NCBI RefSeq assembly: GCF_006345805.1
Contig: NC_042999.1
Coordinates: forward strand, 78,182,001-78,246,000
From: Octopus sinensis
Taxonomy: Eukaryota
Reading direction: 5' to 3'
Length of the DNA: 64,000 bases
The first letter of the stretch is position 1; each line of letters starts with the position of its first letter. Positions 1 to 64,000 of this stretch are shown here, in pieces. The translations under genes and the position numbers were made by a program. A model generated the notes under the pieces. That model had not been told where the DNA came from. It did no database searches and saw only the letters and a list, made by a program, of their open reading frames with translations.

Positions 1-1220
1 AGGAGGGTAAGCTTAGTTTGTAATGGGTGTGTATACGTGTTATATAAACAAAATCCAACTACTTACTGGCCCACACGAAAAACAAAATATCGATCTGAGG
101 AAAACTGATCAATTACAAGAGCTATAAGCCTTACTAACCTGCGCTTTTTTAGTTCAATATCATCACCACAAATGACACGATTATATATTTAAAAAATTAA
201 TAATGGAAAAAAAGCTGTTTAATTTTAGTAGTCAAACTATGAGTGGTAATTAAAATAACCCCTAACAGTCTTATTTACGTTCAGTCTCTCCATCGAAGTA
301 CAGAATGCTTAAAAAATTATTATTCAAGTTTCCCAAATTTTTCAACTACAATTCTCAACTGTTGCGACATCCGCTCTCTTTATAACTAACTATTCCTTTT
401 CTATGACGCACTGAATTCATAACTATTCTACTATGATTAAAAATCAAACCCTAGTTGACACTTATTTCAGCGGCATAGCAGGATGAACGGCTTAGTCTAT
501 TCTAGGAAAGATTCAGACGAGACTAGGAATGTATTTAGTTCAAGGCAGTGACTTGTTTTAGTCATCAATTATCACCGATTTTTTTCTCAAAACACAACTG
601 ATGTACAAAAAGTCTTAAGACAGAAACCACATGAGCATAAAGATGAATGACACCAGTAGAATCCAACATCTTAACGAGCTAAATAAATATCGACGTCATT
701 GCTTAACCTGTTAAAAATATCAGCTAATTTCACCCAAAATCATACCCTACCATACATAACTGAGAACTAGATTTACAAAAAAAAAGATAACAAGCTAACC
801 TGGAGCTAAACAACAATACCTACAAAAAATAGATGGAATTCACTCTGTTATGCCAACGAAATATTCAATTTTAATGTTGCTGCTGCTTACAGTAATGTAC
901 TTGCACCACTAAATGGGACCTACTTAATCTAGGTGAACTGGGCTGTTAAGAAATGAGCGTCGTGGTCATGGCGCAGTAACAAAATATAAAACCAGCAACT
1001 CTTATGCTGGTTATCTGGCTATAAATTGACTACCCTATCGATTATGTAAATTCTCCATACTGTATTCCAACAGAGATCATTCTTTTAAATCAGAGGTGAA
1101 GCTAGTCAACCATTAGGCTTTCTTATCCCATATAAAATCCAATCCTCTACGCAAATGCTGTTAATGCCTTTTAAAAATGCAGAACCATTACAACTTTTCA
1201 TATTCCAAGGTTATCATAAC

Positions 1221-1335
1221 TTATTTCTCTTTACTTCCGGCGCTTCTTGTGTGTGGATAGAACAGTTCTACCTCTGCTTCGTTTCACCATCCACACATCA
1301 CTGAAGGCTAAAACGACGGAAGTAAAGAGAAATAA
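1221..1335. repeat. Short inverted repeat / hairpin in intron 1 of the PP2A B56 gene
   Basis: 19-bp perfect arms TTATTTCTCTTTACTTCCG (1221-1239) / CGGAAGTAAAGAGAAATAA (1317-1335), plus an inner stem TGTGTGGAT / ATCCACACA. Confidence 0.75.
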
Positions 1336-3518
1336 CTCCTGCTAAAAACCTTGTCAAAATACCATTGGATACGTAAAAGAAACACGTGCCCAATATTTCA
1401 GTTCCCCCGCCCCTCGTAAATCCATGGCGACACAATCGTTAAAAACAAACTAGTTTAATAGACCCAAGTGTAGATTTCTTATGAAAACGTGCTGTCTCGC
1501 ATATACCTTTCTCAAGTGTAAGTGACACAAGCTAAGTTTAATGGTTACATTCAAGAAATCGAAACCGAGTCAGAAATGCATTCCAAGTGTCTTAGAATGC
1601 GTATATAAAGAGAAGCATGTTAGTAAAATTTTAATAAAGTATAACAGTACACCATAGAGTTGAGTGAACATGTAATTTACGATGTCTGCTTATATAGTCT
1701 TTCTTGTATGCTGGTTGGGGCACACCTAGATGTCACATTCAAGAATCAAAATTCTTATAATACAATTCATTAAATATTTGACAGATATAGATACGAAAAT
1801 TGCTCAATTCTTATATTTATCGTTTTCGGGAACCATTTCGTTTCACATGCGTAAATTGTGGAGAGAGCATCAATGTCCCAAATACCCATAACACCTCCGC
1901 TAAAAAAAAAACAGCATATTTATGTAAAGAGACAAATACCCGTATTGCACTCCCGTCACTACATTTACCATACTCCTCTTGTGAGTGAGTTCCTCCCTCC
2001 ACCAACTCAGCATCGTTATTATAGAATACCTTAAACACGTGAACATTAGATCGTATTGGCCCTCCCCAATATATCCAAAGTTTTGGGGGGATTTTTGTGG
2101 GGGTTACATAAGAAATAGGTAAGATCCCGAGAGAACATCATAGTTTCTATTCTAGGTTGGAGTCAGTTTACTATACTATACATAAGCTACAAACGCTTTT
2201 GAGAAAAGACAGGGAAACCACACACAATCTGGGCTCCCCTCTTTTCATTATAAATTTGCAATTTTGTGGCCCATATAAATCAATGCAAGAACGATGCAAC
2301 AAAGATGTCTCAGAATAGGACGGTAGTCATTTGGTATCTAAAGTACGAGTTCCAATCCCACGGCAAGTTCACTTAAACGTTTATCCTGTCGGCATTGAAT
2401 CGTTAAAATAAAAATATATACAGTGTAGATTGAAGCGACAGTTATTTTTGCGCTTAGAAATTTATTTTAAGAAAAAAGATTGCTTTTTGTCTGGTCAGAC
2501 GGAAACTGCTATAATAAATTACTGACCAATACAAGGAACACGGGTGAGACTGACAAATTTCAGATGGTAGACCAAACAGCTTGGTTATACTACGAATAAT
2601 AAAACATCGTTCGCCGTCAGAGTTCCATCAGCTACCAACAACTCCACCACATACAAAAAATAATAATAACCTCTAACTAATGTTGCAAATATCCAAGAAT
2701 CGCATACCAGCCATCCCACAAACATCTTTTAAATCCTGGAGTGAAAGAGATTATGAAAGAGTGAGGTAAGAGATTTGTTTAAGAGATAGAGAACAAATGT
2801 GTATCCATTATTATTAGTAGTAGTGGTATTATGGTGACAGTGGTGGTGGCCGAAACAGAGGAACGTAGGATATTGCCTTGCCTTGCTGTATCTTGTTGAA
2901 TTCAAATTCCACTCGTCCGAGATCAATAAAATAATATACCCGTAATTAATGTACTGGAATTCAAACGACTTTTACTCCCTTCTACGTCAATCTAGTAACA
3001 AACCTAATCGAAAGAAATCATTATCATCATGGTTGATTAGCGAGTGAGTTGTGCGGGTGTGCATCGGGCACTGTAGTGTAACGGTAAGTTCTTGTCGACC
3101 TGGTTTCCATTACCAATTGAAAATGCTTCGTTTCACTTAGGTAGCTAATGCCCTTGAGAAACGAATGAACATCACTACCCACTATAGTCTCTTACGTGCC
3201 TATATCAGAAAGCCATTATAATTTCGTTTCAGCTATTTTCTCCCTCGCACTATCATCGCCCTGTTCACACACTCCAAAATACTCAACAGCTGCTCACCAC
3301 CTCATGAACATTTTGTTACTGCACACAAGCCAACGGAACGCTCTTTCACAATCGACTTGACAGCAAGCAACCTCTCCCTCACTGAATGTGCTTTCTCTAG
3401 TTAAATAGTATTTAAATAACACACACACAGCATATATTCTATAAATGCATATAAATATAGAGAATGAAAAGTAGGTCGTTGTATAAAGTTGTGTATGTAT
3501 GTATATATATATATATAT

Positions 3519-3596
<78 letters not shown>

Positions 3597-3782
3597 CACA
3601 CACGCACACATGTCTGTATGTGTTCTTGCATAAACGGAGAAAAACGAAATGACATTTCGATTTTAATCGAATAAATCAAATGGAACAGATATTAATAATT
3701 TAGGCTAATACGATATTTGTCGGCTCTAAAATTCAGGCACATACCTTCATATTCATCCATTGATTTTCCTATACACACAGAC

Positions 3783-3834
<52 letters not shown>

Positions 3835-4474
3835 GTTTTCTTCCTAGGTTAATAATATCTCTCTAGTTTTTAAAGATCAACACAAGAATAATGCGAATGT
3901 TTTACTTGGAATTAAAATCGTTTACATGTGGTATGTGAACCCCATTGCCACAAATAGAGTTATTTCAAGAAACTCCTATTTCAGGTTATTTAGTATTTAT
4001 TGCCATGAACACATACACGCATGCACAATATATATAAATATATATAAATATATAAAAATATATATTACTCATGTGTCTGTTCGTTACTAGCTTTTTTTTT
4101 TTTAGGTTACGTATTTCGTTTGAAGTAATAATTAGTCTCGATTCGGAATGTGTGTGTATGTATGTGTGTGTCTATATATATATATATAGATAGATAGATA
4201 TATATATATATATATATATATGAACAGATTCAAGATGTAGAAAAAGAAATGAGAAAGCGAATATAAATAACAGGCGGAATTACGATTGTGAAGAATGGAA
4301 GAGGAACAAAACAATATGGTAGAAAATAAGAAAACCTGAAGAACAAATTTTATATATGTGTATATATAAACATGGGGAAGGGGTAGAAGACATACATACA
4401 TACATATAAATATATATATTATAACATAACGCAATGATAAGCAGTGAGAAAATGTACATATAAGTAATACTTAC

Positions 4475-4616
4475 CCTTTAGATGAGGTAAAGCTTGCAGC
4501 TCGGGGGCATTCTTAGTTCTGTAATGCGACGATCCCTGAGATCGTTTCTGCCTTTTCGATTTGATGGTCGCTTTACTCGTGAATGGGTCGACCATGTCCA
4601 GGACTTTTGAGGTCAT
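4475..4616 (-). CDS. PPP2R5E: First coding exon of serine/threonine protein phosphatase 2A 56-kDa (B56/B') regulatory subunit, wdb / alpha-beta-epsilon group; the gene continues beyond the left edge
   Basis: Translates to MTSKVLDMVDPFTSKATIKSKRQKRSQGSSHYRTKNAPELQALPHLK, resembling the B56 N-termini (Drosophila wdb ..DPF..KKSQGSSRYR..ELQQLPPLK; vertebrate PPP2R5E ..RQKRSQSSSQFR..ELTPLPLLKD). ATG is in a GCCATGA context and the exon ends at a phase-1 donor G|GTAAGT (4474-4469). The paralog label is approximate. Confidence 0.88.
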
Positions 4617-4918
4617 GGCTTTAAACAATTTCTACGTGTTTATGATATTTTTTTTATCTATTATTTTTTTTTAATTACCAGAACACGTTAAGGTCCGACC
4701 GACCATAAGAAACTAAAAATTTCTCGGTTCTTACATAGGAGGGACCTTAGTAAACTTATAATAATAATAGCATGGCCTCCACCAAGAGGCCAGACACATC
4801 CTTAGGTAGGTTAATTGATTGGTAGGTAGATTGCAGGTATATTGGGAAGATGATATAAATGATTTATCCGAGTATGAAATAATTCGTAAGGCTCGACCCG
4901 CTTAATTTTTAAACTCAC

Positions 4919-5230
4919 CTAGACGCTCCGTAGTATAGAACAATATAACGCATTAATATTTCCATCCGGCTTTTATAACATAATTCAGGAATATTCCAAT
5001 GATAACAATAATTCGAAGAGGAGGCAAGTGTATAAGAAAGACAAAATGCTAAAAAAATTACGGACTTTTACGACAGGGAAGGGGGATTTTCGCCACGGGT
5101 TCGCAAAGCGTCCAGCTTTTCGTATCGTCCTTGAAACTCTCGCAAAAGATCGTTATCGAACGAGATCTGTGTCGAGACTTGCGACTGGTTAGACCTAATT
5201 TGCTAACGCGTTATGTTACACAATCTAAGA
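4919..5230 (-). promoter_or_regulatory. Putative promoter / non-coding 5' exon region of the PP2A B56 gene
   Basis: Locally CpG-rich unique sequence just upstream of the ATG exon, with a consensus minus-strand donor AG|GTGAGT at 4918-4913. Confidence 0.45.
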
Positions 5231-5311
5231 TTATGGATGCTAATAAGCACTTGGATTCAGTTTTGAATATTAATGTATGTGTATATATGTGTGTGTGTAT
5301 ATGTAAATATG

Positions 5312-5354
<43 letters not shown>

Positions 5355-5446
5355 TTATATATATATATATATATAATACTAGCACATACACATATATAAA
5401 GATAGATACAGTGATATAATATAAAAATATATATATGTATATATAC

Positions 5447-5493
<47 letters not shown>

Positions 5494-5560
5494 GATATAC
5501 ATATAAATATATATATGTATATATATATACACACACATATATATATATACATATAAATAG

Positions 5561-5610
<50 letters not shown>

Positions 5611-5611
<1 letters not shown>

Positions 5612-5989
5612 CTCTTTTACTTGTTTCAGTCATTTGACTGCGGCCATGCTGGAGCACCGCCTTTGGTCGAGCAAATTGACCCCAGGACTTATTCTTTGTA
5701 AGCCCAGTACTTATCCTATCGGTCTCTTTTTGCCGAACCGCTAAGTGACGGGGACGTAAACACATCAGCATCGGTTGTCAAGCAATGCTAGGGGGACAAA
5801 CACAGACACACACATACATATACATATACGACAGGCTTCTTTCAGTTTCCGCCTACCAAATCCACTCACAAGGCATTGGTTGGCCCGAGGCTATAGCAGA
5901 AGACACTTGCCCAAGATGCCACACAGTGGGACTGAAACCGGAACCATGTGGTTGGTTAGCAAACTACTTACCACACAGCCACTCCCGCG

Positions 5990-5992
<3 letters not shown>
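5611..5992 (-). mobile_element. tRNA-derived SINE, full length (octopus-type family)
   Basis: Minus strand starts GGCGCGGGAGTGGCTGTGTGGTAAG (A-box-like) with a B-box-like GTTTCAGTCCC. Nearly identical to the + strand copy at 27052-27440. Confidence 0.85.
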
Positions 5993-6021
<29 letters not shown>

Positions 6022-6023
<2 letters not shown>

Positions 6024-8681
6024 CATCATCATCATCGTCGTTTAACGTCCGTTCTCCATGCTAGCATGGGTTGGACGGTTCGACCAGGGTTCTGGGAAGC
6101 CAGAAGGCTGCACCAGGCTCCAGTCTAATCTGGCAATGTTTCTACAGCTGGATGCCCTTCCTAACGCCAACCACTCCGTGAGTGTAGTGGGTGCTTTTTA
6201 CGTGCCACCTGCACAGGTGCCAGGCGGGGCTGGCAACGGCCACGGTCAGATTGGTGTATTTTATGTGCCACCGGCACGGAAGCCAGTCGAGGCGGTGCTG
6301 GCATCGGCCACGAGTCGGATAGTGCTTTTTACGTACCACCAGACCAGGGATCCTGGCTGGTTCAATTCGATTTCGATTTCGCTTGCCCCAACATGTCTTC
6401 ACAAGCAAAGGGGGTTGGCATGGGTGCCTGTCGTACGGTCGCATTGGAGTATTTTACGTGCCACGGCCACGAGTCGGATAGTGCTTTTTACATACCACCA
6501 GGCCAGGGATCCTGGCTGGTTCAATTCGGTTTCGATTTCGATTTCGCTTGCCCCAACATGTCTTCGCAAGCATGGGGGGTTGGCATGGGTGTCTGTCGTC
6601 GGATGAGGTTCTATATCGACTTCGCTTGCCTCAACCAGTCTTTGTGTCCAAGGGAGGAAAGGCATTCATAAGTGGGCTGGGCTCACTTGTCCTGCCTGGT
6701 CTTCTCACGTACAGAATATTTCCAAAGGTCTCGGTCTCTGGTCATTTCCTCAGTGAGGCCTAAAGTTCGAAGGTCGTGCTTCACCACCTCGTCCCAGGTT
6801 TTCCTGGGTCTACCTCTTCCACGGGTTCCCTCAACTGCTAGGGATTGGCACTTTCTCACACACCTATCTTCATCCATTCTCGCCACATGACCATACCAGC
6901 GCAATCGTCTCTCTTGCACACCACAACTGATGCTTCTTAGGTACAACATTTCTCTCAAGGTGCTAACGCTCTGTCGAGTATGTACACTGACATTACACAT
7001 CCATCGGAGCATACTGGCTTCATTCCTCACGAGCTTACGCATGTCCTCAGCAGTCACGGCCCATGTTTCGCTGCCATGTAGCATGGCTGTTCGTACACAC
7101 GCATCATACAGTCTGCCTTTTACTCTGAGCGAGAGGCCTTTAGTCACCAGCAGAGGTAAGAGCTCCCTAAACTTTGCCCAGGCTATTCTTATTCTAGCAG
7201 TTACACTTTCAGCGCACCCACCCCCACTACTGACTTGGTCACCTAGATAACGGAAGCTATCAACTACTTCTAGTTTTTCCCCTGGAAAGTGACGGAAGTT
7301 GTTTTCTGCAGATTTTCGGAGGTTAATGCTCCCGAGCATCTGCCACATACAAAAACTATCTTCCCAGTTAGCCTACCTTTGACATTGCTGCACCTCTTAT
7401 GTGTCCATAGCTTACACTGGGTACATCTTATAGAGTTTCTACCTACACCTTTTCTACAGATCGAGCAGGGCCATCTTCCTGAAGATATTTGTGGATTGTC
7501 TACCTTTCTACTTATTAGTACTTTGGTTTTAGCTAGGTTGACTCTAAGGCCCCTTGATTCTAAACCCTCCTTCCACACCTGGAACTTCTCCTCCAGTTCT
7601 GATAGTGACTCAGCAATAAGAGCAAGGTCGTCAGCGTAGAGGAGCTCCCAGGGACAGCCTGTCTTGAATTCCTCCGTAATTGCCTGGAGTACTATGATAA
7701 ATAGGAGGGGGCTGAGTACTGAACCCTGGTGGACCCCAACCTCTACTTTGAATTCTTCTGTGTACATGTTGCCAACCCTAACCTTACTTACGGCATCTCT
7801 GTACATGGCTTGCACAGTCCTCACCAGCCATTCATCTATCCCTAGTTTCCTCATTGACCACCAGATAAGGGATCGGGGGACCCTATCAAAAGCTTTCTCC
7901 ATGTCAACGAAAGCCAGGTACAGGGGCTTATCTTTGGCTAGGTATTTCTCCTGCAGCTGCCTTACCAGGAATATAGCATCAGTGGTACTTTTCCCTGGCA
8001 CGAACCCAAACTGCATCTCATCTAAACTAACTCTCTCTCTAATTAGTTGGGCTATGACCCTCTCTGTAACCTTCATTACTTGATCCAACAGCTTGATACC
8101 TCTGTAATTATTTGTATCTAGGGCATCACCTTTACCTTTGTAGCAGTTGACTAGTATGCTGCTGCACCAGTCATTGGGTATGACTCCTTCGTGTATCACC
8201 TGGTTGACTATACGGGTGACTAGGTTATAGCCGACACTGCCAGATATTTTGAGCATCTCTGCAGTAATTCCTGATGGGCCTGGGGCTTTCCCTGTCTTCA
8301 TGCTTCTAATTGCCTTAGCTACCACGGAACTATCAACTCGGATAGCTGGTCCCTCTGTAGGGTCAACATTCGGCAGACTCTCTTTATCCCATTCATTTTC
8401 CTCATTCAGTAACCTTTCATAGTGGCGTCTCCAAGCTTCTCTCTTTGCATCCTCATTTAGCGCAAGTGAACCATCCTCCATGCGAACACATTTCTCTCCT
8501 ACCACATCACGATTCTCTCTCACACACTGTCTTGCAACACGAAATACCTCAAGTCTTTCATCCTCACGGCGCAGGACATTGGCAAATTTTCTCTTATCTG
8601 CTTCCCCTCTGGCTAGATAGACCTGTCTCCTAGCTTCCCTTCTGGCAGTCTGATACCCTTCCCTGCTACCACCGTTCTTCC
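6022..8681 (-). mobile_element. RTE-clade LINE, 5'-truncated, young
   Basis: RT motifs NYRGIKLL, FVDMEKAFDRVPR, GVHQGSVLSPLLF, LLYADDL; C-terminal RRLRWYGHVARM..GRGRPRKTW; 3' UTR ending in an (ATG)n tail; both ends in (TA)n. Confidence 0.95.
6683..8681 (-). pseudogene. RTE reverse transcriptase ORF with one frameshift near 7280
   Basis: ORF 7270-9036 (genuine part starts at ~8681) and ORF 6683-7348 join as ...TSVTFQG/EKLEVVDSFRYLG after a one-base shift in a G/A run. Confidence 0.9.
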
Positions 8682-8753
<72 letters not shown>

Positions 8754-9711
8754 CTAGCACATACACATATATAAAGATAGATAGATAGATATAGTGATAT
8801 AATAGAAATGTGTGTGTGTGTGTGTAATATAGTTCTGTCATTTTTATACTGTGTACAAATGTGTGTAACATGTTTTTGTACATTACGCACATACATACAT
8901 ACATAGATATATATATGCATGTATGTACATATCTATGTGTAAGTGTGAATACACACACACACACACATATACAGACATATATATATGTGTGTGTGTGTGT
9001 ACCATAAAAAATTAGGAGGTATATGTATGCATGCATATGTGTCTCTGTGTGTATTGGTACCCTCCAGCTTCTCTTCCCCTCATTACTGCCCCCTAATCCT
9101 TTGCCTTATTTTCTGTCATTGTCCTTTCCCCACAGCATTCCCTTTCCTCTTTCTCCCTATCTAGCCTTCCCCTGTACAATCCACATGCATTCTTTCAATG
9201 ACACTCTCCAGATTCCTAACCCCTCACACCTATTTCTCCCTTTAATGTCCCTCTTCTCTCATACTTGCATCCATACTCACCCTTATAATGCTGTGGAAGT
9301 GGCAGCGGGAAGAGTCCTGGACCCCACCCTACACAACCCACTTTAATACATTACTACTTTTTCCCTCCTTTTCTCACTCACCCTTGACATAATTCCTTTC
9401 TCTTACCTTTCTCCTGTCCATCCAATACTCCCTGCCCCAATAGTACCTACTTTGTTATTCATTCCACTACCACCATCTCACAACTACAAATCAGTTCTCA
9501 TTATACTTTACCTTCTGCACCTTCTTTCTTTAATTCTTCCTATGTAAGAGTTAATATGAACCCTTAGTCTTGTATTTGACCTCACTAGAGCTGGAACCAT
9601 GAGACAAAGCACAGGCTAAGTTCTGTAAAACAGTTGGCATTAAGAAAGGCATTTAGCTGTATAAACTATGCCAAAGCAGACATTGGAGCTCAATGCAGTC
9701 CTCCAACTGCA

Positions 9712-9935
9712 TATCATCATCATCATCATCATCATCGTTTAACGTCCGTTCTCCATGCTAGCATGGGTTGGACGGTTTGACCGGGGATCTGGGAAGCCAG
9801 AAGGCTGCATCAGGCTCCAGTCTTATCTGGCAATGTTTCTACAGCTGGATGCCCTTCCTAACGCCAACCACTCCATGAGTGTAGTGGGTGCTTTTTACGT
9901 GCCACCTGCACAGGTGCCAGGCAAGGCTGGCACCT
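9712..9935 (-). mobile_element. RTE 3'-end fragment
   Basis: (ATC)n followed by TTTAACGTCCGTTCTCCATGCTAGCATGGG..., nearly identical to 6022-6240. Confidence 0.85.
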
Positions 9936-10544
9936 GTGCAGGTGAGGCTGTGCAGGTGTATATATGTATGTGTGTGTGTCCTGAGTATGCCTTTAATTTG
10001 TCTGGTAGTGGGACACTGGTATGGGAGACCAGGAATTTGAGGAGCGTGGAACCACCTCTTACTCACTATTGCTTCCAGGTCTACTCTAAATCAGAGTTGT
10101 AGCATCTACCAGGGTCCCGTGTGAACCACTGGGAGTGAAGGATCCCTAGTTCTTGTTAGAACTTCCTTCTGACCATCTCAACCTCGACTGTACTACTGGT
10201 TTTATAGCATATTGTGTTGAAAAGTGGGTTCAGTGCTGTGCAACACTTTATCCACTCGAAACAAATTCGCACAGAGAAACTTCTTGGACTACCAGAACAT
10301 TTGCATGGGCTTCCTGAGTGTGGGAAATGGTCTTACTCAGTTGTGAGTTGACTTCCACCATGTGTGTTGGGGTGGGGATTGTGTATGTGTGTGCATACGC
10401 ACGTGCACATGCTTGTGCACATGTGCATGTTTACGTCGTAAGATTTTAGAAATTTTTGAGAGACATAAAGTAAATTATTTTTAACAGTGGAGCATGAAGT
10501 AGATAAAGCTATAAATAATGTGTTGAATATTGGGTTAAAAAGCC

Positions 10545-11195
10545 TTGGATATGTATGTATGCATACTATTATGCAGTTTTATTTCAAGATTTCTTGCCAA
10601 TAGAGAAAGGGCCAGTTTCTAACCTAGATCCAAGGTTCTCATTGGAATTTCTCTAACATAAAAAGGGTATTTTTGCAAGTATCTGTGTATGTGTGCAATA
10701 TTTGGAGTCAGTGCATGTGCAGATTTGTATGTCTTGTTTTATGTATTTTCATGCATATAGTTGCATGTCTAGACATGCACATATATACTTAAATGTTAAA
10801 CTTCTGGAAAGTTTTACAAATTTTTACAGTTCCAGTGATGGCTTCGATCTGTTGGCTTCAAATCAGCTTTCTCCTCTCTGGTTTCGCGAAGCCTAATTTC
10901 TCAAGATTGGTACTTAGGTTTTGCATTATATATTCCAGTGCCCCAATAATTACAGGGATAAACCTGAACATGTAATCTGAGTAGAGTAACTCTAGATTTT
11001 TCAATAGTTTAACATAGGTATTTCTTTTTCATTGATCTTTAGGCTTATGTTAACATCTACTGGATAGCTGATTTCCGCGACTGTACAGTTTCTCTTCTCT
11101 GTCCCAAAACACTATGTCAGGTCTATTATGTCTACATTTTATTGAGGTTTTCACTGGGACATTCCATCAGTATTTCTTCTTATTATAAGTGGCTA
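10545..11195. repeat. Unclassified dispersed repeat; further copies at ~20785-21245 and ~21290-22075
   Basis: Shared blocks among the copies: AAACTTCTG(G)AAAG, TTCTCAAG(A/T)(T/C)TG, GTTAACATCTA, CATTTTA(C/T)TGA. Confidence 0.6.
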
Positions 11196-11229
11196 TGTCC
11201 TGAGGAAGGGACAATGCCCATGACCTTTG

Positions 11230-12190
11230 CAGGCTGTCCAAGTGCAACCAGTGAATTTTGATGAGGTTAAATCCATTTAAATTGTTGTAAGTCAACATCT
11301 GCAAAATCTACAAGGAGTGAGATTCCATAGCACCAAAGATTTGGGAAGAAAGATTCAACATATAGTTTGATGTAGAAACTGGGAGTGGGGAGTAAGACAT
11401 AACAAGGATGAGGGGATAGAGAACTGAGCAAGTTGTTTTGCTCTGCCTCTTCAAACACTTCTTAGAGACGGTACACAACCAGCTCAAAGAACAAAGAGCA
11501 TTACAGTAACAATAGGAAAGACCAAGGGATGAGATAGCATGTTTGAGAACCAAAATCTGGAGCTTGTTTGTGAATGGTTTAATGCCAATCAGTTGAGTGG
11601 CTCTTTTGTAGACACAGTCCACAAAATGAGTATAGCAGCAACACCATCCCAGATGTAGGAGTAAAACTGAATTGTAAGCTTTTCTTAAGCTTAGTAGAAT
11701 GTCAGCAATTTTTGTGGACTGAAATATTATCTGGCTCTTAACAGAAGTGCCCTTCTCTGTTAGGATGAAACTCAAGCTATGTTAGAGATCCTTGATGATA
11801 GGGATGCCCAATATTTGAAATGACCATAAGAGTTTGAGCTGAGAGCAACATATTCTTCCATAGGGTGGGTAATATGATAGTATCTTCTTAATATATGTAG
11901 AGCTTGTGTTTTGTTTTGTTTTTCTATTTTTTCTGTTGTTAATTGAGACATGATAGGCATCACCCTGCTAGAAGATTCTCTTTTTGAGGTCTCCACTCAT
12001 ATCATCAATGTAGGTTTGGTGTGTGGATTTGAGGTTGGATGTAGATAATGCATATTTGATAAAGGTAAAGGAGATAAAAAGTGTTAGGAGATCTACATAA
12101 GAGTGAGCATTGTTGGATGTAGCAAGCACATCATTGACATATAAAAGGTAGAGAGAGGGAGACAAAATTGAATCCTGGGGCATGCCAGAG
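11230..12190 (-). mobile_element. Degraded L2/Crack-like LINE (RT C-terminus to 3' end)
   Basis: PQDSILSPSLYLLYVND..HSYVD (degenerate PQGS..YADD). The 3' end resembles fragments at ~35920 and ~53390. Confidence 0.65.
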
Positions 12191-13107
12191 TTGATTCAGA
12201 GTGAGGGACAGAAATAATTCCATTAACATATGCCATGATATGTCAATCTGATTGAAAGCTACTGAACCATATATAGTGTATGTACTCACGCACACACACA
12301 CACATACACTCACATGCACACATATAGAGACATATATACATACATACTTATATATATATATATATATATGGCGCATGCCTCAATGGTTAGAGCATCAGTT
12401 TATCTTAATAATTTTGATGGGGCTCTACCCTGTACTGTTCTTTCACTCCTTTCGTTTTCTCTCTTTCTTCCTTTCTCTAATTCTTTTTTCTCCCCTTCTC
12501 CATTTTCTATCTGTCTCTCTCTCTCCTTCCCTCTTTCTCCTTTACTCTCTCTCATTGCTCATCCATGACCATCGTCCATCTTTCTTCTCCTCATGTGATC
12601 ATCTTTCTTTTCCTCACGTAATCATCTTTCTTTTCTTTCAGTCTGTCTTACAGACCAGATGCATTCTTATCTGTCTCCTCTTCTATCTTTTCTCTTATCA
12701 AAGACAATATTCCTCCAGCATTCGCTACCTTACCTGGTCTGGCCAAACAGCTCTCCATGTTTGTTTTCGTTTGGTTTGTTGTATGTCTCCACTGTCCTGT
12801 TTTTGTTACCAGCTTTGACCCTCCGCAAATCCCAAATTTTATTTTGGTTTCCAGGAGCAACTGCTTTTTGAAGCCTCATATTGTCGTTAATTGCTCAAAA
12901 TGAGGAGTAGATGGACAGCCAATAACTGATGAAGGGTCGTTATTAATGTTACTTGTCTTGTTTTCCATTTGTTTCTCTCGTTGTTTGCATACCCAAGTTT
13001 GTCTTCGTATTTCATGTTGTTTACGTTTTGTGATGTCCTGTACCCATACATTCATATATATTCATATGTATGTACGTATATGTATGTATATATTTTATTT
13101 ATATTAT

Positions 13108-13154
<47 letters not shown>

Positions 13155-13562
13155 CAGTCAATCTAACCAGTTATGCTGATGACACAAAAGTATCACAGGC
13201 AGTGAGGAACCCAGAGGACACCATAAAACTGCAGGTGCCAGGGGAGGCTGGCAACAGCCACAATCGGTTGGTGGTTTTTACGTGCCACCGACACGGAAGC
13301 CAGTCAAGGGGGTGCTGGCATCAGCCACGTATAGATGGTGCTTTTTACATGTCACCGGCACGGGTGCCAGAGTAGGCTGGCAACGGCCAGGAACAGTTGG
13401 TGCATTCTACATGCCACCGACACAGAAGCCAGTCAAGGCAGCGCTGGCAGCGCTGGCATCGGCCACATACAGATGGTGCTTTCTAGGTGCCACCAGCACA
13501 GGTGCCAGGGTAGGCTGGCAATGGCCACGAATGGTTGGTGCTTTTTACGTGCCACCAGCAGC
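13155..13562. mobile_element. Tiny CR1-type RT fragment (+; SYADDTKV) fused to RTE 3'-UTR subrepeats (-)
   Basis: LTSYADDTKVSQAVRNPEDTIKLQ at 13160-13233, followed by tandem GGTGCTTTTTACGTGCCACC units like those at 6190-6490. Confidence 0.65.
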
Positions 13563-13579
13563 ATAAATATATACATACA

Positions 13580-15493
13580 CTAGCAGAGACACCCGGCATT
13601 GCTCGAGATTAAAATGGCCTAGTTTGTATGTAATATATTACAGTTATGTTGAAACAGGTGATACGGGAAAGTGCAGCATTGACAACAAAGCATTTGTGGA
13701 GTAAATGATGGGCTAATTCAACTAAGTAACATGCTATGCATCTGTTTGGAGTATTTCAGGCCCTAACCTGTGGGGGTTATGTGATTTTTGAATGCACCGA
13801 GAAGCTGTCAGTGGATACACTCTCTTTTGCAGCAGTCAGCGCAGTGTTTAACATGACCCATCATCTGAAATGTTGACACCTCCTTCAGGTTTGGTGTCCT
13901 ACATCACTCATAAAATAGATTTGGAGGAACTGTGGTTGTTCATTTATGGGTAACGGAACCAATGAAGTGGTAGACTTGCTCTTGAACTGACGTCATCGTA
14001 AATTCATGTTTATCTCTCTTCCTAGATGCACCAAACGATGTCGTTTGCAGAGTTATATTGTCTGATATTGTTCAGAAAATCCTTTGATTGGATGGAAATG
14101 CCTTCTAGAAGATCCATAAGAGGTTGAGAAGGAGCTGGTAGTGCTGGCAATGTTACCTGACAGCCTGAGCAGTACATACCATTTGTTTCATCTGAAAATT
14201 TTGAAGTTCTACAGAAAAGACAATTTGTGTTTAGCACACCAATTTGGACAGAGCTATTATTTTTATAAGAATAGAATGGATCATATCTGAAAACAGCTTC
14301 AGGAGTTGTGAAAAACGAATTTGTATGTAGTCTGTTTCTGAGAGCTATTCTATTGGACCTCTGTCTAATCATTTAAACATTGATTTACTGATCCAGCATT
14401 TAGTGCTGCAACATTCATTTGCTGGTGTTGAGAAAATCTTATCTCTCTTCAAACTCTTGCCTTCGGTTTTCTACAATCCTCCTTGCTTTATACTTGTTTT
14501 CAGAGAGATTATGTCTTTTCTTTGGTGGCATATTTTCCCCAATATTGTAAACAAAAAATTATGAACATAGAAAGAAACTATACATTAATCTCTATTTTTG
14601 TAAGCAGTTGTATCTGTAAAAATTTTACTTCAAGAGAGCAGAAATTGAAAGATATGCAAAAAGAACAGAGAAAGAAAGTGAAAGATGTATGTACGTCTAT
14701 ATGAAATAGACGTGTGTGTGTGAGTGCATGCGAGGATGCTTACGCATGTATATGTGAGAGAGAAAGAGGGTGAGAAGAGAGTGAGTAAGTGCAGGTGTGT
14801 GTCGTGATGATTGATGCCGTTTAAAGTACACACATATATAGAAAATGTGACGTAATAGTATAGAATTTTTATGATAGTTGATTTATGGAAAAGATTATGT
14901 TAAACTTTTGAAATGCAAATATGTGAATGAAAATTAAGTTTAATTTGTAGCCAAAATAGTACTTAATCTTATGATACCCCATACGTCAAAATCTGTAATT
15001 CGGTTTTGGAAAGCATAAGGAATATATAATATCAAAGATGAGGCAGACTTGTACATGGTAGCTAAACCTGGAAGAAATAGTAGCCAAATTTCCCTCAAAA
15101 CACCCTACTGTCTTAATCCGACAATTCTGCCTATTATGTAGTTTGAATGAGAAACTGTAACTAAAGATTAAGATTATTAACCCACAGAGAGAGGAAAGAA
15201 GACAGACAGCATAGCAACGGTTTTGGTTGACTGTCATCTTGTACTCCTCTTGTTGCTAGCAAAATGGTGTGAGCTGGCTGTCTGAACAACTGGTTGTTTT
15301 AATGGCAGAACAGAACATAAAGATTACAAAAATAGTGATTCTCACTTTGAAACTAACGATTTTGAAAATCTTTTTATATTACAGAATGCCCAGCTCTCTC
15401 ATGTATCCATGTTTAAAATTTCAGCGCAATCAGATGAACAATACTCAAGTTATAAGCACACAAACAGACAGACGGAATGGATTTTATATAAGA
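13580..15493 (-). mobile_element. Helitron remnant (internally deleted; Rep N-terminal Zn-finger region)
   Basis: ORF 14022-14372 IG....C..C...KF..E..GM.CSG..V.LP.LP.P..PL..LL.G...SK.FL.NIRQYNSA is typical of Helitron Rep N-termini. The minus-strand 3' end has hairpin CTCGAGCAATGCCGGG followed by CTAG|T at 13580. The 5' end is uncertain (TC-like ends near 15493 and 16644). Confidence 0.8.
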
Positions 15494-15554
15494 AGCTACA
15501 CATGTACATGTATATACATATAAATCTATATATCTACATCTATACATATACATC

Positions 15555-15602
<48 letters not shown>

Positions 15603-15656
15603 CATATATATGTACACATATATACATGCATACATACACACACACATATATATATA

Positions 15657-15951
15657 TCACCGTGATCACTGTAACCGACCAGCTATCAGATGTTACTACA
15701 CATCGCTGGTCACAATGCACTTCGCATTGTTTTAGCCTTCAAATGATGCCACCCCACTGGCTAAGTGAGCAGGCCAACAGAAGAAAGAGAGAGAGAAAGT
15801 TGTGACGAAAGAGTACAGCAGGGATCGCCACCACCCCCTGCTGGAGCCTAGTGGAGCTTTAGGTGTTTTCGCTCAATAAACACTCACACCATCCGGTCTG
15901 GGAATCGAAACTGTGAGTCTGTTGCCCTAACCACTGGGCCATTGCGCCTCC
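15657..15951 (-). mobile_element. tRNA-derived SINE
   Basis: Minus strand GGAGGCGCAATGGCCCAGTGGTTAGGGC...TTTCGATTCCCAGACC (A and B boxes). Confidence 0.75.
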
Positions 15952-15999
15952 ACACACACACTCACACACACATATATATATACATATAGGAGGAGGAGG

Positions 16000-16286
16000 G
16001 GACCCCCTTTGGTCATGAATGACCATGGGATTGCACCTAGAAAGTTACTCTCCGCGGCACAAGTCAGGGCAAGATTGTTTGTGGAAGACTAGCAGTTGCC
16101 CATGCATACCAGCCTCCCCTCTCCACACCACTGATGTTGCAACTCATTTCTACAGATGAGTTAACTGGAGCAACGTGAAATAAAGCATCTTGCTGAAGAA
16201 CACAACACACAGCCTGGTCTGGGAATCAAATTCACAACTTCACGATTGTAAGCTCAGCGCTCTAACCACTAAGCCATGCGCCTTCA
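16000..16286 (-). mobile_element. tRNA-derived SINE with conserved central domain
   Basis: GAAGGCGCATGGCTTAGTGGTTAGAGCG...TTTGATTCCCAGACC, then GTGTTCTTCAGCAAGATGCTTTATTTCAC. Confidence 0.7.
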
Positions 16287-16659
16287 CATACACACATATA
16301 TATGTGCAGATATATATACGCACATATAATGCATCCATATATATATATATATATATATATAAGGTGAGATAATAGTTTCACTATGTGTATATTATGTACG
16401 TAGTGAAACTATTAAAACTGAAACAATTATCTCGCATTACTAATGAGATGTTAACTTTTCACTTTTGACACATAATATCAAAACAGTCTAAGAGATTGCT
16501 CCGGGCTCACATTAGTTAAGAAGTTGAAAATTTTTGGCCCATGACACTCCATGTAAAATTTGAATGAAATTAGTCGGGTAGTTCTTGAGTTTTAGTGATG
16601 CACACATACAGACACACACACACTCTCTGTTTTATATATATAGATATAAAATTATAAAG

Positions 16660-17081
16660 CTTAGGCATGGTTGTGTGGTAAGAAGTTTGCTATCCAACCA
16701 CATGGTTTCAGATACAATCCCACTTGGTGTGAGGCAGCTTGAATGAATCTTCTGCTATAGCGCCAAGCTGACCAAGCTTTATGAGTGATTTGGTAGGTGG
16801 AAACTGAAAGTATGTATGTATGTAAGAATGAATGTGTATGTTTGTGCCTCTTTGTCTTGACATTACATAGTAGCTGTAAATGAGTGTCACTGCCTTACAA
16901 AGTGCGTCAATCATTTCCAATAATCAGCAAGAACATGTGTGGATTTGGGGAAATATTACCCTGCTTTGAAGCAGGTGAGAGTGATGGCAAGAAGGGCATG
17001 CAACCATAGAAAATCTGCCTCAAATAAACTCCATCTGATCCATGCAAGCATGCAAAAGTAGATGTTAAATGATGATGATGA
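16660..17081 (+). mobile_element. Older SINE copy with RTE-like (ATG)n tail
   Basis: Head AGGCATGGTTGTGTGGTAAGAAG similar to the 27052 copy; tail CATGCAAGCATG...GTTAAATGATGATGATG. Confidence 0.65.
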
Positions 17082-18429
17082 TTGTCTCACACATACTCAC
17101 ACACACACAAATACACATAAATATATATTATTAAGTTTGGATTAGGCAATAATACAAGGAAGAAGATCAAGACATAAGCATAAGATTGACATAAGCAATA
17201 GAGCATAAGTTTTGTATTGGTTACAGTTGTTTCAATTTACAATTCATGGTGTCATAGTGAGTACCTGATCAAAGACTTAGCAATTAGAAATAAGTAGGAG
17301 AAAACTTTTGAAATATAAATTGGAAGCATAAAAAAAAAATAATAAACGTTTTTTTCCTGTCTTAGTTTGGTTTCATTTTGAAAAACAAAAGAAAAATCAT
17401 TTTATGGCTTATTATTGTTTAAATTTTGAATTACATATACATGGTGGCACCAAAATCTTTTAAGTGCTTAGGGCTTTAATGGGTCTTAATCTGAATGTCA
17501 AAAATGGGTATCTTGAGGGTTTGGCAGCAGTTGTTTACAAATGTTCATGTGTTGTTGAGCATGCTCATTGGTCAGTACATGAATAACTTCTTGACAGCGT
17601 CTGTTCACAAGGCCCAGCTCATGGAGTAGTCAAATGATGATGCTTTATGAAGGACCGACTTCTACCAATAATGTATGAGTGCTTGTGCTTGGCTGTTTTT
17701 CAGCTATTTCAAGCCACACCTCATCTTCCTAATCACATGGTTTCGGGGTCAACCCCACTGTGTGGCACCTTGCACAAGTGTCTTCTACTATAGCCCCAGG
17801 CCGACGAAAGCCTTATGAATGGATTTGGTACATGGAAATATAAACCTATACATGTGTATGCGTCTACACACGCACGTGCGTGCATGTGTTTATGTATGGC
17901 CTTGTCAAAGGATTTTACCTTCATTGACGAATGTTAGATATAGGGGCTTACTCCTGCCCTAAGTATTTCTCCAACAGTTGTTTCTCAATAAATATAACAT
18001 CAGGAGTACCACTTCCTGGTACAAAATCAAAATGCATCTCGTCTAGACAACTCTTTCTGTAACTTTCATTACTTGATCCAAGAGTTTGATGCCTTGATAA
18101 ATGCCTGTCTGTATATCATCTGTAGCAGTGATTCAAAACCTAACCGTTAGATACTCGGTCAAATACCATGAGTGAACCACTGTAGTTTCACGAGTTCAGT
18201 CTATAAATCGACCAAGCAGCATGAGGCTGTGGCATGATATGGTTTTCTTGATAGTTCTAGAATAAAACCTCTTGTCCCCTATAAAAACTGTTTTGGCATT
18301 TTAACTTGTGGCAGCTGAGTGACTTGTGACTGGCGCCTCCATTCTTGTCATGCTGGCAGTTCTGGACATTCATGCAGACAATTCCAGTTTCTCGGACAGA
18401 CCCATTCAGAACATTCACACAATATCTCA

Positions 18430-19330
18430 TAAGTGATTTCTAGTGGTGTGGTGTGGTTTTTCTCTCTACTCCAGTCAGCAATTATTTATTTTGTTAATTG
18501 TGAACAGCCAATACCAAATATCTTTATGCCCAGTAAGGAATATTCAGTTAAATGTTCGCAGTTTGCTTCAGTTATTTTTTCCTGCAGTCAACGAAATATA
18601 TCTTTATTTACCCACTAAAGTGATAGGCATCCAGTGGCACATGTTTCACTTTTGAGACACCTGAACATGAACTTGTTACTTCACTCATCAGATATAATGC
18701 CTTCCTTTACTGTCCAAGCAACTATACTTATGACTAGCATGTACCTACTTCACCAAGTATTTGAAATATCTCCCCAAATATCCCTGATAGTCCAGCTGCC
18801 TTCTCCACTTCATATTTTAATTGTGCTTGCGGTTATACTAGTCAACTTCAAGAGTATTTCCTCTGTTTGGTCTTCCTGTTATGTATTCTTATTCAGCAAC
18901 CTTCCTTAATAGCACTTCTGCATCTTTTTCTTTTTAGCAACAGTATAAGCAAGAATGTCACTATCATTCCTTACATGCTTCTTCTCAACAACATCTTGAT
19001 TCTCTCTAGTACACTACCTTGCAAACTATGAGCAAATTTCTTATTTTCAGTTTCTCCTCCAGCTAAGCATACCTGATGACTTTGTCTCTCTTAGCTATTT
19101 CATATTCTTTTTTGCTACTTATATTTTCCCGTCTTTCTAAAACTATATTCCAGCTTTAATAACTTTATCTACAGTATTATTCCACTGCCATGTCACCGGA
19201 ATCTTGCATCAGTTGCATGTCTGGTCTCTAGCCATCGGCATATTGTCCTGTAGAAACTTCCAAGTATAAATTATACTATGAGTCTCCATGTATTTCAACT
19301 AGAACTAAATCTGAACATCCAATCAGTCAT
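18430..19330 (-). mobile_element. Old degraded RTE LINE fragment
   Basis: The minus strand retains KKFA..RENQDVV.KK.VRND..RLLN, homologous to the intact RTE at 8400-8680, with many stops. Confidence 0.55.
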
Positions 19331-19458
19331 TGGGTTCTTTCAGTCATCTATTCGTTCTCCAGATTGTCTTGTATTTGTTGGTCCATTGAGTTCTCACTTT
19401 GAAGTTACTAATTAATAGTTTATGTCGAGCCGTACTTTCTTCAATAGAGAAAGACTTA

Positions 19459-19830
19459 ATCATCATCATCATCATTTAACGTCCGTTTTCCATGCTAGCA
19501 TGGGTTGGACGGTTCGACTGGGGCCTGGGAAGCCAGGAGGCTGCACCAGGCTCCAGTCTGATCAGGCAGTGTTTCTACAGCTGTATGCCCTTCCTAACAC
19601 CAACCACTCCATGAGTGTAGTGGGTGCTTTTTACATGCCACCAGCACAGATGCTAGAGGAGGCTGGCAACGGCCATGATTGGTTGGTGCTTTTTACTTGT
19701 CACTGGCACGGAAGCCAGTCAAGGCGGCGCTGGCATCGGCCATGTTCGGATGGTGCTTTTTACGTGCCACTGGCACAGATATCACAACTACAATTTCCAT
19801 TTGATTTTTTGATGTTGATGTACTTGACTC
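19459..19830 (-). mobile_element. RTE 3'-end fragment
   Basis: (ATC)n tail plus the conserved RTE 3' UTR. Confidence 0.85.
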
Positions 19831-19834
19831 AATT

Positions 19835-20105
19835 GGAGCACAAAAGAGTTGGAAGCTAAAGAAACAACTAGGTGTAAGAGAAATCACATGCAGAGTGTAA
19901 CAAAGGAGATTGAGCTGGTATGGATATATGATGCATATGGATGATGACAGTTAGGTAAAAGTGTGTTGAGCAATTCAAGTGGGAAGAACTTGCAGAAAAG
20001 AAAGACAAAGGAAGAAATGGGCTGAAGTGGTGAAAGCTGATCTTAGGAGACTTGAATGTCATGAGTGAAATGACAAAGAACTGTAACAAAATTGTTAAAA
20101 TGCTG
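19835..20105 (+). mobile_element. Old RTE C-terminal fragment
   Basis: Degenerate RRLSWYGYMMHMDD...RKKWAEVVKADLR, homologous to the C-terminus of ORF 6683-7348. Confidence 0.6.
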
Positions 20106-20109
20106 TACT

Positions 20110-20455
20110 GGAAGAGGTTCTCTTTGAAATATACTCCTGCTATACTGTGTTGTATCAAAGACAAGAGAACCACTTTCAGCTTTTAACTTCAAGATAGTGG
20201 TCCAAAATAAAGTCAATTTGTCTATGGCTTTGATAATGGTATCTGGAACTTTTTGTAAATCAAAGGACGCAAGTTCCCAATTATGTGGAACAGAAGCGAA
20301 TGTATTCTTGTAATCCAATTGTTAGGCTATGATCATGTTCTTCTTATGCCATTGCACATTCAGCATCACAGTTTCATTAATCAAGAGTTGTTCAGCACGT
20401 TCCCAAACTCCTTTCTTCCCAGCTGCTTGTTCAAAAGTGACATTATTACTATCAG
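20110..20455 (-). mobile_element. R4/Dong-like non-LTR RT fragment
   Basis: EQAAGKKG...EQLLIN, LDYKNTFASVPHNW and RSIFQREPL correspond to R4/Dong EQKG..DQLLID, IDYKKAYDSVPHSW and RGIFQGDSL. Confidence 0.65.
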
Positions 20456-23194
20456 TGATCCTGGAGATTGTGTGCGCGTGTGTGTGTGCGTGCGTGCATG
20501 TGCGAGTGTGCGCATGTTGTTTTTCGTGTTTTCATTTTTCGAAATCCTAGCTTAGAAACCAGGTCCTTTTTCACTGAAATTTAGACAATATCAATAGGAT
20601 GGTTGTGTATATATGTATACACGCACGTATTGAATGCACATTAGTATGCATGCATAAACATGTGCACATACATGCATATGTGCAAGCATGGACATCATTG
20701 CTTGTGCACATCTAAAAGTATTGACTTATGTTTATATACATATGCTTACATATCTACACGTATGTTTATGCACTTATTATATGCTAAACTTCCGAGACAT
20801 TTTACGGTTTCAGTGTCTTCAATGGCTTGCATTTCTAATCTAATTAATCGTATTATTTCTGGTTTTATGAAGCTCAGCTTCTCAAGACTGATGTTGATAC
20901 AGTTATGTATCGAACTGCTCCAATAATTATATATTACCTATTATCTGGACTTGGTATAAATGTTTTCATCCATGGATCTTTAACACTATGTTAACATCTA
21001 TTGGGCAACTGATTTCCAGCACTGTGTGCAGTTTCTTTTCTCCATCCCAGATCATTATGTCGGATCTGTTATACTTGCATTTTACTGAAACCTTGACATG
21101 AAGATTTCCGTTTTATTGAGTGATTATGCCCTCTACAGCATTGTAACTTCTTATATCTGTATCTTTAGGATTTTTCCTTCTTCAAATTTCAAAGTACAAT
21201 ATTTTGGTCACGACATTATGCCTCATATGTCAGTAATAACATGTTGACATGTATGCATGTTCTCTTCTGTTTGTATTTAAATTCTTCTTCTTAGGGAGAA
21301 ACTGGTTTCTAACAAAGATACAAAGCTCCATTGTTGGAATGTAGATAACAAAAGCAATGTCATATTTTAAACTTCTGAAAAGTCTTGCATATTTTTATTG
21401 TTCCACTTACAGAGATTGTATTTGTATTGTATGTGCGAGTTAGATGTATGTGTGTGGGAAAGTCATGTATATATGAAAGCATAAAAGTATGTATATACAT
21501 GTGAATGTGCACATGTATACATGAGTGTTTGCACAGTTACCATTGCAAAAGAGGAAATGTATATGTATATGTATATGTAAAACTTCTTGAATATTTTGAC
21601 AGTCATTTTGATGACCTGTAGTTGTAAAATCTGAATCGGCGTGTTCATTCTGGTTTGTGAAACCTGGCTTCTCAAGTCTGGTCCTGAAACAGTTACGTAT
21701 ACAAATGCTCTAATAATTAAAGACAGAAATCTAAACTTATTCCAGTGGGTGGAATAACTGCAAATTTCCCATTACTTCAGCACGGATTATTTCTTTTTCA
21801 CTAATATTTAACATTATGTTGACAACTGGTAAGCCACTGACTTCATTTACAAGGCACAATTTCTTTGATCCAGAGAATTATATATGGTTTATTGTGCTTG
21901 CATTTTACTGAAGTCTTGACAGGAACATTCCTCCAGTATTTTATTTATTTATTAATGAGGGTTTATACCCTCCACATCATTGTGGTTTCTCATATCTGAA
22001 CCCTTATAATTATTTACGAATTTCAAGGTACGAAGCTCTGACCACATCATGCTTCCTCCACAAGTAGGTAATAACGAGAGAACGTGTGTGTGTGCTAATT
22101 AGGAACAAAATAGTTGTTAATTCATCGGGCCAGCCCCAATCGAGCAGACCTATTGTGAAAGACATACCAGCCATGTGACTCCCGTCATTTTTCGATGAGC
22201 AGGGAACCCTATACGATCGTTTTCTTTTTTTAATATGACAGGGCGTGATTTGACAGAAATATTGCTGCTATTTCTAACATGCCGTGCAACCACAAAGGTC
22301 CCTTCTCTGAGATCGACAACAAAGCTATTGTAACAATATGACTTTAATATATCGTGCCACGCATGTTCATATTTTTCTTTCAAGTTCTCTCTGTGTGTGT
22401 GAGGAAGAGAGAGAATGTGTGTGTGTGTGTGGATCTAAAAGAAAAGGCACTGGGATCATTCGTCTTACATTTTAGATTTGTGTGTGTGTGGTCAAAAGTT
22501 GAAAACCTGGGTTTTTAAATGGTAAAATATACTTTCCTTACTTATGGTAATTTCTTACGCTAGGTGGCTTGCGTTACGTTAAACTAAATTCTCGTTTGGA
22601 TAAGGCTTCCCCAATATTTTCTCGCAAAGAATAAAAAAAAAATGAATAAACTAAAACACGCAAAAATATATTAACGGATAGGACACAGCCAGTGAGACAC
22701 GTAGCTCGATTAGCTATAAGTAGCAGCCAAGTTTTCTTTAAATCACACCCTTATATCTTAAATATGAAAGGATACATTGGATAAAGTAGACCTAGATATA
22801 AAAAAGACGAGATAGTCGCAGTTAAAATGCCTCTGATTTATAATTAAGGCCGACCTGGGACTAAATAACAATAACGAAGATAAAAAAGCCAGGATTTGTT
22901 GTCTTCTAAACACCGTAGCTTTGTAAACTTTATTATCACATCCACTTACTTTTTCATGCTTAATTTATTCTGTTATTTATTAAGTAGCTTCTGAAAATAT
23001 ATTGTATACAAATCTAAGTGTGTATGTGTATTTGATCTTGCACGTGATAAATATTGATCCAATTTATTTTATTGACATTGACGTACTTCTATACCTGAAA
23101 TAAAAAGCCAAACGACGACAACGGATTTCTTCATGTCAGGAAGAAATTACATGGTATGTCTATAATGACGTCACCGTGTGTCTTTAGGTATGTA

Positions 23195-23198
<4 letters not shown>

Positions 23199-23263
<65 letters not shown>
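23199..23263. repeat. (TA)n microsatellite
   Basis: Pure TA dinucleotide run. Confidence 0.95.
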
Positions 23264-23267
<4 letters not shown>

Positions 23268-23360
23268 TAATGTAAACATTACACATTAGAAAGAGATACA
23301 TTGTTCAAATCCTGTCAAATGGATTCAAATTGCCACATTTACATCGGTAAACACACACAC

Positions 23361-23399
<39 letters not shown>

Positions 23400-23465
23400 T
23401 TTATGAAACATTAATTTTTACTTTATAAGTAAAATGTCAAAATATATTTACATATAATTTTTGAG

Positions 23466-23536
<71 letters not shown>

Positions 23537-24257
23537 ATCTGATGCCGTGTGTTAAAACTAAGCAATTAACATTGAAGAGACATTCTAATCCATTTAAGAA
23601 ATTTTTCGTTTCTTGGTATGTCAAAATTTTCGTCGTACTTCTGCGACCTGGCTGGTTACTGACACAATTCCATTGCGACATATATATATTCACTTTTTTT
23701 TTTAATAATATACTACTTCTCTAGTGCCATCCGCGACAGTTACTGCAATAAAAATGATGCCTTCAGTTCGTTAATGAGTAAGCATAAGAGTAAGAATTAC
23801 ATATAAAAATGTATTCAAGTAACTACAAATAGAAATGCATTCAATTAAAAACGAACAATGATGTTCAGAAATAGTTAACTTGAAATATAATTAATGATTC
23901 CATTAAAAACAATCGATGATGATTAGAAATATTAATAGTTAACTTAAAATATAACTAACTTTTATTTATGTCCATTACAAACACCCGTAGATTTTAAAAT
24001 GCTATCCTGCATAATCGTTATTTTATATGAAAATATACTGTCATAGAAAGTGTATGTGTGTGCGTGTATTTTATTTTTAACACAGCTGGAATTCGAGACG
24101 GGGGTGTTCGGTTTTTGTTTCTGTTCGTATTTTCTGAAACACGCACACACACACACACACATAATATACACATATTTACACATTTAATAATCAAGATGAC
24201 GTACCGATAATAATATCTAAGGTATATCAAAGTTATACTTTGGTCAACTTACCTTGA

Positions 24258-24258
24258 T

Positions 24259-24290
<32 letters not shown>

Positions 24291-25020
24291 AATATATATA
24301 TGTATGTATGTATATATATATATGTATGTATATATATATATATATATGTATGTATATATATATATGTATGTATATATATATGTATGTATGTATATATATA
24401 TGTATGTATGTATATATATATGTATGTATGTATATATATGTATGTATGTATATATATGTATGTATGTATATATATGTATGTATGTATATATATATGTATG
24501 TATGTATATATATATGTATGTATGTATATATATATGTATGTATGTATATATGTATGTATGTATATATATGTATGTATGTATATATATGTATGTATGTATA
24601 TATATATGTATGTATGTATATATATATGTATGTATGTATATATATGTATGTATGTATATATATGTATGTATGTATATATATGTATGTATGTATATATAAT
24701 ATGTATGTATATATGTATGTATATATGTATGTATATATATATGTATGTATGTATATATATATGTATGTATATATATATATATATATATGTATGTATATAT
24801 ATATATATATATGTATGTATATATATATGTATATATATGTATGTATATATATATATATATGTATATATTTATGTATGTATATATATATATGTATATATTT
24901 ATGTATGTATATATATATATGTATGTATTTATGTATGTATATATATGTATGTGTATGTATATATATATATATATGTGAGTGTGTGTGTGTGTATGTATAT
25001 ATATATATGTGTGTGTATGT
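24258..25020. repeat. ~760-bp compound (TA)n/(TATG)n microsatellite
   Basis: Seen directly; it generates the spurious YI/MYVC ORFs. Confidence 0.95.
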
Positions 25021-25264
25021 GAAATGTTGCCTGGCTATTTTCAAGCACCTTTCTACATATTTCTTATACATGCACAGTAAAGTCTTGCTACCTTAGCTTT
25101 TTTGTTTTGGTTATTTGTTTTAGCATTCCTCCAGTCCGTTGCTATTTATAGTTGTTCATACCGTTCTTATACACTTTGTTGTAGGTGTTTTCACAGGCAT
25201 TAGACTGTGAATATTTTACTTCCCAACAGCTGCAAATGGTCTCTAAAAGTAAAAAACACTTTCC

Positions 25265-25278
25265 CCCGTAGGTGGCGC
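25265..25278 (+). promoter_or_regulatory. CTCF-like binding motif
   Basis: CCCGTAGGTGGCGC matches 13 of 14 positions of the core CCASYAGRKGGCRS, within a CpG-retaining region. Confidence 0.45.
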
Positions 25279-25738
25279 ACTACAAACTAGAAGTAAAACT
25301 CTGTATGTGGCTTTCGAGTCCCAATCTAGGTATCTGTTCTCTTTCACTTATTTTAAATCGCTATTCATCTTTAGAAATGCGTGAACATCGCGCAATCTCA
25401 TTCCCTACTTGCAATAGATCCAAGCCATGTAACATTTGCACTGTAAAACAGAAGTAAAACTCTACAAGCTGCTTTCGAGCATTGGTCTAGGACCGATTCT
25501 CTTTCATTTCTTTTAAGTCGGTAATGCAACTTTGAAAATATGTGAACGTCAATCTCATTTAGTTTTCAATAGATCCTGGCCAGGGGACAAACTATTTCTT
25601 TGTTGGTGATGTAGAACAGTAAACGTCCAGGGAACCGAATCATTATGCTTTCGAGTTCCTAGCTGAAATTCAGTTCTCTATCACTGCTAAATTATCTTGA
25701 TAAACTAATGAACGTCACATTTCATTCCCTTCTACAAT
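25278..25738. repeat. Three diverged ~160-175-bp tandem units
   Basis: GCTTTCGAG at ~25310, ~25471 and ~25647, with colinear TTCTCT(T/A)TCA, TGAAC and TCATT; units 1 and 2 also share AGAAGTAAAACTCT and CAATAGATCC. Confidence 0.75.
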
Positions 25739-26505
25739 TAATATGTACGCGGTCGCACGCGAAGATGAACTGCCAAACTGACTAACCTTTTCTACAAGAA
25801 GATGAAACTTTTAGTGGTGATCCACTTTGCCAAGAAGGGTTGTAAGACGGTTCAAGAATAGGAAATCGCCTGCTAAATCGAATCGTGATCGGTATCGATT
25901 CCCTCTGGAGTTAATTTGCTTCTTTGCGTCTTTAACCCTCCGTTTCAAAAGTGTGAATGCCTCACACCAATTAAAAATGTAGACTTTTTTTTATCTACCA
26001 TTAAACACATGTAGTCTGGCACTAACCAAAGAAATTTTCGGTTCTTTGGAGACAGGTTAAATTCAAGTAGTAGGAGAGGCATAACGTACATACTATAGTG
26101 ACAAAATATATAATCAATCAAAATTATACTCTTAAATACAGGTAGCTTTATCTCTCTCTCTGTAGTTGATAAATCCACACATGTATACCTTCATTATGCT
26201 AGTACCTTTCTCGCAAAGCAGGATTATTTCATTTTTGTTGTGTTTTTTTTTTTTTACATTAGCACACATAATACTTGAAACCTTCCGACGAAGGGATATG
26301 AGAGTGTTTAATGTTTATGTTTTTCTCAAGGGAATTAGTTATAAATTCTAATAAATGGAAATGTCTCTGACCGGACGTCTTACTTAACTGGGTCACAAAC
26401 TCGGCGTGCATGGAATTAATTTTTACTTACTCCTACACTTGACACTGACGAGAGAGAAAAATTTGTAATTGTTTATTTTTGTCACTGAGTAACTAAGTAC
26501 TAAAA

Positions 26506-26996
26506 CGGTAAATATTTCGTAAAGGACCCATTCGTACCTCGGTGTGAAATAAGTTTTTCCACGGTTTTTTCAAGTGCATTCAACGTATCTGACCTCCAAA
26601 CCCGCCGAAAGCCACTTTTTTCCCGGAAAAGAAAGGGGGAGGGTGGTGAGGACCTCGGAGTTTCCCCCACCAACGACGTTCTGTTTCGCAGATTTTTGTT
26701 TTTCTTTTCCAGGTTATTTCGCATACTTTCAACGGATGTGACATCGAAATCACGCGTAAACGGCTCCTTTCCCTAGAAAAGAAAGATTTGGCTGCTATTT
26801 CTAGCACGCCCTACTACTATGTAACAGCTATTTGCGATGAAGGACCCACCGATATTTCGCTGTGAAATAATTTTTTGGCCCCTCCCCACTTTCTTTTCCA
26901 GGAAAAAGTGACTTGCGGCGAGTTTGGCAGTCAGATATGTTGAATGCACTCGAAAAAACCTATGGTACGAACGGGTCCTTTATGAAATATTTACCC
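26506..26996. mobile_element. MITE with long terminal and subterminal inverted repeats
   Basis: GGTAAATATTTCGTAAAGGACCCATTCGTACC / GGTACGAACGGGTCCTTTATGAAATATTTACC, plus ~80-bp subterminal IRs. The internal sequence recurs inverted at ~55490-55650. Confidence 0.8.
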
Positions 26997-27051
26997 TTAT
27001 TATTTATGAATAAAGCATAAAGTTGGTATTGGTATATGAATTAAATATATT

Positions 27052-27440
27052 AGGCGCAGGAGTGGCTGTGTGGTAAGTAGCTTGCTAACCAACCACATGG
27101 TTCCGGGTTCAGTCCCACTGTGTGGCATCTTGGGCAAGTGTCTTCTGCTATAGCCCCGGGCCGACCAATGCCTTGTGAGTGGATTTGGTAGGCGGAAACT
27201 GAAAGAAGCCTGTCGTATATGTATATGTATATATATGTGTATGTGTGTGTGTTTGTCCCCCTAGCATTGCTTGACAACCGATGGTGTGTTTACGTCCCCG
27301 TCACTTAGCGGTTCGGCAAAAGAGACCGATAGAATAAGTACTGGGCTTACCAAGAATAAGTCCCGGGGTCGATTTGCTCGACTAAAGGCGGTGCTCCAGC
27401 ATGGCCGCAGTCAAATGACTGAAACAAGTAACAGAGTAAC
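27052..27440 (+). mobile_element. tRNA-derived SINE, full length
   Basis: Same family as 5611-5992; A box GTGGCTGTGTGG, B box GGTTCAGTCCC. Confidence 0.85.
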
Positions 27441-27444
27441 TGCT

Positions 27445-28889
27445 AACATAATGTAACTGTGTGACTTCGTTGAGCTTTGGGACAGTGTTGTAATGTTTCT
27501 GAATGAGAAGCAGCTTGGAGAAGTAATCCTAGCAGCCAAATATGATATATTCTACCTTAGAGATATATTCTGAGAAGCTAATTTTGCAAAAACAAACAGC
27601 TACAAGGTAAAAATACAAATATTTTGATTTGCAAAGAGGCTATTAGTTCTTTCCTTGAACTTAATTTCTTCAGTATAAATACTGGGTGTAAGAAGCTGAT
27701 GCATTTTTAACTCTTGCTACAATTGACGAGGAACTGCAAGAGAATGACATTTTAAGGTATATTGAGCAATTGAAGAAATTGCACAATGCTATGGAAATTA
27801 GGTTAAAAAAACCTCCTGGAAATTAATATTCCAAGTTAGAATGAATACCGAGCATGATCATTACCTGTGTCGCCTTACTGGCACTTGTGCTGGTGGCACA
27901 CGAAAAAAACATTTGAGCAAGATCGTTGCCAGTGCCGCTGGACTGGCTCCTGTGCATGTGGCACATAAAAAGCACCATTTGAGTGTGGATGCTGCCGGTA
28001 CTGCCTGTCTGGCCCTCGTGCCGGTGGCACGTAAAAGCACCCGCTGCATTCTTGGAGTGGTTGGCATTAGGAAGGGCATCCAGCTGTAGAAACTCTGACA
28101 GATCAGATTGGAGTCTGGTGCAGCCATCTGGTTCGCCAGACCTCAGTCAAATCGTCCAACCCATGCTAGCATGGAAAGCGGACGTTAAATGATGATGATG
28201 ATGAAATGTAACTACAAGAAAAGCCACATTATGTTGCAGAATGATCAAACTGCTCAAATTAAATTTAATCATAGATTCAATAACTAATAGACAGCATGTG
28301 AATTTGCTATGAAATTTCCTTCATTGTCTTTCCTACATCTTACCTTGTTGGGCCAAGAAATTGTTTGTAGAGATGATCTTTAGTTGTCTGTAATAACTAT
28401 GGACACTGCTATTGAAAAACTTTTTTAGCCCAAAATTTCAAAATGCCGATTTTTGGCAATTTTCTGGAATCTCTGTATCCGAAGTCAGGGGTTTTTGGAA
28501 AAAAATATATATATATAGTAATAATAATAATTTGTGAAAAAATGGGGTGGGGATTGGAGGAAGTCTTTCCCAGATTACCTTTAAAAAAAAAGTTTCTTAC
28601 AAATTTTTGTCCAAAAATCGTTTTCATTATATATTATCAATATTTATTTAAAGAAAATTTTATGATAATAAGCTAATTTTTAAAAAGTTAATATGTAGAA
28701 TTTCATGTTCATTTGATAAAGTTTACAAACTTTATTATATGAAGTTTTAAATTTTTTCAAAAGTGACCAGTTTCTACTATTAACCCATCCATTACAAAAT
28801 TAAAGTACTTTTTTCATGTCCTACAGTTCGCAGATAAATTAAAGATTCCAAGGAAGTGGGCATGTGCAAAAAAGTGTTGAGAAGCACTG
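27445..28889 (+). mobile_element. Degraded hAT (Charlie/Buster-like) transposon
   Basis: Frameshifted DIFYLRDIF..KQLQGKNTN..CKEAISSF..ELQENDILRYIEQLKKLHNAMEIR..LLEINIP, like ZBED5/SCAND3-type transposases. The right end GTTGAGAAGCACTG is the reverse complement of a CAGTG.TTCTCAAC hAT TIR. Interrupted by an RTE tail. Confidence 0.65.
27860..28203 (+). mobile_element. RTE 3'-end fragment nested in the hAT remnant
   Basis: GGCATTAGGAAGGGCATCCAGCTGTAGAAAC...CCATGCTAGCATGGAAAGCGGACGTTAAATGATGATG. Confidence 0.85.
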
Positions 28890-29469
28890 GTCTTGTATAA
28901 GACGATAATGTGTGATTTAAGGGAAACTTAGCTGCTATTTCTAGCAAGTCGTGTGGGAAAGGTATGAGGTTGTGACGTTCATAACTTTCAAATGTATCAG
29001 TACAATATAACTGAAGTGAAATGGATTGAAGCTGAAATAAAAACTAGCCTGTTGACTTAACTCACTAAGAACTTGCATCTTAAAGTGCTCACCAATCCTG
29101 TATTAGTGTACTATTTCTAATGTATTGGGTTGCTACTATTCAGCCCCATGTTAGCTTTAAGCAAACCAATGTTGACCATTCTGTTTTATTAGCGCCTTGG
29201 GTTTTTTTCCTTGGTGATTATAATTCTTTTATATTCTTTATAAACCCATTGGCTCACAAGTATTATAGTAAGGATTTGTTTAATATGTAGGCTTGCTAAA
29301 AGATCGCTGATTGTAACTCCATAGGACACATTTGTTTTGCACGTGAAATAATTGTAATTAACTTGAATTATTTAAATTTTATTGCTTGATGGAACATAAG
29401 GTAGTAGCAGGTTTACAGAATCACTATGACATCAAACTATGTGGTTAACCAAGATACTCACATGAGCTA

Positions 29470-30430
29470 TGACCAAATGAGGTTTATTTTTTAATGCAGT
29501 CCTCCTTGAAGTCCTTACACTTCTTCCATCGGTTTTGGAGTGCTTGGATCCCATTGGTGAAAAAAGCTTTCATCCTCTTAGTCAAAAATGTATTCAACTG
29601 CAGATATAATGTCATCACTGTGATACTGGTTCCCAGGCAAGCTATTTCATGTTGGCAAACAGATGATAGCCAGATGGAGCTAAATCTGAAGAAGAGGGAG
29701 GGTGATCAACCAGTTCAAAGCCATGGTCATGCACAGCAGCTACTGAAACGAAGGGCTTTGTGCTGGAGCATTTTTCCTGATAAAACAAGACCCTTTTTGT
29801 TAGTTTCCCTGGGCATTTGATTTTGATATTTTTTCGTAACTGCCTCAGCAAATTGACATATTACTCTTCATTGATATAGCCCTTTTGAAGATAGTCAATA
29901 AACACAATACCTTTTGCGTCCCCAAAAATCTGAGGCCATCACCTTCCCTGTAGATGAAATGACTTTGATCTTGTTTGGAGAAGGTGAGGAGGGCTATTTC
30001 CACTGCATGGATTGTCTCTTTGTCTCCATGTCAAAGTGATGAAACCAACACTCATCCTGGCTTGGGAAATGTTTGAGGAAACCAGCTGGATCTACCTCAA
30101 GCACTGTCAGATTTTCCCATGATGTGATCAGCCTGGTGTGCTTTTGATTGGGTACCAGAAGATATAGAACCCACTGAACAGAAACCTTCATCATGCCAAC
30201 TTCATTGTGAAAAATATTCTCAACTCTTTCACAGAATATGCTAATTAGCAGTTTCTATTTGATTTATAGGCAATTGTGTCAGCATGAATGTTTTGAAGAG
30301 TAAACCCTTTCCCTGCAGGTACTTGATAGCACCATGTAATCAAATTTTGTCAATTTTCAAAAGAAGTCACTACTAGTTACCTTTGAAGTCTTCTTTGAAC
30401 AGTCAGATGTTAGTTTACCCGGAGAGAAAC
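29470..30430 (-). mobile_element. Degraded mariner (Tc1/mariner) transposase
   Basis: WV..LL..QKHTR, QDECWFHHFDMETKRQSMQW (DETW motif) and HPPSSSDLAPSGYHLF (YSPDLAPSDY motif). Confidence 0.85.
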
Positions 30431-30694
30431 AATGCAGTTATTAATAAGACTGAAATTAATGCATGCAAAATTTCACAGCCCTAGACACTGGCTTAGCTAC
30501 AATGTGTGCTGCTTGGGGCAGCCTTTCCATTTACTGCCTCCAGATCCCACAAAAACACATTGCCTACAGCAGACCCAAAAGTGCCACCCGGAGTGGACTG
30601 CCCTTACCTCCCTGTTAGTGGCCCTAGCATCACACCTTCATTGTCAGCATATGAATTTTCAACCTACCCTTGTAAATACCTTGTGATATTTAAA

Positions 30695-31415
30695 ATAATA
30701 ATAATAATATTGATAATAATAATAATAATAATGAAATTATTGTATACAGTGCTCAGGTGCACCACAACTTGTCAAAAGTGCACATAAAGCATATGCAGTA
30801 ATGTACAAATGTCTGGAAAGTGGACAGTGTATGAGTCAGATACATGCTTGCCTGTGTATGGAGGGGAGAAAATCAGGTGTAGTGTTGGCGAATCTCAGGA
30901 AGCATGGAAGTTTTGAAGGATGCAGTGCTCTGACAACTAACAACTGATGCCGACAGTTTGTTCCATGCTTCAGCAACTCTTAGCGTGAAAAAATGTTTCC
31001 GAAAGTCATGGGAGCTGTGCTGTTTTCTGACTTTGTAAACATGTCCACGGGTGTAAGACAGATGGAGTTTGAAAAAGGTGCTCAGAGTTATTGTTTGTAA
31101 GATGGTTAATAATTTTATGGGTGTCTGCCAAGTCAGCTGCCAGAAGTTGGAGTTTCAATGTATCCATGCCCAGGGAAGTAAGGCGTTCAGAATATGGCAA
31201 ATGCCTGATGGAGGGTATTCTCTTGGTTGCATGTCGCTGAACGGCTTCCAGACGATTAATATCCTGAGCAAGGTAGGGGTTCCAGACTGGTGATGCAAAT
31301 TCCAACTGAGGTCACACCATAGCTATGTAAAGCCGTAGATAGATAGCCGGAGAGCGGCTCACAAAGGACTTGGTGAGTGATGCCAAGACACCCTCAGCCT
31401 TCTTGGCAATTTTAG
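30695..31415 (-). mobile_element. CR1-clade LINE 3' fragment
   Basis: LYIAMV.PQLEFASPVWNPYLAQDINRLEAVQRHATK..YSERL; (TTA)n tail at 30695-30730. Confidence 0.85.
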
Positions 31416-31921
31416 TCACAGACCTTTTACGTTTTGAGTTCAAACCTTGCCAAGGATCTTTCTGCCTTTCTAGAATCAATAAAATAAAGTATAAAGTGCC
31501 AGTCAAGCACTAAATTTGGTTGTTCAATATTGATTTCTTACATTTTCAAAAGGCCACCAAAACCAAAGATGTGTTGAGTAGATGTATAGTTGATTGACTG
31601 GCTATAATACAATGCTAGTATTTATTTTATGACCTGTAGTAGAATGGCAGGTGAAGTTACCCTTCTATGGGGTTGAATAATACACCTAAAAAGAAAAAAC
31701 AAAACTTGAAAGACATCTAGTTAAGCAGTCTATTATTCATCATTCTATCCTCATGTGATTGGTGGTCTCAATTTTTATTTACTTTAACCCTTTTTATGTC
31801 AACCTACCCTCGATTCTATGATACAGACTTTCCTGTTGAAGTGATCTGAAATAAAATCTTCCATTAAAATTTCATGTTTATCCGTCCGCCCACCCATCTG
31901 TCTGCCCATCTGTCCGTCCAT

Positions 31922-32152
31922 CTGAGGCGGCAAGCTGGCAGAATCGTTAGCACACCGGGTGAAATGCTTAGCAGTATTTCGTCTGTTGTTACATTCTGAG
32001 TTCAAATTCCGCCGAGGTCGACTTTGCCTTTCATCCTTTCGGAGTTGATGAATAAAGTACCAGTTTTGCACTGAGGTCGATGTAATCGACTTAATCCCTT
32101 TGTCTGTCTTTGTTGTCCCTCTATGTTTAGCCCCTTGTGGGCAATAATGAAA
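31922..32152 (+). mobile_element. SINE with Deu/Nin-like central domain (older copy at ~56525-56730)
   Basis: GAGTTCAAATTCC B box, then GCCTTTCATCCTTTCGGAGTTGATGAATAAAGTACCAG, resembling the Deu/Nin domain. Confidence 0.7.
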
Positions 32153-35100
32153 TATCTATCTATCTGTTAATTAATAATGACAAAATAAGGGGACATTAAA
32201 ATTTACATTAAAGAGCAGAATGTACAATTTCCTGTAAGTCAGACTGCCTTGTGGTCCCAGCAGAGAAAATGGAAAAGGTGTTGCCCCAGCAGAGAAAATG
32301 GAAAAGGTGTTGCCCCATAGGATGGTGAGATAGAATGATGCACTGGAACAGCTACTCTGACTCATAGGGTTTGAACTTGTGGGACAGCCATTTCCACGCC
32401 AATAGTGGTGAGCATGGATATGGTCTGGGTACTGAGAATGCTGGCTGTCTCCACAAAGTTATTTAAAAAAATTTTTCATAATTTTCAAAATTAATTGAAA
32501 TGAAGGCAGTATATTACAACAGAACCAAGTCCAAGAATAAAAAAAAAAAATTAGTGTACGTTGATTACAATGAAAAGTTATGACCTAAACCCACAGCTAT
32601 TTGAAAACCATAACTATTTACAGTTTTAGTTTATCCACACAGTAACACTAAGTGGTTAAGTAGTATTTAATTTCCATTAGAAGTTTGACATTGTTCTTCA
32701 TGTCATTGTAGTTATTAAAAAGTCCATATTCCATGTCACTTGTTGATAGGAAATATTGTGTCTATGGAAGCATTTGTGAGATTTTTATATGGTTAATCTG
32801 CAAGGTTGTTGAATCTAAGAAGATATATATTCTAGACCACTACATGACTCTCTTCAAATTAACAAGGCTGTCTCCACAATCACTTGATTAGCAAGAAATT
32901 TCTACTAATTCTTCCTGAAATATTATTACCCTACTGTCTTAAAAATGAATAAATATATCAGATAAATTTAACCCAAATATCTGTGTGCTAATCAGAGTTA
33001 ACCTGAGGTTTACCCAAAGTCATCCTTGAGGGACATGCAAAATAATACTAATAATGTCTGTCTCCTTATTTTAGTTTGCTTAAAATTTAATAGCGATTAG
33101 TCCTAATTCATGGTTCAGTAAGTAGCAGTAAGGAGAGTATCCACCTGTGGAAATTGCTACTCTGACAATTTTCCAATTTTGAAATTTGCAGAATTATACT
33201 ACCCAAGTCAGTACTATAGAGAAAAAAAAAAAAGATATAGATGTAAAGCTATTTATCCTTTCAAGTATTTATATAGTAAGATTTCCAATGTTTGTGTTTT
33301 GTTTATTTTTTAATTTTATAGCTGTGATATATGTAGTTTGTCAAATTTGTAATTATTTTTCTATTCTTTAAATATTTTTACTCTTAAAGAATAATTACTA
33401 CATAGATGAGAATAGACTTATGCAATTATAAATACCCTTGATCACTACAATGTTAGGTGTTTAAGTGCTGGAAAAAGAGGTCAACTACATCATGAATCCA
33501 AAATAGATTACATGTGCTAAGAAAGCATGTTAAGTACCACTGTCTCGAAGTTAACTCAACCCCACCAACTGTAAAGTCTAATCATAGTCAGTCTCCTCTT
33601 TTAAATAGTTGAGAAAAACAGGGAGAGTTATTAATGTGCTGTTATGAATAACATTTGACCTAATGCTTTTTCAGTGCATAGCTCTGTCTTTCTCACTGAA
33701 GATATGTTGATGAATGAGTTACTGAGTACAACTGTAATCTGTTGACCTATGTTTATCTTAACAAAGACCCTTTCATACTTTTTTAAGCAACCACTCCCTT
33801 GACACTATAAAAATCACCTACCCAGTGCCTTTGAAGCCTACCTTCATTATCATCATCACCATCAACAACAATAACATTTAACATCCATTTTCCATGCTGG
33901 CATGGCTTTGATGGCTTAACAGGAACTGGCAAGGCCAGCAGTTGCACCAGGCTCTATAGTCTGTTTTTGCATGGTTTCTCCAGGTCAGCGCCCTTCCTAA
34001 TGCCAACCACTTTACAGAGTGAACTGTGTGGATTAATTGACATAATTAAAGAATAATAAATTGAAATTGATTTTTGAATATATTGATTTCAAACAAAAGG
34101 TACAAAAGTGACCAAAATTAGAAATGTGTAAGGTTGATTTCATTGACTCCAATACTAGGCTGTTATTTATTTCATTGAACCTGGAAGGATGAGGGGAAAA
34201 GTTAGACCTCAGCAAGATGTAACTAAACACCACAAGGCTCTTTGATACTGCCAGCTACTAATCTTTAATTTCTGAATATATTAAAATTCCAGATGATTTT
34301 TTTTAAGACAAGTAGCCATCCGAACCCTTGCCCAAGTTTATTGATATCTAAAATAAATATGATCAAATGAATTCTCTACATTTTGAATAAATTTCTTTAT
34401 AATAATCTTCAGTTGGTTTGTGAATGCTGGTTATCTGACAATTACAGCATCCAAGCAATTTTAGAAGAAGCTGCATAAAGATGAGCAAAAAAAAAACAAA
34501 CAAAAAAAAAACAATTATAGAAGCAGAAATAAAAATTTTATTCTTACATATTTATTTTTATTTTCTTGGAAAACATTTTTTTTCCAAAATGCTGTCCCAA
34601 TTTATATAATTACTCTAAATGAATTATTTTAAAAGTCAGTAACTTTTATAGTCAGTCACTATTACAACATTTAGGATTATACAACATTCTTAGTTTTTTT
34701 TTATTTCTTTTTCTGTTTGATGCTAAAAAGAGTAAATTTCAGAAAAAAGTTACATGGCCCATAACCTTTTATAATCTATACCCTTATGCAAAATTCCGGC
34801 TACCTTGGTACAAAATCGTGACCTACGACTTCATGCATACATACATTCACCGTTAAATATTAAGATAATCAATGACTTATCCAAAGGTTAGTAGTCCTTG
34901 AACAGACTAAGATACCATATTTAACACTATTTCAGTCCAGTTTAATTAATTTTAACAAAATCAATGAACTTGACTATGTAATATCAAACTTTCCAAAGTC
35001 TAATAGTTATTTAGTGCCTATCTTGGATACTGTATTTAATAATTATCTCATCATAATTCCTAAGCAATTAAAATATAATTGATTGACTTAAATCAGTGAT

Positions 35101-35249
35101 AAATAGCTTACCAAAGTCTAGTAGTTGTATAACAATAGTTTTAAACGTCACACTTAGTCATTAGTAATGTAACTTTCAGTTAGTTTACATCACCCACACT
35201 CTTCTTTCTATGAATTAATTACCTTCTCACTGTCATCTCTAATAACTCA

Positions 35250-36040
35250 CACTTCTCTGCAGTTGATGTCAGCCTTTATTCCTCTTTAACCTCCTTCCAG
35301 CAACCTAAGAAACCTTGTGTCAGTCTTGCTTCTATGACCAAAGATTTCAATATCTTGCAAGTAAAGCTGCCTTTAGACAATACATCTGGCATATTCACTA
35401 CACAAATCAAAGGATCTTCTGGTGCCACATTTTCTGAAGACATTGACAGCACTCAAAGCCTTCAAATGTACAGCAAATGCCAACTCCCACAACCTACTCT
35501 AATAATCTTGCATGTGAACATCATATATTTAAAGTAGGCATGCCAGTTTTCATGCAGCAGGTATCCATGGGTGGTTTTTTTCCTAGACATTCACATGTAT
35601 AACATTGTCAAAACTGCATCACATAGACTAGACTTCTTGCAGCAGAAAACAGTTCATCCATTGTCATTTGTTTTACCTTTACAAAACTGAAGTAAGAGCC
35701 ACATTTGCATATTGTTGCCCACACCTGGAATGGTATTACTGTTACACACTTAAGTATCATAGACAACACCCCCCTACAAGAAAAGACTGATCATCAAAGA
35801 TTCATTCCTCAACATAGTACAAACTTTGACTCACAAGCATAATGTTTCTTTACTATTGCTAACCTTTGGAATTTCCTTCTCATCCACATTTTTTTTTCTG
35901 CAGACATTAACCTACAGGATGTTCAAACTGAATATCAGTCACATTAATTTCACCGATCTAGGTCCTCTAAAGGTCACAGGAACACTTCTTCCTTAGTGGC
36001 CACTCTGAAATATTTCTCTCAGACCATTTTGTTTAAATAA
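35250..36040 (+). mobile_element. Highly degraded L2/Crack-like LINE 3' part
   Basis: LYKTEVRATFAYC (cf. LYK..VRP.MEYC); the 3' end resembles the 11230 element. Confidence 0.45.
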
Positions 36041-36129
36041 TGCAAATTACCCAGGCCATAATTGTATTCTTCCTTTTTTTTATTTATTTAAGTCTAAGTC
36101 TTTTAGCTTGGAGACAAGGTTGGACAAAT

Positions 36130-36174
36130 GTTATGCTGATGATGCCCATTGAAGCAGAAACATATGTCCACAAC
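36130..36174 (+). ncRNA. Minimal type I hammerhead ribozyme motif
   Basis: GTTATG-CTGATGA-TGC(CCATTGAA)GCA-GAAA-CATATGTC-CACAAC: intact core, stem II, palindromic stem III ACATATGT, GUC cleavage site, stem I with 5 of 6 pairs. Confidence 0.7.
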
Positions 36175-37699
36175 TCTCTTTTTTTCAGACACTAAGCCTG
36201 TCCTTTTCCTTCATTGCTTGTCAGCTTTGGAGAATTCTTGTTTCTGGACCTAGTCTTAAATGCCATTTGGTAACTGTAATACATCCTCTGGAGGTAAAGA
36301 TAATTTTAATAAATCAAAACTCAAGAATTTATATTGCATGCCATTTGATACACTAGTATATGTCTATTTTATTGTTGTATAGTGAAACTGTATACCCCTC
36401 CCAGTAAAAAGTGGTAGGAAGGAGCCATTATAAATAGACTAGTAGCTGGTCAACACAAGGTCGAGAGTCAAAGAGTTGAGAGTTGACAGTTCTAGTTGGT
36501 ATCTTGTGGAGCTATCAGCGATAGTAAAACAGAAGTTAGTGTATTACTATTCTGGTATGAAGAGATACAACAGTATCCAATGACTAGTAACTACTGTGGA
36601 TACTATTGTAAAATAGTAACTACAGTACAAGGGCAGTCATACATCACACCAGTGGGAGGAACCAACTTTACAACAGTTATTTAAAAAAAAAAAACTATTT
36701 AACTATACTTAAATGAATTTATGGTAATTAATGAACTTGATCTAGTGTTAGTCTTTGATACCATATTAACTGACTACTTCACCTATATCTTTCTCATGAT
36801 GGCAAATGGCCTTGTTGAAATTATCTAAGTTTTCAAATTAAATGTCTGTGAGTAGAATCTTACATCAACAGATTCTCTAATCTGGAGTTGATGTCTTCCT
36901 TTAATGTGGTTGTATGGCACAAATAAGGTTGCTCTTACCCCGAGATGCAACCAGCAACAGTATATCCAAACCTCAGGTCACAGGAACCAGCAAAACTCAA
37001 CAATCATACCCTCACATGCACTCTACCCGAGCTTCTGGCCAGAAAGAACTACTCTCCTAAAACAATCCCCACAACACATCTGTTGTGCTGGACTCCCCAG
37101 TGAAGAAAGAGGCGGTTTGAAGACCCCACTTCTATCACGTGACATCACTTCTCGCTTCCGGTTCTGATCCTTGGATAACCACACTAAAACTATAGCCTTC
37201 CACCTATGAATAATGCAGTACTATAGCTTTTTTTTGTTTTTTTAAAGCTAAATGTGCCCCAGTAAAAAAACTAGTACTCTATTCTCTGTTAATGTATTCC
37301 CACTATCTCCACAAATGTAGTAACACTCACTTTTAAAGCTTCTTCTCTTAAGCTTATAAATTGCTGATGTAATATATCTCAATATTGATTTTTTTTTCTT
37401 TTTATATTTATTTTCTTATTGCCCAGATCTGCTCTGATCAAAGAGATCTATGATCAAAGTGGCTCCAACCATCTGTTGTCGTTCACTACTTCTGTGAAAG
37501 ACTGTGCATCTAGGGTGTAATTTGAGGGAGATTTTGTTCCTATCAATGGCAGTTCGACTAACCTTGTAAAGCACTTACAAGGACCTATTTAGTAGTAGGA
37601 AATGATTGTGATAATGATGAAAGAATGAGTGAATAAATTAATTAATTATGAGTGCTATTAATAGTGTATCTGTGCTAGTCTCAGTTTCACACTTGTAAA

Positions 37700-39505
37700 A
37701 AGATTGGACATCTAGCTCAAAAATTAACCAATGTGGACTATGCTGATAATTTAGCCTTGCTCTCTGACATGATATCAAACTCCACTCAACTACTTCGTAG
37801 TCTAGAATTAGCTGCACATGATGTTGGACTTCTTGTTAATCCTAGTAAAACCAAATTCATTGCTCACTATCATCAAGGACTCATCACCAACATCAACAGA
37901 GATCCCATCAATCAAGTTAATAATTTCACATACCTCAGTTCTAAGACAGTCTCAACTGTAAAGGATGTTAAAACTCAGATAACCAAAGTATGGTTGGCCC
38001 TAAACAAACTGGGTGATATTATTTACATTTGATGGATATTTGTCCTCATCTTGTTTGTTGTTAACACAACGTTTTGGCTGATATACCCTCCAGCCTTCAT
38101 CCATACAGTGTAAAGAGAGGGATTGCTCAGTGCCTAAAACATCGAGCAAAGAATATAAGTTGCAATCATGATACCCACCATGAAGAAATGATCAAGCTAA
38201 GTAACAATCTATCAAGTAACAACTACCTCAAAAGCATACTCTCCACTCCAGTTATGAAGAAAAGGGAGGATGAAACCAATAAACTACCCACAGTCTGTCT
38301 ACCCGATGTGAAAGGCCTCTCCAAAAAGATACAAAAGATATGCGGCCCATATGACATCAGGACAGTATTCAAGAATAATATAACACTTCGCAAGTATCTC
38401 CTTCGAGTAAAACCACCAATAGAAGAGAATATGACCAAAGACTGCATGTACTCCATCCCATGCAGCTGTGGTAGGTTATACAAAGGTGAAACATGCTGCC
38501 CCTTCAAAATAAGGGTAGATGAACATCCTGTGATATGAGGAGATATTGATAAATTGGGTATAGCTGATCATGTATGGAAAAATGGAGACTACCTCCTCCT
38601 GTGGGATGAAGTTAAAATAATAGATAGAGAACACCACTGGAAAATGCAAAAACTAAAAGCAGCACATATGTTAGGACACAACAACCTCCTAAGCAGACCA
38701 AGTGCAGATATGAGTAGCATATGGGAACCGGTATTAAGAAAGGATAGGAAAATATTAGATTTATAAACCCTAAAATTCACTCCATAATTGCCCACAGTCA
38801 TATGGCGTAGTGGTTAAGAGCACGGGCTACTAACCCTAAGTTTCCAAGTTCGATTCCATAACAATAATAACAATGGTGGCAGTGATGACGACAATGAAAA
38901 ATACCTTATAAATGAGACCCAGGTTTGAAATGTCCCCAAGACACCAGATGAAGGTTGGAGGGTATATCAGCTGAAACATGTTAACAACAAACAAGATGAG
39001 GACAGATATTCGTCAAATGTAAATATCTTAAATATAGAAGTATTAAACTGGGTGATGTTTGGAAATCAGCCCTGTCAGACAGGAATTTTCTCATGCAATA
39101 GAAGAGTCAGTCCTTTTATATGGAGCAACAATATGGAGACTTAGCAAAAAGACTGGAATCCAAGCTAGATGGGACTTACACTTGAATGTTAAGAGCAGTT
39201 TTAAACGTATCTTGAAGAAACTGTCCCACCAAGAAACAGCTGTATAGAGATCTCCTGCCTGTCTCCAACATTATAATGGATAGGCGCTTATGCTTTACAA
39301 GACATTGTTGGCAAGTTGAACAAAAACTGTTAAGTGACCTACTGCTATGGATGCCAAAGTATGGCTGTACTTGAGCTGGTCATCTGAACCACTCACCAGA
39401 ACCACTGGATGTCTCCCTGAAGACCTCCCTTGACTAATGCAGGACCGAGATGGATGGCATGTACAGGTCAAAAATGTCCAAGTAAGTTTGACCAGATGAT
39501 AATGA
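37700..39505 (+). mobile_element. Degraded RTE-like LINE 3' half, split by a Penelope insertion
   Basis: DYADNLALL..VGLLVNPSKTKF..FTYLSS..LNKLGD resumes at 39045 as KLGDVWKS..ESVLLYGATIW..RRLCF..LLLW.PKYG. Confidence 0.75.
38018..39044 (+). mobile_element. Penelope/Poseidon-like element, 5'-truncated, with inverted partial pLTR and 12-bp TSD
   Basis: HPYSVKRG..LPDVKGLS..YSIPCSCGRLYKGET..R..EH..IADH..W..VKII (RT thumb plus GIY-YIG). ~80-bp inverted repeat 38020-38100 vs 38947-39025; AAACTGGGTGAT duplicated at 38006-38017 and 39045-39056. Confidence 0.88.
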
Positions 39506-39679
39506 TGTGCTAAGTCAAATGATGAATCTTTAAATTTTTTCTAAGTCATACAAAAGTGTACAACTTAATATTAAATTACCATTTTAATTATAAAACTTAA
39601 GCTATTTTTTTCACATAGATTTTTAGATATTTTGTCAGTGGAGAGTTTCAAATCTACTCATTGCTCGAGAAGACCTGTC

Positions 39680-40042
39680 AAGATGAGTGAAATCGTAGTT
39701 GGGGCCAATACCAGTGTCGCATACCTGATACCCATGCCAGTAGCATGTAAAAAGCACCCTTTGAACTTTGGGCCTCATGGAGGCAGTGACAAGTGACTGA
39801 GACCTTTGGCAATATACCTTGCTTAAGAAGACCTGTTAAGCCAAGTAAGAAGTAAAATGCTGGTGGCACATAAAAAGCACCCACTACACTCTAGGAATAG
39901 TTGGCATTAGGAAGGACATCCAGCTGTAGAAACCATGCCAAATCAGAATGAAACTTGGTGCAGCTCCCTAGCTTACTGGTTTTCAGTCAAACCGTCCAAC
40001 CCATGCCAGTATGGCAAGCAGATGTCAAATGATGATGATGAT
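39680..40042 (+). mobile_element. RTE 3'-end fragment
   Basis: Conserved RTE 3' UTR plus (ATG)n tail. Confidence 0.75.
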
Positions 40043-40887
40043 AAGTGTGTGTGTGTAGGTATATATATATATAGAGAGAGAGAGAGCCGGGGACAGACAG
40101 ACAGAGATTACATGTTCTCATATACACACATGTATTTAACCTAGAGTGGCAGTAGACATTCTGTCCTGAAATAAGTAATGTGATTACACAAAATGCAATA
40201 AATATGAGGCTTTATTCCTGTTTGAGAATCTGTTCTTTTTCAGTCTCAAGTTAATTCTGATAATACCTTACATTATTTATATTAAAATCGTAGCTATTAA
40301 TTTGTAATTATTCATATTCTTAGGATTAATTCTTATTAAAAAGATCAAAACAAAGTGTGATGCATTGCTACGTTAGGCAATAGTTGAATAGTCTGTCTGC
40401 TAGAAGCTTAGTGAGCTATAAATTATCTGGAAATCTAAAATGCTATCTGTGGAGGTAAAGTATAGAAGGTTTGATTAACACAAGATGATTGTTATAACCT
40501 GATTTAACAATATTTTAAGTGTTCAAGCATGTGGAATCAGCAATGTGGGCATCCAAAAATGTAGTGGATACAAGTTCAAGCCCATTAGTTGGTCTGCTCC
40601 TGCTATGTCCCAGGTTAGTGTTTATAATGTGCTATGTCATATATAGATATGTATGTGTGTAACTTAAAAACAAAAATGAGCTGAGAGAAATAACTCAAGG
40701 TGGCATGTAGTTTAATAATATAGGCAAATACAAGTACATCAAATGCAATACAACATAAATTCCCAATTTATTAAAATTATCCTTGCCTCTGAAGGGTGTA
40801 TCATAATTACCAAATAGCAATTACGATCAGTTCCATATGAGGAAGGGAGATAATCTCAAGAATTTTCCAAAGTTGACATGCCATTAA

Positions 40888-41106
40888 CCCTTTCACTACC
40901 AACCCGGCTGAAACCGGCTCTGGCTCTAAGTACAAATGTCTAATTTTCATAAGTTTGGGATTAAAATCTTCTACCAAACTTAGACACAATTTATGTTCCT
41001 AACACTAGTTGAATGATCACTAAGTTATTTTACTAAATTCTTGGTTATATTTAAGGTAATTGAAAGAAAAACAGAGCATCTCAAAATAAATACAGTAATG
41101 AAAGGG
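40888..41106. mobile_element. piggyBac-type MITE
   Basis: TTAA|CCCTTTCACTAC ... GTAATGAAAGGG|TTAA: TTAA TSD and 12-bp TIR with 1 mismatch. Confidence 0.85.
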
Positions 41107-41134
41107 TTAAGGAAAAGTCTGGAGATATAAAGAC

Positions 41135-41180
41135 AGTCATGGGCATGTGTTTCTGCTTCAATGGCCATCATTAGCATAAC
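41135..41180 (-). ncRNA. Degenerate hammerhead motif, same family as 36130
   Basis: Minus strand GTTATG-CTAATGA-TGGCCATTGAAGCA-GAAA-CACATGCC-CATGAC; core and cleavage triplet are mutated. Confidence 0.5.
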
Positions 41181-41513
41181 ACTTGTCTTACCCTAATCTC
41201 CAGCAGCTTCTCTTCCTCTTTCTTCTGAAGGAAAAATTCAGCAATTCAAAGCCTAACGCTTGAGTTTATAGTGATTTTGTGTTTATGTGTTCATAATGTT
41301 TTCTACTTGTTTGATATGTATTAACACATTAGCATACACACCTATTTGTGTAATACATATTGCATTGACTAGTCACTGAACTTTTAAAACTGCCATAAAG
41401 AACTATTTAGGACTACTTTTGCTTTGATTACTATGTTTATTGTTTATATAGCATCTTTCTTTTATAACTGATATAAAGGATGTAATGTTAAGTATTTGTT
41501 CATCTTTTGTCTC

Positions 41514-41557
<44 letters not shown>

Positions 41558-41840
41558 GATACAGACACTGTAAAAATCGTGTGTATCCCAGATTTTAGAA
41601 TAGATACACAGCATCCTTGTATGTTGTTAGAGGCACTTAATGGGATTGGAATCAGGAAGGACATTCAGCTGTAAAACTGCCTCAAAAAGTCCCATCCAAT
41701 TAATACCAGCATAGAAAAGCAAGCATAAAAATGATACTGATAATAGTGAAGATGATGATATATCTTTGTGTGTGTGCATGTATGTATGTATGTATGTATG
41801 TATGTATGTATGTATGTATGTATGTATGTATGTATGTATG

Positions 41841-41876
<36 letters not shown>

Positions 41877-42826
41877 TATATATGTGTGTGTGTGTGTATA
41901 TATATATTTGCATGTGTATATATATGTATGTGTATATGTGTGTGTCTGCCTATTATGTGGGGGTGGGGGAAACAGAAGATTGGAAAAGAATTAAATTGAA
42001 ATAGAGAGATTTAACTTTTACGTGCTCTTAATACTAATGATAGGTATGTTGATGTATAGTTTCAATGCTGAAATGAAAAGACTAAGAAAAACATGACTTT
42101 CTGTTGGCATTGATAGTAGTAATAGTGGTGATACACATGTAGGTGGTGGTGGCAGTGATGGTTTCTTTTCTGCTAAAGGTATCAAGTTAGCAAGTCTAAT
42201 TATAGCTGACTCAAACAATTTTACACTGTGTTCTATGGTGGCCAGATTTGATTGGTTTGAATGGTAAAGAGTTAAGTAAAGTATTAATCCTAAATATATG
42301 TCAGAAAACTAGTTTTTTTTTTTGAACTGTTGAAAGATAATTTGCTTAATCCTTTTGTTTTTCAGATATTTTCAAATGAATTTATGCCATTTCTTTTACA
42401 TAGCTATGGGCATAGCATTGTGGTTAAGAGGTTCATTTTGGACCTCTGTGCTTCCCAATTTGATCCTGCTGTACGGTGCACATGCCTTCTACTCTATGTG
42501 ACATTAGGTTGCTCAGTTCTTTGTGAGTTGAATTTAGTAGATACAAACTGTGTAAAAGCTCATAACACACACACACTCATATATATTTATGAATATCACA
42601 TGATGTTAAAGTTGGGAATACACGCACACTCACACAGAATTGGGCTTCTTTCAGTTTCTGCCTATCTCATAAGACTTTGGTTGGCCTGGAGCTATAATAG
42701 TAAACACTTGTTCAGGATATCACACTGCAGGACTGAACTTGATACCACATAGGTGGGAAGCAAACCTCTTAAGCACATGCTCATTCCTACACTTGTTCAT
42801 GTGTATGTATACACACACACACATAC

Positions 42827-44340
42827 TGTTGTAATTTAATTTGTTATGTACAATAAATAAAATAACCAGACAACAGTAAAAACAATGTAACAAACTAACA
42901 AATCTCTTTATGAACCAGCAATCAATATTCCTTGTGAACTAACCAACCAACATCTTCTGACTTCACTTGACTCCCAAACTCTGAACCTCACTCAGATTGT
43001 TACTATTTATACTTTACTCAGATCCATCTATCTCTTGCAAGGGGGCATCATAACTCTCATCACAACATCTCCCCTTTTGAGATTTCAACTACTGTGAGAA
43101 AGTGGAATTTCTTTTTTTTTTTCTTTCCAACACCTCTCCCTCATTTTTTTAGCTGTTATATCTTAATTCTTGCCCAACTTTTAAGGTAGTATTGTTTGTT
43201 ACAACATACCACTTTTGTTAGCATTTGCTTTTTGTTGTACTAAGCACTCTTGTTCTTTTTTTTTATACATTCAGTCAGAGCTGCCCATTTTGCATAATCC
43301 TCTTTTTCAAAGGTTCTGTTTTTTTTCAATCTGTCTGACCCATCATCCACTTGCTTTATTGCTGCAAAAGGCAGTTTCCTATTAGGCTTGAACACATGTA
43401 TAATGTTATCATCTAATTCAGAACACACTTTAGTCTTTGTGTATAGACCTAGTTTGTCCAAGAATACTTGCAGAAACATTTAAAAAAAATTTTCTCTTTA
43501 ACTCTTCACATGAATTATTTTTTAGGACAATCTTTTTACATTTTTACAATAGAGATATATGGGGAGATCATATAAATTGAATAATTCTAATCAATCTGTA
43601 CCGAACAGATCAGTTGCATGTTTTCCTTCAAAATGTAACATTAGTTCACATTTCATCTATGAAATGTAATTTGTCACCCACCACACTATGAACAGATTTC
43701 GCTGTTTTCCTCAACACAAGTTTTTTTATTTTCTTCTAAGTGTCCATATTTATTATAGAAATATCAATTCCAGTAACCAATTGAAGTTTAATATGTATTC
43801 CATTTATTTTTACGTGTACGAATTTTCTTATTTGGGAGTTGATTTTTATTTCTGCTGAGAGCACTCTAGGATTTTTAATGCTTGACTTTCATAATTTTGT
43901 TCTGCAGTGTGATCTCTTGTGACCAATTCTTTTGCAACTGTAACATTTTTGATTTTAAAATGGACAGTCTTATCCATAACACAGATTAGAATGTGGCACA
44001 CTTTTTTGGTTGTACTATTCCGGTCGGCATATCTGGATTTTTGAGGAATCCTTTTCTTGAATTTTTCCTACATCGTGTTTCAGGTTTACCATCCTTTGGC
44101 ATTTTTTTGCCATAGACTGTAAGATTAGATCTTGGCTTGCTTGTTCCAATTTAGAAAGAATTCTTGCCTGAATTTCCGTATCTTTGCTTGCTGTAAGGCC
44201 TTATACGAAAATAAGACACTTGAACATCTTAGGTGTAAGTTCTTTGTGTTTAAAACTTTCATTCATCCTGATGACTGTTCCTGCATATGTGATAAAATCA
44301 TCATTCACTTTTTCATTATATTCCAACACTTCATTCAAGT
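42827..44340 (-). mobile_element. Gypsy (Mag-like) LTR retrotransposon remnant with 3' LTR at 42827-43067
   Basis: TGTTG...CAACA LTR preceded on the minus strand by PPT AAAAGGGGAGA. The internal part encodes degraded gag/protease/RT start (VFKPNRKLPFAAIKQVD..YAKWAA..KKKN) similar to the 60-63.7 kb element. Confidence 0.75.
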
Positions 44341-44354
44341 AGCCCCAAGTAGTT

Positions 44355-44610
44355 CCCATGCTGGTGGCACGTAAAAAGTACTATCCGAATGTGATCCATG
44401 CCAGGCCCGCCTGACTGGCTCTTGTACTAGTGGCGCATAAAAAGTACCCACTACACTCTCGGAGTGGTTGGCATTAGGAAGGGCATCCAGATCAGATTGG
44501 AGCTTGGTGCAGCCTCTTGGCTTGCCAGTTCTCAGTCAAACCACCCAACCCATGCCAGCATGGAAAGCAGACATCAAACGATGACAATGATGCTGATGAT
44601 GATGATGATG
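44355..44610 (+). mobile_element. RTE 3'-end fragment
   Basis: Conserved RTE 3' UTR and (ATG)n tail running into (TA)n. Confidence 0.8.
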
Positions 44611-44621
44611 ATATATATATA

Positions 44622-44680
<59 letters not shown>

Positions 44681-44685
<5 letters not shown>

Positions 44686-45205
44686 TATAAATATACTTAT
44701 AATTAAGGGTACTGAGAACAGCACCAACATGCTAGAAAAAACAGAAGTCAAAATGACTCTAAAACCACATTGTGCACTTCTTTAGCATTGGTGAAAAGCA
44801 AGCACATGATGAGATGGACAATTGGATTGGCCTCATATATACGTGTGAATATATGTATGTATTTGTATGGGTACATATATATATTTTGGTAATATTTCTA
44901 CTGATGGAAGTAGAGTATTTTATTACTAAATCAGAAATTGTTTGATCTAGAGTTAACCACTAAAAATTTGCTAAATCTTTTTTGTTCATTCCCTCACTTT
45001 TCACTAGAGCTAAAAGAGTGTGCGATGTGGTTTTAGTGTCATTTTGACTTCTATTTCTAGCATGTTGATGCTGTTCTCAGTACCCTTAATTATAATTGTA
45101 TTTATATAATTAAATATCTATATTAATTCTTACCTATATGGTTTTTATTACATACTGACCATTGATATGATCATTATTTTTATAATGATTTTATCCTTAT
45201 TTATT
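44681..45205 (+). mobile_element. Solo PLE-like pseudo-LTR with inverted partial copy and degenerate hammerhead
   Basis: ~105-bp inverted arms 44681-44786 / 45009-45111; internal TCTA-CTGATGG..GAAA-TTGTTTG-ATC-TAGA at 44897-44951; located in TA/TG microsatellite. Confidence 0.6.
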
Positions 45206-45227
45206 TATGTATGTATGTGTGTGTGTG

Positions 45228-45265
<38 letters not shown>

Positions 45266-45351
45266 TATTCGAGACAAAACCACTATTTTGCAAAACAAAC
45301 AAGGAAAGACTTAATCAATACATAAATTTTAATAAATAGTCAAAAAAACCG

Positions 45352-45394
45352 CCACTACAATCGTTTCTTGTCTTGATCGACAATCTTCAGGTGG
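45352..45394 (-). ncRNA. Minimal type I hammerhead ribozyme in the 3' pLTR (sense to the PLE ORF)
   Basis: CCAC-CTGAAGA-TTGTC(GATCAA)GACAA-GAAA-CGATT-GTA-GTGG: intact core, 5-bp stem II, 4-bp stem I. Confidence 0.8.
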
Positions 45395-45844
45395 ACTTCC
45401 AATCTAAAAAATCAATATTTTAAAAAATAAAATAATAATTTTAAAATAATTAAAGTATGAATGAAAAAATATAAGTATATAATCCATATATAACCTATCT
45501 ATAATCCATATATAATCAATATATAAACAATATATAAACTAAAAAAACCTATCAACAATTAAATATAAAATATAAAATATAAAATATAAAATATAAAATA
45601 TAAAATATAAAACAAAACAAAAAAAAAATAATAATATAATATTAAACTATATATACACCCATACGCATATACCTAATTATATATAACCATATCTAACTAC
45701 ATACACTAAATCACACACCTATATATATATCCCTATACATACACATAAAAATGTCTAGGCAACTATAAATAAATAAAATAGCTAAATACTTCAACACAAT
45801 ACTTATTCATACTCCCACACACACACACATACAACCCACATTCA

Positions 45845-48800
45845 CGCTCTAGAAAATGGACAGCACTCAAAACTATGAACGGAGAAATAGAATAAATGGA
45901 ATTAAAAATTATATTCACTTGGTAAAACGAACACTACTTAAAAATTATGAATGAAACAATGCAATAAAACAACAGACATCGCAAATAGACACAAATTACT
46001 ACAAATTCCTTATCAAACCTACCATGATAACCAAAACTCATAAAAACATATAATGATAAAATTTCCCTTTACTAAACTCTATAACAAACCTATATAGCAA
46101 TCCCCCTAACCTAAACATTCACACACAAATACACACACGTAAACTACACACCCACGACATATACAAATACCCACACCACTTACACATACCAATACATACA
46201 TATAAACCTCAACATATACTCCAAAACCCACTCAACCCCACACAGACAAATAAACACAAAAATTATGAATGGATTCTTTTATAAAACTACCATGATAAGC
46301 TAAAACTCACAAAACAGAAATGATAAAACCTCCCTTTACTAAACACTAAAACATACTTATATAGCAATTCCTTTAACCAATACATTCACACACAAAACCA
46401 CTCGTAAACCACACACCCATAACAAATACAAACTCCCACCCCACTCACACACACCCACAAGTACATATAAGCCTCAACATATACACCAAACAAAATTACT
46501 TTACCAAGGAACTTAACATATATATAAAAAGTATAACCGCTCTGGAAACGAACATCTCTAAATTAATGAATGGAGAAATGGAAGAAATGGAATTAAAAAT
46601 AAAATTCACGTGGCAAAACGAACACCACTCAAAAATTATGAATGAAACAATATAATAAAACAACCAACATCGAAAAAAGACAAATTACTACGAATTCCCT
46701 AAAAAAAAACCATGATAAACCAAAACTCTTAAAAAACATATAACGATAAAATCTCCCTTTGCTAAACTCTATAACAAACCTATATAGTAATCCCCCAAAC
46801 CTAAACATTCACACACAAACACACACGTAAACCACAGACCCACGACTTATACACATACCTAAACTAACTTATAAACCTCCATATACACCAAAACCCACTC
46901 CCTCCCACAGACAAATTAACTCATACATCCCAAAGCCTAAATAACAAACCCATATACACATTCACACACTAACACACACACACGCAAAACACACACACAC
47001 AACAGATACATATACTCCCTCACATATACGCATATACATACTCACTAAACTCAATATATACAACAATATTTACACACCCACACTCATACAGATAAATAAA
47101 TTATACAACTAAAAACTCGCACACAATCTCATATACATAAACACTCCTATGAAAACAACATTAAATACATCTTAATTAACCAGAATATCAAAAATAACAA
47201 TATGACATAAAGGTAAATAAAATACATACTTACAATTCAGTGTCAAATTATGAAGTGAAATTAAATTCTTAGCCGTTAAAAAATCAAACCAAAATTACGT
47301 TACATAGAAATAACTTATGTAAAAAAGACTAACAAACAACTTGCAGTAACCCAATCCCATTCTCTATGCCTACCTCACTACTACACTATTCCATTCACAA
47401 TTCCAAACAACACTAGTCCACCTCCCGGTTATTCACGTGGCAAAACGAACACCACTCAAAAATTATGAATGAAACAATGTAATAAAACAACCAACATCGA
47501 AAATAGACAAATTACCACGAATTCCCTAAAAAAAAAAAAACCATGATAAACCAAAACTCCTAAAAACATATAACGATAAATCTCCCTTTGCTAAACTCTA
47601 TAACAAACCTATATAGCAATCTCCCTAACCTAAACATTCACACACAAATACACACTCGTAAACCACAGACCCACGACTTATACACATACCTATACTAACT
47701 TATAAACCTCAATATACACCAAAACCCACTCCCTCCCACACAGACAATTAACACATACATCCCAAAACCTAAATAACAAACCCATATACACATTCACACA
47801 CAACACACACACACGCAAAACACACCCACAACAGATACATATACTCCCTCACATATACGCATATACATACTCACTAAACTCGATATATACAACAATATTT
47901 ACACACCCACAACTCATACAGATAAATAAATTATACAACTAAAAACTCGCACACAATCTCATATACATAAACACACCTATGAAAACAACATTAAATACAT
48001 CGTAATTAACCAGAATATCAAAAATAACAATATGACATAAGGATAAATAAAATACATACTTACAATTCAGTGTCAAATTATGAAGTGAAATTAAATTCTT
48101 AGCCGTTAAAAAAATCAAACCAAAATTACGTTACCATAGAAATAACTTATGTAAAAAAAGAATACGCGTCATGGAAAGTAAACGTCATTTAAATTATGAA
48201 TGGAGAAATAGAAAAATGGAACTAAAAACTATATCCACGTGGCAAACCAACACTACTTAAAAAATTTATTATGAATGGATTCTTTAAAAAACTACCATGA
48301 AAAATCATTATATACATCTATGAGCTTTAGCTCACCTTAGCAGCTCTAACAAACAACTTGCAGTAACCCAAACCCATTCTCTATGCCTACCTCACTACTA
48401 CACTATTCCATTCACAATTCCAAGCAACGCTAGTCCACCACCCGGTTATTCACGTGGCAAAACGAACACCACTCAAAAATTATGAATGAAACAATGTAAT
48501 AAAACAACCAACATCGAAAATAGACAAATTACCACGAATTCCCTAAAATAACCATGATAAACCAAAACTCATAAAAACATATAACGATAAAATCTCCCTT
48601 TGCTAAACTCTATAACAAACCTATATAGTAATCCCCCTAAACCTAAACATTCACACACAAATACACACTCGTAAACCACAGACCCACGACTTATACACAT
48701 ACCTATCCTAATTTATAAACCTCAATATACACCAAAACCCACTCCCTCCCCACACAGACAAATAACACAAACATCCCAAAACCTAAATAACAAACCCATA

Positions 48801-49470
48801 TACACATTCACACACAAACCCACACACACACAAAAAACACACACACACACAACAGATACATATACTCCCTCACATATACTCATATATATACTCACTAAAC
48901 TCGATATATACAACAAAGTTACACACCCACACTCATACAGATAAATAAAATATACAACTAAAAACTCACACACAATCTCATATACATAAACACTCCTATG
49001 AAAACAACATTAAATACATCGTAATTAACCAGAATATCAAAATAACAATATGACATAAGGATAAATAAAATACATACTACAAGTCAATTTCAAATAATGA
49101 AGTGAAATTAAATTCTTAGCCGTTAAAAAAACCAAACCAAAATTACGTTACCATAAAATAACTTATGTAAAAAAAAGAGAGAATACGCGCCATGGAAAGT
49201 AAACGTCATTTAAATTATGAATGGAGAAATAGAATAAATGGAACTAAAAACTATATCCACGTAGCAAACCAACACTACGTAAAAAAATTTAAAATGAATG
49301 GATTCTTTAACAAACTACCATGAAAAATCATTATATACATTTATGAGCTTTAGCTCACCCTAGCAGCTCTAACAAACAACCTACAGCAACCCAAACCTAT
49401 TCCCGATTCCTACCTCACTACCACACTAATCAATTCCCAATTCCAAGCAACGCTAGTCCACCACCCGGTT
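45845..49470. repeat. Complex tandem array inside the PLE 3' region (three ~0.8-1.0-kb units plus shorter diverged units)
   Basis: ATTCACGTGGCAAAACGAACACCACTC recurs at ~46604, 47431 and 48448; TCCCTTT(A/G)CTAAAC recurs at ~46064, 46332, 46754, 47584 and 48595. Confidence 0.9.
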
Positions 49471-50629
49471 ACAATTCCCAACTCCACCCATTCATTACAA
49501 TTTCAACGACATTCGCCTCCACACCCTACTCTACTTATAAGCCTCAACATATACACCGGAGATACACTTACACATCCGTGCGGATGGGTGATAGTATACA
49601 TTGAGTGTGGTGATGGGGCTCCTATTACTATACACATTTGTACCTGTATGGTAGTCTCCATGTGTATATTACGCACGGGTATAAATGCAGGGGGTACATG
49701 CGCACGTCATTTGCGTGTACCCCTCACATGTACATATGCATGCTATTTGGGCTCGATATATGCAACAATGTAATCGCGCCTGCATACATGCATATGGGCG
49801 AATTGCACAATCAAAAAACGCACACGTGTGTGTGTGCGTTCCCTGGTTGTGCAATTCACCCATCTGGGTGTGAGTGGGTGTAATCTTATCACTGTGGATG
49901 TCGAGCTTAAAACGTATTTATATAAGTGTGTATAAGGGGGTTGTACGTATTAATTGTGTGCATGTGCTTCACGCACTTGCGTCCATATATGGATGAATAT
50001 ATTGGGATTACTATGTGGGTGTAAATTGGGTATAGAGGGGGGAATTTTGTCATTGTATGGGTGTGGGTTTCATTTGTGATAGTGGTTAGTTGGTGATTTT
50101 TAGTATGTACTGTATATTTGGGTTAGTTATGTATTATTCTAGTGTGTATAATTGTATACATATAATTGGTGTGAATGGGATTACGCCCATTTTTGGGGAT
50201 GTATGTGTTTATTTATCCATGTGCGGCGGGAGTGGCCGTTAGGTGTATATACCGAGGCTCACATGCAATTCCAGGTACATCGAATGAAGTGGGCACTTAT
50301 ATTTGTTATGGGTGTGTGTACTTTATTATAACAGACAATGCCCAATAAAATCTGTCAATTCAACATACCAAATAAAAAAAAAACAAAAAAAAAACAAAGG
50401 GATCTTAAACATTCACACATACATACAAAACTCAATAAAAACACCACTAAATAACACCCATAAACATATAAATATATCCTCCAAAATATATACATTAAAA
50501 ATGAACTAATTAAAACAAAGAAATATAAATAAAGACTAACTATAATTAAAGCCTAGACAACATAACCAAAATATATTATCTAAACTAATTTAAACTAAAC
50601 TAAAGTAACCTAAAAGGGAACTATTATTG

Positions 50630-52337
50630 CTATTTATCATGAAACTTATTATATAGGTAAAGTAACTTATGTCTGCATTTTATTTTGCGCTCCTCGCCAG
50701 TATTAAGTAAATTATCATACTTATAAAATAAAATTTCTTTAAACTCATTAGAGCATAAATAACAACAATTAGCTCCTATAGTATATGATTTAGTTTTACA
50801 AATTATTTCCCAAATTAAACTATAATTAATATTTAGTGATTTAAGACTCCAAATGTACTTACTAAGTCCGGTTGAGTTGATTAAGTTTTTATTTTTAAAA
50901 GAATTCATATGTTGTGCGATTCTTAGTTTTATTTTTGAGGAAGTAGAACCTATATAAACCGCTTTTTTGTAATTATTATTCTTAAAGTTATTATCATGTA
51001 ATGTAACTATACATTTATACACTACATCGTTAATATCACAATTATTATTTAATATACAATTAGATTTATCTCTACATGTACAATTAATATAAGTCTTATC
51101 ATTATTAATATTATTATCAAATAATTTCTTTTTATAAAAATTATTCAGTTTATATTTATTAAATGAAGAAATAATGTTACCAACATTATTAGTGGTAGAG
51201 TAACCAACTCCAAAATTATTAAAAGAGAAAATGTTTCTATATTTACGATTATCTCTAATAAATAGTTCTATAACATCTAAAATCTCTTTAATAATATTCG
51301 TTTTTACTTGATCTCCATAAGGAACTATTAACCAAATTTTATTCTTATTAATCTTATTATTATTATCATTATTATAAATATATTTATAATTCTTTATTTT
51401 ATTAAAATTATTATCAGAATTATATCTATGTACAGCATTTAAGGAATTATTAATATTATTAAATTTATCAATATAAATATTATAATAATTATTAAATTTA
51501 TTTTTATTTATATTATTCTTATTTATATTATTATTATTATATTTATTATTATTATTATTATTCTTATTTATATTTTTATCATTTTTATTATTTTTTTAAA
51601 AAAATCTATTATTTTTACCACTAAACCTAACAAAATTATAATTATTATTAGAAGTATCTCGAAAATTAACAATTAAATCTTTATCACTAATATTATAAAA
51701 TTTAATATTCCTATTATAACCTGCCACCCTAAGGGCCTCATTATAATAATTAGCATGTTTATTAAAAATCTCTATATCATAAGAGAGTAATGAAATACGT
51801 TTACTTATATTATTAATCAACGATTTTTTAATAGAAAATGGGTGATTACTATTAACATTTATATATCTAAGGTTCTCATTAAGTTTATGATATGGTTGTG
51901 TTTTACCTGTAATAAGATTAAAATTAACATCTAAATAATTAACATTATAATTCTCCTTATATATAGTAATACTTAAACCATATCTTTTAAAGAAACTATA
52001 TAGTTTTTTCTTATATACTTCAAGATTCCTATTAGTACAATTCTTTGTAACTAGTAGAAGATCGTCTCTATATAAACCACCCTCTAGCTTAGGATTTTCT
52101 AATTGGAGTTCAGATAAAAGAAAAATACCTACTAAATCAGTAGCCTGTGCAGAATCTGGTGCTCCCATAGGTATATCAAAACAATCTCTAGTATCATTCC
52201 TAGCCCATAATTTATTTTTATATTTAATTAGCGATTTCCTAGCCATTTTAATTACATTAACTTCTTCCCGTGACATACCCGCTTTATTCATTGCGAAAAT
52301 AAGCGCTTTATTAAACACAATTTCATTAATAGAAGAA
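50630..52337 (-). pseudogene. PLE reverse transcriptase + GIY-YIG endonuclease, one frame interrupted by a single TAA (51596-51598)
   Basis: FDIPMGAPDSA..DLVG, GLYRDD, VNYLDVNF, SNHP..IKK; then by manual translation KIWLIVPYGDQVKTNI, GYSTTNNVGNIISSFN, CTCRDKSNCILNNNCDINDVVYKC, VYIGST..KLRIAQH, CYLC..E, KCRH. ORFs 51596-52357 and 50630-51022 are in the same frame. Confidence 0.9.
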
Positions 52338-52906
52338 TATTGCATTGTTTCATTCATAATTTTTAAGTAGTGTTCGTTTTACCAAGTGAATATAATTTTT
52401 AATTCCATTTATTCTATTTCTCCGTTCATAGTTTTGAGTGATGTCCATTTTCTAGAGCGTGAATGTGGGTTGTATGTGTGTGTGTGTGTGGGAGTATGAA
52501 TAAGTATTGTGTTGAAGTATTTAGCTATTTTATTTATTTATAGTTGCCTAGACATTTTTATGTGTATGTATAGGGATATATATATAGGTGTGTGATTTAG
52601 TGTATGTAGTTAGATATGGTTATATATAATTAGGTATATGCGTATGGGTGTATATATAGTTTAATATTATATTATTATTATTTTTTTTTTGTTTTGTTTT
52701 ATATTTTATATTTTATATTTTATATTTTATATTTTATATTTAATTGTTGATAGGTTTTTTTAGTTTATATATTGTTTATATATTGATTATATATGGATTA
52801 TAGATAGGTTATATATGGATTATATACTTATATTTTTTCATTCATACTTTAATTATTTTAAAATTATTATTTTATTTTTTAAAATATTGATTTTTAGATT
52901 GGAAGT

Positions 52907-52949
52907 CCACCTGAAGATTGTCGATCAAGACAAGAAACGATTGTAGTGG
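52907..52949 (+). ncRNA. Minimal type I hammerhead ribozyme in the inverted pLTR
   Basis: Identical motif to 45352-45394 on the opposite strand. Confidence 0.8.
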
Positions 52950-53145
52950 CGGTTTTTTTGACTATTTATTAAAATTTATGTATTGATTAAGTCTTTCCTT
53001 GTTTGTTTTGCAAAATAGTGGTTTTGTCTCGAATAATATTTTATAATATTTTACTATAAAATCGATTTAATCCTAAATCTGATTTTTTCCCTGTAAATTT
53101 GGATTTATTCCCTAATATTTATTATATATATATATATATATAATA

Positions 53146-53285
53146 TGAGCTTCTTTCAATTTCCATCTACCAAATTCACTTACAAAGCTTTGGTTGGTCC
53201 TGGGCTATAGTAAAAGACACTTGCCTGAAGTGCTACACAGTGGGTTTGAACCCAGAACCATGTGGCTAGGAAGCAAGCTTCTTCC
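53146..53285 (-). mobile_element. SINE 5' fragment (same family as 5611 and 27052)
   Basis: CTTCTTTCAATTTCCATCTACCAAATTCAC..CTATAGTAAAAGACACTTGCC..AACCATGTGG. Confidence 0.7.
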
Positions 53286-56200
53286 TCTTCTTATCACCCT
53301 TGTTATTTCCAACATCCCAGGCCTTACACTAATTCCAATGCTCAGCTCTTTACTAAAATTTCAGCCATCCCTTCTTGCCTTTGTTCTTTCTGCAGGTGTT
53401 AACTTGCAATCATTCAAGAGGAACATTAATGGCATCAATCTCACTGGTGTCAGAGGGGGTGTGAAGCTATTGGCACTGCACATCCTCCAGACCCAGTAAG
53501 TAAAATGGAAAAAGAGTGGGAAAATATATATTTAAATTACATCATCATGTCTCGCCTTCACAAGTAAACATTCAGAAAGAGGGGAGTGAGGAGATGTCAT
53601 ATCTTCTGCTTGTCTACTGAAGACTAGAGTGACCTACACTGGACAAATGTGATTTGCACTTGCAACAGCTTTTTGTATGAAAGACATGGAATGACTAAGG
53701 AAAAGACAAAGTAGTAGTAATGCTGGTGGCATCAGTGGTGTCAGTTGTTGTTTCTGTAAGAGGAGGAAGAGTCAGTAGCACATCAATGTTTGTATTGCAA
53801 CAGTCTGTACTGAGTGATCAACATCATAAGACAAATGTCAAATGTGACCATTGTTTTTATCAAATAAATACCTTGCATTTAAATAACAGTATAAAGAGAG
53901 AGAACTAGCAGAGTCTTTAAAACATCTAACAGAATACCTGATGGTATTTGTTCCAGTTTTCTGTGCTTTGAGTTCATATTCTGACATGATCGACTTTGTT
54001 TTTATCCTTTCACTGTCAATAAATAGAATATCAATCCAAGGATGTAGATTGACAGTTGTTAGAGTATCAGATAAGACATCTTGCTATATCTGTTCCAACT
54101 TCTCCAATTCTTTACATTTTAAGTTCACACTCCCTATATTACTGAACTTTCCATCATAATAAAGTTATTGTGAAGCCCCAACATCCAGTCCAATGAGAAA
54201 AGGAGACTGCTTATAAAACTCCAATAAATTCACAAAACAAATGTCATATGTTCATAAGAACTCTATGTATCTATCTAAAAAATTCAGCAGGATTTAAGGC
54301 ACCTGCACTGGTGACATGTCAGAAGCACCTGTGCTGGTGACACATGAAAAACACCCAGTACACTCTGTGTAGAAGTTGGCATTAGAAAGGGCATCCATGT
54401 TTACAACCATGCCATAACAGCTCCAGTCAAACCATCTAACCTGCCAGCATGGAAAATGAATATTAAATGATGATGATGATGATAATGATTTTCATCTTAA
54501 TAATACTGAAACTCTAGATGTTTGTTTGTTCCTGAAATATCTCTGAAACAGTATATTTTATCTTAATTTTTTTAATATATTTATTTTCATATTTACTTTA
54601 TGCAGTGCAGTACGAGGTTTTGTGATATTTGGACCTCTATTCATTAATAAAAACGATTAAACACAATTTTTTTTTTGTTATTTCTTGACGAAAAAGCATG
54701 GTTTCTATGACGTCAACACACATACACACATACAGAATACACACACATATAATGAATGTCATGGTGTGTGGATCAACACAAACACACATACACTATCCGT
54801 GACATACACACACACAGAATTGCACTCTCTCTCACTATCACAAAAAATATCGACTTTCACTCCTTCCTTTCTCATACATGTGTTGTGATAGAAAAAAACC
54901 AAAAGAGTATTATTAATGTAGAAAGAATGTTTTTATTTTCTCTTTTGTTAAACACAGCACAAAGTATTGTCAGTGAACAAGTTGCAAATTTAAAGCAACA
55001 AAAATATTTTGACACAAATTAAATTTAAATGTTGAAGTGAAACTAACAGTTTTTGTGAGTTCTTCCATGCTGCAATTTTTTGTTTCAGCACACGATCTCA
55101 GATCAAGCCACTTACTGTGCAAGTACATCTCCATAATATTTTAATCATTTAGAAATATTTTTAAGTGGATGTGATTTCAAAAATGTAAATTGTTCATACA
55201 GAAAGTATTTATATTTTAATTTTCTTTAAACAGACAATATTTTAATGTTTTTTAAAATTATTTTCAAGTGAATATCATTACAAACATTTCTTTTGGCATA
55301 TTTAAAAAATATTTCAAAGTGAAAATGACTTTAAAAACATGGTAACCTTAGTGTGAAAGTTTTCTCCATAGATTTTTTTTCAAGTGCATTCACCTCCAAA
55401 GATTTGGCTGCTATTTCTAGCTCACTCTGCTACCACGTAACAACTATTTGCAATAAAGGACCTGAAATACCTGTTACATGGTAGCAGGGCATGCAAGAAA
55501 TAGCAGCCAAATCTTTCCTTTTGGGAAAAAGGAGTTGTTTATGTGTGATTTCGATGTCACATTCATTGGAAGCATTCAAAATAACCTTGAAAAGAAAATA
55601 AAACCCATAAAACAAAACTCCGTTGCTGGGAAACTCAGAGTTTCCCGGTGACCCAAAGGGTCATGGATAGTCTAGTATTATATAAAGTGTAGAGAATATG
55701 ACACAGAATGAAGTAGGTAATAAGCAATACACACTTTGTATATATATTCTATAATGAGCATTTGTTGTATTGTTAGTTAAGTTCTGGTAAATTTGCATGC
55801 AATATTCTTTACTGGTCAATGTAGAGAGCAGTAATTTAACATTTGATAATATAATAATGAATTAAAGATTAAAGATGGATTTACAATGTTGTTGCTATTT
55901 AGTCCCATGTCAACTTTGATGAACAAATTTGTTCCAACCATGACCATTCTGTCTTCTTTGCAGGTCTAACATATCTAGTACTACATTATCAAACATGCCC
56001 TTCCTTTAAGACAAGGGAGTGTGATCTGAGGGGGGATTTGGTTGCTGATTTTAGTCGGTCAAACAATTGCATAAAGAGTTCTTCATTAGCTCCTAAGTTT
56101 ACATATATTACACAGAAGAGAGCTGGTCTTGAATTACTTGCTTATGGGTCATGAGTTCATATCCATTGAAGATATTTCATTGTGTTTATAGACATGACAT

Positions 56201-57464
56201 GTTATTCTAAAGCCTTGCTTTTACTGTTGACATTATGTACCAAGTAATCAGATCTCACGAGAAGGCCAACTGCAACAGACTATCATCCTAATCAAGAAAA
56301 AATTCATTTCTCATCTTCATACTATGAAGTCCAGAGCTACACATCTGCTTTACAGCCACTCATAATTTGAACTGCATAGATAGTGGCAATAAAGGATTTC
56401 ATTCATTGCTAAATTCAGAGCACAACTTGTTTTCAATATTTTACAGATAGAAAAGGCAACAAGCTGGCACAATTGTTAGACTGCTGTGCAAAATATTTAG
56501 TGGTATTTCTTATGGTTTTAAAGTAGTGAGCTGGCAAAATCATTAGCAAGCCAGGCAAAAATGCCTAGCAGCATTTCGTACGTCTTTACATCCTGAGTCC
56601 AAATGCTGCTAGGGTTGACTTTGCCTTTTAGGGTTGATAAAATATGTAGCAGTTGAGCACAGAGGTTAATGTAATTGACTTATTCCCTTCTCAAAATTTG
56701 CTGGGCTTGTGCCAAAATTTGAAATGAATATTTTATAGATAGGAAAGCAGAAATGAATAGCCAGGGAGAAAAAGGTCTTGGAACATAAATCTTGAATTTA
56801 AATCTTCTGCATGTGTTTTTGAGTACACTTAATTATATGGGCACCAGTTTACCTAGCTATAGGTAATATAGACTATCAAGAGATGTTACCTCAGACTGAT
56901 TGGTATCACATTCTGCTTCTTTAAACCATGAGAGCACAGCGAAGCATCAACCTTTTAAAGTTCATTAAAGCTTAAATGACATTTATTTATATTTGTACAC
57001 ATTGTGTAGAAGCAATATGATATATGTCCTTAGGATAATTTAATAGGTGAAGCCAACCTCAACAAATTTGAAATCTTAGAATCATATCAGCCATTAACAA
57101 GAGACTATATGCATTAGTTATTTGAGAAGAATTGCAACAATTGTGTATAAGATACATAGAAACCAGAATCAATTATCAAGGGAGGCTGTCAAATTTAAGA
57201 AAACAAATCAGAACAAGAATAAATTTTATAAGTATTGTAGTAACAGAGATGCAGTGAAAAGTCAATGACCAGATGATAGATGTATGACAAAATAATTTAG
57301 TTCTTAATAATATTTATTATTATTATAAAATAATATTTGATAAAATATTATAAAATAATATTTGATAAAATAAGTACCAGTTGATGTAATCAACTTAGCT
57401 GTGCTGCAAACTTACTGGCTTTGTACCAAAATTTGAAACCATTATTACAAAACAGTATAAATGT

Positions 57465-57940
57465 AATGGCTGTGTGTTTAAGAGGATTGCTTCCAACCAT
57501 GTGGTCTTGGGCTCAATCCTACTGCAGAGAACCTTAGGCAGGTGTCTTCTACAGTAGCCCTGGGCTGACCAAAGCCTTGTAAGTGTACTTGGTGGTCAGA
57601 AATTGAAAGAGGTTCATTGTATCATCATCATCATCATCATCACCACCACCACCACCACCACCACCACCAGCAGCACCACCAAAACCACCACCACCAAAAC
57701 ATCATCATCATCATCATCATCATCACCACCGTCATCATCATTTAACATCCATTTTCCATATGGGTATAGGTTGTACAGTTTGACTGGAGCTGGCAAGCCA
57801 GAGTGCTGCACCAGGCTCCAATTATCTGTTTTGGCATAGTTTCTATGGCTGGATGCCCTTCTTAATGCCAACCACTTTACAGAATACTAAGTGCTTTTCA
57901 CATGGAAACAACACAGGTATTTTTTATGTGGTACCAGCAC
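57465..57940. mobile_element. SINE head (+) abutting a (CAT/CAC)n microsatellite and an RTE tail (-)
   Basis: SINE head 57465-57612; trinucleotide tract 57621-57740; TTTAACATCCATTTTCC..GGATGCCCTTCTTAATGCCAACC. Confidence 0.65.
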
Positions 57941-59579
57941 CAAGTAACTTGTGAGACAAAGACTTTTTAGCTAAGAGAAGGATTGGAACTGAGGAAAGTG
58001 GCTGTATGTTAGGCGAGAGGTTAGAGTATAATAAAGTGACAGTTGGTGTTGTATGTTAGTCAAAATACATATTAGAATTGAGAATTATGGAAATATTATT
58101 TGCAAAACTTGTACACATACATGCATGTGTGTGCACGCGCACACACACAAACACACACACACACAAAACCTTAATATATAGAGACAGATAGAGCCAACAG
58201 TGGACACTAATCTCTTGAGAGTTAATTAACATAGAACTAAAGGTTATGGATGTCTTCCTTAGAATAAAGAACTAGAGGAAAGAATTAAATCACTTTGCCT
58301 TTGAAAAGTAATCTTAATTTTTTTATCAAGATGTTGGGTGCATTAGAACCAGAAACCGTTGATACTATTGTTGCTGATATGGATGGAGCTTCTGTTTTGT
58401 TGGTAATTTTTGTGGTTTTTATTGTTCTTTCTACTGCTGCTGTTGTTTCTGTTGTTCAGACTTAAGTCACCTTTGATTGAGCAAGGTTTATGGTACACAG
58501 GTAAGTCAGCCAAAACAACTAAGTGTGACCCACATCACTCAGTTGTTCCGAATAAACCATGACACCATCTAACTGAGAAACATATTACACATTCCAACAT
58601 GCAATGGTTAATTGTATGGCAGTACAGTGTGACAGTCTGGACATAGCATACTCTTCTCTCTACTGTTGAATCTATTTCTGTACACTTATTATTGTTATTG
58701 TTGCTTTTCTCTTTGCCATTGTCATTGATTAGAATGAAGTCAACCTAAATCAAGCAAACCTTAGATAAATGGTATTCCAGCAATGACCATCCTGTCTTAT
58801 TTTCAGTCACAGTATATGTTTGACAACATTATCTAATATATTCTTCCATGTTTATAACAGTAGGATGTGAGTTAAAGTGAATTTGGCTGCTATTTCTAGT
58901 AGATCGAGCGACCATATAAAAGCTCCCACAGATTCTCCATACACTTCTAGACACTGGTTGGTGTCTTCTCTGGCAGCAGAAAAGATGAACTCAGGATGTG
59001 ACAGTTACTGAGGTGGTTATTATTGATGTATTTAATTCATTTTTGTTGTTGTTGTTGCATATGACTTCGTTTGCTTATGGATGATGTCATTATTTCACTT
59101 CTGTTACAGTAGTGTTGTTGTTGTTGTTGATAGATAACAACAATAGTTCATAAACTATTCAGCTATACCTAGATTTTTCTTATCAACCACAATTGCAGTG
59201 TGTGGTAGCATTTCCAAATTGATGAATACTCTTTGCTTAGAACATATTTTGTTGTTGTTTTACTTGGAATTGGGCATCAGTAGTACCCCATCCTGACACA
59301 AACCTGTTCATCTCACCTAAGCTAATTCTCTTACTAATCAGTGGTATCACTCTTGCTGCTCTTTGTACATAATACATATAATATCCATATCACCACCATC
59401 ACATATCTGTTGTCCATACTGGCATGAGTTAAGTTATTCAACAGGAGCTGGTGTGCCAGAGGACTGCACCAAGCTCCTATGTCTATTTTGGCATGGTTTC
59501 TACTGCTGGATGCCCTTCCTAACACCAACCACTGTACAGAGTGTAAATATATATATATAAATACATATTGCTGAGTATA

Positions 59580-59650
<71 letters not shown>

Positions 59651-59670
59651 TATATATAATATATATATAA

Positions 59671-62600
59671 TGTATTTTTAGGAAGTTAAAAGTTACAGCT
59701 GGTCATAGACTGACCATTGGTTTCACACCTATAAAGCGCTTAGCACTATAGGCATCTTGTCAGACTCAAATGGCTGAATGCCTATACTGCTAAGCACTTT
59801 ATAGGTGCAAAACTGCTGTGTGAGAGTATAAAATCCCCTGATGAGAATGAACTGGACCACTACATATAAATAGTAGCAGTCTGAGTAAGTGAGATAGTTC
59901 ATGCAAGTTCCACAGTTCATGTGTTGATACTTCAAAGTTGGAGCTCAAAGTTTACAGTTAGCATGTTGGATTGTTGGTTCTTAGAAGATTGTTGTTACGT
60001 TCTGTGTGGTTACTGCTGTTTGTTTTGATTATATTGTTATTACACTGTTGCAGTGTATTTGTTTATCCATAAGGATATAACATCTGGCGTTGAGGATCAT
60101 CCGAAACTCACATTTGTTATTTGACAATTTCTGTGTCATGGAAAACCTATTATCTGCAGTTGTACAGCATCAAGAGAAGCAACAAGAACAACTACAGGAG
60201 TTGCAAAAAGAAATACTACAACAGCAATTCACTGAATTACAGTTGGCCAAGTCTGAAAATCCAGTAAGCTCATTTATGCCAGAGGGTGTGGCTAACACAA
60301 TTTCTGAATCCACATATAATCCAGAGGAGGGTGTTATGTTTCCCATGTAATATAGAAGATATGAGGAAATTTTTAACAAATGCAAGTCATGGTCAGAGGT
60401 GCAGAAAGTAAGGCTTTTACTATGCAAGGTAGCTCCTGTCGAACAAGAGCGTTACTGTAACTTTATTCTGCCCCAAATGTTGAGTGAGCTTGGTTTCCAA
60501 GAAACTGTGGAATTGCTTTCAAATATTTTTGGTGATAGAAGTTCATTATTCAACACCAGAATGGAGTGTTGGAACATAACAAAATATGAGGAGGAGGATT
60601 TTATTATCTATGCTGGAGTAGTCAGCTGCATGTGTGAAAATTTCCTTTGTGCAAAGATTTATAGCACCTGAAGACAGAGAAATTCAGGTAAGGATTCTCT
60701 CAAACATGGAGCAAGCAAACCAGGATTTATTTCTACAGACCATCACAGAAGAATGTCAAACTATGGTAAATCTTAAACATGATGTGAAAAAAATACAAGA
60801 TAAAGACTGCAAAAATTCAAATGTATCATCCTGGGAAGCACATTCAAAAGAAAGTGCCAGGCCCCAATCTTTGTTATGTTTGTAGGGGCCTACACTACAA
60901 AAAGGGTTCCCTGTTTAAGAACAAAAAGTACTATAGTTTTCAGAAGCTGAGATACAGGGGTTCTCATTATAGAACTAGGCTACGAGACTCAAACACAAAA
61001 AGTTCTAAGGTGTTTTCAGCAGAGAGTGATTGCAACAGAAAAACAAGAAAATTTGTGCATGTAAAAATTAATGATGTGAATACCAAATTACACAGAAAGT
61101 GACATCTTGATTATAAATGCAGATACTTGGAAAAAAATTAGTAAACTGAGATTACATAAAACAGTGAAAATAGCATGTGGTGTAACAGGCGATAAATTAC
61201 ATTTCATGGGCAAAACATATATCGACATCATGTTTCAAGGGGAGACACATGAAGCAAAATTATTCGCTGTGGCTAATACAATCAATCTGTTTGGCACAGA
61301 TTGGTTAGAACTATTCGATTTATGACATCTCCCCATAAATTTGTATTGCAATAACATAAATGGTTGTTCCATTAAAAACATGTCTGCAGAAGAACTGAAG
61401 AAAAAATTGAAAAAATGTTCCTGCAAGTGTTATTTTAATCTATGTAGAAAGACAGAAGCCTGCTTCCAAGTAAATGCTGTACTCAAGCAAACAGAAAAGT
61501 ACTGTTTGCAGCAATTGAAACCATAAATGAAGAGTTGGGCAGGCTCAAAAAGAAAGGAGTCACCAAAAAGGTAGCTTACTTAAAGTGGGGGGCACCCATG
61601 GTATGTATTAAAAAAAATAATAAGATTAGGTTGTATGCCAATTTCTCTACAGGATTGAATGACTGCTTAAAAACATACCACCATCCACTCCTGACTGCAG
61701 AGGACATTTTTCAAAGTTAAATGGTGGAAAAAATTTTTCTACATTAGATCGTGGCCATTGCCAGTCTTGCCTGGCCCCCATGCGGCTGGCACGTAAAAAG
61801 CACCATCCGACCGTAGCTGTTTGCCAGCCCCGTCTGGCACCTGTGTCCGGTGGCACGTAAAAAGCACCCACTACACTCACGGAGTGGTTGGCGTTAGGAA
61901 GGGCATCCAGCCGTAGAAACATTGCCAGATCAGACTGGGCCAGGTGCAGCCTTCTGGCTTACCAGACCCCAGTTGAACCGTCCAACCCATGCTAGCATGG
62001 AAAGCGGACGCTAAATGATGATGATGATGATGATGAGATCTGTCTGAAGCCAATTTACAGATAAAAGGAAATGAAAGATGCTCAAAGTATTTGACAATAA
62101 ATACACACAGAGGATTGTACAGATACACACAATTAACTTTTGGATTAAAAGCGACACCAGTAATATGCCAGCAAATCATAGATACTATGTTATCTGAATG
62201 TGAATTTGCAATCCCATACATGGACAATATTTTTATCAAGAGTAATCCTTGTGAACAGCATGTGGAACACATAAAAGAAAATTAAAGTTTTCAGGTTCAC
62301 TTTGAGTGAAGAGAAATGTGAATTCTTTCTTCTCTAAATTAAGTACTTAGGGCAAATAATTGATAAAAGTGGTAGATGTCTTGCCTGTGCTGACAAATAT
62401 TCCAACTCTACAAGCATTTCTTGAGTTGGCAAATTATTTTCAAAGCTACATTCCTTATATGCACAAGTTAAGAGATCTGTTGAATGATTTATAAAAAAAA
62501 AAGGAGTAAAGTGGAATTGGTCCACTAAATGCTGGAACACTTTTAAAGAAATAAGAAAATTTCTAATCTCAGACCTGTCATTAGTGCATTATGATCCCAA

Positions 62601-63760
62601 TTAAGTGCAGTTCTACTTCATGAATACAAAGACAGAAGTACAAAGCCAGTGGTCCATGTTTTGTGCTCACTAATAGCAGCAGAAAGAAATATAGTCAAAT
62701 TGAAAAGGAGGCCCTAGCAATTATTTTTGCAGTTAAAAAATTTCACAGGTTTCTGCATGGCAGATGTTTTTTTTTATTGCAAACAGATCATAAACCTTTG
62801 CCTTTGATTTATGGGTCTAAAAAAGGGTTACCGACTCACACTGCAAACTGCCTGCAACATTGGGGTGTAATATTACTAAATTATAATTTCAAAATTCATT
62901 GGAAAAAATCAGTGATGTGGACTGCTTTTCGAGATTAATTCCAAAAAATATGGAACCACTAGAAGAGACTGTTATAGCCGCACTGCAGGCAGAAAGTGAA
63001 ATTAAAAGTGTAATGATGAACGTTATCCCAGAACTACCAGTGATGGCATAGGATATAAGAATGAAAACTGTAGGTGATGAGTATATTATGAAAATAAAAG
63101 AAGTTTTAAAAAATAAACAGAATAAATATTCAGATGCCAGTAGTTTTTCAATTTGCAATGATATCCCGATGTATTCCCAGAGAGTGGTCGTTCCAACTAC
63201 ATTACAAATAGGTGTATTGCAACAATTTCACAGTTGACATCCAGCAATGACAAGGATGAAAGCTCTGATGAGGAGTTAGCTGTCTATGACCAAGATATTG
63301 AAAACTTGGTGTGAATTTGCTGAAGTTGTGTGCCCATGGTCAAACCCCCACCAATAAAACATCAATCATAGCCAGAGACAAAAAACCCATGGTCTAGGTT
63401 ACACATTGACTATGCCAAACCGGTAAATGATGCTTACTACCTAATTGTAGTAGGTAGCTGTACTAAGTGGTCAGAGGTGTGCAGGTGCTATAGACCAACC
63501 TCTAAGACAACTATAAAGTTCTTATATGAATTGTTTGCATGATATGGTGTCCCTGACACACTAGTTTCAGACAATGGAGCACAGTTCTCTGGATGTGAAT
63601 TCATGAACTTCTGTAAAAGGCATGCGATAAAGCATATTGTCACTCCAACCTAACACTCGAGGTCAAATGGGCAGGTAGAAAGATTTGTGGACACCTTTAA
63701 GAGAGCGTTGAAAAAAGCAAAGAATGAATTAAGTAACAACAAAGCAAAAGGTGAGATTAA
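59671..63760 (+). mobile_element. Degraded Gypsy (Mag / K02A2.6-like) LTR retrotransposon: 5' LTR, PBS, gag-pro-RT-RNaseH-integrase
   Basis: LTR end ..ATAACA at 60082, then PBS-like TGGCGTTGAGGA (cf. tRNA-Ser TGGCGACGAGGA). Motifs NLFGTDWL, WGAPMV..KK, TINTHRGLYRYTQLTFG, PYMDNI, YSQIEKEALAIIFAVKKFH..TDHKPL, LVSDNGAQF, SNGQVERFVDTFKRALKK. The LTR start is uncertain. Confidence 0.88.
61751..62035 (+). mobile_element. Young RTE 3' fragment inserted in the Gypsy RT, with AGATC TSD
   Basis: Splits FSTLD|LSEANLQI; AGATC at 61746-61750 and 62036-62040; (ATG)n tail. Confidence 0.85.
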
Positions 63761-64000
63761 TGCTAATAATGTTCATCTAGTTCATTTAAGAAGAAACGGG
63801 CTTGGAAGAATTATCCCCCTTTAACACTAACAATGAGATCACACTTTATTATGTCAAAAGTTCATTCTACATATACAAATAAAATCTAAAGCATATGTTT
63901 TATCTTTTTTAATCAATTTTCTTCCTTGTTTGTCTTTTGCATACAGCTACCTCTAGTTAACAACAAAAACAAATTCTTCAGACTATTTGGATGCTTCATT

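Follow-up and report, generated by a model that had tools for sequence, protein, structure and literature searches.

A Penelope-like element of Octopus sinensis with Hydra-clade motifs and a repeat-built, probably passenger 3' region

Among the Penelope-like elements (PLEs), those of the Hydra clade carry a GIY-YIG endonuclease (EN) without CCHH behind the reverse transcriptase (RT), the motifs DKT, CxCx5C, CxxC and CxH, a hammerhead about 100 nt from the end, and (TA)n targets (Craig et al. 2021, PMC8557442). They are generally short (<3 kb), which is a descriptive and not a diagnostic trait, and all 27 listed families measure 1,080-3,045 bp, with Hydra-1_Obim at 2,507 bp. Naiads are defined in the same work (PMC8557442) by an N-terminal EN and have DKA, CCHH in the EN and no canonical hammerhead; they also prefer (TA)n and show partial tandem and inverted structures. 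Here, we describe a young PLE in a 64,000-nt stretch of the Octopus sinensis genome (the window; contig NC_042999.1, positions 78,182,001 to 78,246,000), which shares the Hydra motifs but reaches 7.9-8.0 kb in six whole natural copies, and carries, besides an Asn-rich linker, a 3' region made up of repeats.

Anatomy and clade of the element

The insertion lies on the minus strand and begins at its left end with a (TA)n target tract (45228..45259). The non-repetitive terminal segment (45256..45845) is the 3' end of the element, with a terminus of the short class at about 45256-45260 and a type I hammerhead motif, read from the sequence, at 45352..45394. Next come an older repeat block with a 265-nt doublet, 82% alike (45846..46603), three head-to-tail units of 827, 1017 and 1023 nt that are 93-95% alike (46604..49471), and a single-copy part that includes a segment inverted earlier in the lineage (49480..50629), all on the minus strand. 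The units are G+U-rich on the sense strand and contain no hammerhead. The ORF stops with TAG at 50630-50632 and comprises, on the same strand, the C-terminal GIY-YIG region (50630..51340), an Asn-rich low-complexity linker (51341..51598) and the RT from mid motif A through YRDD and the thumb (51599..52337), where it is 5'-truncated at 52337. From the stop to the terminus at 45256, 5,374 nt are all non-coding in the window copy, and the first hammerhead is reached after 5,242 nt, past all units. The first-pass annotation had called this region three times as long as the remaining ORF, which holds for the 1.7 kb left here (3.1 times), but it is only about 2.1 times the whole ORF.

The truncation point is joined to an inverted, 5'-truncated second copy of the 3' end on the plus strand (52338..53045, hammerhead from 52907), and this is followed by a tail of about 75-80 nt (53046..53125, plus strand) that ends in (TA)n. 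The tail corresponds to the first part of the 5' leader (the leader runs from the terminus to the ATG in whole copies) and represents the long terminus class. The two arms (45251-45966 and 53049-52338) are 98.5% identical over 718 aligned columns. At the break, which shows 2 nt of microhomology, RT motif A is cut behind the codon for the catalytic Asp of the full ORF. Because 45845-46258 matches 46538-46923 at 81%, the start of the repeats lies within the arm. The minus-strand ORF, the exact hammerhead coordinates, the inverted copy of the outer ~710 bp and its share of the tandem unit were thereby all borne out as first annotated.

The earlier assignment to the Naiads, together with the statement that Naiads carry a C-terminal GIY-YIG, had to be abandoned: here the EN follows the RT, a hammerhead is present, DKT replaces DKG (QSDKTRNLY in whole copies), and CCHH is absent, since the stretch from the GIY to the YIG position lacks a pair of Cys. 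The linker motif CxCx5C reads CTCRDKSNC, CxxC reads CYLC and CxH reads CRH, the last two around the catalytic E and N, and KWK stands at the position aligned to the Hydra N-terminal RWK motif. Whole copies begin with M-D/E-F-T-G-K and have no N-terminal EN. The Hydra-type motifs also occur in five database relatives with 32-42% identity. Pfam gave no meaningful match for either ORF half. Together with the hammerhead near the 3' end and the (TA)n preference, these hallmarks indicate a Hydra-type PLE, a membership assigned by motifs and not from a tree including reference proteins. Judged by eye, both the protein and the hammerhead are unlike those of Hydra-1_Obim, which makes this another family. 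The unusual length first annotated for the 3' region is also seen in the element as a whole, with units of 4.9-8.0 kb along the lineage compared with 1.1-3.0 kb in the 27 published Hydra families.

No whole open frame was present among 40 ATG-starting copies in the assembly. In the window copy, an in-frame TAA absent from the first-pass annotation breaks the frame at 51596-51598, where a T/A homopolymer has its boundary. Among about 30 copies, this linker TAA occurs at five places in four loci (plus one similar case), and the boundary of the T/A run shifts between copies; we therefore treat it as copy-level or assembly noise rather than a family-wide stop between RT and EN. Contigs of one sequencing run, whose RNA origin is only guessed, are present in 26 of 30 bins, which speaks neither for nor against expression. 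The RT shows dN/dS of 0.15-0.30 against nine of 11 measurable older or sister copies, while the two closest pairs have one synonymous change each and are uninformative.

Hammerhead, termini and targets

The hammerhead consists of stem I (CCAC/GTGG), a 4-bp stem II and a self-complementary stem III, and its predicted cut falls after GUA (45356/45355). In 56 copies, 15 variants were seen that differ in stems I and III, most of them with the pairing intact. An Rfam search missed the motif and single-strand folding did not form it (z -0.58), both expected outcomes where stem III is short and palindromic. A strict hammerhead finder overlooked known motifs, and its output was not used.

Two 3' end classes lie about 75 nt apart, and the ends counted comprised 68 short termini, 57 tails and 27 that read through into the ORF. 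TA-rich flanks were found at 50 of 68 short ends and at 46 of 54 scored tail ends, compared with 42 of 1,892 background 40-mers. The element has the usual PLE traits of a partial tandem forming a pLTR, an inverted 5'-truncated copy and an optional tail. Poseidon of Anolis (PAc; PMC11167929) likewise has two 3' end classes, a tail downstream of the hammerhead and AT-rich targets, but its start sites lie inside the ORF and its tail is 30-40 nt, whereas here the start sites are placed in the 5' leader with a spacing of about 75 nt, at AT-rich motifs continuing directly into (TA)n.

A course of insertion can be proposed. According to PLE work (PMC11167929, PMC4209133), the transcript may be more than one unit long or circular, and reverse transcription would begin at two sites just downstream of the hammerhead. 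Priming would take place at nicks in (TA)n, again as PLE work suggests, and one strand would yield the main copy while the other would yield the inverted truncated copy with its tail. If reverse transcription sets out from the 3' end, the stretch from hammerhead to stop would always be the first to be copied; as this stretch also tolerates any rearrangement, jumps would accumulate there and most insertions would end inside it.

The 3' region as part of the element and its history

All 33 terminus-anchored loci run beyond the terminal segment into the repeat block (shortest 725 nt), and one further locus agrees (34 of 34). Likewise, among the top unit matches examined, terminus and units follow one another in this order at each of the 19 new unit-anchored loci, with at most four units. 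In the youngest clade, 18 of 21 complete 3' regions measure 5.1-5.5 kb. The head-to-tail joint 49471/48450 was also recovered in short-read contigs of two of four runs, from two studies; in each of the four runs, the unit had a greater contig depth than the ORF, although such depth does not give copy number. A reading of the array as an independent satellite, or as a misassembly beside the ORF, has nothing in its favour and is very improbable, as the same order recurs at dozens of loci on many chromosomes and the unit-to-unit joint is seen in contigs of two studies; its membership in the element, first deduced from the window, is confirmed. No long free arrays apart from element ends occurred among the 19 new top unit matches; this check scored the best 40 of 1,441 first-look unit candidates, and free arrays of lower identity may occur among the rest.

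The 33 anchored arms have a median length of 2.05 kb, and only two of them extend as far as the ORF; 26 of the 33 loci contain no ORF sequence, so that most insertions would likely be annotated as unknown or tandem repeats. One locus has two tandem units without any array. It joins at a 3-nt overlap that gives no GT..AG product, so the array is not a spliced intron, and the genome has a single occurrence of its exact 32-nt junction. That the array is dispensable is likely from this locus and from the spread of a shrunken clade described below, although only one locus shows the array-less form.

A tree of 69 ORF halves, from which L094, L082 and L073 were omitted as fragments or chimeras, is ladder-like with a well-supported backbone. 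The older lineages have AT-rich 3' regions of 0.9-3.0 kb, mostly without repeats, while later ones have GU-rich 3' regions of 2.7-5.5 kb, which separate duplications, deletions and an inversion of 1 kb have reshaped. These ranges omit L134 (5.5 kb, perhaps with a later insertion) and L067 (0.4 kb, internal deletion). In roughly a dozen old copies no 3' end was located. The measured lengths do not extend to the deepest three rows, and the ancestral length may lie outside their range. Duplications of 1.4 kb in L055 (junction at three places), 1.2 kb in the L112 type (spacing recovered in some 35 places when 40 candidates were scored) and 1.02 kb in the window clade are distinct, and the inversion is present in L183/L114 and absent from L112/L179-180. 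Overlaps at the junctions of duplications, inversion and insertion ends are 0-4 nt. Positions 1166-1448 of L060 align to L057 (61%, 1e-12) and the L055 block aligns to the window unit (63%, 3e-22). The repeats thus descend from the element's own older 3' sequence and were not captured, so that the earlier word "cargo" is misleading. A five-row clade has secondarily shrunk to 2.9-3.1 kb, with one member re-grown to 3.7 kb, and its near-zero branches indicate that it spread; such contractions rule out strictly monotonic tail growth.

These rearrangements could be DNA-level events that followed insertion, with slippage, unequal exchange or conversion acting among the thousands of similar copies and the sources inheriting the outcome. 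Unequal exchange is expected once units exist, and unit number does vary from two to four among near-identical copies. However, the first duplications and the inversion show the short overlaps of joins at fresh insertion ends, and no long arrays occurred among the 19 unit-anchored loci, so we regard a DNA-level origin as rather unlikely. RT template jumps are the likely source, and the joined inverted copy that terminates 18 of the 33 anchored arms indicates that such jumps are common, although DNA-level recombination would look the same in the present data. The rise of GC from about 0.20 to 0.28-0.33 on the branch where the repeats appear, with G-skew roughly doubled, is left unexplained by jumps alone.

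This abrupt compositional shift would fit selection on the GU-rich repeats, with every unit contributing a site for protein binding, RNA stabilisation or enhancer action, so that longer sources out-compete shorter ones. Kilobase duplications gave rise to source elements or multi-copy forms at least three separate times, one ancestral block was retained and duplicated across lineages, and overall length increased despite heavy 5' truncation. On the other hand, the shrunken lineages spread too, L126 is without most of the retained block, and the array folds no better than shuffles or flanks (mean z about -0.5, 28 control windows). G4Hunter found five sites compared with 5.0 in shuffles; with six TTAGGG in 5.4 kb, partly from duplicated units, a G-quadruplex or telomere-like function was rejected. 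Of the "structured" 3' region first described, only the fold-back core of about 0.9 kb at 49480-50340 stood up (z -4.65), and a folded repeat RNA is unsupported outside it. We therefore consider selection on the repeats unlikely, though not as unlikely as a purely DNA-level origin, and slightly more doubtful still is the stronger proposal that a multi-kb RNA domain is selected because each unit raises source success, which would make this the first EN+ PLE with an expandable functional non-coding module twice its ORF. If it were true, the three independent expansions would be natural replicates.

On balance, we think it probable that this is a young, high-copy PLE whose 5.4-kb 3' region is a fixed part, repeatedly duplicated, inverted and trimmed, likely by RT template jumps, and likely a passenger. 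The array's lack of excess folding or G-quadruplex score favours a passenger, although net length rose along the backbone while long tails look costly, which would be easier to understand if repeats helped.

Place among known systems

A literature search limited to papers found no published account of this element, which stretches the known size range of Hydra-type elements almost threefold. The genome holds graded natural variants, with 3' regions of 0.9 to 5.5 kb, with or without the inversion and with zero to four units, on a near-identical enzyme; thus, two questions become testable, namely whether a PLE reverse transcriptase itself builds tandem repeats via jumps, and what roles the terminal hammerhead and the two start sites play. 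Terminons, the giant Athena PLEs (PMC6431247), are also large units, but they are telomeric and owe their length to extra ORFs, whereas here the extra length is non-coding. Non-LTR retrozymes (bioRxiv 10.64898/2026.07.22.740005) are likewise PLE-derived tandem arrays with hammerheads, but they carry one in every unit. Ogre/Tat LTR retrotransposons (PMC7004042), although of an unrelated class, have tandem repeats in the 3' UTR, and some of their arrays became free satellites, none of which was seen here among the top matches. By analogy with these plant Ogre arrays, the 3' region is best read as a hypervariable passenger, and such a repeat-built region would be an addition to PLE anatomy.

Anatomy and clade placement of the window copy

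In the 2.72-Gb genome that holds the window (at G000:C3:78182001-78246000), the minus-strand ORF of the element runs from the truncation point at 52337 to a TAG at 50630-50632 and encodes, in order, the reverse transcriptase (RT; YRDD at ~52061), an Asn-rich linker (51341-51598, minus strand) and a GIY-YIG endonuclease (EN) region. The linker varies in length among copies and is in frame in most; inside it, at a T/A run boundary, lies an in-frame TAA (51596-51598) also present in a few of the closest copies, which could be a true derived allele or polishing noise. The non-coding stretch from stop to terminus measures 5,374 nt. It opens with a single-copy part (50629-49480); next come three units that are 93-95% identical (1023, 1017 and 827 nt) and an older block that includes a 265-nt doublet, and the terminal 590 nt contain a type I hammerhead (45352-45394). 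All of these parts lie on the minus strand. On the plus strand, an inverted arm (52338-53045) is the counterpart of 45256-45966, with 6 mismatches, 4 of them within one A/C run, and 7 gap columns in 713. Past the arm lie ~75-80 nt equivalent to the leader separating terminus and ATG in whole copies, and (TA)n adjoins the insertion at both ends. Immediately to the left is a separate MITE-like element of 455 nt (44669-45123) with 130-nt inverted ends (86%), and further copies of the dispersed repeat that forms the right flank (53123-53283) lie at 27075-27235, 57480-57617 and 17725-17839.

The first-pass annotation had called the element Naiad-type. However, according to PMC8557442, Naiads are defined by an N-terminal EN and the absence of canonical hammerheads, whereas the element has a C-terminal EN and a hammerhead, and the label has to be dropped. 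The same source gives as Hydra-clade traits a C-terminal EN without CCHH, together with RWK, DKT, CxCx5C, CxxC, CxH, hammerheads and (TA)n targets; by motif reading the others are present here and KWK stands at the place of RWK, and the element would be placed in this clade by its motifs.

RT dN/dS was 0.15-0.30 between the window copy and nine older copies (dS 0.03-0.54), in a set where 5 of 16 copies lack an open 200-codon frame. Terminal branches of the youngest clade measure 0-0.009, and that of the window copy 0.021, a value inflated by arm sequence included in its extract. At the quoted rate of 0.0036 per My (PMC13282606), the youngest-clade branches would date, as a loose estimate, to about the past 1-2 My. 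None of 40 ATG-starting copies in the assembly has a whole open frame, for which indel errors in A/T runs may be responsible. Two unrelated open frames of 356 and 321 codons adjoin one family copy (L052, G000:C6:47405301-47407952). In a gene model that bears the name of Octopus bimaculoides (P0006), sulfotransferase domains are joined to a fragment of this RT family, 63% identical to the element protein, a match that would point to an octopus host; the fusion is probably an annotation chimera.

Linkage of the repeat array to the element

Loci were drawn from three anchors (single-copy part, terminus and unit) as the best matches by identity. First-look candidates for these numbered 587, 1,733 and 1,441, with 805 for RT DNA, and none of the figures is a copy number. 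With the single-copy anchor, the array sits between single-copy part and terminus in 9 of 10 loci fetched; the exception, at C4:121.83 Mb (L041-L042, G000:C4:121826500-121834760), is a tandem insertion of two 4.08-kb units, both missing the entire array. The terminus anchor gave 40 matches, representing 34 loci in addition to the window, and all 34 continue into the repeat block (33 mapped as one set, one separately). All 19 loci that the unit anchor newly added carry the terminus in unchanged order, with at most four units. The earlier proposal that the array belongs to the element is supported. The median length of the anchored arms is 2.05 kb. Of 33 arms, 2 extend as far as the ORF and 18 close with a joined inverted copy; ORF sequence of any kind occurs at 7 of 33 loci.

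Complete 3' regions of the youngest clade measure 5,073-5,546 nt in 18 of 21 cases (one 4,548, two ~1,430), and the unit in six whole copies is 7,903-8,047 nt long. The unit-to-unit joint was also found in short-read contigs of two of four runs, from different studies, one possibly the source of the assembly.

RNA structure and history of the 3' region

The description of the 3' region as structured stands for one 861-nt core (49480-50340; folding z = -4.65), whose strong fold is consistent with an origin by inversion, but not for the remainder: among 200-nt windows, z < -2 is confined to the core and three scattered windows. Flank control windows averaged z = -0.54, with outliers down to -6, and G4Hunter counts for G-quadruplex potential matched shuffles. 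The hammerhead appears to be the constrained RNA element here, its core being retained across 56 copies in a comparison made without a shuffle control. In these copies, stem I changes from CCAC/GTGG to AGAC/GTCT, TAAC/GTTA or AAAC/GTTT, and stem III occurs in several versions, all self-complementary, variation that fits the dimer-type motif of PMC4209133. Stem II is lengthened by a hairpin, up to ~70 nt, in older subfamilies (L059, L068, L134, L070, L061) and is shorter in young ones. The DNA flanking L147 (~6.3 kb beyond the stop) and L094 bears two hammerhead-like motifs unlike the family's, possibly belonging to other Penelope-like elements (PLEs) or retrozymes.

Maximum-likelihood analysis of 69 copies, based on the 3'-terminal 1.75 kb of their ORF and rooted at the midpoint, gave a ladder-like tree in which most backbone nodes have good support. 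The 3' region is ~0.9-1.1 kb in L070 and L061 (L144 is comparable, with an uncertain end), 2.0-2.9 kb in L148, L068 and L140, and 2.1-3.1 kb in L059, L129, L060, L058, L135 and L128; GC content in all of these is 17-25%, and internal repeats are mostly absent. Beyond one long branch, all lineages show 28-33% GC, skew to G and to T, internal repeats and 2.7-5.5 kb. Length did not move in one direction along the lineage. L055 carries a duplication of 1.4 kb, its junction occurring at 3 places, and the L112 type a 1.2-kb duplication, its spacing counted at about 35 places; within this type arose a 1-kb inversion (present in L183, absent from L112 and L179-180), followed by deletions down to 3.0-3.6 kb. 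A single 1.02-kb duplication joint is common to the window clade, which gained a third unit, and to L107-108 and the L117 clade, which subsequently lost pieces. A chain of sequence matches traces the unit to the old AT-rich 3' region; further matches, to its TG/TA microsatellite-like tract, may be compositional.

Proposed insertion mechanism and comparison with known elements

Among the insertion ends counted were 68 short, 57 tail and 27 read-through ends. A TA-rich flank accompanies 50 of 68 short and 46 of 54 tail ends, versus 42 of 1,892 background windows. The distance from the predicted hammerhead cut downstream to the end is ~100 or ~175 nt in every case, so simply cleaved linear RNA cannot serve as the template. 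From PMC11167929 we infer that the two end classes would mark separate points at which RT starts on a more-than-unit RNA, either uncleaved or circular, with both target strands acting as primers and the second giving the inverted arm. Template jumps with 0-4 nt overlaps, seen at insertion ends, may also strike inside the non-coding 3' region, and the resulting changes would pass on once a rearranged copy becomes a source. Because length grew overall despite an apparent cost, selection may act on the repeats.

Comparable events have been proposed elsewhere: template jumps as the origin of N-rich inserts in rotifer Penelopes (PMC3846280), which the Asn-rich linker recalls, and abnormal strand transfer as the cause of Ogre 3' UTR repeats (PMC7004042). 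The literature searched, including few subscription papers, describes no EN+ PLE whose 3' region carries tandem repeats on a multi-kilobase scale. PLEs are typically 4-6 kb, Terminons owing their length to extra ORFs (PMC6431247), and 31 recently active PLE families of O. vulgaris, averaging ~5.4 kb per insertion, are given without description (PMC13282606); a consensus of the window family may exist in the library or supplement of the latter, in Repbase or in Dfam. The 27 catalogued Hydra families span 1,080-3,045 bp (PMC8557442 supplement), and one of them, Hydra-1_Obim (2,507 bp), differs from the window element by eye in protein start and hammerhead. The window element with its multi-kilobase repeat 3' region is real.
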